A stretch of DNA of 64,000 bases, taken from Burkholderiales bacterium (GTDB lineage: Bacteria; Pseudomonadota; Gammaproteobacteria; Burkholderiales; Usitatibacteraceae). The notes under the pieces are model-generated. The model saw only the letters and a list, made by a program, of their open reading frames with translations. It was not told the origin of the DNA and made no database searches. The stretch lies in NCBI GenBank assembly GCA_017853245.1, contig JAFMJY010000001.1:1434-65433 (forward strand), written 5' to 3'. This document shows, one piece after another, positions 1-64,000 of this stretch; within the stretch, counting starts at the first letter, position 1, and each line of letters begins with the position of its first letter. Position numbers and translations under genes: made by a program.

Positions 1-210
1 CTTGCCGAACGACTCAGAAAGCTTCTTGCCGATCGCCCGCGCAAACGTATCGTTCGAGCCGCCCGGTGGCGACGTGACGACAAAGAGAATCGGCTTGCCC
101 GGGAATGCGGCGGCACCCTGCGCGAGTGCTGCGATAGGCCACCACGCAGCGATAGCGAGAACGAAAGCGAGGGCGTGGGTCGCGCGAAGCGGATGAAGGC
201 GTTGGGTCAT
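1..210 (-). CDS. Bug/TctC-family periplasmic substrate-binding protein, N-terminal 70 codons only (gene continues past the left edge)
   Basis: My own reverse-strand translation from ATG 210-208 gives MTQRLHPLRATHALAFVLAIAAWWPIAALAQGAAAFPGKPILFVVTSPPGGSNDTFARAIGKKLSESFGK. This is a signal peptide plus a PGGxxDxxAR motif, like the two complete Bug proteins in the window. It is missing from the ORF track because it is open at the edge. Confidence 0.8.
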   Translation of the reverse strand, partial: MTQRLHPLRATHALAFVLAIAAWWPIAALAQGAAAFPGKPILFVVTSPPGGSNDTFARAIGKKLSESFGK

Positions 211-334
211 CGTCGTAGTTCCCGAGCATGTTCTTGGGTAACCCGTATTTTGCCGCATGACCGAAGGGGCGAGCCTCGGAGTTATTATCCTCAGGGCGTC
301 CACATCGATCGGCGGGCTCTCCGCCTTCATCCCC

Positions 335-1525
335 ATGCCCCATTTGCCCGCCTCCCAGGCCCTCGCTCACATTCGCGTTGTCGACATGACGCAGGTTCGT
401 GCCGGGCCCACCGCTGCCCGGCAACTCGCCGATTGGGGCGCCGACGTGATCCAGGTTCAAATGCCCGAGCACATGCGCGGAGACGACACCCTCGGCGGGC
501 AGGACGGATCGGACTACCAGTACACGCATCGCAACAAGCGCTCGATCACGCTGGACCTCAAAAATCCCGAGGGCATTGCGGCGCTAAAGAAGCTCGCCAC
601 CACGGCCGACGTGCTGATCGAGAACTTTCGCCCGGACGTGAAAAGCCGCCTGGGGATCGACTACGAATCGCTCTGCAAGGACAACCCACGCCTGGTCTAC
701 GCGAGCATCTCCGGTTTCGGCCAGACGGGGCCGTACGCTACCCGCCCCGGTTTCGACCACATTGCCCAGGGCATGGGCGGCTTGATGTCGGTCACCGGAT
801 CCCCCGGCGAGGGCCCCATGCGGGTGGGAATCGCGATCGCCGACTTGACCGCCGGCATCTTCGCCGCCTACGGCATCACGGTCGCCCTCCTCGAGCGGGA
901 GCGCTCGGGACGCGGGCAATGGCTGCACACCTCGCTGCTGGAGGCCATGGTGTACATGATGGATTTCCAGACCGCGCGCTGGACTGTCGAGGGCGAGATC
1001 CCCAAGCAGGCGGGCAACTACCACCCCACCAGCATTCCGACTGGCGTCTACCGCACGAAAGATGGGCACATCAACATCGCGGTGTTCGGCTCGAAGATCT
1101 GGGAGCGCTTCTGCAATGCGCTGGGCGCCCCGGAGTGGGTGAACGACTCGCGCTATCACAACAAGTCCGCGCGTTCGGTGAATCGTGACTCGCTCAACGC
1201 CGCGATCGAGGAGCGCCTCGCCGCCCACGGCAGCGCCCACTGGATCGAGCTTTTCAACGGCCTCGGCGTGGCGTGTGGCCGAATCAACGACATGAAGCAG
1301 GTGTTCGAAGAGCCGCAGGTGCAGTACCTCGGCATGGTGAAGACTGTGGCCTCGAAGCACCACGGCGAACAAAAGCTGGTCGGCCAACCGGTGACGCTCG
1401 AGCGCACGCCCTCCACCATCGCCCGCGCGGCGCCGAAGCGGGGCGAGCACACGGAGGAAGTGCTCACCGAGATCGGCTACGATGCCGCGACCCTTGCGCG
1501 GCTCAAGTCCGCCGGAGTGTTCTGA
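335..1525 (+). CDS. Family III CoA-transferase (CaiB/BaiF type)
   Basis: ORF 257..1525. The pattern HIRVVDMTQVRAGPTAARQLADWGADVIQV and the ~396 aa length are typical of class III CoA-transferases. ATG 335 is preferred to ATG 257 because homologues start ~10-15 aa before the IRVxD strand; either start is possible. Confidence 0.85.
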   Translation: MPHLPASQALAHIRVVDMTQVRAGPTAARQLADWGADVIQVQMPEHMRGDDTLGGQDGSDYQYTHRNKRSITLDLKNPEGIAALKKLATTADVLIENFRPDVKSRLGIDYESLCKDNPRLVYASISGFGQTGPYATRPGFDHIAQGMGGLMSVTGSPGEGPMRVGIAIADLTAGIFAAYGITVALLERERSGRGQWLHTSLLEAMVYMMDFQTARWTVEGEIPKQAGNYHPTSIPTGVYRTKDGHINIAVFGSKIWERFCNALGAPEWVNDSRYHNKSARSVNRDSLNAAIEERLAAHGSAHWIELFNGLGVACGRINDMKQVFEEPQVQYLGMVKTVASKHHGEQKLVGQPVTLERTPSTIARAAPKRGEHTEEVLTEIGYDAATLARLKSAGVF

Positions 1526-2334
1526 TGAGTCATGCCGCCTTCATGTCCCCCACGGAGCGAGTCAAGGCCTGGCTCGACGGCCCGGCGCTGCACCTGCGCT
1601 TCAACAACCCCGCCAAGCACAACGCGCTTTCCGTCGACATGTGGGAGGCGGTGCCGAAGCTGCTCGCGCAGGCAGAGGCCGACGATCGCGTAAGACTCGT
1701 GGTCTTCTCTGGCGAAGGACCGAAAGCTTTCGTCTCGGGTGCCGACATTTCGCAGTTTGAGGACCATCGCGCAGCAAAGGAGGCGGTGAAGCGCTACGAG
1801 GCCATGGCCGAGGATGCGCTGATGGGCATTCATGATTTCTCGAAGCCCACCATCGCCGCGATCCACGGCTACTGCATCGGCGGTGGCGTGAACGTCGCGA
1901 TCAGCTGCGACATTCGGCTCGCGTCAGAGGACGCCGTGTTCAGCATCCCCGCCACGCGGCTGGGCCTGGGCTACCGGTTCTCGGCGCTCAAGAACCTGGT
2001 GGACTTGGTCGGCCCCGGGCGCGCCAAGGACCTCTTCTTCACGGCTCGCCGCATCAAGGCCGATGAAGCAGCGCAGATCGGCCTCATCAACCGTGTTGCG
2101 CCCGCCGATGGCCTCGAGGCGCTGGTGAAGGAATACGTCGACATGATCGCCACCGGCGCGCCGCTGACCATCAAGGCGGGCAAGCGCATCATCCGCGAGG
2201 TGCTGAAAGCCGATGCCGACATTGACATGGCGCTCTGCCGACAGCTGATCCTCGATTGCTTCGAGAGCGAGGATTACGCCGAGGGCCGCGCCGCCTTCAT
2301 GCAAAAGCGCAAGCCCGCGTTCCGCGGGAAATGA
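1525..2334 (+). CDS. Enoyl-CoA hydratase/isomerase (crotonase superfamily)
   Basis: Inside ORF 1273..2334. ATG 1525 shares one nt with the upstream stop (TGATG). Crotonase pattern: LRFNNPAKHNALS, VVFSGEGPKAFVSGADISQF, AAIHGYCIGGGVNVAISCDIRLA. Confidence 0.9.
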   Translation: MSHAAFMSPTERVKAWLDGPALHLRFNNPAKHNALSVDMWEAVPKLLAQAEADDRVRLVVFSGEGPKAFVSGADISQFEDHRAAKEAVKRYEAMAEDALMGIHDFSKPTIAAIHGYCIGGGVNVAISCDIRLASEDAVFSIPATRLGLGYRFSALKNLVDLVGPGRAKDLFFTARRIKADEAAQIGLINRVAPADGLEALVKEYVDMIATGAPLTIKAGKRIIREVLKADADIDMALCRQLILDCFESEDYAEGRAAFMQKRKPAFRGK

Positions 2335-2369
2335 GCCCAGTCCGCCCCACCCGCATTCAGGAGACGACC

Positions 2370-3323
2370 ATGATTCGCCGACTCGCCGCTCTGCTCGCTA
2401 CCCTCACCCTCGCCTCGCCAGCGCTCGCAGCCTGGCCCGAGCGCCCCGTGAAGATCCTCATCGGATACGCCGCAGGGGGGTCGACGGATGTGGTTGGCCG
2501 CCTGCTGGCACCGAAGCTTTCCGAGCGCCTCGGCCAGCCGGTGGTGATCGAGAACAAGCCTGGCGGCGCGGGCGACCTTGCAGCGGAAGTGATGCTGCAG
2601 GCGCCGGCCGATGGCTACACGCTGCTCATGTCGACGGTGGCGCTGCATGCCATCAACCCGGGCCTCTACAAGGCGCGGCGGTTCGACCCGGTGAACGACT
2701 TCGTGCCGATCGCGATGGTCGCGTCCTACCCGATGATCCTCATCGCTGCGCCGCAGACCACCTTCAAGACGCTGCCGGAGCTCAAGGCAGCCGCCGGCAA
2801 GGGCAATCTCTTCTACGCTTCCTCGGGCATCGGCTCGCCGGGGCACCTCGCGGGCGAGCTGCTCACCAAGGCGCTCGGTGCCAAGATCACGCACGTGCCC
2901 TACAAGGGCGGCTCGCCTTCCGTGGTGGCCGTGATGTCGGGCGAGGCGCAGATGTCCTTTGCCACGCTGCCGGCCGTCGTGCCGCAAATCCGCTCCGGGA
3001 AGGTTCGCGCCGTGGGCCTCGCGTCGAAGTCGCGCAACCCCGCCGTGCCCGATACGCCGACGTTGATCGAGATGGGCGCTGCCGATTTTGACGTGGGCAC
3101 CTGGACGGGCTTCGTCGGGCCCAAGGGCACGCCCGCCGAGGTGGTGCAGAAATTGAATGCAGCGGTGTCGGCAGTGCTCGCCGACCCCGCCATCCGCCAG
3201 CGCCTCATCGACGAGGGCGCCGAAATCCGCGCCATGACGCCGGCGGAGTTCGGCGCCTACATCAAGGCCGAGAACACGCGCTGGGTGAAGGTCGTGCGCG
3301 ACGCAGGCGTTCAGCCGCAGTGA
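2370..3323 (+). CDS. Bug/TctC-family tripartite tricarboxylate transporter substrate-binding protein
   Basis: ATG 2370 is preceded by GGAG. Signal peptide MIRRLAALLATLTLASPALA, then PVKILIGYAAGGSTDVVGRLLAPKL...VVIENKPGGAG. The upstream part of ORF 2256..3323 overlaps the crotonase gene. Confidence 0.9.
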   Translation: MIRRLAALLATLTLASPALAAWPERPVKILIGYAAGGSTDVVGRLLAPKLSERLGQPVVIENKPGGAGDLAAEVMLQAPADGYTLLMSTVALHAINPGLYKARRFDPVNDFVPIAMVASYPMILIAAPQTTFKTLPELKAAAGKGNLFYASSGIGSPGHLAGELLTKALGAKITHVPYKGGSPSVVAVMSGEAQMSFATLPAVVPQIRSGKVRAVGLASKSRNPAVPDTPTLIEMGAADFDVGTWTGFVGPKGTPAEVVQKLNAAVSAVLADPAIRQRLIDEGAEIRAMTPAEFGAYIKAENTRWVKVVRDAGVQPQ

Positions 3324-3348
3324 GCCACTGCGGGCAGCCTGACTTCCA

Positions 3349-5040
3349 ATGAGTTCCGGATTCTCAAAGGGCCTCACGAGCTACGGCGACACGGGCTTTT
3401 CGCTCTTCCTGCGCAAGGCCTTCATCAAGGGCGCGGGCTACACGGATGACGCGCTCGGCCGGCCCGTCATCGGCATCGCCAACACCGGTAGCGGCTTCAA
3501 CCCCTGCCACGGCAACGCGCCGCAGTTGATCGAGGCCATCCGGCGCGGCGTCATGCTCGCCGGCGGTTTGCCAGTCGAGTTCCCGACCATATCGCTGCAC
3601 GAGAGCTTCGCCAACCCCACAAGCATGTACCTCCGGAACCTGATGGCCATGGACACGGAGGAGATGATCCGCGCGCTGCCGGTGGACGCCGTAGTGCTGA
3701 TCGGCGGCTGCGACAAGACGGTGCCGGCGCAATTGATGGGGGCCGCCTCGGCGAACGTGCCGGTCGTTCAGCTGGTGACCGGCTCGATGCTCACCGGCTC
3801 GCATGACGGCAAGCGCGTCGGCGCCTGCAGCGACTGCCGGCGCTTCTGGGCGAGCTATCGCGCCGATGAGATCGACACCGACGAGATCACGCGCGTGAAC
3901 GACCAGCTGGTGGCGAGTGTGGGCACGTGCTCTGTGATGGGCACCGCGAGCACCATGGCGTGCGTGGCCGAGGCGTTGGGCATCGCGGTTCCGGGTAGCG
4001 CTTCGCCGCCCGCTGTCACCTCGGACCGCATGCGCGTGGCGGAGCGCTCGGGCGCCGTGGCGGTCGGGATCGCGAAATCGACGCTCACGCCGGCACAGAT
4101 CATCACGCCCAGCTCCATCGAGAACGCCCTGCGCGTGCTGCTCGCCATCGGGGGCTCGACCAATGGCGTGATTCACCTGACCGCCATCGCGGGCCGCCTG
4201 GGCATCCCCGTGCCGCTGGAGCTGGTCGACAGGCTCGGGCGCGATACGCCCGTGCTGGTGGACCTCAAGCCCTCGGGCCAGCATTACATGGAGGATTTCC
4301 ATCACGCTGGCGGCATGGCCACGCTGCTGCGCGAGCTCAAGCCCCTGCTCCGATTGGAGGCGATGACCGTCACCGGCCGCTCGCTGGGAGAGGAGATCGA
4401 GGCTTCCGGACCTGGCTTTGCGCAGGATGTGATCCGTTCGCGTGCAAACCCCATTCACCCGGAAGGCGGCATCGCGGTGCTGAAGGGCAACCTGGCGCCA
4501 GGCGGGGCGATCATCAAGCAGTCGGCAGCGTCGAAAGTCCTCATGCAGCACGAAGGCCGCGCGGTCGTGTTCGAGAACCTCGCCGACCTCGCCGAGCGCA
4601 TCGACCGCGACGACCTCGACGTGCAGGCGGACGACGTCCTCGTGCTTCGCAACATCGGCCCCAAGGGTGCGCCTGGCATGCCGGAGGCAGGCTTGATCCC
4701 CATCCCGCGCAAGCTCGCGCGCCAGGGCGTGAAGGACATGGTGCGCGTTTCCGACGGCCGAATGAGCGGCACAGCCTCGGGCACTATCGTGCTGCACGCC
4801 ACGCCGGAATCGGCGATCGGTGGCCCGCTCGCCTACGTGCGCACGGGCGATCGCATCAGGCTCGACGTCCCGGCGCGCGAACTGCGCCTGCTGGTGGAGG
4901 ACGCCGAGATGGCCCGCCGCGCCAAGGCGGCGCCGGTCGCGGAGCCATCAGCCGATCGCGGCTACCGGAAACTCTTCCTCGACACCGTCACCCAGGCGGA
5001 CCAAGGCGTGGACTTCGACTTTCTGCGCCGGACGCCTTAG
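3349..5040 (+). CDS. IlvD/Edd-family dehydratase (sugar-acid dehydratase-like; substrate not assignable)
   Basis: 563 aa. IlvD/Edd regions are present: IGGCDKTVPAQLMGA (Fe-S Cys) and TCSVMGTASTMA. It is shorter than canonical IlvD/Edd, closer to arabinonate/xylonate-type members. Confidence 0.88.
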   Translation: MSSGFSKGLTSYGDTGFSLFLRKAFIKGAGYTDDALGRPVIGIANTGSGFNPCHGNAPQLIEAIRRGVMLAGGLPVEFPTISLHESFANPTSMYLRNLMAMDTEEMIRALPVDAVVLIGGCDKTVPAQLMGAASANVPVVQLVTGSMLTGSHDGKRVGACSDCRRFWASYRADEIDTDEITRVNDQLVASVGTCSVMGTASTMACVAEALGIAVPGSASPPAVTSDRMRVAERSGAVAVGIAKSTLTPAQIITPSSIENALRVLLAIGGSTNGVIHLTAIAGRLGIPVPLELVDRLGRDTPVLVDLKPSGQHYMEDFHHAGGMATLLRELKPLLRLEAMTVTGRSLGEEIEASGPGFAQDVIRSRANPIHPEGGIAVLKGNLAPGGAIIKQSAASKVLMQHEGRAVVFENLADLAERIDRDDLDVQADDVLVLRNIGPKGAPGMPEAGLIPIPRKLARQGVKDMVRVSDGRMSGTASGTIVLHATPESAIGGPLAYVRTGDRIRLDVPARELRLLVEDAEMARRAKAAPVAEPSADRGYRKLFLDTVTQADQGVDFDFLRRTP

Positions 5041-6014
5041 TTCGCCTTGATGTCCGCTTCGCGGATCAGCTTGCCATAGCGCTCGTGCTCGAGCCGCACC
5101 AGGGCCGCCAGCTCCTGCGGTGAGGAAGGCGACACCACCGCCCCCAGGCTCACCAGCCGATCGCGCACCTCGGGGTCGGCCAGCGCCTTGTGCACTTCAG
5201 CACGCAACCGCTCGACCACGGCAGCCGGCGTGCCCTTCGGCGCGATGAAGGCGTGCCAGACGGACGCCTCGAAACCGGCGAACCCGGATTCGGCGATGGT
5301 CGGGGCATCCGGAAGCGTGGCGACCCGCTCGCTGCTCAACGCCGCGATCACCCGCAGCTTGCCGGCCTTCACGTGCGGCAACACCTCGATGGCGTTCACC
5401 GCCACCATCGGGAGCGACCCCCCAAGAACGTCGGAGATGGCAGGCGCGCCGCCCTTGTACGGCACGTGAGTGAGCGAGATACCAGCCGCGCGCGCGAAGA
5501 GCTCGACCGCCAGGTGTGGCGTGGAGCCGCTGCCGGGAGTGCCGTAAGCCACGCTCGCAGGCTTCGCCTTCGAGGCGTCCACCAAGCGCTTGATCGAAGT
5601 GAGGTCGGCGCTGGCCCCGGTTGCGATCACCACCGGCAGCCGCGCGACGAGCGAGATCGGCACCACGTCCGCGTTCGGGTCGAATGGCTGCTGCTTGTAG
5701 AGGAACGTGTTTGCCGCGAGCCCGTTGGCCACCAGCATGACGGTGTAGCCGTCCGGCGGGCTGTCGATCAGCTGCCGCAGCGCGATGTTGCTCGCCGCGC
5801 CAGGCTTGTTCTCGATCACCACCGACTGGCCGAGGCCAGCGGCCATCTTCGCGCCTACGGCCCGCGCGACGATGTCCATGGCCCCTCCCGGAGCGAAGCC
5901 AACGAGAATCTTCACCGGCTTGTTCGGGTACGCCTGGGCGAGTGCGGGGGGCGAGGCGAACGCCAGTACGGCGAGGGTGGCGCTGGCAAGCGCGACACGA
6001 AGGCTGAGCAGCAT
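5037..6014 (-). CDS. Bug/TctC-family substrate-binding protein
   Basis: ORF 5037..6029. ATG 6014 has a GGAGAA Shine-Dalgarno upstream. Signal peptide MLLSLRVALASATLAVLAFASPPALA, then PVKILVGFAPGGAMDIVARAVG...VVIENKPGAAS. Confidence 0.9.
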   Translation of the reverse strand: MLLSLRVALASATLAVLAFASPPALAQAYPNKPVKILVGFAPGGAMDIVARAVGAKMAAGLGQSVVIENKPGAASNIALRQLIDSPPDGYTVMLVANGLAANTFLYKQQPFDPNADVVPISLVARLPVVIATGASADLTSIKRLVDASKAKPASVAYGTPGSGSTPHLAVELFARAAGISLTHVPYKGGAPAISDVLGGSLPMVAVNAIEVLPHVKAGKLRVIAALSSERVATLPDAPTIAESGFAGFEASVWHAFIAPKGTPAAVVERLRAEVHKALADPEVRDRLVSLGAVVSPSSPQELAALVRLEHERYGKLIREADIKAN

Positions 6015-6047
6015 GGGAAAGTTCTCCACGAAACAGTTAGGAAAAAT

Positions 6048-7061
6048 TCAGGCCGGGATCTTCAGGCGCGGGTACACGCGCCGGGTGTTGCCCTCGAAGA
6101 TCTTGCGGCGGCTCTCGGCTGAAAGGCCGGGAGCCGCCTCGATATAGCGCCGCGTGTCGTCAAAGTAGAAGCCCGTCTCCGGGTCTACCCCCCGAACGGC
6201 ACCCACCATCTCGGAGGCGAACAGGATGTTGTCGATCGGCACGACCTTGAGCAGCAGGTCGATGCCCGGCTGGTGGTAGACGCACGTGTCGAAATAGACG
6301 TTCTTCAGCAGCAACTCCCCGAGCGGCGGGCGTTTCAGGTCCTGGGCGATCCCGCGATAGCGGCCCCAGTGGTAAGGCACCGCGCCACCGCCGTGCGGGA
6401 TCACGAAGCGAAGCGTCGGAAAATCCTTGAACAGGTCCGACGTGAGGAATTGCATGAAGGCCGTGGTGTCGCCATTGATGTAGTGCGCGCCCGTGGCGTG
6501 AAAGCACGGGTTGCAACTGGCGCTCACGTGCACCATGGCCGGCACGTCCAGCTCCACCATCTTTTCGTAGAGCGGGTACCAGAAGCGGTCCGTGAGCGGC
6601 GGGTCGCGCCAATGGCCGCCGGAAGGGTCCGGGTTCACGTTGCAGCCGACAAAGCCCAACTGCGCGACGCAACGCTCGAGCTCCGCAACACTCTGCGCGA
6701 CCGGCACCCCTGGTGCCTGGGGCAATTGGCAGACCGGCGCGAAATTGTTCGGATACAGCGAGCATACGCGGTGGATGACATCGTTGCAGGCGCGAGCCCA
6801 CTCGGCGTTGGCCTCCCCGGAGCCCACGTGATGCCCCATGGCCATGGCACGCGGCGAGAACAGGGTGAGATCCGTGCCCCGCTCTCTTTGCAGCCTGAGC
6901 TGGGCCCGCTCCAGCCCCTCGCGCAGCTCGTCGTCGCTGAACGCAAGCGCCGCGCGTGCAGGCAGTGCCTCGCCGCGCTCCAGCGCGCCCAGTTGCTTCG
7001 CGCGCCAGCCCTCGAGGCCCTTGGGCGCCGTCGTGTAGTGGCCGTGACAGTCGATGATCAT
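6048..7061 (-). CDS. Amidohydrolase-2 family hydratase/decarboxylase, LigJ (4-oxalomesaconate hydratase)-like
   Basis: The start MIIDCHGHYTTAP, plus DRFWYPLYEKMVELDVPAMVHV and VIPHGGGAVPYHWGRY, resemble LigJ as I remember it. ATG 7061 is chosen because the upstream part of ORF 6048..7205 overlaps the NnrU gene. Confidence 0.8.
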   Translation of the reverse strand: MIIDCHGHYTTAPKGLEGWRAKQLGALERGEALPARAALAFSDDELREGLERAQLRLQRERGTDLTLFSPRAMAMGHHVGSGEANAEWARACNDVIHRVCSLYPNNFAPVCQLPQAPGVPVAQSVAELERCVAQLGFVGCNVNPDPSGGHWRDPPLTDRFWYPLYEKMVELDVPAMVHVSASCNPCFHATGAHYINGDTTAFMQFLTSDLFKDFPTLRFVIPHGGGAVPYHWGRYRGIAQDLKRPPLGELLLKNVYFDTCVYHQPGIDLLLKVVPIDNILFASEMVGAVRGVDPETGFYFDDTRRYIEAAPGLSAESRRKIFEGNTRRVYPRLKIPA

Positions 7062-7071
7062 GCTGCAGTGG

Positions 7072-7650
7072 TCAGCCGAATGGCGCCACGCCGATCCAGG
7101 ACGCGTGCAACCGCTTTGCAAACGCCACGGTGACCGCCAGGCCGACGACCACGGCGATGATGTCGCGGGATGCCGCGACGGCGGGGTATTGGATGCCCGC
7201 CACACGGTCGCGCCTGCGGGCGGCGATGTAGACCAGCACGGCCCAAACTAGGAACGAACCAAACAGGACGATGTCCGCGAGCCTGCCGTTGGAAAGCAGG
7301 TGTGCGAACGCCCATACCTTGACGCTCATCGTCATCGGGTGCCCGACCCGCGCCTTGATGTGCGTTCCCGGCACGAAGGCGGCGGCGAGCAGGATGAATG
7401 CCAGCGCCATGAGGAGCGCAGCTAGATGTCGCGTCCAGGCGGGCGGCGACCACACCTCGATCGGCGCCTGGCGCGCCAGGCCGTAGCCCTGGACGATCAG
7501 CACCAGCCCGGCAATGGCGATCACGGAGTAAATCGTCTTCCACGCGCCGGGGCCAACGCGCTCCCGGGCAGAGGTGCGCCAGTCGTTGGCGACCACGCGA
7601 GTGAGATGGCTGCCGAGGAACAGCAAGAGGCCCGCGAGCAGGAGAGTCAT
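7072..7650 (-). CDS. NnrU-family membrane protein
   Basis: 192 aa with about five hydrophobic segments and NnrU-like sequence (HPMTMSVKVWAFAHLLSNG). The ATG overlaps the upstream stop (ATGA at 7647-7650). Confidence 0.7.
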   Translation of the reverse strand: MTLLLAGLLLFLGSHLTRVVANDWRTSARERVGPGAWKTIYSVIAIAGLVLIVQGYGLARQAPIEVWSPPAWTRHLAALLMALAFILLAAAFVPGTHIKARVGHPMTMSVKVWAFAHLLSNGRLADIVLFGSFLVWAVLVYIAARRRDRVAGIQYPAVAASRDIIAVVVGLAVTVAFAKRLHASWIGVAPFG

Positions 7651-8534
7651 GAAGTTGTCCTCGTCGATTGAAGGAACGCATCATAGTGCGCGATGAAGTC
7701 CTCCTGCGCCTCGAAATAGGGCAAGGCGCCGGTGGGGAACACCGTGAAGCGCCAGTTGCCCCGCGATTCATAGAGCGACTTCTGGCGATAGTCAGTGAAA
7801 TCGCCACGCACGCCGTGGCTCGCCCAGACCGGCATGGGCAGCTTGTCATAGACCGCATGAATGTCAGCGCTGAACAAATGCCCGGAAAGGAACCTCAGCG
7901 GCGCGAATTCCGCGCCGGGCTCCCGCGCGGTGAGGATGGCGTAGCGGGCCATCTCCTCGTCGATGGCGTCCCCACCCCAGGTGCGGCGCAGGAAATAGCG
8001 CACCACGCCGGGTTTGGTGAGGCCACGGAACAGCGCCCCGCCCCAGCCCGGGCCGCGAAGCACGGACTGGAACCAGCCCATCCCGAGCGTTGCCTCCGCC
8101 TCTGCACGAAGTGAACGACCGCCGCGCAGCCCCGTGGGGCTCACCAACGCAATCGACCGGAAGCGCTCGGGGCGCTCGGCTGCTGCCCGGGCGAGAAACT
8201 CGCTCCCCAAGGACACGGCGAGCGCATCCACCGGCGCGTCACCGTAGCGCTCGCGGATGAGGTCAAGCACGTCATGCAGCGCATCGGTCATCAGGCGCGG
8301 CGAATAGGGGCGATCGCTGCGCTCGGAGATGCCGAAGCCGGGCAAGTCCGGCGTGATCACAGAACGCTGCCGCGCGTAATGCTCATGCAGCGGGCGAACC
8401 TCCGCAGCAGACGCTGCGGCGTTGACGCTGTGCACGAGCAGAAGCGGCGGCCCCTCACCCGCCACGTAAATGCCGAGGCGACCGGCGCGACCGGCTCGCT
8501 GAACCCGCTCGCCGCTGACGGCAGCAGGCAGCAT
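7647..8534 (-). CDS. Alpha/beta-fold hydrolase
   Basis: Inside ORF 7647..8717. ATG 8534 lies 6 nt after the panC stop. Pattern: PPLLLVHSVNAAASAAE...PDLPGFGISE...ALAVSLGSEF (nucleophile elbow). Confidence 0.8.
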   Translation of the reverse strand: MLPAAVSGERVQRAGRAGRLGIYVAGEGPPLLLVHSVNAAASAAEVRPLHEHYARQRSVITPDLPGFGISERSDRPYSPRLMTDALHDVLDLIRERYGDAPVDALAVSLGSEFLARAAAERPERFRSIALVSPTGLRGGRSLRAEAEATLGMGWFQSVLRGPGWGGALFRGLTKPGVVRYFLRRTWGGDAIDEEMARYAILTAREPGAEFAPLRFLSGHLFSADIHAVYDKLPMPVWASHGVRGDFTDYRQKSLYESRGNWRFTVFPTGALPYFEAQEDFIAHYDAFLQSTRTTS

Positions 8535-8539
8535 GGGCG

Positions 8540-9409
8540 TCAGGCGATCGCCACGGCACCCGACCCGGAGGCCGCGGCCACGAGGGAGACCGAGAGGTTG
8601 TCGATGAGCCGCGTCTTGCCGAGCCACGCAGCCCCGAGCACAACCAGCTCTCGAGTCGTGGCGCCCACGGGGCCCAGGCCATCGGCATCCCGAGCAGCGA
8701 CGTAGTCGACCTTCCAACCCGCGCGGGAGAGCTCGTCGGCGGCGAGGGCGCAGCGCGAGTGGGCGTCGCGGGCTCCGGCCCGAATGCCATCGACCACGCT
8801 GCGAAGCGCGCGATTCAACCGCACCGCCTCGGCGCGCTCGGCTGGCGACAGATACCCGTTTCGAGACGACATGGCGAGGCCATCGGCCTCACGCACGGTA
8901 TCGATGCCGACGATCTCGATCGGGTAGTTGAGTTGTTTCACCAGCGCACGGATGACCTGCAGCTGCTGGTAATCCTTGCGCCCGAAGATGGCGACCTGCG
9001 GTGTGACAGCATTGAACAGCTTGGCCACTACCGTGACCACACCCTCGAAATGCCCCGGGCGGAAATCCCCGCACAGCTGGCGCGCCACCGCGGGCGCAGA
9101 GAGAACGATTTCCTGCTTCTGCGGATAGAGCTCCGATTCGGTCGGGCAGAACAGCACGTCGCATCCCGCCTCGGCGAGCATCGTCGCATCGCGCTCGAGG
9201 GTGCGCGGGTAGCGATCGAAGTCACCACCCGGCTCGAACTGCAAACGGTTGACGAAAACGGAAGCCACCACGCACTGGCCCCGCCGCCGGGCTTCGTGCA
9301 CCAGGGCAAGATGGCCCGCGTGCAGGTTTCCCATGGTCGGCACGAAGGCCACGGACTTCTCGCCGCCAAGCCTTTGGCGCAGGGCCGGGATTTGCTCGAT
9401 GGTGTCCAT
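8540..9409 (-). CDS. panC: Pantoate--beta-alanine ligase
   Basis: 289 aa. VAFVPTMGNLHAGHLALV (HIGH-type motif), FVNRLQF, FGRKDYQQL. Confidence 0.97.
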   Translation of the reverse strand: MDTIEQIPALRQRLGGEKSVAFVPTMGNLHAGHLALVHEARRRGQCVVASVFVNRLQFEPGGDFDRYPRTLERDATMLAEAGCDVLFCPTESELYPQKQEIVLSAPAVARQLCGDFRPGHFEGVVTVVAKLFNAVTPQVAIFGRKDYQQLQVIRALVKQLNYPIEIVGIDTVREADGLAMSSRNGYLSPAERAEAVRLNRALRSVVDGIRAGARDAHSRCALAADELSRAGWKVDYVAARDADGLGPVGATTRELVVLGAAWLGKTRLIDNLSVSLVAAASGSGAVAIA

Positions 9410-9438
9410 GAGGGAAACGCGGCGGCCCCGGGCCGCGC

Positions 9439-10263
9439 CTAGAACGCGTGCTCGGGCGCCGGGAAGGCGCGCGACTTCACCGCTTTCACGTAGGCCTCGA
9501 TGCCTGCCTGGATGGAGGGCGCGCCCGACATGAAGTTCTTCACGAACCGCGCCTTGCGGCCCGGGTAGATGTCGAGCATGTCGTAGACGACCAGCACCTG
9601 CCCGGAGACGTCCACGCCGGCCCCGATCCCGATGGTAGGCACCGAGAGCGACTCGGTGACGCGCCTGGCCACCGTGGCTGGCATGGCCTCCATCAGCACG
9701 ATCGCCGCGCCGGCTGCCTCGAGAGCCTTGGCGTCGGCAACCAATCGCGAGGCTGCGTCGTCACCGCGCCCCTGCACCCGGTAGCCGCCAAAGGTATTGA
9801 CCGACTGCGGCGTGAGGCCGATGTGCGCGCACACGGGAATGCCGCGCTCGACCAGGAAGCCCGTGGTCTCCACCATGAGCGCGCCGCCTTCGAGCTTCAC
9901 CATCTGCGCGCCTTCGGCCATGGCCAGCGCCGCGTTGCGGAAGGCCTGCTCCTTCGACTCCTGGTAGCTGCCCCAGGGCATGTCGACCAGGACCAGCGCG
10001 TTCTTCGAGCCGCGGACCACGGCCCGCGTGTGATAGAGCACGTCGGCCATGGTGACAGGCAGGGTTGAATCGTGGCCCTGCACCACCATGCCGAGGGAAT
10101 CGCCCACGAGGAGCATGTCGACGCCCGCTGCATCCGACAGGGCCGCGAAACTGGCGTCGTAGCAGGTGAGCATGGCGAGCTTCTCGCCGCCGCGGGCGCG
10201 CTCCTGGAGCTTGGGGATGGTCACTCGCATCGTCGGGCTGTCCGGGGCCGATGGGACGCGCAT
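9439..10263 (-). CDS. panB: 3-methyl-2-oxobutanoate hydroxymethyltransferase
   Basis: Inside ORF 9439..10443. [16 protein letters not shown] and [21 protein letters not shown]. Two ATG candidates exist (10263 and 10230); the start is uncertain. Confidence 0.93.
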
Positions 10264-10312
10264 TCTGCCACGCTTTCGCTGCAATGCAGCATCCGGGGCG
10301 ATCCCGGGCCGA

Positions 10313-10942
10313 TCAGGCGCGGTTGAAGAATTCCCGCCCGCCGCGAATGGCCTTGACGCGCTCGACCAGCAGGTCGAAGTGGTCCGGCACGTCGACGAAA
10401 TTGAGCCGCTCGCTGTTGACCACCAGGAGCGCGCTCTCGTCATATTCGTAAAAGTAGCGGGTGTAGGCCTCCGACAGCGACCGCAGGTATTCCTCGGAGA
10501 TGGTGGACTCCATCGGCTCCCCGCGGCGGCGGACGCGCTCGAGCAACGTGTCGGTTTTCGCCTGCAGGTAGATCACCAGGTCCGGCGCTGGCACCTGGGG
10601 CCGCACGTGCTCCCAGATGCGGGAATACAGGCCGAACTCCGCGTCGTTCAGCGTGAGCCTCGCGAATAGCGGGTCCTTCTGGAGCGCGAAATCCGCCACC
10701 GTGGGCTTTTCGAACAGGTCCGGCTGGCGCAGGCCCTCGAGTTGCTGAAGCCGCTGGAAGAGGAAGAACAGCTGGGTCGACAGCGCGTGCCGCTTCATGT
10801 CGCGGTAGAAAAGCGGCAGGAAGGGATTCGACTGGGCGTCCTCGAGGAGCAGGCTCGCGCCCAGCCGCGCCGACAGGAGCTTTGCGAGGCTGGTTTTCCC
10901 GCAGCCGATCGGCCCTTCGACGACGATGAACCGGTGCTTCAT
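10313..10942 (-). CDS. Deoxynucleoside kinase family protein
   Basis: 209 aa. P-loop [17 protein letters not shown] and a dNK-family body. The ATG overlaps the folK stop (ATGA). Confidence 0.85.
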
Positions 10943-11436
10943 GCGCGCGCCTCCACGAGCCGCTCGATGCCCCCGCTTGCCAACCGCTTGCGGCAGGCGG
11001 CCGCCGGGCCGCGGCCCGGCAGCACGGCCTGAGGCCAGACCTCGAGCAGCGGGTCGAGCACGAAGGCCCGCTCATGCGCTCGGGGATGCGGTATCACGAG
11101 CCCCGGCTCGTCCACCAACTGTTCGCCGAACAAGACGATATCGAGGTCGAGCGTGCGAGGGCCGTTGGGAATGTCTCGAACCCGGCCATGGGCGCGCTCT
11201 ATGGCGAGGAGCCCTTCAAGCAACGCCCGCGGCGCCAGCGCGGTTTCCAGCAACGCACACGCGTTGATGAACGCCGGCTGGTCCGTGTAGCCGACTGGCG
11301 CCGTGCGATACAGCGAGGAGCGCACCAACACCGAGGTTTGCGGCAGGCGTGCGAGCTCCCCGAAGGCACGTGTGACGTGCGCCTCGGGCCCGTCGATGTT
11401 GCCGCCCAGGGCGACCACTGCGTGCACAGCGCTCAA
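10939..11436 (-). CDS. folK: 2-amino-4-hydroxy-6-hydroxymethyldihydropteridine diphosphokinase
   Basis: C-terminal 166 codons of ORF 10939..11886. VVALGGNIDGP, RTLDLDIVLFG, IPHPRAHERAFVL. The start is taken as TTG 11436-11434, which follows GGAGGA and overlaps the pcnB stop (TTGA). The upstream ORF extension is Arg/Ala/Gly-rich noise inside pcnB. Confidence 0.9.
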   Translation of the reverse strand: MSAVHAVVALGGNIDGPEAHVTRAFGELARLPQTSVLVRSSLYRTAPVGYTDQPAFINACALLETALAPRALLEGLLAIERAHGRVRDIPNGPRTLDLDIVLFGEQLVDEPGLVIPHPRAHERAFVLDPLLEVWPQAVLPGRGPAAACRKRLASGGIERLVEARA

Positions 11437-12818
11437 GGGCTCTCCTCCGCCGCGGCGCCCTCGGCCGGCTTGCGCCCCCGCCCGCCGCGCCGGCGACGGC
11501 GCTTCTTCTGGCCACCCTCGTGCTGCCCGTCGTGGACCACTGCCCGAAGCAGCTCGTCGCGATCGTGCGGCGCCGCTTCCTGGAAATCCTCCCACCACTT
11601 CGCCACGTCGAGCGGCGCATCCCCCGAGCGGGCGCGCAGCTCGAAGAAATCGTAGGCCGCCCGGAAACGCGGGTGCTCCAGCAAGCGATGGGGACGCTGG
11701 CCGCCGCGTTGGAGGAACCGGGGCTGCAACAGCCACAGCTCCTTCATCGTCGCGTCGAATCGGCGGGGAATGGCCAACTTGCCGCGCTGCGCGTCGAGCG
11801 CATCGTGCATGGCCGAGTGCAGGGCTGGCGTGGAGGGCTCGCCGCCCGCTTCCAGCGCTTTCCAACGGCTCTCGACGCGGCCCCACAGCAGCGCCGCCAG
11901 CAGGAAAGCGGGCGACACGGGCTTGTCATCTCGCAGGCGCTCGTCGGTAGCGCGAAGGGCAGCGAGCGCGAAGGGGCCGGTGACCGGGTCCTCAAGGGCG
12001 TTATCGAGAAGCGGCAGGAGGCCGTGGTGCAGATCCAGCTCGCGCAGGCGCTGCACGCACGCCACAGCGCTGCCCGAGAGCAGCAGCTTGAGGATCTCCT
12101 CGAAGAGCCGGGCCTGCGGCACGTGGGCCAGCAACGGCTTCAGTTCCCGGATGGGCTGCGCCGTGCGGGGCTCGATGTCGAAACCAAGCTTTGCCGACAG
12201 GCGAGCGGCCCGCAGCATGCGAACCGGGTCCTCGCGGTAGCGCGTGGCCGGGTCGCCGATCATGACCAGCTTCTTGGCGATCAGGTCCTTCACGCCGTGC
12301 TGGTAATCCCAGACCTCTTCCTTCACCGGGTCGTAGAACAGGGCATTGACGGTGAAATCGCGCCGCACGGCATCCTCGGCCTGGGTGCCGAACACGTTGT
12401 CCGACAGCACGCGGCCATGCTCGTCCTGCCGCTCTTCCTCGGCCTCCTTCGTGAAGTGCGCACGGTACGTGGAAACTTCCACCGTCTCCGCGCCCCACAT
12501 CACGTGAACGATCTGGAAACGCCGGCCGATGATGCGGGAGCGCCGGAAGAGGGCGCGCACCTGGTCGGGGTGAGCGCTGGTGGCCACGTCAAAGTCCTTC
12601 GGCTGGAACCCCAGGAGCAGGTCGCGAACCGCGCCGCCCACGACGAAGGCGGTATGCCCCGCGCGCTGCAGCTCCTCACAGGTCTTGCGCGCGCCTCGGC
12701 TGATGAGGTCCTTGCGAATGTGGTGCTTCGACGGCCCATAGATGACGGGCCCGGCCTTGGCGGGGCTCGCCGTCGCCTTGCGCCGCCCGAACACCTTGGA
12801 GATGATTTTCGTGATCAC
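11433..12818 (-). CDS. pcnB: Poly(A) polymerase I
   Basis: 461 aa. FVVGGAVRDLLLGFQPKDFDVAT nucleotidyltransferase motif and a basic C-terminal tail. The GTG start overlaps the HAD stop (GTGA). Confidence 0.95.
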   Translation of the reverse strand: MITKIISKVFGRRKATASPAKAGPVIYGPSKHHIRKDLISRGARKTCEELQRAGHTAFVVGGAVRDLLLGFQPKDFDVATSAHPDQVRALFRRSRIIGRRFQIVHVMWGAETVEVSTYRAHFTKEAEEERQDEHGRVLSDNVFGTQAEDAVRRDFTVNALFYDPVKEEVWDYQHGVKDLIAKKLVMIGDPATRYREDPVRMLRAARLSAKLGFDIEPRTAQPIRELKPLLAHVPQARLFEEILKLLLSGSAVACVQRLRELDLHHGLLPLLDNALEDPVTGPFALAALRATDERLRDDKPVSPAFLLAALLWGRVESRWKALEAGGEPSTPALHSAMHDALDAQRGKLAIPRRFDATMKELWLLQPRFLQRGGQRPHRLLEHPRFRAAYDFFELRARSGDAPLDVAKWWEDFQEAAPHDRDELLRAVVHDGQHEGGQKKRRRRRGGRGRKPAEGAAAEESP

Positions 12819-13477
12819 GCCTTGAGCCTCATGACGGGCCAGCCCCGCTCGCCGGCCACGCGCTCGAGCGTCGGGTCCGGGTCGACCGCCACCGGGTGGG
12901 ACACCAACTCGAGAAGCGGCAGGTCATTCAGGGAGTCGCTATAGAACCAGGTTTCCTCGAAGTCCCCGAGGCGATGCCCAAGGGTATCAAGCCACTCGTG
13001 AACGCGGGCGATTTTCCCCTCCCGGAACGACGGCGTGCCCCGCGGGCGCCCGGTGAGGCGGCCGTCCGGCAACTCCTCAACGTCGCAGGCGATGAGGTGC
13101 TCAACGCCCAGCTCGCGGGCGATGGGGGCAGTGATGAAGCGATTGGTGGCGGTGACGATGGCGCGCAGGTCCTCGCCGTGGCGCGCCAATAGCGCCGGCG
13201 TTCCCGGATGCACGATCGGCCGTATCTTGGCCTGCATGAACTCGCGGTGCCAGGCGTCGATCACCTCGCGGGGCCGCCCTGCCACGGGGCCCAGCTGGAA
13301 GTTCAGGTACTCGACAATGTCCAGCGTGCCCTGCTTGTAGTGGGTGTAGAAAAAATCGTTCTTCGCCTCGTAGAACTCGCGCTCCAGCACGCCTTGCTCG
13401 ATGAGGTACTGCGCCCAGCAGTAGTCGCTGTCGCCGTTGAGGAGCGTGTTGTCGAGGTCGAAGAGCGCGAGCTTCAC
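12815..13477 (-). CDS. HAD-IB family hydrolase
   Basis: 220 aa. MKLALFDLDNTLL (DxDxT motif), SDSLNDLPLL. The GTG start overlaps the hda stop. Confidence 0.85.
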   Translation of the reverse strand: MKLALFDLDNTLLNGDSDYCWAQYLIEQGVLEREFYEAKNDFFYTHYKQGTLDIVEYLNFQLGPVAGRPREVIDAWHREFMQAKIRPIVHPGTPALLARHGEDLRAIVTATNRFITAPIARELGVEHLIACDVEELPDGRLTGRPRGTPSFREGKIARVHEWLDTLGHRLGDFEETWFYSDSLNDLPLLELVSHPVAVDPDPTLERVAGERGWPVMRLKA

Positions 13478-14136
13478 GGTGTAGGGGACCCTTGCGCCGG
13501 CCGGATGGCTTCGCGAAGCAGCGGCACGGTGACGGGGCGCCCCGTCTCCAGGGAATACCGATCGAGCGCGTCCAGCGTGGCGATGAGAGAGGGCATGTCG
13601 CGCCGGGTATGGGTCAGCAGATAGGCGCGCACCTCGTCGGAAAGCGCAAAGCCGCGCACGCGAGCATGCGCCGCCAGCGCATCGCGCTTCTCGTCGTCGG
13701 TGAGGGCATGCAGCAGGTAAGTCAGGCCGAGGGCCAGGCGCGTGGCGAGGTCGCGACGCAGGGCTACCTCGCGCGGCGCAGCGCGGGCCGACGCCACGAT
13801 CAACTGGTGCCGGCCTTCATTGAAGGCGTTGAACAGCGCCACCTGCGCGGGCTCCTTGAGCTGCTCGACGTCATCGATCACCAGAACCCGGGCTGTTTCC
13901 TGCCCCGCATACTCGGCGCCCCGGACGAACATCGCGCCCTCGGCCTCGGCGCACATCGCGCGCAGCAGGTGCGTCTTCCCCGAGCCGGGCCCGCCCCACA
14001 GGTAGAGCACCGGCTCCTTCATCGCGCCAGCCGCCGCGGAGCGCGCTGCAAGCAACGCCTCGACGCTTCGGCCGGGAACGAAATTCGAGAAGGTGGGCGC
14101 GGGCGCCTGGGTGAGGTCGAGAAGCAGCTGCCGCAT
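13474..14136 (-). CDS. hda: DnaA regulatory inactivator Hda
   Basis: Inside ORF 13474..14187. ATG 14136 (MRQLLLDL). Short AAA+ protein with LYLWGGPGSGKTHLLRA and VLVIDDVEQL. The position next to purM/pcnB is typical for Burkholderiales. Confidence 0.85.
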   Translation of the reverse strand: MRQLLLDLTQAPAPTFSNFVPGRSVEALLAARSAAAGAMKEPVLYLWGGPGSGKTHLLRAMCAEAEGAMFVRGAEYAGQETARVLVIDDVEQLKEPAQVALFNAFNEGRHQLIVASARAAPREVALRRDLATRLALGLTYLLHALTDDEKRDALAAHARVRGFALSDEVRAYLLTHTRRDMPSLIATLDALDRYSLETGRPVTVPLLREAIRPAQGSPTP

Positions 14137-14251
14137 GGAGAGAGAGGCCGCGGGAGCGGGCCTGCGAAAGCGGCGCGAGTGTAGCACGGGCGCCCCCGTA
14201 CGGCCGGGTTGATTTCCCTATGGCAGAATCGTCCAACAGTCGCTGCACACC

Positions 14252-15337
14252 ATGGCCAGCCCCGCCCCGATCCAGATTCGTTTCGAGCGCTTCGACGGCG
14301 CACTCGGCATCGCGCCCGCCAGCCCCCCGCGCGTGGCCAGCGAAGCCGAGAAGCCCGCCCTCCTTGCCCGCATCACGGAGCGATTGAAGGCGCTCGACGC
14401 GGTATTGGTGGCCCATTACTACGTTCACCCGGACCTGCAGGACCTCGCGCAGGCCACGGGCGGCACGGTGGCCGATTCGCTCGAAATGGCCCGCTTCGGC
14501 AATGCCCACCCGGCCAAGACGATCGTGGTGGCGGGCGTTCGATTCATGGGCGAGACGGCCAAGATCCTCAATCCCGAGAAGCGCGTGCTGATGCCGGACC
14601 TGGCGGCCGAGTGCTCGCTCGACCTCGCCTGCCCCGCCGACCGCTTCGCCGCGTTCTGTGACGCCCATCCCGATCGCGTGCCGGTGGTCTACGCGAACAC
14701 CAGCGCCGCCGTGAAGGCGCGCGCCGACTGGGTGGTGACCTCCTCGATCGCCGAGAAGATCGTCGCGCACCTGCACGCCCAGGGGAAGAAGATCCTCTTC
14801 GCCCCCGACAAGCACCTGGGCGATTACATCCGGCGCGTCACCGGCGCTGACATGCTCCTCTGGAACGCCTCTTGCGTCGTGCACGAGGAGTTCAAGGCGC
14901 AGCAGCTGGAAGACATGCGCCGGCAACATCCCGGGGCCAAGGTTCTCGTGCACCCGGAATCGCCCGCGAGCGTCATTGCCATGGCCGATGCGGTGGGATC
15001 GACCACCGGGATCATCCAGGCCGCCGAGCGCCTGAAGGCAACCGAGTACATCGTCGCAACCGATGGCGGCATCCTGCACCAGATGCGAAAGCGCCTGCCG
15101 GGCGTGACTTTCATCGAAGCGCCCACGGCAGGCAAGGGCGCCACCTGCCAGAGCTGCGCGCACTGCCCGTGGATGGCGATGAACGGGCTCCACAACTTGC
15201 TCGACGTTCTGGAGACCGGGCGCAACGAAATCCAAGTCGACCCGGCCATTGGCGTTCGCGCCCGTGTCTCCATCCAGCGAATGCTGGACTTCGCCAGCAC
15301 GCACTTGCCGCAGCTCAAGGGCAGCGGCGACGCCTGA
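14252..15337 (+). CDS. nadA: Quinolinate synthase
   Basis: 361 aa. [53 protein letters not shown]. Confidence 0.95.
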
Positions 15338-15426
15338 CCGACGGGGCCTCGCAGCAGCCGCCCGGGGCAGTCGGGCGAGTCGCGTGGGGTAAAATTTCAG
15401 CTTCCTCTTCCCGCCCCGGGAATGCC

Positions 15427-16463
<1,037 letters not shown>

Positions 16464-16467
<4 letters not shown>

Positions 16468-17105
16468 CCCAGGCCGTCATTCTCATCTCGGGCCGCGGCA
16501 GCAACATGCAGGCGATCGTCGAGGCCCGCACCAGCCTCGCCATCCGCGCGGTCATCGCCAATCGCCCGGACGCTGCGGGCCTGCCCTGGGCTGCAGCTCG
16601 GGGGCTCGCCACGCGCTGCGTCGACCACCGGTCGTTCGACAGCCGTGAAGCCTTCGATGCGACACTCGCGAACGCGATCGACGCCCACTCGCCCGATTAC
16701 GTGCTGCTGGCCGGATTCATGCGCATCCTCACGCCCGAGTTCGTGGGCCGCTTCGCCGGGCGACTGGTGAACATCCACCCCTCGTTGCTGCCGGCGTTTC
16801 CCGGCCTCCACACTCACCGGCGAGCGATCGAGGCCGGCGTGAAGCTGCACGGGGCCACCGTGCACTTCGTCACCGCGGAACTCGACCACGGCCCGATCAT
16901 CGCGCAGGCGGCGGTGCCGGTCCTGGATAGCGACACCGAGGACACGCTCGCCGCTCGCGTCCTGGCCCAGGAGCATCGCCTGTATCCCATGGTGGCGGGG
17001 TGGCTGGCAGCGGGCAAAGTCACCGTCGGCCGCGATGGCCGCGTCCGCTCGCCGGCAAACAGCTTCGCCACCGATGCGCTGATCGCGCCTCGCGAAGGCT
17101 CGTGA
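16464..17105 (+). CDS. purN: Phosphoribosylglycinamide formyltransferase
   Basis: GTG 16464 overlaps the purM stop (GTGA). [38 protein letters not shown]. Confidence 0.95.
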
Positions 17106-18097
17106 TGCCCGGCTCACCGCTTCGCACGCTGGCGCTCGCCGCCGGCGTCTCTGTCGCGCTGCACGCGTCACTCTTCGTCGGCGACTGGGCTGGGCTGGGC
17201 CCGCTCGAAGCAGAGCCGTTGACGGGCGGATTGCAGGCCACGCTCATGTCCGAGCCACCCCCCTCCGCCCCGCAGCCCCTTCCGCTCGTGAGCGCGCAGG
17301 CCGTGGCGCGCCTGCCCCGGTTGCCTGCCGCGCCCGAAGCGCCCGCCCTGGACGACCTGCCCGAGCTCGCCCCGATTGGGGAGCCGCTGGAGCCCGCCGC
17401 CGAACCCGAGGCGGTGGCCCTGGCGCAACCCTCCGCCCCGGCGTCGCCGCCTTTTCCCGCTGACGCACTGCCCGGCGAGCTCACGATCCACTACTCGCTC
17501 AGCTCCGCACTGGCCGAAGGCGAAGCGCAGTACACGTGGCGGCGCGAGGGCGAGCGCTACGAAATCTCCGGTGCCGCGCGCGCCGTGGGCTTCTTCGCCA
17601 TGTTCCTCGAGGGTGGCATCGACCAGCGGGCCAGCGGCCGCGTGACGGCCGAGGGCCTTCGCCCCGAAGAGTTCCGCGAGTGGCGCCCGGGCGCGCCGGC
17701 CGAGGGCCTCGCCTTCGACTGGGACGCGCGCACGCTCACGCAAAGCCGCGGCGGGCGCGAGCAGGTGATGCCGATCGAGGGCAACACGGTCGATTGGCTG
17801 ACGATGGTGTTTCAGCTCGCCCACCAACCGCCACGCGAAGGCGCTGTCGAGTTGCGCGTGTACAACCAGCGCCGCCTCTACGAGTATCGGCTCGACATTG
17901 TCGGCGTGGAGGAGGTCGAGCTTCCCATCGGCCGCGTCCGCGCGCTCCGCCTTCGGCACGGCCCGCCGAATACGCCCGAAACCGTCGACGTGTGGCTTGG
18001 CATCGAACAGCACTACCTGCCGCTCAAGCTGCGCTATCCCGTCGCCCGCAACCGGCTGGTCATCGAGCAAACCGTTCGCTCGATTTCCTTCCGCTGA
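17105..18097 (+). CDS. DUF3108-like protein with N-terminal TM/signal segment and Pro/Ala-rich linker
   Basis: ATG 17105 shares one nt with the purN stop. The C-terminal ~200 aa (LTIHYSL...EAQYTWRREGERYEI...VDVWLGIEQHYLPLKLRY) resemble the DUF3108 beta-barrel family, which usually follows purN in betaproteobacteria (recollection). Confidence 0.7.
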   Translation: MPGSPLRTLALAAGVSVALHASLFVGDWAGLGPLEAEPLTGGLQATLMSEPPPSAPQPLPLVSAQAVARLPRLPAAPEAPALDDLPELAPIGEPLEPAAEPEAVALAQPSAPASPPFPADALPGELTIHYSLSSALAEGEAQYTWRREGERYEISGAARAVGFFAMFLEGGIDQRASGRVTAEGLRPEEFREWRPGAPAEGLAFDWDARTLTQSRGGREQVMPIEGNTVDWLTMVFQLAHQPPREGAVELRVYNQRRLYEYRLDIVGVEEVELPIGRVRALRLRHGPPNTPETVDVWLGIEQHYLPLKLRYPVARNRLVIEQTVRSISFR

Positions 18098-18112
18098 CCA
18101 CGCAAGGCTCCT

Positions 18113-19384
18113 GTGACCGACACCGCCACGATTCGCCGCCCGACTCTCGAGGCGGCGATACACGCCCTCACCGTGGTTCTGCCCCTGCGCAGCCCCGCCG
18201 ATGCCGGGCTCAAGCACTACTTCCGGGAACACAAGGGGCTCGGCGGCCGCGACCGGGCCTTCATCGCCGACACGGTGTACGCGGTGCTGCGACGGCGGCG
18301 CATGCTGGAAGCCGTGACCCCCACCGCGAGCCCGCGCGAGCTCGTGCTCGCCGCGCTCGTGCTGCTGCAAGGCATCGGCGTCGGCCAGCTGGAGGGCCTG
18401 CTTCGGCGCGATGAGAGCCAGTGGCTATCGGCGCTGAAAGCCCTCGATCTCGATGCCCTTGCCTTCGAGGTTCGCGCTGACCTCCCGGATTGGCTGCTCG
18501 CCCGACTGCGCGAGCGCCTGGGCGACGAGGAAACCCTCGCACTTGCCCGCTCACTTCAGCGCGCCGCGCCGCTTGACCTGCGCGTCAACACATTGAAAGC
18601 GCCACGCGCGGCCGTTCTTCAACGGCTCGAAGACGACGGCCTCACGGCAAACCCCACTCGGTACTCTCCGATGGGTGTTCGCGTGAAGCAGAAGATCGCC
18701 CTCAACACTCATCCCATGTTTCTCGACGGCGCAGTCGAGGTGCAGGACGAGGGCAGCCAGCTGCTGGGCATGCTTGTCGAGCCGAGGCGCTCGGACCTCG
18801 TCATCGACTTCTGCGCGGGCGCCGGCGGCAAGACACTGCAGCTCGGGGCCGCCATGGCGTCCCATGGCCGTCTCTACGCGTTCGACATATCCGACAAGCG
18901 ACTGGCGAATCTGACGCCGCGCCTGCGCCGATCGGGGCTGTCGAACGTTCACCCGCAGCGCATCGACGGGGAAAATGACGCGAAGGTGAAGCGGCTGCGC
19001 GGCAAGGCCGATCGCGTCCTGGTCGACGCCCCGTGCACAGGGTTCGGAACGCTGCGGCGCAATCCGGACCTCAAGTCCCGCCAGAGTGAGAGCAGCTTGG
19101 CGGAGCTGAACGCCAAGCAACGATCAATCCTCACCGCAGCCGCGAGCCTGGTGAAGCCCGGCGGCCGGCTCGTCTACGGCACCTGCAGCCTGCTCGAAGC
19201 GGAAAACGAGGCGATCGTCGGGGCATTCCTCGCCGCCGACCCAAGCTTCAAGCTGGTTCCGTGCAACGAGGTTCTCGCGCGGCTCGGGCTATCCATCCCG
19301 GGCTGCGAGGCCTACCTGCAACTCTGGCCGCACCGGCATGACACCGATGGTTTTTTCGGGGCGGTCCTGGAGCGAAACCCCTAG
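18113..19384 (+). CDS. RsmB/NOP-family SAM-dependent RNA (cytosine-C5) methyltransferase
   Basis: 423 aa with a GTG start. DFCAGAGGKTLQL (SAM site) and VLVDAPCTGFGTLRRNPD / YGTCSL (catalytic Cys motifs). Confidence 0.88.
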   Translation: MTDTATIRRPTLEAAIHALTVVLPLRSPADAGLKHYFREHKGLGGRDRAFIADTVYAVLRRRRMLEAVTPTASPRELVLAALVLLQGIGVGQLEGLLRRDESQWLSALKALDLDALAFEVRADLPDWLLARLRERLGDEETLALARSLQRAAPLDLRVNTLKAPRAAVLQRLEDDGLTANPTRYSPMGVRVKQKIALNTHPMFLDGAVEVQDEGSQLLGMLVEPRRSDLVIDFCAGAGGKTLQLGAAMASHGRLYAFDISDKRLANLTPRLRRSGLSNVHPQRIDGENDAKVKRLRGKADRVLVDAPCTGFGTLRRNPDLKSRQSESSLAELNAKQRSILTAAASLVKPGGRLVYGTCSLLEAENEAIVGAFLAADPSFKLVPCNEVLARLGLSIPGCEAYLQLWPHRHDTDGFFGAVLERNP

Positions 19385-19630
19385 CGGGATCCGCCGGACC
19401 GCCAGGTTCGGCGTTCAGGAACGCGCCCGAGCCAAGGTACCGGGCGAGCGCGGGCTGCCGGGCAGCCTTGCCGGCATGGCGGCGGCGCAGGTGCAAGTTT
19501 AGGGGGAGCGGCATCCGATCGGCTGCCGCGCAAAGCGATCAGCACGATGGCCGGCATCAGCAGGTAGAGGAAGCCCATCACCAGATAGGCGGTGCGAAGG
19601 TCGAACAGGCTCATGGGGCGAACGCCCGGG

Positions 19631-20068
19631 TCACGGCTTCGTCGCAGCCCACTGCTCACGCCGCCGCAGCCGACGCTCTTGATCGGCCGCGCGCCGATCG
19701 GCCACCCACGTCGCCAAGTCGAGTGGTTGCAGCGCCTCCGCCGCCGCTCGCAGCCGGCCCGCGAGATCATCCAGAGGCACACGCTGATAACGCTGCCCGG
19801 CGGCGTCCCGCCGCCACCAACCCGCGTCGACGAGCCAGCGGCGCAGCTCGACATGGTCAGTGGCAAGGAACGCCGCCTCATTCGCGAGGCAACGCTTGAG
19901 GCAGCCATTGGCCTGCGCCTCCGTGGTTCCCGGGCCTGGTGGCAGCGAGCCCGCGCAGACGGCAAGCGCAAGCAGGCGATCGCCGTCGGAGAGCCCCCCC
20001 AGGGAGACGCCCGACTTCACCACGAGTACGGCCAGCGGGCCGAGCGTCACGGGAGACCGCCCCGACAA
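19631..20068 (-). CDS. Hypothetical protein, possible DUF2087 domain
   Basis: 145-aa ORF with a TTG start (GTG 20050 is an alternative). The segment ATDHVELRRWLVDAGWWRRDAAGQRYQRV resembles the DUF2087 signature as I recall it. No Shine-Dalgarno is seen. Confidence 0.45.
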   Translation of the reverse strand: MSGRSPVTLGPLAVLVVKSGVSLGGLSDGDRLLALAVCAGSLPPGPGTTEAQANGCLKRCLANEAAFLATDHVELRRWLVDAGWWRRDAAGQRYQRVPLDDLAGRLRAAAEALQPLDLATWVADRRAADQERRLRRREQWAATKP

Positions 20069-20215
20069 CGAGTGAAAAAGTTAAATAAAATCATGGCGTT
20101 GTGGTATTTCGTGGCAATTTCGGGCCGTGGGCTGGTGTTTCGATAGAATGCGGGCACGCCATGCGGGCGTCCAGTCCCGTTCATGGCCGTCCATACCTAA
20201 AAAGGGCTCGACTTC

Positions 20216-21397
20216 ATGCTGCTGCAAGGCCTGCTGAACCTCCCCTGGTGGGGAGACCTCCTCGCCCTCCTCGTTCTCGTCCAGATCACCATCGCCGGCG
20301 TCACGCTCTACCTGCATCGGTGCCAGGCACACCGGGCGCTGGAGCTGCACCCGGTGGTGTCCCACTTCTTCCGGTTCTGGCTGTGGCTGACCACGGGGAT
20401 GATCACCAAGGAGTGGGCTGCGATCCACCGCAAGCACCACGCCAAGTGCGAAACCGAAGACGACCCGCACAGCCCGCAAATCCTGGGTATCCAGCGCGTG
20501 CTGTTTGGCGGCGTGATGCTCTACGTGAAGGAATCGCACGTGCCCGACACGATGCAGCGCTACGGCCACGGCACGCCCGACGACTGGCTCGAGCGCCACA
20601 TCTACACCCGTCGGCACAAGTGGGGCATCGTCGTCATGGCGCTGATCGACATCGCGCTCTTTGGCGTGGTGCCGGGGCTGCTCATCTTCGGCATCCAGAT
20701 GGCGTGGATCCCCTTCTGGGCTGCCGGCGTCATCAACGGCGCGGGCCACTTCTGGGGATACCGCAAGTTTCAGACCCAGGACGCGAGCACCAACCTCACG
20801 CCCCTCGCGCTGTGGATCGGTGGCGAGGAGTTGCACAACAACCACCACGCTTTCCCGACTTCGGCCAAGTTCTCGGTGCAGTGGTATGAGTTCGACATCG
20901 GCTGGCTCTACATCCGCCTGCTGTCGGCCCTCGGCCTCGCGCACGCCAAGAAGACGCCGCCCACCGTGAGGCTGCACAACGCCCAATCGGACGTCGATGC
21001 CGCCACCGTCCAGGCCATCGCCACCAACCGCTATGAAGTGCTGGCGCGCTATGCCAAATCCATGAAAACCGCGTGGAACGAAGAGGTGGCGCGCCTGCGC
21101 GAGGGCCAGCTTCTCGGCGACAGCGCCGCAGCACGGCGGCTTCGCCAGTGGGTCACTCGCGGCAACGCGCAATCGGCGGCCGAGAAGGCTGCCGTGGAGC
21201 AGGCGCTCGCCTCGAGCCCGCGCCTCGCGACGCTGTACCGGATGCGCGAGGAACTGGCTCGCGTCTGGGAGCGCTCCACCCTCTCCAGCGACCAACTCGT
21301 CCACCAACTCAAGGATTGGTGCGAGCGCGCCGAGGCAAGCGGCATCGAGGCACTGGCAGAGTTTTCGCGCCGGCTGCGGCGATACGCGCCGGCCTGA
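20216..21397 (+). CDS. Acyl-CoA/phospholipid delta-9-type fatty acid desaturase
   Basis: 393 aa with N-terminal TM helices. Three histidine boxes: HRCQAH, HRKHH, HNNHH. An AT-rich promoter region with TAGAAT lies upstream. Confidence 0.9.
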   Translation: MLLQGLLNLPWWGDLLALLVLVQITIAGVTLYLHRCQAHRALELHPVVSHFFRFWLWLTTGMITKEWAAIHRKHHAKCETEDDPHSPQILGIQRVLFGGVMLYVKESHVPDTMQRYGHGTPDDWLERHIYTRRHKWGIVVMALIDIALFGVVPGLLIFGIQMAWIPFWAAGVINGAGHFWGYRKFQTQDASTNLTPLALWIGGEELHNNHHAFPTSAKFSVQWYEFDIGWLYIRLLSALGLAHAKKTPPTVRLHNAQSDVDAATVQAIATNRYEVLARYAKSMKTAWNEEVARLREGQLLGDSAAARRLRQWVTRGNAQSAAEKAAVEQALASSPRLATLYRMREELARVWERSTLSSDQLVHQLKDWCERAEASGIEALAEFSRRLRRYAPA

Positions 21398-21421
21398 CGC
21401 GCGGCAGTCCAAGCCGCAAAC

Positions 21422-21450
21422 AAAAAGCCCCGCCGAGGCGGGGCTTTTTT
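21422..21450. terminator. Bidirectional intrinsic terminator between the desaturase gene and rpmG
   Basis: AAAAA-GCCCCG-ccgagg-CGGGGC-TTTTTT: a GC stem flanked by an A-run and a T-run between two convergent genes. Confidence 0.85.
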
Positions 21451-21470
21451 CATTGCCGAACCGAAGGCCG

Positions 21471-21626
21471 TTACTTGATCTTCGCTTCCTTGTACATGAC
21501 GTGCTTGCGCGCCTTGGGATCGTACTTCTTGATTTCGATCTTTTCGGGCGTGGTCTTCTTGTTCTTGGTGGTCGTGTAGAAATGGCCGGTGCCGGCGGAC
21601 GACTCGAGCTTGATTTTCTCGCGCAT
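21471..21626 (-). CDS. rpmG: 50S ribosomal protein L33
   Basis: My own translation (too short for the ORF track): [51 protein letters not shown]. It lies 10 nt downstream of rpmB. Confidence 0.95.
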
Positions 21627-21636
21627 GGCCGCTGCC

Positions 21637-21873
21637 TCAGATGGCCTCGCCGCGGGCGCGCATTTCGGCGAGCACGACGTCGATGCCTTTCTTGTTGATG
21701 GTGCGAAGGCCTGCGTTGGTGAGGCGCAGCTTCACGTAGCGGTTCTCGCTCTCCACCCACAGCTTGCGGTACTGCAGGTTGGGCAGATAGCGGCGCTTCG
21801 TCTTGTTGTTGGCATGGGAGACGTGGTTGCCCACGATTGGACCCTTGCCGGTGACCTGACAGACGCGAGACAT
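21637..21873 (-). CDS. rpmB: 50S ribosomal protein L28
   Basis: 78 aa: [34 protein letters not shown]... Confidence 0.97.
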
Positions 21874-21951
21874 GGAAACTTCTCCGGGATGGGCCTGGGG
21901 ACCAACCCCCGAGGCGGAAAGCCCGCGATTATAGCCGTGCCGACCGCAGCC

Positions 21952-22605
21952 CTACAACAACCCCCGCTCCGCAAAGGACAGGGAGGCCCCGGGAGCGACG
22001 ATGAAGTGATCCACCACCCGGATGTCCACGAGCGCCAGGGCTTCCGTCAGCGCGCGCGTAAGTGCTTGATCCTGAAAGGAAGGCTCCGGGACGCCGGACG
22101 GGTGGTTATGGGCGAGGATGACGCTGGCCGCGTTGTGGGCCAGGGCTCTTTTCACCACCTCCCGGGGATAGACGCTGGTTTGCGTGAGGGTGCCGCGGAA
22201 GAGCTCCTCCGCGGCGAGGACCCGGTTGCGGGCATCGAGAAACGCCACCCAGAAAACTTCGTGCCCCAACGGGCCCAGGGCAAGGCGCAGGTAATCGCGC
22301 ACGGCGGCGGGCGACTCGAGGCTATCCCGCTGGCGCATTTGCTCCTCGATGGCTCGGCGCGCGAGCTCCCGGGCCACGGCCAACTGGGCGGCACCCCGGG
22401 CCCCCACCCCTGGCACGGACGCGACTTCCTCCACGCGCGTATCCAGCACGCGGGCAAGGCCGCCGTAGCGCTTGAGCAGGGCACTGGCAGCGGCCTCAGG
22501 AGGGGTTCGGGCGCCGGCAGGGCGCAGGGCGAGTGCCAGAAGTTCCGCCTCCGAGAGCGCGGCAGCACCTCGGGTGGCAAGTCTTTCGCGGGCAGGCAGG
22601 GGCAT
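21952..22605 (-). CDS. radC: RadC-family (JAMM-like) protein
   Basis: ORF 21952..22638. The second Met (22605) is preferred. The C-terminal motif is [17 protein letters not shown]. Confidence 0.9.
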
Positions 22606-22676
22606 GGCTGCGGAGCCTCTCCAGTAGAATGTGGGCATGCAAGGGACTGATACAGCGGGACTTTCCCGGAAATGCC

Positions 22677-23900
22677 ATGGCTAGCGCCCGGCGGGTATTG
22701 CTTGGCGTGACGGGAGGCGTTGCGGCCTACAAGGCCGCGGAGCTTGCGCGCCTGCTCATTCGGAATAACGTTTCGGTGCGAGTCGCGATGACAGAAGCCG
22801 GCGCGCGCTTTGTCGGGCCCGCCACCTTTCAGGCGCTCACTGGCCAGCCCGTCATGACAAGCCTGTGGGACGAAAGCGTCCCGAACGCCATGGGACATAT
22901 CGCGCTCTCCCGGGAGGCCGACGCCATCGTCATTGCGCCGGCGAGCGCCAACTTCATCGCGAAGCTTGCGCAGGGCTTGGCTGATGACCTGCTCTCCACC
23001 CTGTGCCTCGCCCGCAATTGCCCGCTGCTGGTCGCCCCGGCGATGAACCGGGAGATGTGGGACAACGCCGCGACGCAGCGCAACATCGAGCAACTGCGTG
23101 CGGATGGCGTGGCCATCCTGGGCCCCGCAAGGGGGGAACAGGCGTGCGGCGAGACCGGCTTGGGCCGAATGCTCGAGCCGCAGGAGTTGCTCGAGGGGAT
23201 CCTCGGCGCCTTCGCACCGCGCGTGCTGGAGGGTCGCAAGGTGCTGGTCACAGCCGGGCCGACATTCGAGGCAATCGACACGGTGCGCGGCATCACGAAT
23301 CGCAGCTCGGGGAAGATGGGCTACGCCATCGCCGAGGCAGCTGCTGCCCGCGGCGCCGAGGTGGTTCTCGTCTCCGGCCCCACGTCACTGGCCGAGCCGG
23401 CTGGCATGCGCGTCGTTCGGGTGACGAGTGCCGCCCAAATGTGGAAGGCCGTGCAGGAGAGCCTGTCCGGCACGGACCTCTTTTTCTCTGTCGCGGCGGT
23501 GGCGGATTACGCGCCCGCGACGGTGTCTTCGCGAAAGATCAAGAAGTCGGCTTCGGCCATGACGCTTGCACTGGAACCCACGATCGACATCCTTGCCCAC
23601 GTGGCGTCGATGCCGCACGGGCCGCTCTGCGTGGGATTCGCCGCCGAAAGCGAGAACCTTGCCGACTACGCGCAGGCCAAGCGTGCGCGGAAGAAAATCC
23701 CGATGATCGTCGCGAACCTGGTGCAATCCGCGGTCGGCGCCGACGAGAATGAAGTCACGATCTACGACGACTCGGGCGCCCACCCCGTGCCCAAGGCCAC
23801 CAAGGCCCGCGTTGCCGCCGCGGTTGTCGACCATGCCGTGCGCCTCATGCCTGCGAAACGGCGTGGGGCGGCTGTGCGCCCCATCCGGCGTGCGTCCTGA
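22677..23900 (+). CDS. coaBC: Bifunctional phosphopantothenoylcysteine decarboxylase / phosphopantothenate--cysteine ligase
   Basis: ATG 22677 inside ORF 22533..23900. [38 protein letters not shown]. Confidence 0.95.
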
Positions 23901-23928
23901 CCGCCGCGCTCGCGCGGCCCTCGAAGAA

Positions 23929-24378
23929 ATGAAGACACTCGACGTCAAGATTCTCGACGAGCGCCTGCGCTCGCAGATGCCGCAGTACGCCACCGCCGGC
24001 GCTGCGGGCCTGGACCTGCGCGCCTGCCTACCGGAACCGCTCACGCTGCACCCGGGCGAGACGGCGCTCATTCCGGCGGGCCTCGCCATCCACCTCGGCG
24101 ACCCGACGCTCGCTGCGATGATCATTCCCCGCTCGGGCCTCGGCCACAAGCACGGCATCGTGCTCGGGAACCTCGTGGGCCTGATCGACTCCGACTATCA
24201 GGGCCAGCTCTTCGTCTCCTGCTGGAACCGGGGGCGGGAAGCCTTCATCGTGAACCCGATGGAGCGCATCGCCCAATTGGTCGTCGTGCCGGTCGTGCAG
24301 GTGAAGCTGAACGTGGTGGACTCGTTCGAGGCCAGCGCCCGAGGCGATGGCGGCTTCGGCTCCACCGGCAAGCACTGA
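23929..24378 (+). CDS. dut: dUTP diphosphatase
   Basis: ATG 23929 inside ORF 23749..24378. [46 protein letters not shown]. Confidence 0.96.
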
Positions 24379-24399
24379 ACTCACCCGGACACCCCACTC

Positions 24400-24765
24400 A
24401 TGCAAGGCATCATTCTTTTCGCTCATGGCGCCCGCGACCCCGGGTGGGCCAAGCCATTTCTGGAAATCCGCGACCGCGTACGCGCGCGCCGGCCGGGCAC
24501 GGAGGTGGAGCTCGCGTTTCTGGAGCTCATGCAGCCGCTGCTCCCCGACACGGTGCATTGCCTCGCCAGCCGCGGCGCACGCGCTATCACCATCTTTCCG
24601 ATATTCATGGCCCAGGGCGGGCACCTCAAGAAGGACCTGCCGCGTATCGTGGAAGAACTGCGCGCCGAAATACCGGGGATCACCATCACCATCGAGACCG
24701 CCGTCGGCGACGTGCCGGAGATTCTCGAATCCATTGCCGCCTGGGTCGTCGACCGGGCGCGCTGA
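24400..24765 (+). CDS. CbiX/SirB N-terminal-domain protein (single-domain chelatase-like)
   Basis: 121 aa. ILFAHGARDPGW...IFPIFMAQGGHLKKDLP matches the short CbiX-type fold pattern. Confidence 0.75.
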   Translation: MQGIILFAHGARDPGWAKPFLEIRDRVRARRPGTEVELAFLELMQPLLPDTVHCLASRGARAITIFPIFMAQGGHLKKDLPRIVEELRAEIPGITITIETAVGDVPEILESIAAWVVDRAR

Positions 24766-24775
24766 GGCGATCATC

Positions 24776-25243
24776 GTGCTGCGCAACGCCCTCGCCTCCC
24801 TGCTTGCCGCTATGTCGCTCGCCTTTGCGGGCTCGGGCGTGCTCGCGCAGGAGTTCGGCCAGCCCCAGCCGAAGCTCCGGACCATTCCCCTCCAAGTGGG
24901 TGGCCACACGCTCATCGCTGAGGTTGCGGCCACGCCAGAGCAGCACATGCGCGGCATGATGTTCCGCAAGAGCATTGGGAAAAACGACGCGATGCTGTTC
25001 GTATTTGACGAGCTCGCCTATCGAAGCATGTGGATGAAGAACACGCTGATCCCGCTGTCGGTGGCGTTCCTGGACAAGGACGGCCGAGTCCTGAACATTC
25101 GCGACATGCAGCCTCAAACCGTGGACTACCATGGCTCCGAAGGCCCGGCGCTCTACGCCATCGAGACCAACGTGGGCTGGTTTGCGGAGAGAAAGATCAA
25201 GGCGGGCGACCGGGTCACCGGCTTGCCGCGCCCCTCAAAGTAG
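24776..25243 (+). CDS. DUF192 domain protein (secreted)
   Basis: GTG 24776 inside ORF 24347..25243. Signal peptide, then LIAEVAATPEQHMRGMMFR...MLFVFD...MWMKNTLIPLSVAFLD. Confidence 0.75.
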   Translation: MLRNALASLLAAMSLAFAGSGVLAQEFGQPQPKLRTIPLQVGGHTLIAEVAATPEQHMRGMMFRKSIGKNDAMLFVFDELAYRSMWMKNTLIPLSVAFLDKDGRVLNIRDMQPQTVDYHGSEGPALYAIETNVGWFAERKIKAGDRVTGLPRPSK

Positions 25244-25312
25244 CGTGATTGTCGTGTATCGCTAGCACGCCTCTCCGTGTACACCGCAACCCCCTCCACC
25301 GAAAGGATCGCC

Positions 25313-25780
25313 ATGAAATTCGCCACTGCATCGATTGCTGCCGCCCTTGCCCTCGCCACCGCCCTGCCTGCCTCGGCCCAAACGCAGAAGCCCGAGGATG
25401 AAATTCGCTATCGCCAGTCCGTGCTCAACGTCGTCGGCCGCGCCATGGGGCCCATGGGTGCCATGGCACAAGGCAAGGCGCCGTTCAACGCTGCCGTCGT
25501 GCAGAAGAACTCGGCGCTCATCGAAACGATGATGTCGCTGCCCTGGGATTCCTTCGGCGCCGGCACTGACAAGGGCGCGCCCACCAAAGCGGACATGAAG
25601 ATCTGGAAAGAAGCAGCCAAGTTCAAGCAGGCCGCCGAGTCTTCGCAAAGGGCTTCCACCGCGCTCGTGGCCGCCGCCAAGGGCGGCAACGAAGCCGCGT
25701 TCAAGGCCGCCTTCGGCGAACTGGGCAAGACCTGCAAGGGCTGCCACGACGACTTCCGCCTGAAGGAATTCCGTAACTGA
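25313..25780 (+). CDS. Cytochrome c' (class II c-type cytochrome)
   Basis: ATG 25313 follows GAAAGGA. Signal peptide, a helical body, and the C-terminal heme motif CKGCHDDF. Confidence 0.9.
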   Translation: MKFATASIAAALALATALPASAQTQKPEDEIRYRQSVLNVVGRAMGPMGAMAQGKAPFNAAVVQKNSALIETMMSLPWDSFGAGTDKGAPTKADMKIWKEAAKFKQAAESSQRASTALVAAAKGGNEAAFKAAFGELGKTCKGCHDDFRLKEFRN

Positions 25781-25828
25781 TTGAGGGTACTCAAGGGCAC
25801 TGAGGTGCTCCTGGCGTAGGTTGGCGCG

Positions 25829-27124
25829 ATGGCCAACGCCACCGCGCCAACCCTCACGCAAGCGCTTCAGCCCGCCCTCGCCGAACATCGAAGGCAATCG
25901 CGCCGCCTGCGGTGGATCGGCATCACCGTCGCCGTGCTGGCGCTCGCGGTGTCGGCTTGGCTGCTTCTCCAGTCGCATGGCGAGCAGCCCGCAGGGCGGT
26001 ACGTCACTCAGGCGTGCAACCGGGGCAACCTCTCGGTAACGGTCTCGGCCACCGGCACCCTGCAACCCACCACGTCGGTCGACGTCGGTAGCGAGCAATC
26101 GGGCACCGTCGCTGCCGTGCTGGCCCAGGAAAACGATCGTGTCACGAAGGGCCAGCTGCTCGCGCAACTGGATACCGCGAAGCTCAAGGACGCCGTCATC
26201 CGCTCCCAGGCCGCCCTGGTCGCCGCCGAAGCCATGGTGGCGCAGACGGCCGCCACCGTAGCGGAATCGAGGGCCCAGCTCGCGCGCTTGAGGCGCGTTT
26301 CTGAGCTCTCGGGAGGTACGCTGCCCTCCCAGCAAGACCTTGAGACCGCCGAAGCTGCGGCGAAACGCGCCGTGGCCAACGAAGCCAGCGCCCGCGCGGC
26401 GGTGACTCAGGCGCGCGCCGTGCTCACCTCAGACGAAACGAGCCTCGGCAAGGCCACGATCCGATCGCCGGTCGACGGCGTCGTCCTCACGCGCAAGGTC
26501 GAGCCCGGCCAGAGTGTGGCGGCCACAATGACCGTGCCGGTGCTCTTCACGCTCGCCCAGGACCTCACCCGCATGGAACTCCAGGTGAAGGTGGATGAGG
26601 CGGACGTGGGCACGGTGAAATTGGGGCAACCCGCCACCTTCACCGTCGCCGCGTGGCCGGGGCGGCAGTTTCCCGCCACGCTCAAGCGAGTGGGCCTGGG
26701 CTCCACGCTCACCGACAACGTCGTCACCTACAAGACGATCCTGGATGTGAAGAACGAGGATCTCGCGCTACGGCCTGGAATGACTGCCACCGCCTCGATC
26801 ATCACCGCGAACCGGGAGAACGTGCTGCTGGTGCCCAACGCCGCCCTTCGGTTCTCCCCCGAAGCCAACGCGTTGGCGACCAAGGAACCGCAGAGGAGCT
26901 GGGTGTCGAAGCTCATGCCGCGGCCGCCCGCGCCGCCACCCCGCCGCGACGGCGCATCCGCCGCGCGCACCGGCGCGCCTCAGGTGTGGGTGCTGGAGGA
27001 AGGCAAGCCGCGAGCGATTGCCATCAGCACAGGCGTGACCAACGGACGCGTCACCGAAGTCACTGGCGGCGAGCTGAAACCCGGCATGGCCGTCGTGACG
27101 GACTACGTGGAATCACGAAAGTGA
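25829..27124 (+). CDS. Efflux transporter periplasmic adaptor (HlyD/MacA-like)
   Basis: 431 aa. N-terminal TM anchor, a long coiled-coil region (Ala/Gln/Glu-rich) and barrel-sandwich motifs (IRSPVDGVVLTRKVEPGQSV). Confidence 0.88.
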   Translation: MANATAPTLTQALQPALAEHRRQSRRLRWIGITVAVLALAVSAWLLLQSHGEQPAGRYVTQACNRGNLSVTVSATGTLQPTTSVDVGSEQSGTVAAVLAQENDRVTKGQLLAQLDTAKLKDAVIRSQAALVAAEAMVAQTAATVAESRAQLARLRRVSELSGGTLPSQQDLETAEAAAKRAVANEASARAAVTQARAVLTSDETSLGKATIRSPVDGVVLTRKVEPGQSVAATMTVPVLFTLAQDLTRMELQVKVDEADVGTVKLGQPATFTVAAWPGRQFPATLKRVGLGSTLTDNVVTYKTILDVKNEDLALRPGMTATASIITANRENVLLVPNAALRFSPEANALATKEPQRSWVSKLMPRPPAPPPRRDGASAARTGAPQVWVLEEGKPRAIAISTGVTNGRVTEVTGGELKPGMAVVTDYVESRK

Positions 27125-27840
27125 GTGCCGCGGGCGCCCCGTCGCTCATCGCGCTGCACGGCATCACCAAGACGTACGGCAGCGGGCAGGCAGCCTTTCA
27201 GGCGCTCGAGGGCATCGACCTTACAGTAGAGGCGGGCGAATTCGTCGCGGTGATGGGGCCCAGCGGTTCCGGGAAGTCCACAGCGATGAACATCATCGGC
27301 TGCCTCGACGTGCCGACTTCGGGCCAGTATCTCTTTCAGGGTATTCACGTCGAGGACCTCGCGCGCAATGAACGGGCGCTCTTGCGCCGGCACAGCCTGG
27401 GCTTCGTGTTCCAGGGGTTCAACCTCCTCGCGCGCACCTCAGCCCAGGAGAACGTCGAACTGCCCCTGCTGTATCGACGCGCCGAGGCGCCGATCCGCCA
27501 CGCAGCGGCCAAGGCAGCACTCGCGCGGGTAGGCCTTGCCGGATGGGAACACCACACGCCCGCAGAGCTTTCCGGGGGTCAGCAACAGCGAGTGGCCATC
27601 GCGCGAGCCATCGTCACCAACCCTGCCGTGCTGCTAGCCGACGAACCCACGGGAAACCTCGACACCAAGCGCGGCCACGAGACCATGGCGCTACTCGAGC
27701 AGTTGAATCGCGAGCAGGGCATCACCGTCATCATGGTGACCCACGAAGCGGACATGGCCGCCTATGCGCGGCGCATCGTCTCCTTTGTGGATGGTCGCGT
27801 CGCGAGGGACGAGCGCAGGCAGGCCCCCGCGTGCTCCTGA
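27121..27840 (+). CDS. ABC transporter ATP-binding protein (MacB/LolD-like)
   Basis: GTG 27121 overlaps the adaptor stop (GTGA). Walker A GPSGSGKST, signature LSGGQQQRVAIARA, Walker B LLADEPTGNLD. Confidence 0.92.
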   Translation: MSAAGAPSLIALHGITKTYGSGQAAFQALEGIDLTVEAGEFVAVMGPSGSGKSTAMNIIGCLDVPTSGQYLFQGIHVEDLARNERALLRRHSLGFVFQGFNLLARTSAQENVELPLLYRRAEAPIRHAAAKAALARVGLAGWEHHTPAELSGGQQQRVAIARAIVTNPAVLLADEPTGNLDTKRGHETMALLEQLNREQGITVIMVTHEADMAAYARRIVSFVDGRVARDERRQAPACS

Positions 27841-29039
27841 GCGCCTTCCTCGTCGCCCTGCGCGAGATCCGCCGAAATCTGATGCGCTCGTTCTTGACCA
27901 TCCTCGGCATCGTGATCGGCGTGGCGGCTGTCATCACCATGGTGACGCTCGGCAACGGCGCCACCAAGGTGGTGGCTGACCAGATTTCGAGCCTTGGCAG
28001 CAACCTCGTGGTGATGCGGCCCGGCCAGCGCATCGGCCCCGGGCGGGACAGCGCCGGCTCACCGCCCTTCCAACGCGCCGACATCGAAGCCATTCGCTCC
28101 CAGATCAGCGGGCTGCAGGAGGTGGCACCTGTCGTGGGCCGAGGCATGACGCTGGTGGCGGGCAACAATAACTGGTCGACCACCGTCAACGGCACCACCA
28201 ATGCCTACCTTGCAGCGGGCAACTGGCGGCTCGGCGCCGGGCGGGAATTCTCGGAGGACGAGGAGCGCGCGGGGAAGGCCGTGTGCATCATTGGCAACAC
28301 CATTCGGCGGGAGCTCTTCGGGGGTCAGAACCCGCTTGGGGAGCAGATCCGCCTGAAGGGCTTCACCTGCCAGGTCATTGGCCTGCTCGCCTCCAAGGGC
28401 CAGGGTGGCATGGGTATGGACCAAGATGACGTGATACTGCTGCCGCTCGTGACTGTGCAGCGACGCATCACTGGCAACCAGGACATTCCAACGGTGCTGA
28501 TTTCACTGCGCGATGGCGTCGAATCCGCCACGGCAATGGCACAGATCCGGCTGCTCATGCAGGAGCGGCGGAAACTCTCGGAGAACGAGTCCGACAACTT
28601 CAACCTGATGGACACACGCCAGATCGCGGAGACACTCTCCGGCACTATCCGCACGATGACGGGCCTGCTCGGCGCCGTCGCAGCCGTGAGCCTGCTGGTG
28701 GGCGGTATCGGGATCATGAACATCATGCTGGTGTCGGTGACGGAGCGCACGCGCGAAATCGGCATTCGGCTCGCGATCGGCGCCCTCGAGCATGAGGTGC
28801 TGCTGCAATTTCTGATCGAAGCGGTAGTGCTTTCGGCCTTAGGCGGCCTGGTGGGCATCGCCATCGCCTTTGGCGCGTGCTTGTTGCTTTCGTCCCTGAT
28901 GGGAATGCCGTTCCTCTTCGATCCCGGCATCAACCTGATGTCGTTCGCGTTCTCAGCCGCGATCGGCGTGGTGTTCGGGTTTTTCCCGGCACGGCGTGCA
29001 GCTCAGCTTGACCCCATCCAGGCGCTACGCCACGAGTAA
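27831..29039 (+). CDS. ABC transporter permease, FtsX/MacB-type
   Basis: GTG 27831 has a 10-nt overlap with the ATPase gene. N-terminal TM (MRSFLTILGIVIGVAAVI), a periplasmic domain and a C-terminal FtsX-like 3-TM bundle (ERTREIGIRLAIGA). Confidence 0.9.
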   Translation: MLLSAFLVALREIRRNLMRSFLTILGIVIGVAAVITMVTLGNGATKVVADQISSLGSNLVVMRPGQRIGPGRDSAGSPPFQRADIEAIRSQISGLQEVAPVVGRGMTLVAGNNNWSTTVNGTTNAYLAAGNWRLGAGREFSEDEERAGKAVCIIGNTIRRELFGGQNPLGEQIRLKGFTCQVIGLLASKGQGGMGMDQDDVILLPLVTVQRRITGNQDIPTVLISLRDGVESATAMAQIRLLMQERRKLSENESDNFNLMDTRQIAETLSGTIRTMTGLLGAVAAVSLLVGGIGIMNIMLVSVTERTREIGIRLAIGALEHEVLLQFLIEAVVLSALGGLVGIAIAFGACLLLSSLMGMPFLFDPGINLMSFAFSAAIGVVFGFFPARRAAQLDPIQALRHE

Positions 29040-29046
29040 GGCTGCG

Positions 29047-29739
29047 TCAGGCTTTCGTCACCAGCCACCACACGCTGTAACTCACCGCTGCAGCCACGGC
29101 CAACCCCAGAAAAATATTGCCACCGCGCGAGGCATCCTCGGGATTTACCGAGCTCACGCGCTTGAAGCCGGTCACCATGGCCGGCACAAGGTTGGCCTTC
29201 TTCACGATCGCGTAGTAGGCGATTGCCAGCAGGTGCAGAGCCACCAGCGCCAGCACGACCCAGATGACCGCCGTATGGATCGCGTTCATGCGATCCGACA
29301 CCGCGCGGCTCACGTGCTTGGCCAGTGGTGCCGCGAAGCCGTAATCCTCGAGCGAAATGAAGAGGCCCGTGACGGCCTGGGTGCCCACCGCCATCAACAT
29401 CGCCATGACCGACCAGCCGCCGAGCGGGTTGTGTCCCAGGGCTGCCGGGCCATCGCGGGGCTTTGACAGCGCGGCGAGATAGAGAGCGACCGAGCGCGGG
29501 CCCCTCAGGAAATTCACGAAGCAGGCGTACGTGCCGCCTATCACACCCCAGACAAGGCGGAACACCACGAGGCCGAGCGCGCAATAACCGGAGCGCAGGT
29601 GCCAATCGATGGTCGAGGACCCGAAGATGCCGTTGAAGAAACCGGTCAAGGCGCTCGTCGTGATGCAGGCCACCAGCAGCCAGTGAAACAGGCGGGTCGG
29701 CAGATCCCAGACGCGCACCTCCATGGGGGGCTGGCTCAT
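29047..29739 (-). CDS. Cytochrome b561-family (Ni/Fe-hydrogenase b-type cytochrome-like) membrane protein
   Basis: 230 aa. VWDLPTRLFHWLL and GHNPLGGWS motifs, four TM helices. Confidence 0.85.
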   Translation of the reverse strand: MSQPPMEVRVWDLPTRLFHWLLVACITTSALTGFFNGIFGSSTIDWHLRSGYCALGLVVFRLVWGVIGGTYACFVNFLRGPRSVALYLAALSKPRDGPAALGHNPLGGWSVMAMLMAVGTQAVTGLFISLEDYGFAAPLAKHVSRAVSDRMNAIHTAVIWVVLALVALHLLAIAYYAIVKKANLVPAMVTGFKRVSSVNPEDASRGGNIFLGLAVAAAVSYSVWWLVTKA

Positions 29740-29907
29740 CCTGGGAGACGAACCACTATGACAAGGCCAACGATGAGGCTGCCGGCGAGGGGCTTGGGGG
29801 AAATCTTCATCTCGCTTGATTTTACGTGAGCCCCTCGCACCCGACCCCTCCGCTCAAGACTCATCCGGCAATTAGCCGTACAAAGGCGCCACTCAAGAGA
29901 TCAATCC

Positions 29908-30184
29908 ATGGCAGCCAAGACCCCCCATCGCTTTCACAACGATCCAAAGGTCCAACGGCCCGGCTTGAGGCGCGCATCAGCCATGACTTGCATTTGACGG
30001 TAGAGCGCGCGGCCGAAATCCAAGGCTGCGAGCATCCAGCGAGATCGCCGCCTACGCCCTGATCGTCGAAGGGAGGGACTCGACTGCAGCCGCGTTCTAC
30101 GCCCACCTCGGAATCATGGCCTTCCCGGAGCAGCCACTGCTGATGTTTCTCCCGCTCGCGACGGTGAAAGCACTATTGCCCTAA
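29908..30184 (+). pseudogene. Remnant of a TacA/TacT-type (DUF1778 antitoxin / GNAT toxin) module: frameshifted antitoxin 5' part fused to the last ~47 codons of the toxin
   Basis: ATG 29908 gives MAAKTPHRFHNDPK. In another frame the text continues GPTARLEARISHDLHLTVERAAEIQG (DUF1778-like RLExRxS...ERAA). From 30041 a third frame gives EIAAYALIVEGRDSTAAAFYAHLGIMAFPEQPLLMFLPLATVKALLP*, the typical C-terminus of TacT-like acetyltransferases. Confidence 0.6.
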
Positions 30185-30224
30185 GCGTCAACGTCTCGGG
30201 GCGCCCAGCGCCGTAGAATGCCCC

Positions 30225-31238
30225 ATGGATTCCAGCGCCTCGCCACCGTATGCAGGCCTCACGCCGGAAGTGGTCCTGGGCGCCGTCGAGAGCCTCGGGC
30301 TGCTTGCCGACGGGCACCAATTCGCGCTGAACAGTTACGAGAACCGCGTCTACCAGGTCGGCCTCGAGGAGGGTGGCGGGGGCTCGCTGGGTGAGGCGCG
30401 GTTTCTCGTCGCCAAGTTCTATCGCCCCGATCGGTGGACGGATGACCAGATTCGCGAGGAGCATACGTTCTCCCGCGAGCTTGCTGAACGGGAGATACCC
30501 GTCGTGGCGCCTCTTGCGTTCGATAGCGAGACGCTGCACCGCCATGAGGGATTCCGGTTCACCCTGTTCCCGCGTCGCGGCGGCCGCGCGCCGGAGCTGG
30601 AGGACCCCGAGACGCTCGAGTGGCTCGGGCGGTTTCTCGGGCGCATCCACGCAGTGGGCGCTGTGCACCCGTTCCGGCACCGGCCATCGCTCGACATTGC
30701 GAGCTTCGGCGTCGAGTCACGGGATTTTCTGCTCGCGAATGATTTCCTGCCGCCGGACTTGCGCGATGCGTGGGCGGGTGCTGCCGAACTCGCCATCACG
30801 GGTGCCGAGGCCGCGTTCAAGTCTGCGGGGGGCGTCGCACGCATTCGCCTGCATGGCGACTGCCACGCGGGCAACGTGCTGTGGACGCCACAGGGCCCCC
30901 ACTTCGTCGACTTCGACGATGCCCGCAGCGGCCCCGCCATCCAGGACTTATGGATGCTCCTCTCGGGGGATCGCGCCTCGATGACCGCGCAACTGGGCCA
31001 CGTGCTGCGCGGGTATCGCGATTTCGCCGACTTCGACCCGAGGGAGCTGCGGCTAATCGAGGCGCTTCGTACGCTGCGGCTGCTGCATTACAGCGCGTGG
31101 ATCGCTCGCCGCTGGCAGGACCCGGCGTTCCCGCTGGCGTTCCCCTGGTTCAACACCCAGCGCTACTGGCAGGATCGGGTGCTGGAGTTGCGGGAGCAGG
31201 TGGCGGCGATGCAGGAGGAACCGTTGGGCATGCCCTAG
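30225..31238 (+). CDS. srkA: Stress-response Ser/Thr protein kinase SrkA (YihE/RdoA family)
   Basis: 337 aa. NSYENRVYQV, FLVAKFYRPDRW, catalytic loop LHGDCHAGNVLW, FVDFDD. GTAGAAT -10-like box at 30213-30219. Confidence 0.88.
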   Translation: MDSSASPPYAGLTPEVVLGAVESLGLLADGHQFALNSYENRVYQVGLEEGGGGSLGEARFLVAKFYRPDRWTDDQIREEHTFSRELAEREIPVVAPLAFDSETLHRHEGFRFTLFPRRGGRAPELEDPETLEWLGRFLGRIHAVGAVHPFRHRPSLDIASFGVESRDFLLANDFLPPDLRDAWAGAAELAITGAEAAFKSAGGVARIRLHGDCHAGNVLWTPQGPHFVDFDDARSGPAIQDLWMLLSGDRASMTAQLGHVLRGYRDFADFDPRELRLIEALRTLRLLHYSAWIARRWQDPAFPLAFPWFNTQRYWQDRVLELREQVAAMQEEPLGMP

Positions 31239-31371
31239 CCCCACCAAGTGCCGCGAGAGGCTTATCCAGCCGCCTTTAGCATGAGGTCCACGTGAACCGC
31301 GGCGAAAGGGAACGCGATTCGCCCAGACGTGGCGGCGGAATGAACGCACAAGGACGCGCTCGCCTGGCCGA

Positions 31372-34300
31372 CTACTCCACCTCCCGCCACCCCGGCACCA
31401 ACGGGAAAAAGAGCCCCAGACGGCGCCCGTCGCCCAGCACCCGGGCATAGCGACGAAGTTGCTCCGCGTAGCGCTCGCGCTCCCGGTCGAGGAAGGCCTC
31501 CTCCCCACCGCCCTCGTGGCGCCCGGTCTTGTAGTCGACCACCCACCGCTCGCCGGAATCGGTGGTGAAGACGCGGTCCATCACCGCCGTGCGCAGGCGC
31601 TTGCCGTCGATGTATTGAATGCGCAGCTCGTTCGACGCATGTGCGTGTGAGCCCAGGATCCAGCGGCCACGCGCATCGGAGAGCGCTCCCGCCAGCGAGT
31701 CGAGCACGGAAACAACTGCCGGAGAGCGCTCCACCTCCGGAACCCCGCGACGTTCGAGCTCCGCAGCAATCCGCGGCGCGAGCCCCCGCACGCGGGATTC
31801 GCTCCACGCCGAAAGCCCCTCCTCCGCCATGCGTTGCAACCAACGGTGCGCCACGACACCCACCAGGCGCGCGGACTCGGACGCCCAGCTGAATTCGACG
31901 GGTGCACGGATCGCCTCGACGTCCAAACGCCACGCCGCCGTCGGGGCCGATACGGTGACGCGGCGAACCCCCGGATTCAATCGTCGTAGCGGCGCAACCG
32001 GGCCGAGGCGGATGTTCGCGGCTGGCGACGACGCAGCGGCCGCAACCGGCCCCTTTGACCGCACCGGCGCATCCCGGAAAGCCGGCTCCGCCACCGTCCA
32101 CGCCTTGCCAAGCAGGCTGGTGGCAGAAGGACGCCGTGCGCAGGCATTGCCCGCCGACGGCTCCTCCACCCCGACACGCCCCAATAAATGGAGCCGATGC
32201 TTCGCGCGCGTGGCAGCCACGTAGAGCAGGCGCTCGGCCTCGTGTCCCTCGGCGCGCTGCTCCAGCTTCTTCAGGTAGTCCGTATACGGATCCGCAGCGT
32301 CGTCCGAGGCCTTCACCGGCGCGACCAACAGCTCGCCGCCGGCCCGCACCTTCCAGCGCAGCAGCGGCGCCTCATCCCCTCGGGGCCGGCGGTCGAGGCC
32401 CGGCACGATGACCACGTCGAACTGCAGGCCCTTCGCCTTGTGGATGGTCATCACCTGCAGCGCCTCGGGTGCGGAGAGGTCCGGCGCCCCATAGCGGCTC
32501 GCCAAGTGCTCCTCGAGTCGCGCGACATCGGGAAGATCGTCGCCCTCCGCAATGTCGTCGAGGCAATCGAAGAACGCCTCCGCATCCTCGCGATCCACGG
32601 CCGCGGGCAGGCAAGCCGGGCCACCGAGGGCAAGCCAAGCGTTTTCAATCGCCTCGCGCAACGATCCGCGCAAGCGATTGTCGACGGCTGAGAAGAGCAC
32701 TGGCGCGACGTCAGCGAGGGTCGCCTGACCGCCCGCCGTCAGGCGCGACACCCGGGCAGGGTCCGCGAGCAGCTCGATCACCGTGCGATCGTCGTCGTTC
32801 ACCAGCGCATGCAGGTCGGCGAGCGTGAGGCCGCTCCAGGGCGCCCTCAGCACAGCGAGCCACGAGAGGCGGTCCCCAAGATGCGAGAGCGCCCGGGTGA
32901 GTGCCACCAGGTCGATCACCGGCTGGCGCGTGGCGAGCGGTTCGATATCGAGGGCGCGGTACCGCAAGCCCGCCTCACGAAGCGCCGGCGCGATACGGTC
33001 CAGGTGAGAGCGATTGCGAACGAGCACCGCGACCTTCGCCCCCGGATCGCCCCCGTGCGCCGCGCGAATCAGCCGAACGACGGCGGCCGCCTCGTCGTGC
33101 CGGGCCCGATCGTCATCCGCGTCGACGAACGCGTGCCACTGCACAGCTTCGCCCGCAAGCGGCGGATGGTGCGCGGTCGAAGCCGCGAACGACACCGCCC
33201 CCTCGGTCGGGTTGTCCTTTGCCGGCAGGATGCTCGGGAAGGATTCGTTCACCCACGCAACCAACGCCTCCTGCGAACGAAAGTTGGTGGTGAGGCGTAC
33301 CGGCTCGAGACGCACGTTCGGCAGGCCGTCGTTCCATGCGCGCAGGAAGAGGCCCACCTCGGCTTCCCGGAACCGGTAGATCGACTGCATCGGGTCGCCT
33401 ACCGCGAACACGGTGCGCCCGTCGCCAGGCGCCCATCCGGCTGTCAGCAGCTCCAGTAGCCGCCACTGCCCGTGGGAAGTGTCCTGAAACTCGTCCACGA
33501 GAATGTGGGCGATGCGCGCATCCAGGCGAAGCAAGAGGTCCGAAGGCTCGTCGGTAGCGCCCAGGGCGTGGACTGCAGCCCCGGCAATCTCGGCGTGGTC
33601 GACCCTCCCGCGCTCCGCGAACACCAATCGTAATTGCGCCGCGGCAACGGGGAGCACGCGCGCTGCGGCCTCCATGGCCAGCCAGTGGTCGTCGGAAACA
33701 TCCCCCGGGGGCATGAGGAGGACGTCGCTCAGCGCCTCACGCAGACTGGGCACGCCGCTCAGATGCCCGATCAGCGACTCGAGCCGCTCCTTGGCGCCCT
33801 TGGTGCCGCCCTCCTTCACCTGCGGGAAGCCCTCGGCCTTGGTGATTCTCTCGCGCCACTTTTCGCCCGTCTTCACCAGAAGAAGGGTTGCGATGCCAAG
33901 CCACGCGGGCGCGGATGGCTCGTCGGCCGGCGGCAAGGCTCGCCTTCCCTCCGCAAGCAGGATTCGCGAGGCGATCCCCATTCGGCGAAGGTGGCCCGCT
34001 GCACTGTCGATGAGGGACAGGAGCTCCGGAACCTGGCCCGGCGGGAATAGCGACAGCGCTTGCCCGATCAACGCACGACGCTCCGACTGGTATGCCCGTT
34101 CAACCGAGAGGCGGTCGAGCTCCAGGCGTTGGTCTCGCCCGAGCCATTGGTCGCGTCGCGCAAGCATGCCGGCCAGCAGCTTGGCAGCGACGTGCTGATT
34201 GCCATCGAGGCGCACGAGCAGGCTTGCAATCGCTTCGTCATAGCGCTTGTCGGAATCGATCAAGGACAGCGTGCGCACTGCTGCCTCCTGGAAGAGCTCA

Positions 34301-34749
34301 CCCGCGTCGTCGACGAGGCCTGGCTGCCAGCCCAGGCGCGCCATCACCGGCAGCTGGCGCGTGAGCGACACGTTGAAGGAGTCGATGGTTCGCACGCGCA
34401 GCCTCGCGGTGTTTTCGCGAAGGCGCCAGCCGCACTCGGCGTCCCGCTTCAGCGCCTCGACGGCAAGCGCGTGCGTTCGGCGATCGTTTTCATCGGCATG
34501 GGCGTTCAAGGGCGCGCCGCCCGTGTCAAGCGCCTCGAGGACGCGGCGCTTCATCTCCGCGGCAGCCTTGCGGGTGAAGGTCATCGCGAGGATTTCCTCG
34601 GGCTCCGTCACCGTGGCGAGCAGGCGCAGATAGCGCTGGATGAGCAGCGCCGTCTTCCCGGCGCCCGCGGGCGCCTGGACGATGAAGGATCGGCCGGGGT
34701 CGAGGGCGCGTTCGCGCTCGGCGGCGTCGGCTGGGATACGCGCGGTCAC
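31372..34749 (-). CDS. UvrD/Rep-type helicase with C-terminal PD-(D/E)XK nuclease (AddA-like)
   Basis: 1125 aa. Walker A VQAPAGAGKTALL, helicase motif II VDEFQDTS, C-terminal RecB-type nuclease VVDYKTGRHEG. The GTG start overlaps the upstream stop (GTGA). Confidence 0.9.
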   Translation of the reverse strand: MTARIPADAAERERALDPGRSFIVQAPAGAGKTALLIQRYLRLLATVTEPEEILAMTFTRKAAAEMKRRVLEALDTGGAPLNAHADENDRRTHALAVEALKRDAECGWRLRENTARLRVRTIDSFNVSLTRQLPVMARLGWQPGLVDDAGELFQEAAVRTLSLIDSDKRYDEAIASLLVRLDGNQHVAAKLLAGMLARRDQWLGRDQRLELDRLSVERAYQSERRALIGQALSLFPPGQVPELLSLIDSAAGHLRRMGIASRILLAEGRRALPPADEPSAPAWLGIATLLLVKTGEKWRERITKAEGFPQVKEGGTKGAKERLESLIGHLSGVPSLREALSDVLLMPPGDVSDDHWLAMEAAARVLPVAAAQLRLVFAERGRVDHAEIAGAAVHALGATDEPSDLLLRLDARIAHILVDEFQDTSHGQWRLLELLTAGWAPGDGRTVFAVGDPMQSIYRFREAEVGLFLRAWNDGLPNVRLEPVRLTTNFRSQEALVAWVNESFPSILPAKDNPTEGAVSFAASTAHHPPLAGEAVQWHAFVDADDDRARHDEAAAVVRLIRAAHGGDPGAKVAVLVRNRSHLDRIAPALREAGLRYRALDIEPLATRQPVIDLVALTRALSHLGDRLSWLAVLRAPWSGLTLADLHALVNDDDRTVIELLADPARVSRLTAGGQATLADVAPVLFSAVDNRLRGSLREAIENAWLALGGPACLPAAVDREDAEAFFDCLDDIAEGDDLPDVARLEEHLASRYGAPDLSAPEALQVMTIHKAKGLQFDVVIVPGLDRRPRGDEAPLLRWKVRAGGELLVAPVKASDDAADPYTDYLKKLEQRAEGHEAERLLYVAATRAKHRLHLLGRVGVEEPSAGNACARRPSATSLLGKAWTVAEPAFRDAPVRSKGPVAAAASSPAANIRLGPVAPLRRLNPGVRRVTVSAPTAAWRLDVEAIRAPVEFSWASESARLVGVVAHRWLQRMAEEGLSAWSESRVRGLAPRIAAELERRGVPEVERSPAVVSVLDSLAGALSDARGRWILGSHAHASNELRIQYIDGKRLRTAVMDRVFTTDSGERWVVDYKTGRHEGGGEEAFLDRERERYAEQLRRYARVLGDGRRLGLFFPLVPGWREVE

Positions 34750-37538
34750 GAGGGCTCTCCCGTTGACGCCTCGGCCTCTTCGGACTCACCGTCGTCGTCG
34801 CTTCGATCCTCGTCTTCGAGCGCCACCCGCTCGCGCACGCGACAGATGGAGCCGACATCGCAGCGCTGACAGGTGGCGCCCTGGCGCTTGGGGTCCACGC
34901 GCGCATCGCCCTTGACAAACGCCACCGCCAGCGCATCGATCGCCTCACGCCAGCCTTGCAGCAATTGGTCCCACGAACCGTAATGCTTGCTCGCCGTCTG
35001 GTGGGACGACACGACGCCCACCTGGGGAATCCAGCCGGATTGACGGGAAAGGCCCTCGAAGCGTCGCTTGCCTGCCCTCAGGGTGGCAAACGCCACGGCG
35101 CCCACCGGCTCCTTCATCGAGTGGGCGTAGAGCGGCAGCTGCGGATCATCCGGCCGTTCGCCCAGCCAGCCGCCCACCGACGCGCGCCCGCTCTTGTAGT
35201 CGATGACTGCGAGAGTGCCATTGTCGAGGCGATCAACCCGGTCCACCTGGCCCCGGAGCGTGAGCGGCCCCGCCGCGAGTTCCATGCGCTCTTCCGTCTG
35301 TACCACGCTGAACGGTGTGCGGCCCTTCTCCGCCTGCAGCCATTCCAGCGCCACGCGAGCGAGCCGTTCGCGCTCGAGTTCTTCGAAGCGACCCTCCAAT
35401 CGGCCCGGCAATTCGGCTTTCAAGCGACGCACTGAACGCTGCGCCGCCTTGTCGACGATCGCCTTCAGCTCGTCGGGCGTCTTGCTCACGAGGCTCGCAT
35501 GATCGACGAGCGATTCCCACACGCTTGCGAATAGCGCATGCAGGAGGATGCCGCGCTCCGCAGCGCCCAAGCCCGGTTCGACGGATTCGATACCCTCGGC
35601 ACCCAGGCGATGGCGCGCGAAGGCGCGGAACGGGCACGCGGCCTGGTCGGCAAGGATGCGCGTGCCGCCTCGGGGTGACGAGTCTGTCAGCACGGGCCCC
35701 GATTCGTCCTCGAAATGCGTGAACGCGTCTAGGGCCTGGCCGGCTGCGAATAGCGCGTCGAAGCGGGTTGGCTGCGTGCCGACCATCAGCGAACCCGCGT
35801 CAGCGACATCGACTTCCGTCAGCAGCGGGCTCGCCGCCAATGCCCGATCCGCATCGGCGAGCGCGTGCGAGAACACCACCTCGCTGGCCGCTCGAGCCCA
35901 TCCGCGCGTGATACGACGGTCGAGCTCCAGCGACGCTTCGGCGCTTGCCTGCGGGACACCCGCTTCCTTCTGGGCAAGCACGGGCAGGAACGGATGCGGC
36001 CGCGGCGATTGCGGCCACGCATCATCCGTGAGCCCGCAGACCCACAGGGCGTCGAAATCGAGGCCCACGGACTCCAGCAGGCCCAGCACCTGCACCGGCG
36101 CCTCGCCCGCATCCGGCTGGAACAGCGTTTCCGCGCAAGCCTCACGCAGATGACGCCGTGCCGCCGCGCCCGTGATGCGCCCGCTGACCGCGCCCAAGGC
36201 CCCGAGGGCTGCCAGCGCTTCATTCCACTTGGCGAGCGTCTGGTGCTCCGCGGCGTTGCGTGGCCGCTCGCCAGGAAAGCCGAACGCGGCTAGCACCCGC
36301 GCATAGGCGCTTGCCCACTCGGACGGCTCGGCAGCTCGGGATGGCAGGGCGGTCTCCGAGACCATCCTGAAGACGTGTTCGAGCGCCGGGCATGACGGTG
36401 GCTTCCCGCGCCCCGGGGCTGCGCGAGAGACATCGGCTACGAGCCTTGCCAGCAAATGGAAATCCATCAACGGTGGAACGACGTCGCGCAGCGCAAGATC
36501 GAGGCCGGCGCGAGACCCTCGCTCTGCCTCACCGCCCGCGAGAAAAGGCGATCGCAGCAGGCGGCTTGCACGATCGAACGGGATGGCGCCCGACACGAGA
36601 TCGATCGCCGTGAGCGCGGCATCGACGAGCGGAAACTCCAGCAGCGGCCGGCCCAGCGAGAGATCGAACAGCCCCGCCTCACCGCCCGGCGCCAGGACGC
36701 GGGAAAACACGCGTCGCACAAGCTCACGCTGCTCGGCGAGCGCGGGAACGACCACCGCGATACGCGGCATGCGCTCGCCGCGCCAGGCCTCGAGGCGAGT
36801 GCGGGCCCAGCGGGCCGCGAGTTCCAGCTCCTCTCGCGGGGATGTCATCGCCACTCGCCGAGGCACAACAACCTGCGCGGGTGGGCCCACATGAGCCACC
36901 GACACACCCGCTTGCTCGCATGCCGCCAATACTTCCCGTTGGGCCGGTTTCAGCAAGTCAAAGGCGTAGGCAACGACAAGGCAGGGCTTCTGATGTCCCA
37001 CGCGCTCGAGCATCGTGGGGACTATCGTGGGCAAGCGCGCTTCGTCGATCCACCGACGTCGCGCCGACTCCGCCTCCCACGCGCGAGCCCAACGAGTGAA
37101 GGACTGCGTGTCCTCCGTGGCAAAGGCTTCACGACCAGACCCCACTGTCACGTGCCACTCCTGCGCCAGGCGCCACGCACTTTGCGCTTCGCGCGCCAGT
37201 ACGGATGCGCCCACCAGCGTGGCCTCCCCGCCGTCCCGCGAAACGATGTTCTCCCAGGCCAGGCGCTCCACGGCGCGGGGAAGCAATTCGGGTAACGGCT
37301 CACCACCCTCCGCGAAAGACGCCACCTCGTAAAAGCGAACCAGCCAGCTATCCCAGGGGAGCACGTCCGGGGCGGGCCAACTGCGATTGCCAGAGACGAT
37401 GTGCCGCTCGGCCACGACAAGCTCGAGCGCGCGCGCCAGGCGGCGATTGGGCGTGACGACAACGACGCCCTGCGGCGCGTCGACCAAGCGGTCGATCAGG
37501 GCCTGATGGTCAGTGGGGAGCGTCGGTACAGCGGGCAT
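34746..37538 (-). CDS. PD-(D/E)XK nuclease family protein, AddB-like (probable DNA repair protein, TIGR03623-like by recollection)
   Basis: 930 aa with no Walker A. C-terminal nuclease motif AVIDYKSGR. Four Cys are arranged as in the AddB Fe-S staple (AACPFRAF ... CQRCDVGSIC). Confidence 0.85.
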   Translation of the reverse strand: MPAVPTLPTDHQALIDRLVDAPQGVVVVTPNRRLARALELVVAERHIVSGNRSWPAPDVLPWDSWLVRFYEVASFAEGGEPLPELLPRAVERLAWENIVSRDGGEATLVGASVLAREAQSAWRLAQEWHVTVGSGREAFATEDTQSFTRWARAWEAESARRRWIDEARLPTIVPTMLERVGHQKPCLVVAYAFDLLKPAQREVLAACEQAGVSVAHVGPPAQVVVPRRVAMTSPREELELAARWARTRLEAWRGERMPRIAVVVPALAEQRELVRRVFSRVLAPGGEAGLFDLSLGRPLLEFPLVDAALTAIDLVSGAIPFDRASRLLRSPFLAGGEAERGSRAGLDLALRDVVPPLMDFHLLARLVADVSRAAPGRGKPPSCPALEHVFRMVSETALPSRAAEPSEWASAYARVLAAFGFPGERPRNAAEHQTLAKWNEALAALGALGAVSGRITGAAARRHLREACAETLFQPDAGEAPVQVLGLLESVGLDFDALWVCGLTDDAWPQSPRPHPFLPVLAQKEAGVPQASAEASLELDRRITRGWARAASEVVFSHALADADRALAASPLLTEVDVADAGSLMVGTQPTRFDALFAAGQALDAFTHFEDESGPVLTDSSPRGGTRILADQAACPFRAFARHRLGAEGIESVEPGLGAAERGILLHALFASVWESLVDHASLVSKTPDELKAIVDKAAQRSVRRLKAELPGRLEGRFEELERERLARVALEWLQAEKGRTPFSVVQTEERMELAAGPLTLRGQVDRVDRLDNGTLAVIDYKSGRASVGGWLGERPDDPQLPLYAHSMKEPVGAVAFATLRAGKRRFEGLSRQSGWIPQVGVVSSHQTASKHYGSWDQLLQGWREAIDALAVAFVKGDARVDPKRQGATCQRCDVGSICRVRERVALEDEDRSDDDGESEEAEASTGEPS

Positions 37539-37585
37539 GGCGGCATCTTAAGCCGCCACTGGCTCATCGCGAGAGCCGAGGCCCC

Positions 37586-37603
37586 CGGTTGACCGATACA
37601 GTA
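37586..37603 (-). promoter_or_regulatory. Possible degenerate LexA (SOS) box upstream of the AddB-like gene
   Basis: The minus strand reads TACTGTATCGGTCAACCG. The first half, TACTGTAT, is identical to the E. coli-type consensus. The second half is ACCG instead of ACAG. Confidence 0.2.
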
Positions 37604-37613
37604 GTCGAGCCCG

Positions 37614-40064
37614 TTACTTGAAGGTGATGAACATGGCCGACGTCCACACCTTCGCGTCGTCCGCCTGCCGCCCGTAGAAATAAACCGGCCGAAAGCCCAT
37701 GGGGCCGTTCACCGGCTCAACCTCGAGCACTCCCGACACGTCTCGCGGCGTCGGCTGGTCGCTCATGCGCTCGACGGCGAGGAACAGCTCGCACCCGCCC
37801 AACTCCAGCCGGAGGCGGCCCTCGTTAGCGACCATTTTTGTATCGGTCACCGTCCATTTGCTCAGCAGGTCCGCACCGCTCACCGTCCAATCGAACGTCG
37901 GGCAGTGCACGAAGGGGTTTCCGGCCAGCGGGTCGCCGACTTTGACGTAGCTATCGATGCGCCCGTGGATGCGGATGCTGCAATTGGCCAGGTTGTCGAC
38001 GTCGATCACCACGCAGTCCGAGTCGCCGTAGGTATCCGTGCGAAACCCGATATCCGTCGGCCCCGCCCGCCACACGGACTCCTCGGGATGCTCGAAGCCA
38101 CCGCCCGCAAATCGGTTGATGACGCCATTTTGGATCGTGATGGTGCCTCGCCATTCCGCCCAGCGGTAGCGGTCGCGAATGCGCGCACCACCCCACCGGA
38201 CACGAATGCGCCGGTTAGAAAGGCCCGTGTCCTTTTGCAGGTCGCGATGAAAGATGCAGCCCGTGTGGTCGAACGCGGCGATCTCGTCCCAGCCAGCCGT
38301 GCCGAGAAATCGGTATTCGATCTTCGCCGGGCCGTTGTGGGTGAACTCGTCGCCCTGGATGTAGTTGCCGCATCGGGTGAGGCCCGCGTTTCGCTCGCCC
38401 GTGGCCGCCCAGGTATGGCGGGCCCGCAGCGCACGCCCGACGGTTGCCCGGTCCAGGTGGTCTGCGATGACGCCCGTGATGCCGCCTTTGGTGCCGAAGA
38501 CCTGCGTGCCCGGCAGCCCCCCACCCGGCCGGCCACGGTGCTCATCGCCCGACGCGGAGGCGCCCAGCTTGTAGCCCCTCGCAATCACATCTTGATAGAG
38601 CCAGCCGAAGTGGCCCCAGGAGGAGGAGATCTCGATCAGCCGCTCGAGCTTGGGGTGATGCCAATCCGGAATGTACCGACGCCCGCCGACGTGCGGCATG
38701 ACCAGGTGGTTTTCCGCATCGTCTATGTAGGCGGCCCACAGGTCCTCGATGGGCCACCGCCCAATCTCGACGCCCGTGCCCTTCATGTCCTCGTTCCAGA
38801 CGAAGGTTCGGTTGTGCTCGCCCTTGTCGTTGAAGGGGAAGTCTGGCGGCGTGTCCGCCAGGAAGACGACGTTGTGGTCGCCACCCGCCGTCGAGCTTCC
38901 GCACCACTCCTGAACGGGGTAGCAGACGAACTGGCCGCTGGTGTTGAGTTCTCGCATCACCTTCACGCCCAGCTCCCAGTTCTGGTCCGTGATCTGGAAG
39001 TCGTTGGCCGTGTAGGTCATCACGTCCAGCCCCGCAATGTCACGTCCGTACCGGGTGTTGTAGTCGGGGCTATTGGTGCCGACCGTGTCGTGGGAGTGCA
39101 CATGCAGGTCGGCATAGAAGGGCCTCGGGCAGGGCGAGTTCGCGTCGACCGCCACGTAGGCCGTGGCGGCGGCGCAATCGCGCGCGTCCACCAGAGCCGC
39201 CGTGACTTCCAACTCGCCCGCCTCTGCAGGCAGGCCATCGATGGCTGCCGTTGCCCACCCCGTCTGCGGCACCGGGATGTACTTGCGAATCAGCTCCGTA
39301 CCGTCCCGCGAAGCAACCACCCGGAAGCGGCCGCCCACATTGACGCAGGCATTGCCCCACTGATCGTGCGCGCTCACGCGCAAGGGAATGGGCGTATCGG
39401 GACGCACGATCCGCGGCCCGACGAGGGACAACGCGCTGGGCGCATCAGGAACGATGTCGATGATGACATCGCCGGGCACCGCCACGAATCGCGACGTGCC
39501 CAACGGGTCCACATAGCACCGGAAACGGAACTTGTCCTCGACGAACGTCTGGACTCGCGTTCCCGGCCCGCCGCTGCGCCGGTCACCCAAACGAATGATG
39601 ATGTGATCGCCGGCGTTCAGATACCCGTCCACCGTGTCCACGATGATGGCCTTCTGGAACGGGCGCTCATGTCCCTTTTGGTCGAACCGCACCTTGAGCG
39701 ACTGGACCGCTGCGGGGCTCTGGCCCGGCTGAAGGTTCCCGGCCTGGTACTCCGCCGACACGTAATTGGCCCCCGAGGGATTGGTGGTCTGGAAGAGCGC
39801 CCAGTCCGAGTAAAACTTGAACGTGGCCTTGAACCACGCGCCGTCGGCTACACCCGAGGCGCCAATCTCGTAATCGAGAACGATCTCCGTCCAGCTTCCC
39901 GCCACAAGCCGATCGACATTGCACGTGACCTTCCCGACAAAGGGCCGCGCCTTGTTGCGGTCGTAGAGCCCCTCGGGCGCGAAATAGTCCCCGAGCTTCT
40001 TGCGAATCGTGCGCTCATCAAACGCGGGCTGGGACGGGCGGGCGGGGTCACTCATCTTGTTCAT
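37614..40064 (-). CDS. Uncharacterised 816-aa cytoplasmic protein with PHP-like metallohydrolase core flanked by beta-rich domains
   Basis: Long ORF with normal composition. Ordered ligand pattern: DLHVHSHD (39087..39110), QEW, GGDHNV, MPHVGG, SSWGH, SGDEHRG. No signal peptide or TM. It lies 28 nt downstream of the DASS gene. Confidence 0.85.
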   Translation of the reverse strand: MNKMSDPARPSQPAFDERTIRKKLGDYFAPEGLYDRNKARPFVGKVTCNVDRLVAGSWTEIVLDYEIGASGVADGAWFKATFKFYSDWALFQTTNPSGANYVSAEYQAGNLQPGQSPAAVQSLKVRFDQKGHERPFQKAIIVDTVDGYLNAGDHIIIRLGDRRSGGPGTRVQTFVEDKFRFRCYVDPLGTSRFVAVPGDVIIDIVPDAPSALSLVGPRIVRPDTPIPLRVSAHDQWGNACVNVGGRFRVVASRDGTELIRKYIPVPQTGWATAAIDGLPAEAGELEVTAALVDARDCAAATAYVAVDANSPCPRPFYADLHVHSHDTVGTNSPDYNTRYGRDIAGLDVMTYTANDFQITDQNWELGVKVMRELNTSGQFVCYPVQEWCGSSTAGGDHNVVFLADTPPDFPFNDKGEHNRTFVWNEDMKGTGVEIGRWPIEDLWAAYIDDAENHLVMPHVGGRRYIPDWHHPKLERLIEISSSWGHFGWLYQDVIARGYKLGASASGDEHRGRPGGGLPGTQVFGTKGGITGVIADHLDRATVGRALRARHTWAATGERNAGLTRCGNYIQGDEFTHNGPAKIEYRFLGTAGWDEIAAFDHTGCIFHRDLQKDTGLSNRRIRVRWGGARIRDRYRWAEWRGTITIQNGVINRFAGGGFEHPEESVWRAGPTDIGFRTDTYGDSDCVVIDVDNLANCSIRIHGRIDSYVKVGDPLAGNPFVHCPTFDWTVSGADLLSKWTVTDTKMVANEGRLRLELGGCELFLAVERMSDQPTPRDVSGVLEVEPVNGPMGFRPVYFYGRQADDAKVWTSAMFITFK

Positions 40065-40092
40065 GGGTTGAGGTTTCAGTGGAGGCGGTTGA

Positions 40093-41640
40093 TTACAGTT
40101 TCCCGAACGGCCACGGCGCGGCAGGGTCCCACACCGGCACGCCCAGGAACGCGTACCAGGGAGCCATCACCAGGATGCCGTAGGCGATGGCCAGCAGCAC
40201 GGCCACCCAGCCCACCTTGAAGTAATCGCTCATGGAGAAGGTGCCGCTCGAATAGGCGATTACCGCCGCCGTGATCTGGGTCGGCAGGAGGTAGGCGAAG
40301 GTGTCGGTATCAGCCACGAGCATGGTGAAGGCCACCGGGTGAAGCCCAAGCTTGGGCGCCAGCGCGAGCAGGATTGGCGCAATCATGGTGACTGCAGCAA
40401 TGTTGGAGAGCATGCCGAGCCGCATGATGTGGGTGCCCACCATGAAGACCAGCAGGATCATCCACCACGATTGGCCAGCGCCCACCGGGTGCAGCACATC
40501 GGCAAGCCACGTGGCCAGCCCGGAGGAGGACATTGCCGAGGAGAGAGAAAGTGCCCCCGCCAGGAGCAGCAAGGTGCCCCAGATGGTTCGGTCCTGGAGC
40601 TCCTTCCACTTGAACCCGAAGAGGCCGGGAACGAAGAGCACGGCAAGGCCCAGCAGCGCGACGTTGTGGGGCGCCACCGTGTGCAGGGACTTTTCCGTCA
40701 TCCACGCAATGGCCACCAGCGCGAAAACAACGAGGATCAGCCACTCGCTCTGACTCATGCGGTGCAGGGCGGCGTGCTGCTTTTCAATCACCTGCGCGCC
40801 CCCGGCGACGGCCACGTTGCGCGTCTTGAAGTAGAACTGAACCCACCACTGGGTGATGACGAACATGCCAAGGTAGGGCCACTGCATGATGAACCAGTCC
40901 ACATACGAAAGCTTCAGCTTGAGCTGCTTTTCGAACAAGTCGATGAGCACCAGGTTCGGCAGGTGCGCCGTCAGGATGCACATGCCGCTGATCATCGAGC
41001 CGTAGACCAGCGTCTGGATGACGATGGCCTTCTTGCCGTTGCGCTCAGCCTCGGAGTCCCCGAAGAGCGCGGTGATGCCGTTGATCACCGGCAGCAGCGT
41101 AGCGGCTCGGGCATTGGCGGCCGGAATGATGAACGAGAGAGCAAAGTTCACTGCGAACATTGCCCAGATCACGCCGTTTACTGTCTTCACCCGCATCCAC
41201 TTGAGCAGCGACAGCGCGATGCGCCGGTCGAGCCCGCCTGCCTGCATGATGGCTGCGAAGATGAACGCCGCCAGGCACAGGAACACCACCGGCGTGGTGA
41301 AGCCATCGGCGGCCTTCGGAAAGGGCTTCACCGCGTTGGTCATCACCAGCAGCGTGGGAATCAGCAGCCCGGAAATGCCAACCGGCATGGCCTCGAAGAT
41401 CCACATGGTGCAGGCCCAAACCATGACGGCCAGCGTTGCCTGGCCAGCGGGAGTGAGGCCGGCGGGCTTGGGCATGCCGAAATAGATGTAGAAAAACAGC
41501 GCCCAGGCGATGACGAAACCGATGAGCGTCTTCCGCGGCGTGAGGCCTGTTGCCCGGATATTGTTGGCGAACGCGGCGAGAAATCCGCCATTGGCGGCTT
41601 GCGCACCCGAATTGCCTGCGTGCTGTGATTGGTCAGCCAT
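40093..41640 (-). CDS. DASS/SLC13-family anion:cation symporter
   Basis: ATG 41640 is preceded by AAGGAGGA. 515 aa and highly hydrophobic. The duplicated hairpin-tip-like motifs PAANARAATLLPV and LSNIAAVTMIAPI are reminiscent of the SNT motifs of DASS carriers. Confidence 0.85.
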   Translation of the reverse strand: MADQSQHAGNSGAQAANGGFLAAFANNIRATGLTPRKTLIGFVIAWALFFYIYFGMPKPAGLTPAGQATLAVMVWACTMWIFEAMPVGISGLLIPTLLVMTNAVKPFPKAADGFTTPVVFLCLAAFIFAAIMQAGGLDRRIALSLLKWMRVKTVNGVIWAMFAVNFALSFIIPAANARAATLLPVINGITALFGDSEAERNGKKAIVIQTLVYGSMISGMCILTAHLPNLVLIDLFEKQLKLKLSYVDWFIMQWPYLGMFVITQWWVQFYFKTRNVAVAGGAQVIEKQHAALHRMSQSEWLILVVFALVAIAWMTEKSLHTVAPHNVALLGLAVLFVPGLFGFKWKELQDRTIWGTLLLLAGALSLSSAMSSSGLATWLADVLHPVGAGQSWWMILLVFMVGTHIMRLGMLSNIAAVTMIAPILLALAPKLGLHPVAFTMLVADTDTFAYLLPTQITAAVIAYSSGTFSMSDYFKVGWVAVLLAIAYGILVMAPWYAFLGVPVWDPAAPWPFGKL

Positions 41641-41783
41641 GCTCCCCTCCTCCTTGAGGTTCACCGCTCGATGGACAGGCCCGGACAAAACCGAGGTGAT
41701 GCGCACGGTTGCCGCCGGGCCCTTGCCTTATAGTTCTTGTTCCCCTGCTGCCGGACGATTGAAGCAAATACTGAGACGACGAG

Positions 41784-42530
41784 ATGTCAGCCAGCCGACA
41801 TTCGCTGAAGGAAGCGCCCGCGCAGGGGGGGTCCAGCGGGGGGATCGTGCCCAACGCCGGCTTTACCTCCAACTTTCTCGACCAACTCAGCCCCACGGAC
41901 CGAGCCGGGCTCGAAGCGTTGGGCAGGGTTCGGCAGTTCGCGTCGGGAGAGCGAGTTTTCCGGGCGGGAGAGGCGGGAAGCCATGTGTACTTTCTCCAGA
42001 CAGGCAAGCTTCGAATCGTTCAACTGTCCCCTCTGGGCCGCGATGTCATCTTGTGGTTTTGCCTGCCCGGAGAGATTTGTGGGCTGGCGGAGGTCGCTCG
42101 CGGAGGGGGCCGGGTAGTGAGCGCCGTGGCTTGCGAGCCCTCCGGCGTGATCGCCGTGTCGCAGGAGCAATTCAGGCAATTCCTGCTCGAGCGGCCTCAC
42201 GTCGCGCTGCTCAGCATGCAGGTGCTGGCCTCCCGGTTGCGGGTGCTCGGCGAGATGTTCGTGAACCTGGTGTCCGACGATGTGAACACCCGGATCGCAA
42301 AGCTGATCCTGCGGCTATCCGCCCGCTATGGAAGGCGCGAGGGGTCCGAAGTCGTCCTGGACACCCCGCTCACCCACCAGGAGATCGCCGACATGGTCGG
42401 CACCACCCGACAAACGGCCACCAGCGTTCTTTCCTCCCTTCGGAGGGCGGGGGTGCTGTCCATCGACAACCACCGGATCCGCATCGGACAGGAAAAGTTC
42501 CTCGCGGACATCGCCGGCCGCAGGGCCTGA
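41784..42530 (+). CDS. Crp/Fnr-family transcriptional regulator
   Basis: 248 aa. cNMP-binding-like beta-roll (VFRAGEAGSHVYFLQTGKLRIV) and C-terminal HTH (THQEIADMVGTTRQTATSVLSSLRRAG). No Fnr-type N-terminal Cys cluster. Confidence 0.9.
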   Translation: MSASRHSLKEAPAQGGSSGGIVPNAGFTSNFLDQLSPTDRAGLEALGRVRQFASGERVFRAGEAGSHVYFLQTGKLRIVQLSPLGRDVILWFCLPGEICGLAEVARGGGRVVSAVACEPSGVIAVSQEQFRQFLLERPHVALLSMQVLASRLRVLGEMFVNLVSDDVNTRIAKLILRLSARYGRREGSEVVLDTPLTHQEIADMVGTTRQTATSVLSSLRRAGVLSIDNHRIRIGQEKFLADIAGRRA

Positions 42531-42531
42531 C

Positions 42532-42810
42532 ATGACCAAATTCGAGATCATCTTGATGGCCGGGCTGGTCGCCGATGTGTACTTCATCGTGTTCTGCCGG
42601 CTCGCGATCCACGCAAGCCGAGGCCAGGGCGGAAGCCAGCCGGGCCTGTTGCTGGTGACGAGTCTCCCGTCGCGCGAAGGTCTCAGCCCGCGTGGCCTGC
42701 GCTACTGGCGCCTCTACTGGGTTGGCTCGGCGATACTGGGCGCGCTGGGGGGGCTACTGCTGTGGTTGCGGTACCCGCACATTGCCGCTGCGCTGAAGCA
42801 GGCCTCCTGA
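42532..42810 (+). CDS. Hypothetical 92-aa membrane protein (two predicted TM helices)
   Basis: The ATG is one nt after the regulator stop. FEIILMAGLVADVYFIVFCRLAI and YWVGSAILGALGGLLLWL. No family recognised. Confidence 0.45.
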   Translation: MTKFEIILMAGLVADVYFIVFCRLAIHASRGQGGSQPGLLLVTSLPSREGLSPRGLRYWRLYWVGSAILGALGGLLLWLRYPHIAAALKQAS

Positions 42811-42820
42811 ACGGCGCCAA

Positions 42821-42835
42821 CCACGCGGCGCGTGG
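42821..42835. terminator. Short GC hairpin between convergent genes (possible terminator)
   Basis: CCACGC-ggc-GCGTGG in the 26-nt gap between the 92-aa ORF and fdxA. No U-run. Confidence 0.3.
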
Positions 42836-42836
42836 C

Positions 42837-43160
42837 TCACTTCTCGATCAAGTGCCGCTTGTCCTTCACGTCACGCCACTGCTCGGAATCCGCCGGGGGG
42901 TCGCGCCGCTCCACGATCGGCTTCCACTTCTTGGCAAGCTCGGCGTTGAGTGCAATGAAATCTTTCTGGCTCTCCGGCACGTCATCCTCGGCGTAGATGG
43001 CCTCGACGGGGCATTCGGCCACGCACAGGGTGCAGTCGATGCACTCGTCCGGGTCGATCACCAGCATGTTGGGGCCTTCCCGGAAGCAATCCACGGGGCA
43101 GACATCCACGCAATCGGTGAATTTGCACTTCACGCACGATTCGGTGACCACGTAGGTCAT
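42837..43160 (-). CDS. fdxA: 7Fe ferredoxin (Azotobacter FdxA type)
   Basis: [26 protein letters not shown]...[14 protein letters not shown]. 107 aa from ATG 43160. Confidence 0.95.
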
Positions 43161-43347
43161 GGCAACGCCTCTCGACAACAGGGATTTGCCCGTAATTTTA
43201 GCAGAGGGGCGGCGGCCCGCCCCCTCTCAAAAGCCCCCTTTTGCCAGCCATGCCGCCTTGCGCTACGATCTCGTCTGCAAATCCCCCTGCGGCCCTGCGC
43301 CCCCCCGGCGCCCGAGGCGGCCGCCCACCCCCAGCAGAGGCAAAAAC

Positions 43348-43674
43348 GTGAGCCAGAACATCATCGAGGTGACGGACGCATCTTTCGACCAGCAGGTGCT
43401 CAAAAGCACCACGCCAGTGCTCGTGGACTATTGGGCCGAGTGGTGCGGCCCCTGCAAGATGATCGCGCCGGTGCTGGAGCAGATCGCCCAGGAATACCAG
43501 GGCCGCCTTACGGTGGCCAAGTTGAACATCGACGACAACCCCGCCACCCCGCCCAAGTACGGCATCCGCGGCATTCCTACCCTGATGCTGTTCAAGGGCG
43601 GGAACGTGGAGGCCACCAAGGTGGGCGCCCTCTCGAAGACCCAACTCAACGCTTTCATTGACAGCAACATCTGA
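43348..43674 (+). CDS. trxA: Thioredoxin
   Basis: GTG 43348 inside ORF 43159..43674. 108 aa, active site WAEWCGPCK. Confidence 0.95.
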
Positions 43675-43822
43675 ATCCGGCTAGCCTTATTTCGTCTGGC
43701 AGTTCTCCCCCCGCGGCAACTCCCCCCCGCAGCGTTTTCCCCGGCAGCCTGCCAGCCCCCTCGGTTTCACCCGGTCCGCGCCCGCCCAGCGGGCGCTCCC
43801 ACAACGAGCTGACGCCCCGCGC
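43675..43822 (+). promoter_or_regulatory. C-rich leader upstream of rho (candidate rut-like autoregulatory region)
   Basis: The 148-nt gap has runs CTCCCCCC, CTCCCCCCC, TTTTCCCC and CAGCCCCC, and relatively few G on the sense strand. Confidence 0.35.
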
Positions 43823-45076
43823 ATGTACCTTTCCGACCTGAAGCTGAAGCACGTCTCCGAACTCCTGGAGATGGCGACCGAAATCGAGGGCGCCAACCGC
43901 CTTCGGAAGCAGGAGCTGATCTTCGCGCTCCTGAAATTCCACGCCAAGAAAGGCGCCGCCATCTTTGGCGACGGCACCCTCGAAGTGCTGCAGGATGGCT
44001 TCGGGTTCCTGCGCTCGCCGGATACGAGCTACCTCGCCGGCCCGGACGACATTTACGTCTCCCCCTCCCAGATTCGCCGCTTCAACCTGCACTCGGGCGA
44101 CACCATCGAGGGCGAGATTCGCACCCCCAAGGATGGCGAGCGCTACTTCGCGCTGGTGAAGGTCGACAAGGTGAACGGCGAGCCGCCGGAGAACACCAAG
44201 ACCAAGATCCTCTTTGAGAACCTCACGCCGCTGCACCCGGATGAGCCGCTCAAGCTCGAGCGCGACATCAAGGCGGAGGAAAACCTCACCGGGCGCGTCA
44301 TCGACATCATGGCGCCCATCGGCAAGGGCCAGCGCGGCTTGATCATCTCGCCGCCCAAGGCCGGCAAGACGGTGCTGATGCAGCACATGGCCCATGCGCT
44401 GAAGGCCAACCACCCGGACATCGTCCTCATCGTGCTGCTCATCGACGAGCGCCCGGAGGAAGTGACGGAAATGAGCCGCAGTGTGCGCGGCGAAGTGGTG
44501 GCCTCCACCTTCGATGAACCCGCCACCCGCCACGTGCAAGTGGCGGAGATGGTGATCGAGAAGGCCAAACGCCTCGTGGAGCACAAGAAGGATGTGGTGA
44601 TCCTGCTGGATTCCATCACGCGCCTTGCCCGCGCCTACAACACCGTGGTGCCTGCCTCCGGCAAGGTGCTGACGGGTGGCGTGGATTCCAACGCCCTGCA
44701 GCGCCCGAAGCGCTTCTTCGGCGCCGCGCGCAACGTGGAGGAAGGCGGCTCGCTCACCATCATCGCCACGGCCCTCATCGATACCGGCTCCCGCATGGAC
44801 GACGTGATCTACGAGGAGTTCAAGGGCACGGGCAACATGGAAATTCACCTCGACCGGCGCATGAGCGAAAAGCGCGTGTACCCCGCCATCAACGTGAACC
44901 GCTCGGGCACGCGCCGCGAGGAGCTGCTGATTGCCCCGGACATCCTTCCCAAGGTCTGGATCCTGCGCAAGCTCCTCTACGGCATGGATGAGCTCGAGGC
45001 GACGGAATTCCTGATCGACAAGCTGCGCGCGACGAAGGGCAACGACGAGTTCTTCGCCTCGATGAAGAAGGGCTGA
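43823..45076 (+). CDS. rho: Transcription termination factor Rho
   Basis: 417 aa. [15 protein letters not shown], the RNA-binding domain, and Walker [11 protein letters not shown]. Confidence 0.98.
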
Positions 45077-45088
45077 TCGGAGCCCATC

Positions 45089-46087
45089 GTGCGCGCAGCG
45101 AGCCGACGCCTCGTCGTTGCAGCCGCGCTCGCCGCGGTGTCGGGGCTCGCGTTCGCGCAGGCGCCGGCGAAGAGCGCGCCGCTCGAGAAGGTCGTCTTCG
45201 CGACCAACTGGTACGCCCAGGCCGAGCACGGCGGCTTCTATCAGGCGATAGCCGACGGACTGTACCGCCAAGCGGGGCTGGATGTCACCATCCGCATGGG
45301 CGGCCCGCAGGTGAATCCCCTGCAGCTTCTGGTGGCCAACCAGATCGATATCGCCATGGGCGATGACCTGCAAACGCTCGGCGCCATTGAGCAGGGCCTG
45401 CCGGTGGTCACCATCGGGGCAACTTTCCAGCGCAACCCGACGGTGATCGTCTCGCACCCTGGGGTGAAATCGCTTGCGGACCTGAAGGGGCGGCCCATCG
45501 CCATAGGCGCTGCAAGCAACACAACTTTCTGGCCGTGGCTCAAGCAGCGCTACGGCTACACGGATGACCAGAAGCGGCCGTACGCCTTCAGCGTGCAACC
45601 TTTCCTCGCGGACAAGACGCTCTCGCAGCAGGGGTACGTGACGTCTGAGCCGCACTCGATCGAAAAGGGTGGCGTGAAGCCCACGGTGTTCCTGCTGGCG
45701 GATGCAGGCTACCCCCCGTATGCGCAATCGTTGGTGGTCACGCGCGCCAGTTCGACCAAGCGGGCGGAAGCGCTGAAGCGGTTTCTCTCGGCCTCTGCCG
45801 AAGGGTGGAAGCGCTACCTCGGCAACCCTGCCGCGGCCAACGCATTGATCAAGCGGGACAACCCGCAGATGACAGATGACCTGCTCGCGTTCGGCCACGC
45901 CAAGATCCGCGAGCACAGGCTGGTGACCGGCGGCGATGCGCCCCAGCTCGGCCTCTTCGCGATGACCGACGCGCGCTGGAAGCAGACACTGGATTTCATG
46001 CGGGCGGGCAACTTGCTCAAGCCCGGCGTCGACCACTCTCAGGCGTACACGCTCGCCATCGTCCGGGACGTGAAGGTCCTGCCCTGA
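45089..46087 (+). CDS. ABC transporter substrate-binding protein (NMT1/THI5-like, nitrate/sulfonate/bicarbonate family)
   Basis: GTG 45089 with GGAG 6 nt upstream, 12 nt after the rho stop. Signal peptide, then a typical SsuA/NMT1-like body (FATNWYAQAEHGGFYQA). Confidence 0.85.
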   Translation: MRAASRRLVVAAALAAVSGLAFAQAPAKSAPLEKVVFATNWYAQAEHGGFYQAIADGLYRQAGLDVTIRMGGPQVNPLQLLVANQIDIAMGDDLQTLGAIEQGLPVVTIGATFQRNPTVIVSHPGVKSLADLKGRPIAIGAASNTTFWPWLKQRYGYTDDQKRPYAFSVQPFLADKTLSQQGYVTSEPHSIEKGGVKPTVFLLADAGYPPYAQSLVVTRASSTKRAEALKRFLSASAEGWKRYLGNPAAANALIKRDNPQMTDDLLAFGHAKIREHRLVTGGDAPQLGLFAMTDARWKQTLDFMRAGNLLKPGVDHSQAYTLAIVRDVKVLP

Positions 46088-46091
46088 CGGC

Positions 46092-46886
46092 GTGCGCGGC
46101 CCCATGGATCGCGCCCCTGTCCTCTCGCTCGAAGCGGTCGCCAAGACCTACGCCTCGGGCACTCACGCGCTAGCTCCCAATGACCTGACGCTGCATTCGG
46201 GCGAGTTCCTGACGCTGCTCGGTCCCTCGGGCTGCGGCAAATCGACGCTGCTGCACATCGTGGCGGGGCTGGCTCCTGCTAGTAGCGGTGAGGTGCGCTG
46301 GTGGGGCGGGGATTTCGGCGCCACGGGTTCGGACGGCCGGCGGATCGGGTACGTGTTCCAGTCCCCGACCTTGATGCCCTGGGCGCGCGTGGAGGAAAAC
46401 GTGCGCCTGCCCCTGGACCTTGCTGGCGTCGCCAAGCCCGAGGCTAAGCGTTCGGTGGGCGAGGCGCTCGAACTGGTGGGGCTTTCGGAGTTCGCGCGCC
46501 ATTATCCCCGGGAGCTGTCGGGCGGCATGCAGATGCGAGTCTCGATTGCCCGCGCGCTGGTGACACAGCCGGACCTGCTGCTGATGGACGAGCCCTTCGG
46601 GGCGCTGGATGACTTCACCCGGCAGAGGCTGGATTCGGAGCTGCTCTCCCTGTGGTCTGCGCGGCGGTTCTCTGTGGTGTTCGTCACCCACAACATCTAC
46701 GAGGCGGTATTCCTCTCCACGCGCGTGGCGGTGATGGCCGCGCGCCCGGGGCGGATTCTTGCGGACATCGCGATCGAGGAGCCGCACCCCCGTGGTGAGG
46801 CGTTCCGGGTGTCGACCGCGTTTGCGGGCTACTGCCAGCGGCTGACGGGTCTCGTGGCTGCAGCAGGCGCTCGGGAGCTTCGCTGA
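46092..46886 (+). CDS. ABC transporter ATP-binding protein (NitT/TauT family)
   Basis: Walker A GPSGCGKSTLL, LSGGMQMRVSIARAL, LLMDEPFGALD. The start is GTG 46092 or ATG 46104. Confidence 0.9.
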   Translation: MRGPMDRAPVLSLEAVAKTYASGTHALAPNDLTLHSGEFLTLLGPSGCGKSTLLHIVAGLAPASSGEVRWWGGDFGATGSDGRRIGYVFQSPTLMPWARVEENVRLPLDLAGVAKPEAKRSVGEALELVGLSEFARHYPRELSGGMQMRVSIARALVTQPDLLLMDEPFGALDDFTRQRLDSELLSLWSARRFSVVFVTHNIYEAVFLSTRVAVMAARPGRILADIAIEEPHPRGEAFRVSTAFAGYCQRLTGLVAAAGARELR

Positions 46887-46887
46887 C

Positions 46888-47691
46888 ATGGCACTCCGTG
46901 AGGACAACCCTGGCCGATGGCTGCGCTACGGCGCTCCGGTGCTCATCGCCGCCCTCTTCCTCGCCCTATGGCAGGGCGCTGTGGTCTTCTGGGAGGTGCC
47001 GCCCTGGCTGGTGCCCTCGCCCCTGCTGGTGCTGGAAACGTTGGTCATCGATCGGGAGTTGCTGTTTCGTTCGCTGGGGGTGACGCTGGGTATCGCGCTA
47101 GCTGCCTTGGCGATCGCCACCGTTCTTGGCGTACTCGCCGCGCTGCTGTTCGTGCAAAGCCGCTGGATCGAGATGAGCCTCTTTCCCTACGCGGTGCTGC
47201 TCCAGGTAACCCCCATCGTGGCCATCGCGCCGCTCATCATCATCTGGGTGCGGGATGTGCAGGTAGCCCTGGTGGTGTGCGCCGTGGTGGTGGCGATCTT
47301 TCCGATCATCTCGAACACCACTCTCGGCTTGCGCAGCGTCGACCCCGGGCTGCTAGCGCTCTTCAGGCTTTGTCGGGCGAACCGGTGGCAGGAGCTCACC
47401 CGGCTACGGATTCCTTCCGCACTGCCGTTCTTCTTTGGGGGCCTACGGATTGCGTCGGGTCTGGCGCTGATTGGGGCGGTGGTCGCCGAGTTCGTGGCTG
47501 GAACAGGTGGGGCGAGTGCGGGGTTGGCGTACCAGATTCTGCTAGCAGGGTTTCAGCTGAATATTCCGAGGCTGTTTGCAGCTCTGGTATTGATTGCGGG
47601 GGCGGGGGTGGGCCTTTTCGCCACGACCATCTGGGCGTCGGGCCGGGCGCTGGCCCGTTGGCATGCCCCTGACTCACCCGTTCGGGGGTAA
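46888..47691 (+). CDS. ABC transporter permease (NitT/TauT family)
   Basis: 267 aa, six TM segments, 1-nt gap from the ATPase gene. Confidence 0.88.
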   Translation: MALREDNPGRWLRYGAPVLIAALFLALWQGAVVFWEVPPWLVPSPLLVLETLVIDRELLFRSLGVTLGIALAALAIATVLGVLAALLFVQSRWIEMSLFPYAVLLQVTPIVAIAPLIIIWVRDVQVALVVCAVVVAIFPIISNTTLGLRSVDPGLLALFRLCRANRWQELTRLRIPSALPFFFGGLRIASGLALIGAVVAEFVAGTGGASAGLAYQILLAGFQLNIPRLFAALVLIAGAGVGLFATTIWASGRALARWHAPDSPVRG

Positions 47692-47871
47692 CCGGCCCCG
47701 CCGCCCTGGCTAGTTGTGGGTGCCCGCTCACGTCGCCTGAGCCTGCAACCCCTTGATTGGCATGGCTTTTGCCCGAAAATTTGCCTTCGGCGGGCCTTTT
47801 CGCCATAATGCTCGTTTTTTAGGCAACCGGACGGGGCGATCCCCCGCCCGCGTAAGAAAGGCGCGATCCCC

Positions 47872-48132
47872 ATGAAAGAAGGCATCCACCCGAATTACCG
47901 GGAAGTCGTATTCCTCGACACCAGCTGCGATTTCGGCTTCGTCACGCGCTCCACCGTCTCCACGAACGAGACGATCAAGTGGAAGGACGGCAAGGAGTAC
48001 CCCTGCTACAAGATCGAAATCTCGGCGGAGTCGCACCCCTTCTACACCGGCAAGCAGAAGATCGTGGATACGGCCGGCCGCGTCGACAAGTTCAAGAAGC
48101 GCTACGCCCGCAAGACGGCCAGCGCCTCCTGA
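47872..48132 (+). CDS. rpmE2: 50S ribosomal protein L31, type B (non-zinc form)
   Basis: [23 protein letters not shown]...HPFYTGKQK. It lacks the paired CxxC zinc motifs. Confidence 0.93.
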
Positions 48133-48164
48133 TTCGCCGTCCCGGGGGCCTGCCCCCAGGGAAC

Positions 48165-48192
48165 AAAAGGCAGCCTCGGCTGCCTTTTTTGT
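48165..48192 (+). terminator. Intrinsic terminator after rpmE2
   Basis: AAAAGGCAGCC-tcg-GCTGCC-TTTTTTGTT. Confidence 0.85.
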
Positions 48193-48208
48193 TGTCCGGG
48201 GCCCCACA

Positions 48209-49888
48209 ATGGCCCCGCTCCCCCGCTCCCAAACTTCGCCTGCCCCCGTGAACCTCCTCGCCTACGACGGCACCCGAACTCCCGCCAAGACCGCCCTCTT
48301 CGTGGTCGTGTGCCTGGCGTGGATCCTGCCCGGGCTAGTAGGCCACGACCCATGGAAGTCGGATGAAGCCATCGCCATGGGCGTGGTTTCCGAGATGCTG
48401 CGCTCGGGCAACTGGCTCGTGCCGACGCTCGCCGGCGAGCCGTACCCCGAGCGGGCTCCGCTCTTTTTCTGGCTGGCGGCGGCTTCCGCCGGCACGCTGG
48501 GCAAGTTCCTGCCCCTTCACGATGCCGCCCGCCTCGCCTCCGGTTTCTTCGTTGCAGTGACTCTCGCGAGCGTGATGGTCGCGGCCTCCGCCCTGCACGG
48601 CCCCCGCGCGGGGCGGCTGGCCGGCCTGTTGCTCCTCGGCTGCTTCGGCCTGTTGATTCGCGCCCACGAAATGAGCGCCGACCTGGCTGCGCTCGCCGGC
48701 GTCGCGATGGGAGTGGCAGGTGTCACCCTCGCCCCGAAGATGCCCAAGCGGGGCGGCCTGCTCGTCGGGGTGGGCTTGGCCGCGGCGTTTCTGGGCAACG
48801 GGCTGATCTCGGCACTGTTGGTCATCGGGTTGGCCGCGTTGGCGCCTCTGGCCTGGCCGGCGGCCCGCTCGCGGCCGTACGGTCTGGCCACGGCGATTGC
48901 GCTTGGATGTGCGCTGGTGCTGGGTGGGCTGTGGCCGCTCCTCGTGTCACGAGCCGACCCGGCATTCTGGAGCGCGTGGAGCACGGAGGCGTTCGCCACG
49001 CGCTGGGCCACCGACGACTTCACGGGCGCCGCCAGCGGCCTCACGTACTTCGCGAAGATCCTGCCCTGGTACGCCTGGCCCGCACTGCCGCTGGCTGCGT
49101 GGGCGCTGTGGAAATCTCGCCGCGGGCTCGCCGGACGCCTGAATCTCCGGGTGCCGATGCTCGCCACGGCCCTGTTCTTCGTTCTGCTCACGCTGCTTGC
49201 CGAGGCGCGCGAAGTGAACGCGATGCCACTGCTGATACCGCTGGTGCTGCTGGGCGTGGCGGAGGTCGACAACTTGCCGCGCGGCGCGGCCAGCGCGCTC
49301 GATTGGTTCGGCGTCATGACCTTCGCGCTCGTGGCGCTCCTGCTGTGGCTTGCCTTCGCCGCCGCGCTGACCGGCAGCCCCGAGGCGGTGGCCCGGTGGC
49401 TCGCGCGGGAGGTGCCCGGCTACCACTATTCGTTTCGATTCGTTCCGGTGGCCTTGGCGGCGCTGCTCACCTGCGTGTGGGTGGTGGTGGTGGCAAGCTC
49501 GCTCCGCTCCCCGCGGCGTGCCGTGGTCAACTGGGCTGCCGGCATCACGATGGTGTGGATGCTCACGATGATGCTGGGGGTTCCGATCATCGACCAGGCC
49601 CGCAGCTATCGCGGCCTGTCGGCTTCCGTGGCAGAGCGGGTGAAGGGCTCGACTTGCACGCTCGGGGCAGGCCTCGGCGTGCCGCAGCGGGCCCTGCTGG
49701 ATTACTTCATCGGGTTGCGGCTCACGCCGGCAACCGCGCCCGGCGCCGAAACCTGCGACATGCTGCTCGTTCAATCCACACGTGGCTTGGCGCCCGAAGT
49801 GGACGCTGCCCGCTGGCAGGAAACCTGGCGCGGGTCTCGGCCGGGTGACGGGAGCGAGGCCTTCATCCTGTACCGACGCTCGAGCTAG
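48209..49888 (+). CDS. ArnT/PMT-like (GT39/GT83-type) membrane glycosyltransferase
   Basis: 559 aa, polytopic. The N-terminal loop motif HDPWKSDEAIAMGVVSEM...ERAPLFFWL is typical of ArnT-like lipid-linked sugar transferases. Confidence 0.8.
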   Translation: MAPLPRSQTSPAPVNLLAYDGTRTPAKTALFVVVCLAWILPGLVGHDPWKSDEAIAMGVVSEMLRSGNWLVPTLAGEPYPERAPLFFWLAAASAGTLGKFLPLHDAARLASGFFVAVTLASVMVAASALHGPRAGRLAGLLLLGCFGLLIRAHEMSADLAALAGVAMGVAGVTLAPKMPKRGGLLVGVGLAAAFLGNGLISALLVIGLAALAPLAWPAARSRPYGLATAIALGCALVLGGLWPLLVSRADPAFWSAWSTEAFATRWATDDFTGAASGLTYFAKILPWYAWPALPLAAWALWKSRRGLAGRLNLRVPMLATALFFVLLTLLAEAREVNAMPLLIPLVLLGVAEVDNLPRGAASALDWFGVMTFALVALLLWLAFAAALTGSPEAVARWLAREVPGYHYSFRFVPVALAALLTCVWVVVVASSLRSPRRAVVNWAAGITMVWMLTMMLGVPIIDQARSYRGLSASVAERVKGSTCTLGAGLGVPQRALLDYFIGLRLTPATAPGAETCDMLLVQSTRGLAPEVDAARWQETWRGSRPGDGSEAFILYRRSS

Positions 49889-52467
49889 GCCCGCCGGTAA
49901 AGCCACCCTCCGCGCGCCATCGCCTTCTCCGCCTCCACGGCAACGAAGACGACAAGGGCAAGCGCGAAGCAAACCGCAAGCTCCCCAGCCGACAGCGGCT
50001 GCGTGTGAAAGATGTCGTTGAGCGTCGGCAGGTAGACCACCGCCAGCTGCAGCGCCACCGACAGCAGGACTGCGCCGGTGAGAGCTGCGTTGGGCCGCGG
50101 CCCCAGCCGAAAGAACGACTCACGTTCTGAGCGGATCGCAAGCACATGGGCAAGCTGTGCCAGCGCGAGCACCGTGAACACCATCGTCTGCCCATGGGCC
50201 TTGCCACTCGCCTGCGCCCACGCGTGCACGGAAAGGGAAAGCCCGGCGATGAGAAGCCCCACCCACACCACGTGCTGCCACAGGCCGCGCGAGAACAGGC
50301 TTTCCGTTGCGGGGCGCGGAGGGCGACTCATCAGGTTTGGCTCTCCCGCTTCTTTCACGAGCGCAAGGCCGGGCAACCCGTCCGTGACGAGGTTCACCCA
50401 CAGGATCTGGGTCGGCAGCAGCGGGATGGGCAACCCCAGAAAAGGCGCCAGGAAGATGGTGGCGATCTCGCCCAGGTTTCCCGTGAGGGCGTAGCGCACG
50501 AACTTGCGAATGTTGTCGTAGATGCGGCGGCCTTCCTTCACCGCCGCCACGATGGTCGCGAAGTTGTCGTCGAGCAGGACCAGGTGCGAGGCCTCGCGTG
50601 CCACTTCCGTGCCCGAGCGTCCCATCGCAACCCCCACGTCGGCGCTCTTCAGGGCGGGGGCGTCATTCACGCCATCGCCGGTCATGGCCACGATCTCACC
50701 GCGCGCCTGCAAGGCGGCCACGATCCGAATCTTGTGCTCGGGTGTGGCGCGCGCGAAGACGTCAACGTGGCCCACGCGCTCCCGGAGTTCCTCGCTCGAA
50801 AGCCGCTCCAGCGCTGCGCCATCCATCACGGTGCCGTCGTTGGCAGCCATACCCAATTGAGTGGCGATCGCGCGGGCCGTCGCCGGATGATCCCCCGTGA
50901 TCATGACGGGGGTTATTCCTGCCGCGCGGCACTCGGCCACCGCCGCTGCAGCCTCGGGGCGCGGCGGATCGGCTAGCCCGGCGAGCCCGACGAAGACGAG
51001 TTCCGATTCCACGGCCTCGGCGGGAAGCTCCGCGGGCGAAACGAGCCACTCCCGCCGCGCAAAACCGATCACGCGCAGGCCGCGGCTCGCCATGGCCTGC
51101 ACCCGAGCCTCGAGGCCTGCCCGATCCAGTGGGCGCAGGCCGTCGACCCCTTGCTCCTGCGCGCAGCACCCGAGCAAAGACTCCGGCGCACCTTTCGTGA
51201 TCGCCACGAATACGTTCCCCACTTCGTGTACGGTGGTCATCCGCTTGCGAGCGGCGTCGAAGGGGAGCTCCGTCACGCGAGGCATGGCCGCGCGAACACT
51301 TTCCGGCGCTGCCCGCGCCTCGAGCGCCGCCTCGAGCAGCGCCGTCTCGGTGGGGTCGCCGGCGGCAACGGAGGGCGTCGCGTCGTTGCAGAGAATCATC
51401 GCCTCATAGAGCGCCTTCGGCTCACCGTAAATCTCCACCACCCGCATGCGGTTTTGGGTGAGGGTGCCGGTCTTGTCGGTGCAGATCACGGTGACAGCGC
51501 CCAGGGATTCCACCGCGGGCAAGCGCCGCACCAGCGCATTTCGGCGCGCCATAGCGCCGGCTCCCAGCGCCAGCGCCACGGCCACCACTACCGGCAACGC
51601 CTCCGGCACAGCGGCCACCGCCAGGCTCACGGCCATCAGAAACATGGCGCTGCCAGGCTCGCCCCGCAGCACCCCCGCGATGAAAATGACGGCACAAATG
51701 CCGAGCGCGGCCAGCGCAAGGCTCCGTCCCACTTGCGCGAGGCGGCGTTGCAACGGTGTCTGGGCTTCGCGAGCGCCTGCGATGAGGGCGGCTATGCGGC
51801 CAAGCTCGGTCCCGAGGCCGGTCGCCACCACGATGCCGCATCCGCGCCCGACGGTAACGAACGTGCCGCGGTAGGCCATGCACGCGCGCTCCGCGAGCGG
51901 CACGTCCTCACTCTCGAGGGCCGTCACTCGTTTCTCCACCGGAACCGACTCACCCGTGAGCGCGGCCTCCTGGGTTTGCAGACGGGCGGCAAGCACGAGC
52001 CGCATGTCTGCAGGAACGCTGTCTCCCGCCTCCAACACCACGAGGTCACCCGGGACGAGCTCGCCCGCTGCCACAACCGTCACCCCGCCATCGCGCACGA
52101 CTGAAGCATGAGGGGCACCCAGTCGCCGAAGCGCACCAAGCGTTTTCTCGGCTCGCCACTCCTGCGAGAACCCGATAGCGCCGTTGAGCAGGACGATGAC
52201 GACGATCGCCACTGCATCCACAGGCTCGCCGACGACACCCGCGATCACCGCAGCCACGAGCAGGACGACGATCAGGAAATCGGCGAACTGTCCTGCCAGG
52301 ATCCGCCAGGGTGCGCGGCGCGCCGCTTCCGGAAGCTCGTTGGGGCCCGTCGCGGCGAGCCGGCGAGCTGCCTCCTCCCCATTGAGCCCAAGCGTTAGCC
52401 GTGTGCCGAGCGCCTCCGCCACGGATTCGGGGGGCAGGCTGTGCCAGGGGGCCGTCGCGGGCCTCAC
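49885..52467 (-). CDS. Cation-transporting P-type ATPase (type II, Ca2+/Mg2+-ATPase-like)
   Basis: 860 aa with a GTG start. ICTDKTGTLTQN, TGDHPATA, MTGDGVNDAPAL. Confidence 0.93.
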   Translation of the reverse strand: MRPATAPWHSLPPESVAEALGTRLTLGLNGEEAARRLAATGPNELPEAARRAPWRILAGQFADFLIVVLLVAAVIAGVVGEPVDAVAIVVIVLLNGAIGFSQEWRAEKTLGALRRLGAPHASVVRDGGVTVVAAGELVPGDLVVLEAGDSVPADMRLVLAARLQTQEAALTGESVPVEKRVTALESEDVPLAERACMAYRGTFVTVGRGCGIVVATGLGTELGRIAALIAGAREAQTPLQRRLAQVGRSLALAALGICAVIFIAGVLRGEPGSAMFLMAVSLAVAAVPEALPVVVAVALALGAGAMARRNALVRRLPAVESLGAVTVICTDKTGTLTQNRMRVVEIYGEPKALYEAMILCNDATPSVAAGDPTETALLEAALEARAAPESVRAAMPRVTELPFDAARKRMTTVHEVGNVFVAITKGAPESLLGCCAQEQGVDGLRPLDRAGLEARVQAMASRGLRVIGFARREWLVSPAELPAEAVESELVFVGLAGLADPPRPEAAAAVAECRAAGITPVMITGDHPATARAIATQLGMAANDGTVMDGAALERLSSEELRERVGHVDVFARATPEHKIRIVAALQARGEIVAMTGDGVNDAPALKSADVGVAMGRSGTEVAREASHLVLLDDNFATIVAAVKEGRRIYDNIRKFVRYALTGNLGEIATIFLAPFLGLPIPLLPTQILWVNLVTDGLPGLALVKEAGEPNLMSRPPRPATESLFSRGLWQHVVWVGLLIAGLSLSVHAWAQASGKAHGQTMVFTVLALAQLAHVLAIRSERESFFRLGPRPNAALTGAVLLSVALQLAVVYLPTLNDIFHTQPLSAGELAVCFALALVVFVAVEAEKAMARGGWLYRRA

Positions 52468-52470
52468 GCG

Positions 52471-53463
52471 CTAGAAGCGGAACGCCCGCAGCACGGCGAG
52501 ATACACGATGATCGTAAGCGTGTCCTGCACCACGGTTGCCATCGGGCCGCTGCCGTAGGCCGGGTCGACCTTCATGCGCGCGAGCCACCACGGGATGACG
52601 ATTCCGAGGCTGCTTGCGATGGCACCGGAGCAAAAGAGCGCGGTTCCCACCGCGCCTGCGAGCCGAGCGTCGCGCCAGAGCGCCATCACGATCACGAAGG
52701 CGGCCGAACCGAGCACTGCGCCAATCAGCACGCCCGTGCGGAGCTCCCCGGACACCAGGTGCGCTATCCCGCGCCGGGAGAGCGACAGGCCTCGCACCGC
52801 GATGGCCTCGCTTTGGGTGCCAATCGCATCGGCGAGGTACACGAGCGCCGGCACGAAGAACGCGACAGCGACGTGCGCCTGGATGACGGTCTCGAATCCC
52901 GCCATGGCCGCCGTTGCCAGCCCACTCGCCCCCAGCCCGGCCACCAGCCACGGCAGGCGATGCCGGGCTCGGCGCAGGGGCGGGTCTTCGATCGCGTGCC
53001 TGGCTCGGGCCGCCTCCCGCGTGATGCCAGCAAAGCGGTGCAGGTCTTCCACGTGCTCGCGCCTCAGCACCTGCAGCAGCGCCTGGGGCGGCATCGCGCC
53101 GAGCAAGGCGCCTTTCGCGTCAATGACCGGCAGCGCATCGACTTCGTGGTGCAGGGCGAGCGACGCGGCGCGCTCCTGGTCATCATCGGCGTGAACGCGC
53201 GGGTAGTCGGCATCCATCACCTCGCCAAGGGGAGAGCCCTCCGGTGTCGCGAAGAGCTTGCCGACGCCCACCACGCCGGCGAGCATGCCATGCGGGCCAA
53301 CGATCGCGATGATCTCGACGCAGGCCGGGCGCTCAGCCGCCAGGCGTGCGCGGACTGACCCCGCCGTTTCCTCCGCACGCGCCCTCGCCACGTCGGCAAC
53401 GACGTGGTCCGCGACGCGTTCGCGATAGGTGGACGAGCTCGATTCCACGAAGGGCCAGGCCAA
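52471..53463 (-). CDS. MgtE-like divalent cation transporter lacking the N-domain (CBS pair + TM domain)
   Basis: 330 aa with a TTG start. A CBS-pair region, then the MgtE TM core (FFVPALVYLADAIGTQSEAIAVRG; GSGPMATVVQDTLTIIVYL). Only 69 nt separate it from glcF, so no N-domain can be encoded upstream. Confidence 0.8.
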   Translation of the reverse strand: MAWPFVESSSSTYRERVADHVVADVARARAEETAGSVRARLAAERPACVEIIAIVGPHGMLAGVVGVGKLFATPEGSPLGEVMDADYPRVHADDDQERAASLALHHEVDALPVIDAKGALLGAMPPQALLQVLRREHVEDLHRFAGITREAARARHAIEDPPLRRARHRLPWLVAGLGASGLATAAMAGFETVIQAHVAVAFFVPALVYLADAIGTQSEAIAVRGLSLSRRGIAHLVSGELRTGVLIGAVLGSAAFVIVMALWRDARLAGAVGTALFCSGAIASSLGIVIPWWLARMKVDPAYGSGPMATVVQDTLTIIVYLAVLRAFRF

Positions 53464-53532
53464 AGAAGAGCCTGCATTTTCCCACCCCGGCGCGGCAGGA
53501 GGCTGCGCCCGAGCAAACCGGCCGGGGTACTT

Positions 53533-54765
53533 TCAGGCGCCTGACAGGCGCCGGTCCAGCATCTCGATCCAGTGGGACACGGGCTTCGACGCACCGCCGC
53601 TGATATGCGTGAGGCACCCGATGTTCGACGTGCAAATCTGCGCTGGCGAGCCGGACTCGATAGCCGCGACCTTGTTGGCGAGAAGCTGCCGCGAGAGATT
53701 CGGTTGGAGAATGGAGTACGTTCCCGCCGACCCGCAGCACAGGTGCGCATCGGGAACCGCCGTGAGCGTAAAACCCGCATCGCGCAGGACCGACTCCACC
53801 AAGCCTTTCTTCTTCTGCCCGTGCTGAAGGCTGCATGGCGCGTGATAGGCAATCGGCTCACGTGCTGCCGTCCTGGGCAGCAGCGCCGCCAAGCCCCCCT
53901 TCTCCGCGGCAACCACCTCTCCCACGTCGCGCGCAAGCGCGCTCACCCGAGCGGCCTTGCTCGCGTAAGCCGGGTCGTCGCGCAGCAGATGCCCGTATTC
54001 GCTCACCTGCGTGCCACATCCGCTGGCCGTCATGACGATGGCCTCGACGCCACCTTCTATCGAGGGCCACCAGGCGTCGATCTGGCGCCGCATGCGCTCT
54101 CGCGCCGCCTCGTGCGCATTGAGATGATGCTCGATGGCGCCGCAGCAACCGCTCTCGGGCACGGCAACCAATGAAATTCCCAGGCGATCGAGCACACGCG
54201 CCGTGGCGGCGTTGATGTCAGGCGCGAGCACAGGCTGCACGCAACCTTGCAGCACCAGCATCTTGCGTGCGTGACGCGGGGCGGGCCAGGGCCCGCCGCC
54301 GGATCGCGGCGGAAGCTGGCGAGCGAGCCGCTGCGGCAGCAGTGGGCGCAGGAGTCGACCCCATGCCACGGCCATGCCGAACAGCGCTGGCGTGAGCAGG
54401 AACATCCGAAGCAGACGGCGATGCAAGGCCGAGCCCGCCGGCCGAGGCACCTTCTCTTCGACGACGTGACGGCCGATGTCCACCAGCCGCCCGTACTCGA
54501 CGCCCGAAGGGCAGGTGCTCTCGCAGGCGCGGCAAGTGAGACAGCGATCCAGGTGCAGCTGCGTATTGGCGGTGACTGGCGCGCCCTCCAGCATCTGCTT
54601 CATGAGGTAGATGCGCCCGCGCGGGCTGTCGAGCTCATCGCCCAGCAGGTTGTAGGTCGGGCAGGTGGCGAGGCAGAAGCCGCAGTGCACGCACTTGCGA
54701 AGTATGGCGTCGGCCTCGCGGCCTGCCGGTGTGTCCTTGATCCAGTCGGCGAGTTGGGTCTGCAT
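53533..54765 (-). CDS. glcF: Glycolate oxidase iron-sulfur subunit
   Basis: 410 aa. CVHCGFCLATCPTY and CLTCRACESTCPSGV. Confidence 0.93.
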   Translation of the reverse strand: MQTQLADWIKDTPAGREADAILRKCVHCGFCLATCPTYNLLGDELDSPRGRIYLMKQMLEGAPVTANTQLHLDRCLTCRACESTCPSGVEYGRLVDIGRHVVEEKVPRPAGSALHRRLLRMFLLTPALFGMAVAWGRLLRPLLPQRLARQLPPRSGGGPWPAPRHARKMLVLQGCVQPVLAPDINAATARVLDRLGISLVAVPESGCCGAIEHHLNAHEAARERMRRQIDAWWPSIEGGVEAIVMTASGCGTQVSEYGHLLRDDPAYASKAARVSALARDVGEVVAAEKGGLAALLPRTAAREPIAYHAPCSLQHGQKKKGLVESVLRDAGFTLTAVPDAHLCCGSAGTYSILQPNLSRQLLANKVAAIESGSPAQICTSNIGCLTHISGGASKPVSHWIEMLDRRLSGA

Positions 54766-54767
54766 GG

Positions 54768-55835
54768 CTAGGCCTGGAAGTTGTCCATGCGGCCGGGGTT
54801 CAGGATGCCCGCCGGGTCGAAGGCATGCTTGAGTCGCCGATGTATCTTGGCGACCGCGGGCGCGAGCGGATGGAAGACGCCTGCGCCTCGGTCACCACCG
54901 CGAAAGCGCGTCGCGTGGCCGCCCGCCTGCTGCGCTGCATCCCTAGCCTGCTGCAACGAGAGTGGCCCCCGCACCCAGCGAAGGCCGCCGCCCCATTCGA
55001 TCAGCTGCGGTTGACCCAGCTTCAGCGGCGCCGCCGTCTGCGCGACCGACAGCCGCCACAGCGGGCCGCCATCGGCAAAGAAATCCAGGCGATGCTCACG
55101 AAGCTTCACCCAGAACTGCTCGCCCTCCGCCAGCGCCGTCCCGCCCAGTTTCAACTTGGCCGACGCGACGGCCGCCGCCGCACCGGAAAGCCGCACATGC
55201 AGAACACCGTCCTCCCAGGCCGTGGCGGAGAGCGGGAGCGGCTGGCCCGCCCAGCGATTGACCGATTCGATCATCCGCGCCTCGTCCATCTCGAACACCA
55301 GGGTCGCTTCCGCTGCAGGCTTCGGCAACACCTTGAAGGACAGCTCGGTCATCACGCCCAGCGTGCCCAGCGCCCCCGCCATCAGGCGAGACACGTCGTA
55401 CCCCGCGACGTTCTTGATCACGCGCCCGCCGAACGAGAGATCCTCGCCCTTGCCGTTGACGATGCGGGCGCCGAGCACCAGATCGCGCGCCGCCCCCGCA
55501 AACGGGCGGCGGGGGCCAGAAAAGTTGCACGCCACAGTCCCACCGATCGTGGCGGCATCCCCGTATCCCGGGGGCTCGAAGGGCAGCATCTGCCCCTCTG
55601 CAGCGAGGGCAGCCTCGATTTCCGTCAGGCGCGTGCCGGCGCGAACGGTGAGCACCAGCTCCCGTGGCTCGTAGGCAACGATGCCCGAGTAAGGCGCAAT
55701 GCTCAGCCCTTCGCCCACGAGCGGGCCGCCATAGAAATCCTTCGTGCCGCCACCGACGATGCGCAGCGGCGCCTTGCGCGCCGCGTGATCCTTCACGCGC
55801 TCGCAAACCTGCTGGATGAACTGGGTTTCGGACAC
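54768..55835 (-). CDS. glcE: Glycolate oxidase FAD-binding subunit
   Basis: GTG 55835 lies just after the upstream stop, inside ORF 54768..55898. FAD-binding PCMH domain (LRIVGGGTKDFYG). Confidence 0.88.
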   Translation of the reverse strand: MSETQFIQQVCERVKDHAARKAPLRIVGGGTKDFYGGPLVGEGLSIAPYSGIVAYEPRELVLTVRAGTRLTEIEAALAAEGQMLPFEPPGYGDAATIGGTVACNFSGPRRPFAGAARDLVLGARIVNGKGEDLSFGGRVIKNVAGYDVSRLMAGALGTLGVMTELSFKVLPKPAAEATLVFEMDEARMIESVNRWAGQPLPLSATAWEDGVLHVRLSGAAAAVASAKLKLGGTALAEGEQFWVKLREHRLDFFADGGPLWRLSVAQTAAPLKLGQPQLIEWGGGLRWVRGPLSLQQARDAAQQAGGHATRFRGGDRGAGVFHPLAPAVAKIHRRLKHAFDPAGILNPGRMDNFQA

Positions 55836-55837
55836 CG

Positions 55838-57277
55838 TCAGAACCTCGGGATATCGGGGTGGGGCAAGCGGCCGGCGCGAACGTGCAACCCGCCCCACTC
55901 CGCACAGCGCTTGAGCGTGGGCACCGCCTTGCCGGGGTTCAGGATGCCCGCCGGGTCGAAGGCGTGCTTCACGTCATGAAAAGCGGCGATCTCGGGCTCG
56001 CGGAACTGGGAACACATTTGCTTGAGCTTCTCGAGGCCGACACCGTGCTCGCCGGTGATGGTGCCACCCACATCGATACACAACTCGAGGATGCGCCCGC
56101 CGAGCGCTTCGCTGCGCTCCAGCTCACCGGGTTTCGTCCCGTCGTAGAACAGGCAGGGGTGCAGGTTTCCGTCGCCCGCGTGAAAAACGTTGCCCACGAC
56201 CAGGCCTGCCTCATTTGCCAGCTCGTAGATGCGATCGAGCACCTGCGGCAGCGCCCGACGCGGAATGGCGCCGTCCATGGTGTAGTAATCCGGGTACATC
56301 ATCGCGAGCGCTGCAAAGGCGCCCTTGCGCGCCTTCCACAGGTTCGCCCGCTCTGCTTCGTCACTCGCGGTGCGCACTTCCCGGGCACCCGACTCGTGGA
56401 GCAATGCCTCCACCCGGGCACGCATGTCAGTGGCCTCCTCCGCGATGCCATCCACCTCTACGAGCAGGAGTGCCTGACACTTCGGAAGGCCCAGATGCAT
56501 GGAGCGCTCGACCGCCTCGATCACCACACGGTCCATCATCTCCAGCGCCGCCGGCACGATGCCCGCGCCAATGATGGAACCCACGCATTCAGCTGCTTCC
56601 GTGGCGGAGTCGAAAGCCGCCAGCAGGGTTTCCGTCACCTCAGGCCGCGGCAACAGTCGAAGCGTGGCCTGCGTGACAACCCCGAGATTGCCCTCGCTGC
56701 CCGTCATCACCGCGAGCAGGTCGTAGCCCGCGCTATCGAGCGAACGCCCGCCGATCTCCAGACAGTCGCCGTCGCCGTCGATGACGCGAACGCCCACTAC
56801 GTTATGAACCGTGAGCCCGTACTTGAGGCAATGGATGCCGCCCGCGTTCTCGGCGACGTTGCCGCCGATGGAGGAAATGGACTGGCTCGAGGGATCCGGC
56901 GCAAAGAACAAGCCTGCAGGCTCCGCCGCTTCAGACACGGCGAGATTGCGCACCCCGGGCTCTACGACTGCGAGGCGAGCGTTGCGATCGATCTCCACGA
57001 TGCGCCGCATTTTTGACAGCGCGAGAACCACGCTATCGGGCGTGGGTGTGGCGCCCCCGGAGATGCCCGTGCCCGCGCCGCGCGAGACGATGGGCGTGCC
57101 GGTAGCCTTGAGCGCCTTCACCACCGCCTGGACCTGGCTTTCATCGTCCGGCAAGACGGCAGCCAGTGGCAGGGCACGCTTCTGGATGTACGCATCCATT
57201 TCGAACGCGGCCAGGCGCTCGCGATCCAGAATCACCGACACCGGCGGGTGAAGCGCCTGGAGCGCGGCGGCACCCAT
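55838..57277 (-). CDS. FAD-linked oxidase, GlcD paralogue
   Basis: 479 aa from ATG 57277, which shares one nt with the upstream stop. PIVSRGAGTGISGGATP, GGNVAENAGGIHCLKYG, and a C-terminal LNPGKAVPTLKRCAEWGGLHVRAGRLPHPDIPRF. The upstream part of ORF 55838..57637 overlaps glcD. Confidence 0.88.
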   Translation of the reverse strand: MGAAALQALHPPVSVILDRERLAAFEMDAYIQKRALPLAAVLPDDESQVQAVVKALKATGTPIVSRGAGTGISGGATPTPDSVVLALSKMRRIVEIDRNARLAVVEPGVRNLAVSEAAEPAGLFFAPDPSSQSISSIGGNVAENAGGIHCLKYGLTVHNVVGVRVIDGDGDCLEIGGRSLDSAGYDLLAVMTGSEGNLGVVTQATLRLLPRPEVTETLLAAFDSATEAAECVGSIIGAGIVPAALEMMDRVVIEAVERSMHLGLPKCQALLLVEVDGIAEEATDMRARVEALLHESGAREVRTASDEAERANLWKARKGAFAALAMMYPDYYTMDGAIPRRALPQVLDRIYELANEAGLVVGNVFHAGDGNLHPCLFYDGTKPGELERSEALGGRILELCIDVGGTITGEHGVGLEKLKQMCSQFREPEIAAFHDVKHAFDPAGILNPGKAVPTLKRCAEWGGLHVRAGRLPHPDIPRF

Positions 57278-58770
57278 CAGAAGCGCGGCAGGTCCGGGTG
57301 CGGCAATTGGCCACGGCTCACGCGCATGGCGCCAAATTCCGCACAGCGATGCAGCGTCGGCACCATCTTGCCGGGATTGAGCAGCCCCTCGGGATCGAAC
57401 GCTGCCTTCAGCGAATGAAACTGCTCGAGCTCCCGCGGCTGGAACTGGGTGCACATCTGCTTGATTTTTTCGATGCCCACGCCGTGCTCGCCGGTGATGG
57501 TGCCCCCGACTTCGATGCAGAGCTCGAGAATGTCGCCGGCGTAATCCTCGGTTTTCTCGAGCTCGCCGGGTACGTTGGCGTCGTAGAGGATCAGCGGATG
57601 GAGGTTTCCATCTCCCGCGTGGAAAACGTTCGCGCAACGCAGGCTGTAGTGCCTAGAGAGCTCGTCAATTCGCCGCAGCACCTTCGGCAACGCGCTGCGC
57701 GGAATGGAGCCATCGATGCAGTAGTAGTCCGGCGAGATCCGCCCCACGGCGGGGAACGCGTTCTTGCGGCCCGACCAGAAGCGCAGGCGCTCGGTCTCGT
57801 CGCGCGACACCGCGAAGGCCGTACAGCCGGCACCTTTCATCACGTCGGCGATCTTGGCGATTTCCTCGGCCACTTCCTCGGCTGTCCCGTCGGATTCACA
57901 CAGCAGGATCGCCTCGGCCTCGAGGTCATACCCTGCGTGAACGAAATCCTCGACGGCTTCCGTGGCCAGACGATCCATCATCTCGAGGCCGGCCGGGATG
58001 ATGCCAGCGCCAATGACGGCGGCCACCGCTTCGCCCGCGGCCTCGACGCTCGCAAAGGAAGCCATCACCACTTGCGCGACTTGCGGGCGTGGCAGGAGCT
58101 TCACCGACACTTCGACGGTGAGGGCCAGCAACCCCTCGGAACCGGTGATGGTGGCAAGCAAGTCGTAGCCGGGAGAATCGAGCGCGTCGCAGCCGAATTC
58201 GATGTCGTCGCCCTCGATGGTGAGCGCCCTCACCTTCTGGACGTTGTGCACCGTGAGCCCGTACTTGAGGCAATGCACGCCGCCGGAATTTTCCGCGACG
58301 TTGCCGCCGATGGAGCAGGCGATCTGGCTCGAGGGGTCCGGCGCGTAATACAGGCCATGGGCGGCGGCCGCCTCGGAGATTGCCGCGTTGCGGACACCAG
58401 GCTGCACGATGGCGCGGCGAGCGAGCGGATCGATCGAGAGGATCCGGTTGAACTTGCCGAGCGAGAGGAGAATTCCGTCCGCCAGCGGCGTGGCGCCTCC
58501 CGAGAGCCCCGTGCCGGAGCCGCGCGCGACGACTGGCGTGTTCGTCTCCCTCGCCACTCGCATCACCTCGGCCGCTTCCGGGATCGTGCCGGGTAGCGCG
58601 GTGAGCAGGGGCGTTTCCCGGTACGCAGAGAGCCCGTCGCACTCGTAGGGGCGAAGGTCCTCCCGCTCGGTGAGGACTGCCTGGCCAGGCAAGCGGCTGC
58701 GCAACGCCTCCGCCACGCGACTGCGACGTGCGGTGCGGTCTGACTGGGGAATGTGGGGCTGCGCGCTCAC
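57277..58770 (-). CDS. glcD: Glycolate oxidase subunit GlcD
   Basis: 497 aa from GTG 58770. It runs collinear with E. coli GlcD as I remember it (YECDGLSAYRETP, SPDYYCIDGSIPRSALP, CAEFGAMRVSRGQLPHPDLPRF). Confidence 0.9.
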   Translation of the reverse strand: MSAQPHIPQSDRTARRSRVAEALRSRLPGQAVLTEREDLRPYECDGLSAYRETPLLTALPGTIPEAAEVMRVARETNTPVVARGSGTGLSGGATPLADGILLSLGKFNRILSIDPLARRAIVQPGVRNAAISEAAAAHGLYYAPDPSSQIACSIGGNVAENSGGVHCLKYGLTVHNVQKVRALTIEGDDIEFGCDALDSPGYDLLATITGSEGLLALTVEVSVKLLPRPQVAQVVMASFASVEAAGEAVAAVIGAGIIPAGLEMMDRLATEAVEDFVHAGYDLEAEAILLCESDGTAEEVAEEIAKIADVMKGAGCTAFAVSRDETERLRFWSGRKNAFPAVGRISPDYYCIDGSIPRSALPKVLRRIDELSRHYSLRCANVFHAGDGNLHPLILYDANVPGELEKTEDYAGDILELCIEVGGTITGEHGVGIEKIKQMCTQFQPRELEQFHSLKAAFDPEGLLNPGKMVPTLHRCAEFGAMRVSRGQLPHPDLPRF

Positions 58771-58798
58771 GGCGTGGCTACGATAGCATGCGACTCGA

Positions 58799-59281
58799 AT
58801 GGATCCCCTCCTCCTGAAAATCCTCGCGGCGGCCCTCGTGTTGATCGGACTCGCCGGGACCTTGTTGCCCATCCTCCCGGGCGTGCCGCTCATTTTCGCG
58901 GGGCTTCTGGTCGCCGCGTGGGCGGACAACTTTCAGCACGTTGGGGCGGTGGCGCTCACCATCCTCGGGGCGCTGACCGTGCTCGCCATCGCCGCCGATT
59001 TTCTGGCGTCCGCGCTGGGTGCCAAGAAGCTGGGCGCAAGCCCCAAGGCCGTTGCGGGTGCCACGATCGGTGCCATTGTCGGAATCTTTTTTGGCCTGCC
59101 CGGCATCGTGCTGGGGCCTTTTCTCGGCGCGGTGATCGGCGAGCTCTCGGCGAAACGAGAGTTGCTTCAGGCGGGCAAATCGGGCCTGGGGACGTGGCTG
59201 GGGCTACTGCTCGCGTCGGTCGCCAAGCTGACTGTCTCGTTTCTGATGATTGGCGTCTTCATCACCGCGTATCTGCTCTAG
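58799..59281 (+). CDS. DUF456-family membrane protein
   Basis: 160 aa, four Gly/Ala-rich TM helices (LLPILPGVPLIFAGLL...). Confidence 0.75.
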   Translation: MDPLLLKILAAALVLIGLAGTLLPILPGVPLIFAGLLVAAWADNFQHVGAVALTILGALTVLAIAADFLASALGAKKLGASPKAVAGATIGAIVGIFFGLPGIVLGPFLGAVIGELSAKRELLQAGKSGLGTWLGLLLASVAKLTVSFLMIGVFITAYLL

Positions 59282-59283
59282 CC

Positions 59284-59739
59284 ATGCACCCCCACGAGGC
59301 GCGGGTGCGTGAGTTGCTGGAGGCCATCGACCGCTGTGACAGCGACGCAGTGGCCGCCTGCTATCACGAGGAGATCTTCTTCTCGGACGCGATCTTTCCC
59401 TCGCTCCGGGGCGAGGAGGCGATCGCGATGTGGCGAGCCTTGGTCGGGCGGGCGCGGGACTTGTCCGTTACCGTGGAGTCGGTTTCGGCGGACGACGAGG
59501 GAGCCCGGGCGATCTGGGTGGCGCGTTATTCGCTCGGCAGGGATGGTCGACCGGTTGTGACTCGCATCGACAGCCTGTTCGCGTTTCGGGACGGGCTGAT
59601 CGTTCGTCACTTCGACCGCTACTCGTTCTGGCGCTGGGCGGCGCAGGCGCTGGGACCAGTGGGCGCGGCCTTCGGGTGGTTCGCGCCGTTCAAGTGGTGG
59701 GTGAGGAAGCGGGCGCGGCGGGTTTACCTGCGCGAGTGA
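59284..59739 (+). CDS. NTF2-like / SnoaL-like domain protein
   Basis: ATG 59284 inside ORF 58753..59739. VRELLEAIDRCDSDAVAACYHEEIFFSD...FAFRDGLIVRHFD is typical of the SnoaL-like fold. Confidence 0.7.
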   Translation: MHPHEARVRELLEAIDRCDSDAVAACYHEEIFFSDAIFPSLRGEEAIAMWRALVGRARDLSVTVESVSADDEGARAIWVARYSLGRDGRPVVTRIDSLFAFRDGLIVRHFDRYSFWRWAAQALGPVGAAFGWFAPFKWWVRKRARRVYLRE

Positions 59740-59896
59740 CGTTCTGCCCTGGGGGTCTTGCGAACTCTGCTGGCGAGCGCGGAATTCGCCAACCCCAACA
59801 TACAAATGCCTGCATGGGGTAAACCGTTCGGCACCGCGTCGCGTTATGACGGTCAGGGAGGTGGACGAAAATATCTAGTTTTTTGTATAATCCATC

Positions 59897-60211
59897 TTGA
59901 AAGCGCTCGTTTTCATCGCCAACGCACGCGAAGAGCTTCGGCGCTTTGCGCCCGAAGCTCGCAAGGAGGCAGGATTCCAGCTCACGTTCGTACAACGGGG
60001 GCTCATGCCAACGGATTTCAAGCCCCTGCTCTCCGTTGGGCCAGGCGCCTATGAACTGCGGATTCGGATCAAGGGCGCCTGGCGGGTGATTTACGTCGCG
60101 AAATACAGCAGCGCGGTTTATGTACTGCACGCCTTTGGCAAGAGAAGTCAGAAGACGCCGAGAGAAGCAATTGAGCTTGCGCGCCGACGCTATCGGCTCA
60201 TCGGAGAATAG
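59897..60211 (+). CDS. Type II toxin, RelE/ParE superfamily, Gp49/HigB-like
   Basis: 104 aa from TTG 59897. GAYELRIRIKGAWRVIYVAKYSSAVYVLHAFGKRSQKTP matches the Gp49 (DUF891)-type toxin pattern. TATAAT sits at 59886-59891. Confidence 0.8.
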   Translation: MKALVFIANAREELRRFAPEARKEAGFQLTFVQRGLMPTDFKPLLSVGPGAYELRIRIKGAWRVIYVAKYSSAVYVLHAFGKRSQKTPREAIELARRRYRLIGE

Positions 60212-60213
60212 CC

Positions 60214-60498
60214 ATGCCTCGCCCCCGCCTCATCAAATCCAGTGGCAACGTCTTCGAGGACTTGGGGTTTTCTGCCGAGGAGGCAGCCATTCTCGCCATG
60301 CGCGCGGAGCTCATGGCTCAGCTAAGGGAGACGATCGCCCACCGCGGCTGGACGCAGGTGGAGGCGGCAAAGCGCCTGGGCGTGGCTCAGTCCCGAATTT
60401 CAGACCTGGTGCGCGGCAAGGCAGCGAAGTTCAGCCTCGACATGCTCATTACCCTGGCCTCCCGAGCCGGCAAGCGAGTTGAACTAGCGGTCGCCTGA
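60214..60498 (+). CDS. XRE-family HTH antitoxin (HigA-like)
   Basis: 94 aa, 2 nt after the toxin stop. NVFEDLGF...WTQVEAAKRLGVAQSRISDLVRGK. Confidence 0.85.
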   Translation: MPRPRLIKSSGNVFEDLGFSAEEAAILAMRAELMAQLRETIAHRGWTQVEAAKRLGVAQSRISDLVRGKAAKFSLDMLITLASRAGKRVELAVA

Positions 60499-61578
60499 TT
60501 CTGCAGCGCCCGCCTTCTCCACACTCGCCAGCAGCGAATCAAACGCCTGGCTAAATAGCCGCAGCCCTTCCTCCAGCAGTTGCGCCGTCACCGCATCGAA
60601 GTCGATGCCCATCTCCCGCAACCGAACCATGTGGCCCTCGGCGCGGTCGACGCCCTCTCGAAGCGTGGCCTTCGCTTCGCCGTGGTCTCGGAAGGCATCC
60701 AGTGTTGCCATCGGCAGCGTGTTGACCGTATCCGGCCCGATCAGCTCTTCGACGTAAATCACATCGCGGTAAGCGGGATTCTTGGTGCTGGTGCTCGCCC
60801 ACAGCAGTCGCTGCGGCATGGCGCCAGCCGCGTGCAGCGCCTTCCACCGCGCACCGCCCACCATCGACTCGTAATCGGCATAGGCGAGCTTCGCATTAGC
60901 GATCGCAGCCTTGCCTTTCAGGTCGTCCTGGGCCCCCAGCTTCGAATCGACCAGCGTATCGATGCGGCTCACGAAGAAGCTCGCCACGCTCGCAATCCCG
61001 GATACGGGCAGCCCTGCAGCAAGACGCCTTTCCAGCCCGCGAATGAACGCCTCCGCCGCCGCTCGATACGCCGACCTCGCGAAGAGCAGCGTCACGTTGA
61101 CGTTGATTCCCTCGGCGATGAGGTCCTCGATGGCGCCCATGCCCTCGGGAGTCCCCGGCACCTTGATCATGAGGTTCTGGCACCCGACTGCCGCCCACAA
61201 TCGACGCGCCTCCTCGAGCGTCCCGGCCGTGTCCCTCGCCAGGTGCGGCGAAACCTCGAGGCTCACGTAACCATCCCGCTTGGCGTTGGCGTCGTAGACC
61301 GACCGCAATTCGCCCGCGGCCGCTCGCAGATCCTCAATGGCAAGCGCCTCGTAGATCGCCTTCGTGCCGAGGCCCTTGCCGCGAAGCGCCTTCATGGCCA
61401 CGCCGTAATCCTGAGAGCCACCAATCGCCTTCTCGAAGATGGACGGGTTGGACGTAAGGCCCGATACCCCATCTTCATGGACCAGCCGGCGAAGTTGCCC
61501 GCTGGTGAGAAGGCTTCGCTGGATGAAATCCAGCCACACGGACTGGCCAAGGGGGGCTAGGTGCTTGAGGCGGCTCAT
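60484..61578 (-). CDS. tal: Transaldolase
   Basis: 364 aa. QSVWLDFI, SGLTSNPSIFEKAI, MIKVPGTPEG (Schiff-base Lys). Confidence 0.93.
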   Translation of the reverse strand: MSRLKHLAPLGQSVWLDFIQRSLLTSGQLRRLVHEDGVSGLTSNPSIFEKAIGGSQDYGVAMKALRGKGLGTKAIYEALAIEDLRAAAGELRSVYDANAKRDGYVSLEVSPHLARDTAGTLEEARRLWAAVGCQNLMIKVPGTPEGMGAIEDLIAEGINVNVTLLFARSAYRAAAEAFIRGLERRLAAGLPVSGIASVASFFVSRIDTLVDSKLGAQDDLKGKAAIANAKLAYADYESMVGGARWKALHAAGAMPQRLLWASTSTKNPAYRDVIYVEELIGPDTVNTLPMATLDAFRDHGEAKATLREGVDRAEGHMVRLREMGIDFDAVTAQLLEEGLRLFSQAFDSLLASVEKAGAAESGDR

Positions 61579-61686
61579 GGCAGAGGCGGCGACGCAATGT
61601 GAATTCGGGCCACTATTTTGCGGGATTCAGGGCGCCACCGGCCGCGCGTCTGGCTGAACCTGCGTTTTCAAAACCACCCCAAAGGG

Positions 61687-61705
61687 ATATACAATGCCAT
61701 ATACA
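61687..61705 (+). promoter_or_regulatory. Direct repeat ATATACA-N5-ATATACA upstream of vapB (candidate operator / -10 region)
   Basis: GATATACAatgccATATACATC lies 22 nt upstream of GTG 61727. Confidence 0.3.
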
Positions 61706-61726
61706 TCAGGATCGATCGAGGCTGCC

Positions 61727-62002
61727 GTGGCCAAAACCGCCCGTGTCTTCATGAACAATCGCAGCCAGGCAGTGCGGCTGCCGAAGGAATTTCAGTTCTC
61801 GGTGAGCGAGGTCTTCATCCGCAAGGTGGGAGACGAGGTCATCCTTTCCCCACGGCCAGAAAGTTGGGACGAGTACCTGCAGAGCGCGCCAGCCGCGGCG
61901 GCTGACTACATGGAAGGGGTCGAGGACCTGCCCCTCCAGGAGCGCCCCTCCCTGCTGGATGAAACCCATGCCCCCAAAAAGCGGACGGGGCGTAGGAAAT
62001 GA
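61727..62002 (+). CDS. vapB: VapB-type antitoxin (AbrB/SpoVT fold)
   Basis: GTG 61727 follows GAGG, inside ORF 61694..62002. VAKTARVFMNNRSQAVRLPKEFQF. The stop overlaps the vapC ATG (ATGA). Confidence 0.85.
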   Translation: MAKTARVFMNNRSQAVRLPKEFQFSVSEVFIRKVGDEVILSPRPESWDEYLQSAPAAAADYMEGVEDLPLQERPSLLDETHAPKKRTGRRK

Positions 62003-62403
62003 TCAAGTTCCTGCTGGATACCGACACCTGCTCGTATGCCATGCGCCGCTCGCACACCGCCCTGCTCGCACGCCTGCGCGCACACCCGTTAGCCGAACAG
62101 GCGGTTTCCGTGGTGACGGCGGCGGAACTGTTGTTCGGAACAAAGTTGGCCACAGCGCGCGCGAAAGCCACGGAGGATTACCAGCGCTTCATCCGCCACT
62201 TGACGGTGCTCGAGTGGGGCGCCGATGCGGCAGAACACTATGCCGATATCCGCGCCGACCTCCGGCGCAAGGGCACCCCGATCGGCGCCAACGACCTGCT
62301 GATCGCCGCCCACGCGCGCAGCCTCGGCGTGACGCTGGTGACCAACAACGTTCGCGAGTTCGCCCGGGTGAAGGGGCTCAAGGTGGACAACTGGGCCCGC
62401 TAA
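61999..62403 (+). CDS. vapC: VapC PIN-domain ribonuclease toxin
   Basis: 134 aa. FLLDTDTCSY, AAELLFG, GANDLLIAAHA, LVTNNVREF. Confidence 0.92.
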   Translation: MIKFLLDTDTCSYAMRRSHTALLARLRAHPLAEQAVSVVTAAELLFGTKLATARAKATEDYQRFIRHLTVLEWGADAAEHYADIRADLRRKGTPIGANDLLIAAHARSLGVTLVTNNVREFARVKGLKVDNWAR

Positions 62404-63434
62404 GCGCTACGAGCCTGACGATTGACCGTGTCTTCAACGTCCGCGCAGATTTCCAACACATCCTCAAACACGGGCTGTTCGATCGCTAGCAGACCATCCT
62501 CCAGCATGGCCGCATAGTCCTTCCGCAGGGCAACCAAGGACGGCCCCTCAGGGACCAAGCGGAGCTTCCCCGAGGTCGCCAAAAAATAATCAACCTTGTT
62601 GCCACCAGCGTCTCGCTCAGCAAAGAACATGGCCTTGTGTTCCGCCACCTGCCGCGCCAAATCCTGATCGCTGACGGCTGCATGGAAATGAGCCGTTTTC
62701 GCCAACGCGGCCAAGTCATACCAATGGCGTGAAAAGCGTTCTCCACGTAGCCTTCCTTGCAGACAGTACACGTGAGCCGCTGTCGCCTTTTCCCAGAAGG
62801 TTCGCTCCGCCGCCATCACCACCGGCTGCGCTGCTGGAAATGTCACCCCATCAATAAACGGGGCGATGTCACAAGCCACGCGATGCTTCTGGCGGGGTTC
62901 GCCGGTCGCTCGCGCACCAAATTCCAACTGCACCGTGGCTGCGGCGTAGCCCGTCCCCTTCTTCGTCGCCGGATAAGTGACAACCAGCTTGTCCCGATCA
63001 GTTCCCGCGAGACTCAGTTCAGCCCGCTGCCCGCTAGCCAGCATTGCCCGCTCGAGGACCGGTTTAACGGTTTCGTCGATCCATCTCGGCAATCGGCTGC
63101 GAACCGCACTGGTGATCTTTTTTGCCTGACTCGCTGACGCCGGGATGGGATTACCGCCGCTCAGCAGATCTGGAACCAGCTCACGAACGTCGTAAGTGAG
63201 GTCAACGTCCTCGGAGAAGCGGTCGATGACCTTGTACACCTTGGACAGTGACGTGCCGCCCTTGAAAGTGAGCGCGCTGCCCAGCGGCGAGTTGTAAATT
63301 GCCGACAAAGCCCAGACGACCCAGATGTCCTTTTCCAGCAGGTGAGCGGGCCTCCCGCTTCGACCAGCAGCCACCTCAAGAGCCTCGGACTGATCAGCGG
63401 AACTGAGCGCAAACCAGAACTCAGGCATGTTCAC
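62400..63434 (-). CDS. abiEii: AbiEii/AbiGii-family nucleotidyltransferase toxin (type IV TA / abortive infection)
   Basis: 344 aa. HLLEKDIWVVWAL, FKGGTSLSKVY..IDRFSEDVDLTYD. The start is GTG 63434 or ATG 63428, and it overlaps the abiEi 3' end. Confidence 0.88.
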   Translation of the reverse strand: MNMPEFWFALSSADQSEALEVAAGRSGRPAHLLEKDIWVVWALSAIYNSPLGSALTFKGGTSLSKVYKVIDRFSEDVDLTYDVRELVPDLLSGGNPIPASASQAKKITSAVRSRLPRWIDETVKPVLERAMLASGQRAELSLAGTDRDKLVVTYPATKKGTGYAAATVQLEFGARATGEPRQKHRVACDIAPFIDGVTFPAAQPVVMAAERTFWEKATAAHVYCLQGRLRGERFSRHWYDLAALAKTAHFHAAVSDQDLARQVAEHKAMFFAERDAGGNKVDYFLATSGKLRLVPEGPSLVALRKDYAAMLEDGLLAIEQPVFEDVLEICADVEDTVNRQARSA

Positions 63435-64000
63435 TGGCCTCGCTCACCGCGCGCGCCATCCAACTGGGTAAAACTGCTCTAGCAGAGCGCATGGCCGCCC
63501 ATTCCGCCGGTGGAAGTTTGCCGTGAAGCATTTTGAGCGCGGAGGCCGACTGCTCAGGGCCCAGCCAGGCAAGGGCACGGATCGCCATACCGGCCGGACG
63601 CGCCCCGAGCACCAACTGCCATCGATTACCACGCCTGAGCTCCACGATTCGGTTACCGAGCCGCAATGTGCGTGAGCGCCCTGAAGTCAGGAACACATCT
63701 CGGGTGGGAACCTGCGTGGTTAACCCAAGCGCGTTTGCCTCGGCGGCCCCGCTGGCAACGATCACCTCACCGCTGGCCGACTCGATGCCCTTGACGACCG
63801 CTTCAGTTGACGGAGGGCGAGCACCAAAGCGGCTGACGACAGGGGAGGCGTAAGCGCCGCGCCCAATACGCATCAGCTTCCCTTCGCGCGTCAGCCGGGT
63901 AAAGGTCTGGTCCACTGCCGCTCTGGAGGCCACATGGAGGAACTCTTTGGCCGACAACAGGCCGCCCTCGGGCAGGGCTTGTGCAGCAGACAGGATGGCT
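63421..64000 (-). CDS. abiEi: AbiEi-family antitoxin/transcriptional regulator, 5' end beyond the right edge
   Basis: The ORF track starts it at TTG 63957, but the frame stays open to the window edge (...AILSAAQALPEGGLLSAKEFLHVASRAAVDQTFTRLTREGKLMRIGRGAYASP). This is the typical AbiEi N-terminal winged-helix pattern. Confidence 0.8.
   Translation of the reverse strand, partial: AILSAAQALPEGGLLSAKEFLHVASRAAVDQTFTRLTREGKLMRIGRGAYASPVVSRFGARPPSTEAVVKGIESASGEVIVASGAAEANALGLTTQVPTRDVFLTSGRSRTLRLGNRIVELRRGNRWQLVLGARPAGMAIRALAWLGPEQSASALKMLHGKLPPAEWAAMRSARAVLPSWMARAVSEASEHA

Follow-up and report, generated by a model that had tools for sequence, protein, structure and literature searches.

A divergent DUF3604-related protein with a predicted PHP-type core is a near-constant genomic partner of anion transporters

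The chemistry described so far for the PHP fold comprises phosphoester and carbamate hydrolysis. The CehA/McbA carbaryl hydrolases use a PHP-like metal site for non-phosphoester chemistry, so the fold is not limited to phosphoesters; we know of no PHP-fold enzyme that hydrolyses sulfo groups. Characterised PHP hydrolases catalyse Zn/Mn-dependent hydrolysis of anionic esters, among them Sb-PDE, a haloalkyl phosphodiesterase (PMC5460133). For the Pfam family DUF3604 (PF12228), our literature search returned a passing mention in an unrelated context and no characterised member; DUF3604 is without known function, and membership therefore gives no mechanism.

The gene considered here lies at 37614..40064 on the minus strand of the window (the whole stretch of DNA analysed, 64 kb) and encodes a putative PHP-fold, DUF3604-related metallohydrolase of 816 amino acids, identified from its ORF, third-position GC, homologues and structural model. 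The ORF has an ATG start, and its GC content at the three codon positions (0.63/0.48/0.84) is typical of a genuine gene at a genome GC of 66.6%. A 771-aa antisense ORF (37905..40220, plus strand) has the inverted pattern (0.82/0.50/0.63) and a composition rich in R, V, A, G and P, and was therefore regarded as a shadow frame, in agreement with the original prediction, which had set an ordinary ORF against antisense noise. Third-position GC is similar in the neighbouring genes (0.85 for the DASS transporter, 0.78 for AddB and 0.82 for AddA), as had been judged by eye. The highest 19-residue Kyte-Doolittle mean of the protein is 1.21 and its N terminus is polar, so it is taken to be cytoplasmic, with neither a transmembrane segment nor a signal peptide, again as proposed. 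There are 1488 close homologues, and relatives were located at 511 places in species-representative genomes; the hosts include Burkholderia, Paraburkholderia, Ralstonia, Cupriavidus, Rhizobium, Pseudomonas, methylotrophs, cyanobacteria and sulfur-oxidiser lineages.

Against the DUF3604 model the hydrolase scored 15.7 bits (E = 0.005), under the gathering threshold of 20.4, with only residues 525–559 aligned. Ten relatives at 26–50% identity exceeded the threshold (22.2–65.8 bits), and their matches were best at PHP-core segments of the model (positions ~108–220 and ~371–435). In phmmer searches the hydrolase matched relatives at 26–50% identity with E values of 1e-50 to 1e-237, and 700–800-aa proteins that pass PF12228 with E values of 1e-50 to 1e-97 over residues ~50–700. 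Many orthologues carry a precomputed PF12228 match and the database name "DUF3604 domain-containing protein". Because the hydrolase itself is sub-threshold and its relatives pass, membership is by transitive homology only; judged in this way the protein is no orphan, and it is a divergent member of the catalogued but uncharacterised DUF3604 family. PF02811 (PHP) gave no match at E ≤ 1 for the hydrolase or at E ≤ 0.01 for ten diverse relatives, and no NCBIfam family matched at E ≤ 1, the CehA/McbA, HPP, YcdX and TrpH models included. PDB sequences were searched by HMM with the protein alone and with profiles of 74 full-length and 14 domain-only sequences; no PHP chain was recovered, and every match was either Ig-like or spurious, to a fucose lectin repeat. 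The earlier statement that the protein matches no characterised enzyme thus stands, with no full-length family found in the NCBIfam, Pfam or PDB sequence searches.

A full-length AlphaFold2 model (pLDDT 79, pTM 0.80) placed all-beta regions on both sides of an alpha/beta core (~residues 314–555), the same layout of beta-sandwich N-terminal part, PHP core and beta-rich C-terminal part that the original prediction had drawn from the translation. The N-terminal region (~residues 44–306; 39147..39935, minus strand) contains strands only according to DSSP and is modelled as two beta-sandwich or Ig-like modules, with the motifs KFRFRCYVDPLG at residues 178–189 and SAHDQWGNAC at residues 231–240. The second module carries a conserved D-x-WGN motif (residues 234–238), in which neither D234 nor N238 varies across the diverse alignment, and the region has weak profile similarity to Ig-like repeats with a D-WGN motif (FUS1p, E = 0.007). 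The C-terminal region (~residues 559–816; 37617..38390, minus strand) is also all-beta by DSSP, and its first ~140 residues, to about residue 700, are common to distant relatives of 700–780 aa. A Foldseek search of the PDB with the full-length model returned complement C3/C5 and GH2 proteins at TM ~0.13; these matches were driven by Ig-like repeats and were therefore uninformative, so the search was redone with the catalytic domain alone. The model of this domain (residues 300–575, pLDDT 85.6) matched 3e38 (E = 1e-9, probability 1.0, TM 0.55/0.45, 269 columns), the PHP domain of RNase AM (7ug9; E = 4e-5, probability 1.0) and 2yxo (E = 0.13). Together with the invariant alignment columns, the predicted structure indicates that the catalytic core (~residues 314–555; 38400..39125, minus strand) folds as a PHP barrel, a distorted (beta/alpha)7 barrel.

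The motifs DLHVHSHD (residues 319–326; 39087..39110), QEW (385–387), GGDHNV (394–399), MPHVGG (456–461), SSWGH (481–485) and SGDEHRG (505–511), all read from the minus-strand translation, were each recovered where they had been placed. They supply the candidate metal ligands D319, H321, H323, D326, E386, H458, H485, D507 and H509, which in the domain model sit at or just past the C-terminal ends of successive strands. The order is that of PHP enzymes: H321-x-H323 after beta1, E386 on beta3, H458 on beta4, H485 on beta5 and D507-x-H509 near the end of the barrel. Across 78 sequences reaching down to 29% identity, D319, H321, E386, H458, D507 and H509 do not vary, and neither do R341, N354, D355, N398 and R512; position 326 is conserved as D or E. 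H323, H397 and H485 are invariant only inside the group of orthologues at 64–83% identity. In PHP enzymes the third metal is bound by an acidic residue after motif I and a His on beta2. At the beta2 position, whose equivalence was deduced from motif order, the hydrolase has Y350, and His occurs only in a distant subfamily that has Gln at position 323, giving a pairing of HxH with Tyr versus HxQ with His. The original prediction had claimed a full PHP-type ligand set with a PHP-like core. The core is borne out by the Foldseek matches to 3e38 and 7ug9 and by the conserved core ligands, and six of the listed positions are invariant family-wide; the complete tri-metal set remains presumptive, with Y350 in place of the beta2 histidine, and three of the listed histidines (H323, H397 and H485) proved to be subfamily-specific. 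From this pattern we infer metal binding and hydrolytic chemistry for the PHP domain.

Directly upstream of the hydrolase gene, 28 nt from its start, is a gene for a DASS-family (divalent anion:Na+ symporter) transporter (40093..41706, minus strand), which scored 229 bits against Pfam Na_sulph_symp and 218 bits against TIGR00785 (cutoff 198.6) and is related to VcINDY and SLC13 structures. A promoter and terminator scan found no terminator-like site between the two genes and was otherwise uninformative. The DASS gene is the probable operon partner of the hydrolase, and the two are presumably co-transcribed. A Crp/Fnr-family regulator with cNMP_binding and HTH_Crp_2 domains (41784..42530, plus strand) is encoded divergently from the pair. 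It was found by tblastn near the orthologue in 31 of 80 loci, and gene maps placed most of these as divergent neighbours; it probably regulates the DASS-hydrolase pair. Fnr-type oxygen sensing was discarded, as the regulator has no N-terminal Cys cluster.

The 80 loci, fetched for orthologues at 61–82% identity, cover alpha-, beta- and gammaproteobacteria. In 73 of them a transporter is encoded no more than 4.5 kb from the orthologue: DASS in 48, an SsuA-type NitT/TauT ABC system in 18, TTT in five and two types in two. Six of the seven loci with no transporter are cut at a contig end. Partnership with a transporter is therefore near-universal among the orthologue loci. The DASS neighbour, the conservation of which the original prediction had proposed to check, lies on the same strand beside the orthologue in 48–50 of the 80. 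In Pseudomonas, Rhizobium, Methylospira and Pelomonas, the arrangement is a GntR gene divergent from three ABC genes followed by the hydrolase. Carboxylates, nitrate, cyanate and phosphonate-like anions are further substrates of the DASS, TTT and NitT/TauT families.

Several other neighbours were considered and set aside. AddAB, encoded downstream (31372..37538), was entertained as a partner because of the PHP chemistry at DNA 3' ends, but AddA or AddB was present in none of the 80 orthologue loci. An isocitrate lyase downstream in Massilia loci is an ordinary enzyme of this type, found in few loci, and was judged coincidental. The NMT1-type ABC system of the window (45089..47691) is unrelated to the orthologue-linked ABC systems, with 33% identity over 85 aa for the substrate-binding protein (SBP) and a different gene order. 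An Rfam scan of the 64-kb window returned nothing informative.

These data point to a two-gene module for uptake and hydrolysis of an imported anion, a reading to which we give a probability of roughly 75%. The DASS symporter would bring in a small, probably divalent, anion, and the hydrolase would perform the single catabolic step, cleaving the anion at a bi- or tri-nuclear metal centre. There, H321/H323, E386, H458, H485 and D507/H509 would bind the metals that activate water, and the invariant R341 and R512 may hold the anionic group of the substrate, with the divergent Crp-family regulator controlling the pair. In the most speculative step, the substrate would carry a sulfate-like -SO3 group, as in a sulfate ester, a thiosulfate/S-sulfonate or a polythionate-type anion, and the product, sulfate or sulfite, would enter sulfur assimilation or oxidation.

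That the hydrolase acts on an -SO3-bearing anion is a tentative proposal, drawn from the genomic context of relatives. In two Leptolyngbya genomes the order is sbp-cysT-cysW-hydrolase, with a gap of 17 nt to the hydrolase, and the CysT and CysW proteins pass their equivalog cutoffs (337 and 351 bits). The SBP of the orthologue-linked ABC systems passes the cutoff of TIGR01728 (SsuA_fam) at 167 bits, and a protein of the SBP_bac_11 (sulfate-binding) fold is encoded in 27 loci. The six closest relatives adjoin a Tat-less Mo-oxidoreductase, an Fe-S subunit and a DmsC-like anchor, a trio that resembles a SoeABC-like sulfite dehydrogenase, and ChrA adjoins the hydrolase in four loci. A literature search for SoeABC together with DASS returned nothing relevant. 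One further locus has an AprA/SdhA-like flavoprotein, a ferredoxin, a HEAT protein and a sulfotransferase beside the ABC-hydrolase unit; the family of this flavoprotein also occurs in Paraburkholderia loci, and LLM monooxygenases and an FMN reductase are found near the hydrolase in Paraburkholderia and R. etli. None of these sulfur-linked accessory genes is present in the 64-kb window. On the other side, the SBPs are also hit by Pfam Phosphonate-bd, and the GntR regulators are similar to PhnF and HutC. The narrower idea, that the family is the first PHP-fold sulfohydrolase, removing or splitting the -SO3 group of a small sulfate ester, a thiosulfate/S-sulfonate or a polythionate such as trithionate, is unlikely as it stands; to our knowledge, trithionate hydrolase has no assigned gene.

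Counting against the sulfur reading, SoeABC-like genes and ChrA turn up beside the hydrolase in a single sub-lineage only.

A phosphoesterase that releases phosphate from an imported organophosphate, phosphodiester or phosphonate-like anion for phosphorus scavenging is a possibility that we consider doubtful. The closest structures are PHP phosphoesterases (3e38, annotated as a "predicted PHP-like metal-dependent phosphoesterase", RNase AM and histidinol phosphatase), and Sb-PDE is an example of a characterised PHP enzyme with Zn-dependent phosphodiesterase activity (PMC5460133). The ABC SBPs score 50–63 bits against Phosphonate-bd, but they favour the SsuA_fam and NMT1_2 models, and TIGR01098 fails at 37.6 bits against a cutoff of 112. 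Similarly, the ATPase-SBP-permease order with a GntR/UTRA regulator recalls phn-type systems, although the match of this regulator to the PhnF model (110 bits) is under its cutoff. The Hyphomicrobium unit adjoins a Metallophos gene and a Ugp-like ABC system; however, pho and phn catabolic genes are not recurrent in the 80 loci, and the cyanobacterial partner is a sulfate-type CysTW system rather than Pst or Phn.

Alternatively, the imported anion could be an organic di- or tricarboxylate, with the hydrolase serving as its amidase, carbamate hydrolase or esterase in a module for carbon or nitrogen catabolism, which we regard as improbable. Di- and tricarboxylates are the classical substrates of DASS and TTT transporters, and PHP-like CehA/McbA enzymes hydrolyse carbamates, but the NCBIfam CehA/McbA model did not match. 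Many hosts are methylotrophs, cyanobacteria or members of sulfur-oxidising autotroph lineages, in which organic acids are rarely catabolised for carbon. In favour of this reading, distant relatives (26–33% identity) lie beside MlrC, Amidohydro_3, Opp-type ABC, TctC and Amidohydro_2 genes; their position in peptide- and carboxylate-type clusters indicates that substrate specificity varies across the family. Against a carboxylate substrate, downstream catabolic enzymes are not recurrent with the orthologues in the 80 loci, and the sulfate-type ABC partner in cyanobacteria is ill-suited to one.

A catalytically dead PHP domain, of the kind found in some DNA polymerase III alpha subunits, which would leave the protein a binding, regulatory or scaffolding role alongside the transporter, is very improbable. 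PF02811 went undetected, Tyr replaces the canonical beta2 His and three of the listed histidines are not conserved family-wide, but the invariance of the six core ligand positions and several polar and Arg residues down to 29% identity, with compensatory-looking shifts at the variable positions, is the pattern of a maintained active site.

The hydrolase is nearly always the sole catabolic gene beside a dedicated importer, and identification of the substrate would therefore assign function both to the hydrolase and to a clade of DASS, ABC and TTT transporters. Should the -SO3-bearing substrate prove correct, this would be a new enzyme class in sulfur assimilation or oxidation and would widen PHP-fold chemistry. 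A sulfohydrolase would amount to a new route for acquiring or oxidising sulfur that is coupled to DASS, CysTW, SsuA-type or TTT importers and, in some lineages, linked also to a SoeABC-like sulfite dehydrogenase and to a cytoplasmic protein of the sulfate-binding fold. A phosphoesterase or amidase would be a routine addition to a well-studied superfamily.

The hydrolase matches only short core stretches of the 591-position DUF3604 model, and it differs from the CehA/McbA enzymes in architecture as well as in the NCBIfam search. The best structural match to its catalytic domain, BVU_3505 (3e38), is a two-domain PHP-like protein and structural-genomics target from Bacteroides vulgatus, itself uncharacterised; it shares 15% identity with the hydrolase domain at an rmsd of ~6 Å, shows no detectable similarity in HMM searches and, at 343 aa, has no counterpart of the N-terminal (300 aa) and C-terminal (250 aa) beta regions. 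RNase AM/TrpH (7ug9) and L-histidinol phosphate phosphatase (2yxo) have the same barrel fold as the modelled domain. The motif order (HxH after beta1, Glu on beta3, His, His, DxH) is shared with characterised PHP hydrolases, but the hydrolase is about three times larger, its subfamily has Tyr for the beta2 His, and it sits with an anion importer rather than with histidine biosynthesis, RNA turnover or secretion.

The putative hydrolase is encoded on the minus strand of the window by an ORF with an ATG start (37614..40064), which translates to 816 aa. True residue numbering is used here; residue n of the full-length alignment of close relatives (A1) and of the full-length model, which lack Met1, is true n+1. 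Window GC content is 66.6%, and the ORF has a coding signature at its three codon positions (GC1/2/3 of 0.63/0.48/0.84), with a GC3 value near those of the neighboring genes (DASS, 0.85; AddB, 0.78; AddA, 0.82). The 771-aa antisense ORF (37905..40220) is a shadow frame, with inverted codon-position GC (0.82/0.50/0.63) and an Arg/Val/Ala-rich translation (13.5%, 12.8%, and 11.9%, respectively). Both assignments agree with the original prediction, and the motifs it quoted were all present where it had placed them. Long shadow ORFs also occur at 43655..46144(-) (829 aa, antisense to Rho and an NMT1 substrate-binding protein [SBP]) and 40339..41628(+) (429 aa, antisense to DASS); codon-position GC is inverted and a Pfam match is lacking in both, typical of high-GC artifacts that could be mistaken for genes by a reader with the sequence only. 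Because its maximum 19-residue hydropathy is 1.21 and its N terminus is polar, the hydrolase is predicted to be cytoplasmic, as proposed previously. No other copy of the gene was found in the window.

Direct family searches with the hydrolase were nearly empty. The single Pfam match, to DUF3604 (PF12228; aa 525–559), was below threshold (15.7 versus 20.4 bits). No NCBIfam model matched at E ≤ 1, with the CehA/McbA, histidinol phosphatase, YcdX, and TrpH models all failing, and no PDB sequence was matched by the single sequence or by two profiles. The description and caution of the original prediction, which could match the full architecture to no characterized enzyme, were upheld, and the confident match to a characterized family that would have refuted it did not emerge; of the families it had put forward, CehA/McbA failed and DUF3604 was missed by the hydrolase yet found in its relatives. 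A word-indexed search returned 1488 homologs, headed by full-length orthologs (64–82% identity), and an exhaustive phmmer search of 1.84 billion cluster representatives returned 2327 relatives (309 with E below 1e-30), among them 700–800-aa proteins with 28–35% identity aligned over aa ~50–700. All ten of those tested exceeded the DUF3604 gathering score (22–66 bits). By homology, the hydrolase is far from an orphan despite the sparse direct matches, and its membership of DUF3604 comes through homologs only, because its own score is below the family threshold. Orthologs are often named "DUF3604 domain-containing protein" or "hypothetical protein" at source. A scan of GTDB species representatives located relatives at 511 places, and hosts include Paraburkholderia xenovorans LB400, Burkholderia lata, Ralstonia, Cupriavidus, Massilia, and Janthinobacterium, together with Arenicellales, Acidiferrobacterales, and Hyphomicrobiales MAGs. 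Relatives with 50–56% identity occur in Rhizobium, Pseudomonas, Leptolyngbya, Methylovorus, Methylophilus, Methylospira, and Hyphomicrobium. A few kb from one distant DUF3604 relative, a DarT-like gene adjoins a Macro/TIR-domain gene (L082:14566-18238), probably an unrelated toxin or defense pair.

The full-length AlphaFold2 model (57-sequence alignment; pLDDT 79, pTM 0.80) is all-beta at ~44–305 and ~559–815, with an alpha/beta core between. Whole-model Foldseek was dominated by Ig-like repeats (TM ~0.13) and rejected as uninformative; therefore, the catalytic domain (aa 300–575) was modeled alone from a 78-sequence alignment with 29–87% identity (pLDDT 85.6, pTM 0.86). Its best PDB matches were PHP barrels: 3e38 (E 1e-9, probability 1.0, TM 0.55/0.45), predicted to be a PHP-like metal-dependent phosphoesterase with two domains; 7ug9 (E 4e-5), the RNase AM PHP domain; and 2yxo (E 0.13), a histidinol phosphate phosphatase. 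The domain model supports a PHP barrel fold for the core, in line with the PHP-type core first proposed.

Residues invariant over the 78 sequences were D319, H321, R341, N354, D355, E386, W387, N398, H458, E474, E478, S481, W488, D507, H509, and R512. A 14-sequence domain-only alignment spanning both subfamilies (A4) agreed. The ligand pattern proposed originally stands in part: H321, E386, H458, D507, and H509 are family-invariant, whereas invariance of H323, H397, and H485 is limited to the ortholog group. Metals of PHP and amidohydrolase barrels sit at the C-terminal ends of strands, and the candidate ligands in the domain model sit at or just past the C-terminal ends of successive strands (beta1, 314–319; beta2, 348–354; beta3, 379–387; beta4, 453–458; beta5, 476–481; beta6, 501–504), marking a putative metal site. 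In alignment A4, Tyr350 on beta2 accompanies H321-x-H323 in the ortholog group, the distant subfamily pairs H-x-Gln with a His in place of Tyr350, and an acidic residue at 326 is present in both. This reciprocal 323/350 change looks compensatory and suggests a relocated metal ligand.

Upstream of the hydrolase gene, after a 28-nt gap without a terminator-like site, lies a divalent anion:Na+ symporter (DASS) family gene (40093..41706; Na_sulph_symp, 229 bits; TIGR00785, 218 bits, above cutoff), and a divergent Crp-family regulator without the Fnr Cys cluster is encoded at 41784..42530. Directly downstream on the minus strand (31372..37538), after a 75-nt gap in which no terminator-like site was found, are AddB-like (930 aa, PD-(D/E)XK) and AddA-like (1125 aa, UvrD helicase and PD-(D/E)XK) genes that share a 4-nt overlap; neither is found at any of 80 ortholog loci (61–82% identity), and this adjacency is not conserved elsewhere. 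The DASS neighbor, whose conservation the original prediction had marked for checking, is present at 48/80 loci, typically on the same strand and directly upstream (55–88% identity). ATPase-SBP-permease ABC systems are found at 18/80, with SBPs above the TIGR01728 SsuA_fam cutoff (167 bits) and TauB/TauC-like other subunits; TctCBA occurs at 5/80 and two transporter types at 2/80. Of the remaining 7/80, six end at a contig edge. Regulators were Crp-family (31 loci, tblastn) or GntR/UTRA (18 loci), and the GntR <-> ABC-hydrolase unit was also found in Pseudomonas azotoformans, Rhizobium etli, Methylospira mobilis, and Pelomonas. In Janthinobacterium sp. CG3, an inserted IS110-family transposase gene (L028:8202-9353(+)) separates the hydrolase from the ABC permease gene. 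The window has its own NMT1-type SBP, ABC ATPase, and permease 5 kb from the hydrolase (45089..47691(+)). With 33% identity over 85 aa and another gene order, this system was rejected as an ortholog of the SsuA-type ones that take the place of DASS in other genomes.

Importer and single hydrolase form a self-contained module that persists while the transporter type swaps, an argument for the enzyme acting on the molecule that is transported. We give this general reading of uptake plus hydrolysis a probability of about 0.8. The symporter would bring in a small, probably divalent anion, R341 and R512 would hold its anionic group, the PHP center would cleave it with metal-activated water, and the regulator would sense substrate or nutrient status.

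A sulfate-like sulfo compound is a tentative candidate for the substrate, and several independent neighbors point to sulfur oxyanions. Two Leptolyngbya genomes encode a sulfate-type ABC system as the partner, with the hydrolase 17 nt after it (SBP TIGR00971, 275 bits, above the subfamily cutoff; CysT, 337, and CysW, 351 bits, above equivalog cutoffs), and the SsuA/Tau-like proteobacterial partners give a further sulfur hint. Beside the hydrolase in the six relatives closest to the window (L001, L003, L009, L025, L051, and L078) is a trio comprising a 971-aa molybdopterin oxidoreductase (N-terminal Fe-S motif CxxCxxxC, no Tat signal; no NCBIfam SoeA match), a 4Fe-4S subunit, and a DmsC/NrfD-like anchor (L009:12537-15452(+) with its neighbors, and the other five loci). 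In make-up, the trio resembles the cytoplasm-facing sulfite dehydrogenase SoeABC. A ChrA-family transporter adjoins the hydrolase in four loci, and 27/80 (cluster c3) carry a ~295-aa SBP_bac_11-fold protein (L003:12455-13345(-), L069:8819-9694(+), and 25 further loci). Mostly without a signal peptide, it conserves SNxCLDFHGDP...VFSDGNHHMAL and resembles a "periplasmic-binding-protein" located in the cytoplasm; NCBIfam gave no match to it, and PDB sequences gave no convincing one. A metagenomic run (L093:74-9218), which may be an uncharacterized sulfo-compound pathway, encodes a PRK08275 AprA/SdhA-like flavoprotein, a small ferredoxin, a HEAT-repeat protein, a Sulfotransfer_3 protein, an ABC transporter, a DUF3604-type hydrolase (40% identity), and a second SsuA-like SBP. 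The PRK08275 family also flanks Paraburkholderia loci L052 and L060-L062, with NtaA/DmoA-type monooxygenases, and a luciferase-like monooxygenase and an FMN reductase are encoded nearby in R. etli. Against a sulfur substrate, however, none of these accessory genes is in the window, the SoeABC-like trio and ChrA are limited to one sub-lineage, transporter families are not substrate-specific, and sulfo-group cleavage is not known for any PHP enzyme.

The ABC SBPs also match Phosphonate-bd, and PhnF-like features mark the GntR regulators, which again counts against sulfur; a phosphoester or phosphonate-type substrate is a rival rated slightly less likely than a sulfo compound. The clusters around distant relatives are of peptide or carboxylate type, a further point against sulfur, and specificity therefore varies across the family. 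A carboxylate amide, carbamate, or ester is an unlikely substrate here; many hosts are methylotrophs, cyanobacteria, or sulfur-oxidizer lineages, in which acquiring nutrients or energy would be more natural than breaking down organic acids. A non-catalytic role is highly improbable, and the reciprocal 323/350 pattern would not be expected of a dead domain.

The hydrolase is a well-defined, widespread orphan enzyme whose function is not demonstrated and whose chemistry is testable and possibly novel. DUF3604, the closest catalogued family, and 3e38, the closest structure to its domain, are themselves uncharacterized. Characterized PHP enzymes, among them Sb-PDE (PMC5460133), a secreted Zn phosphodiesterase of 441 aa, have the fold and motif order in common with it and nothing more. 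It is set apart by a distinct architecture of ~800 aa around a PHP/DUF3604 core, by its altered ligand pattern, and by its conserved pairing with an importer.
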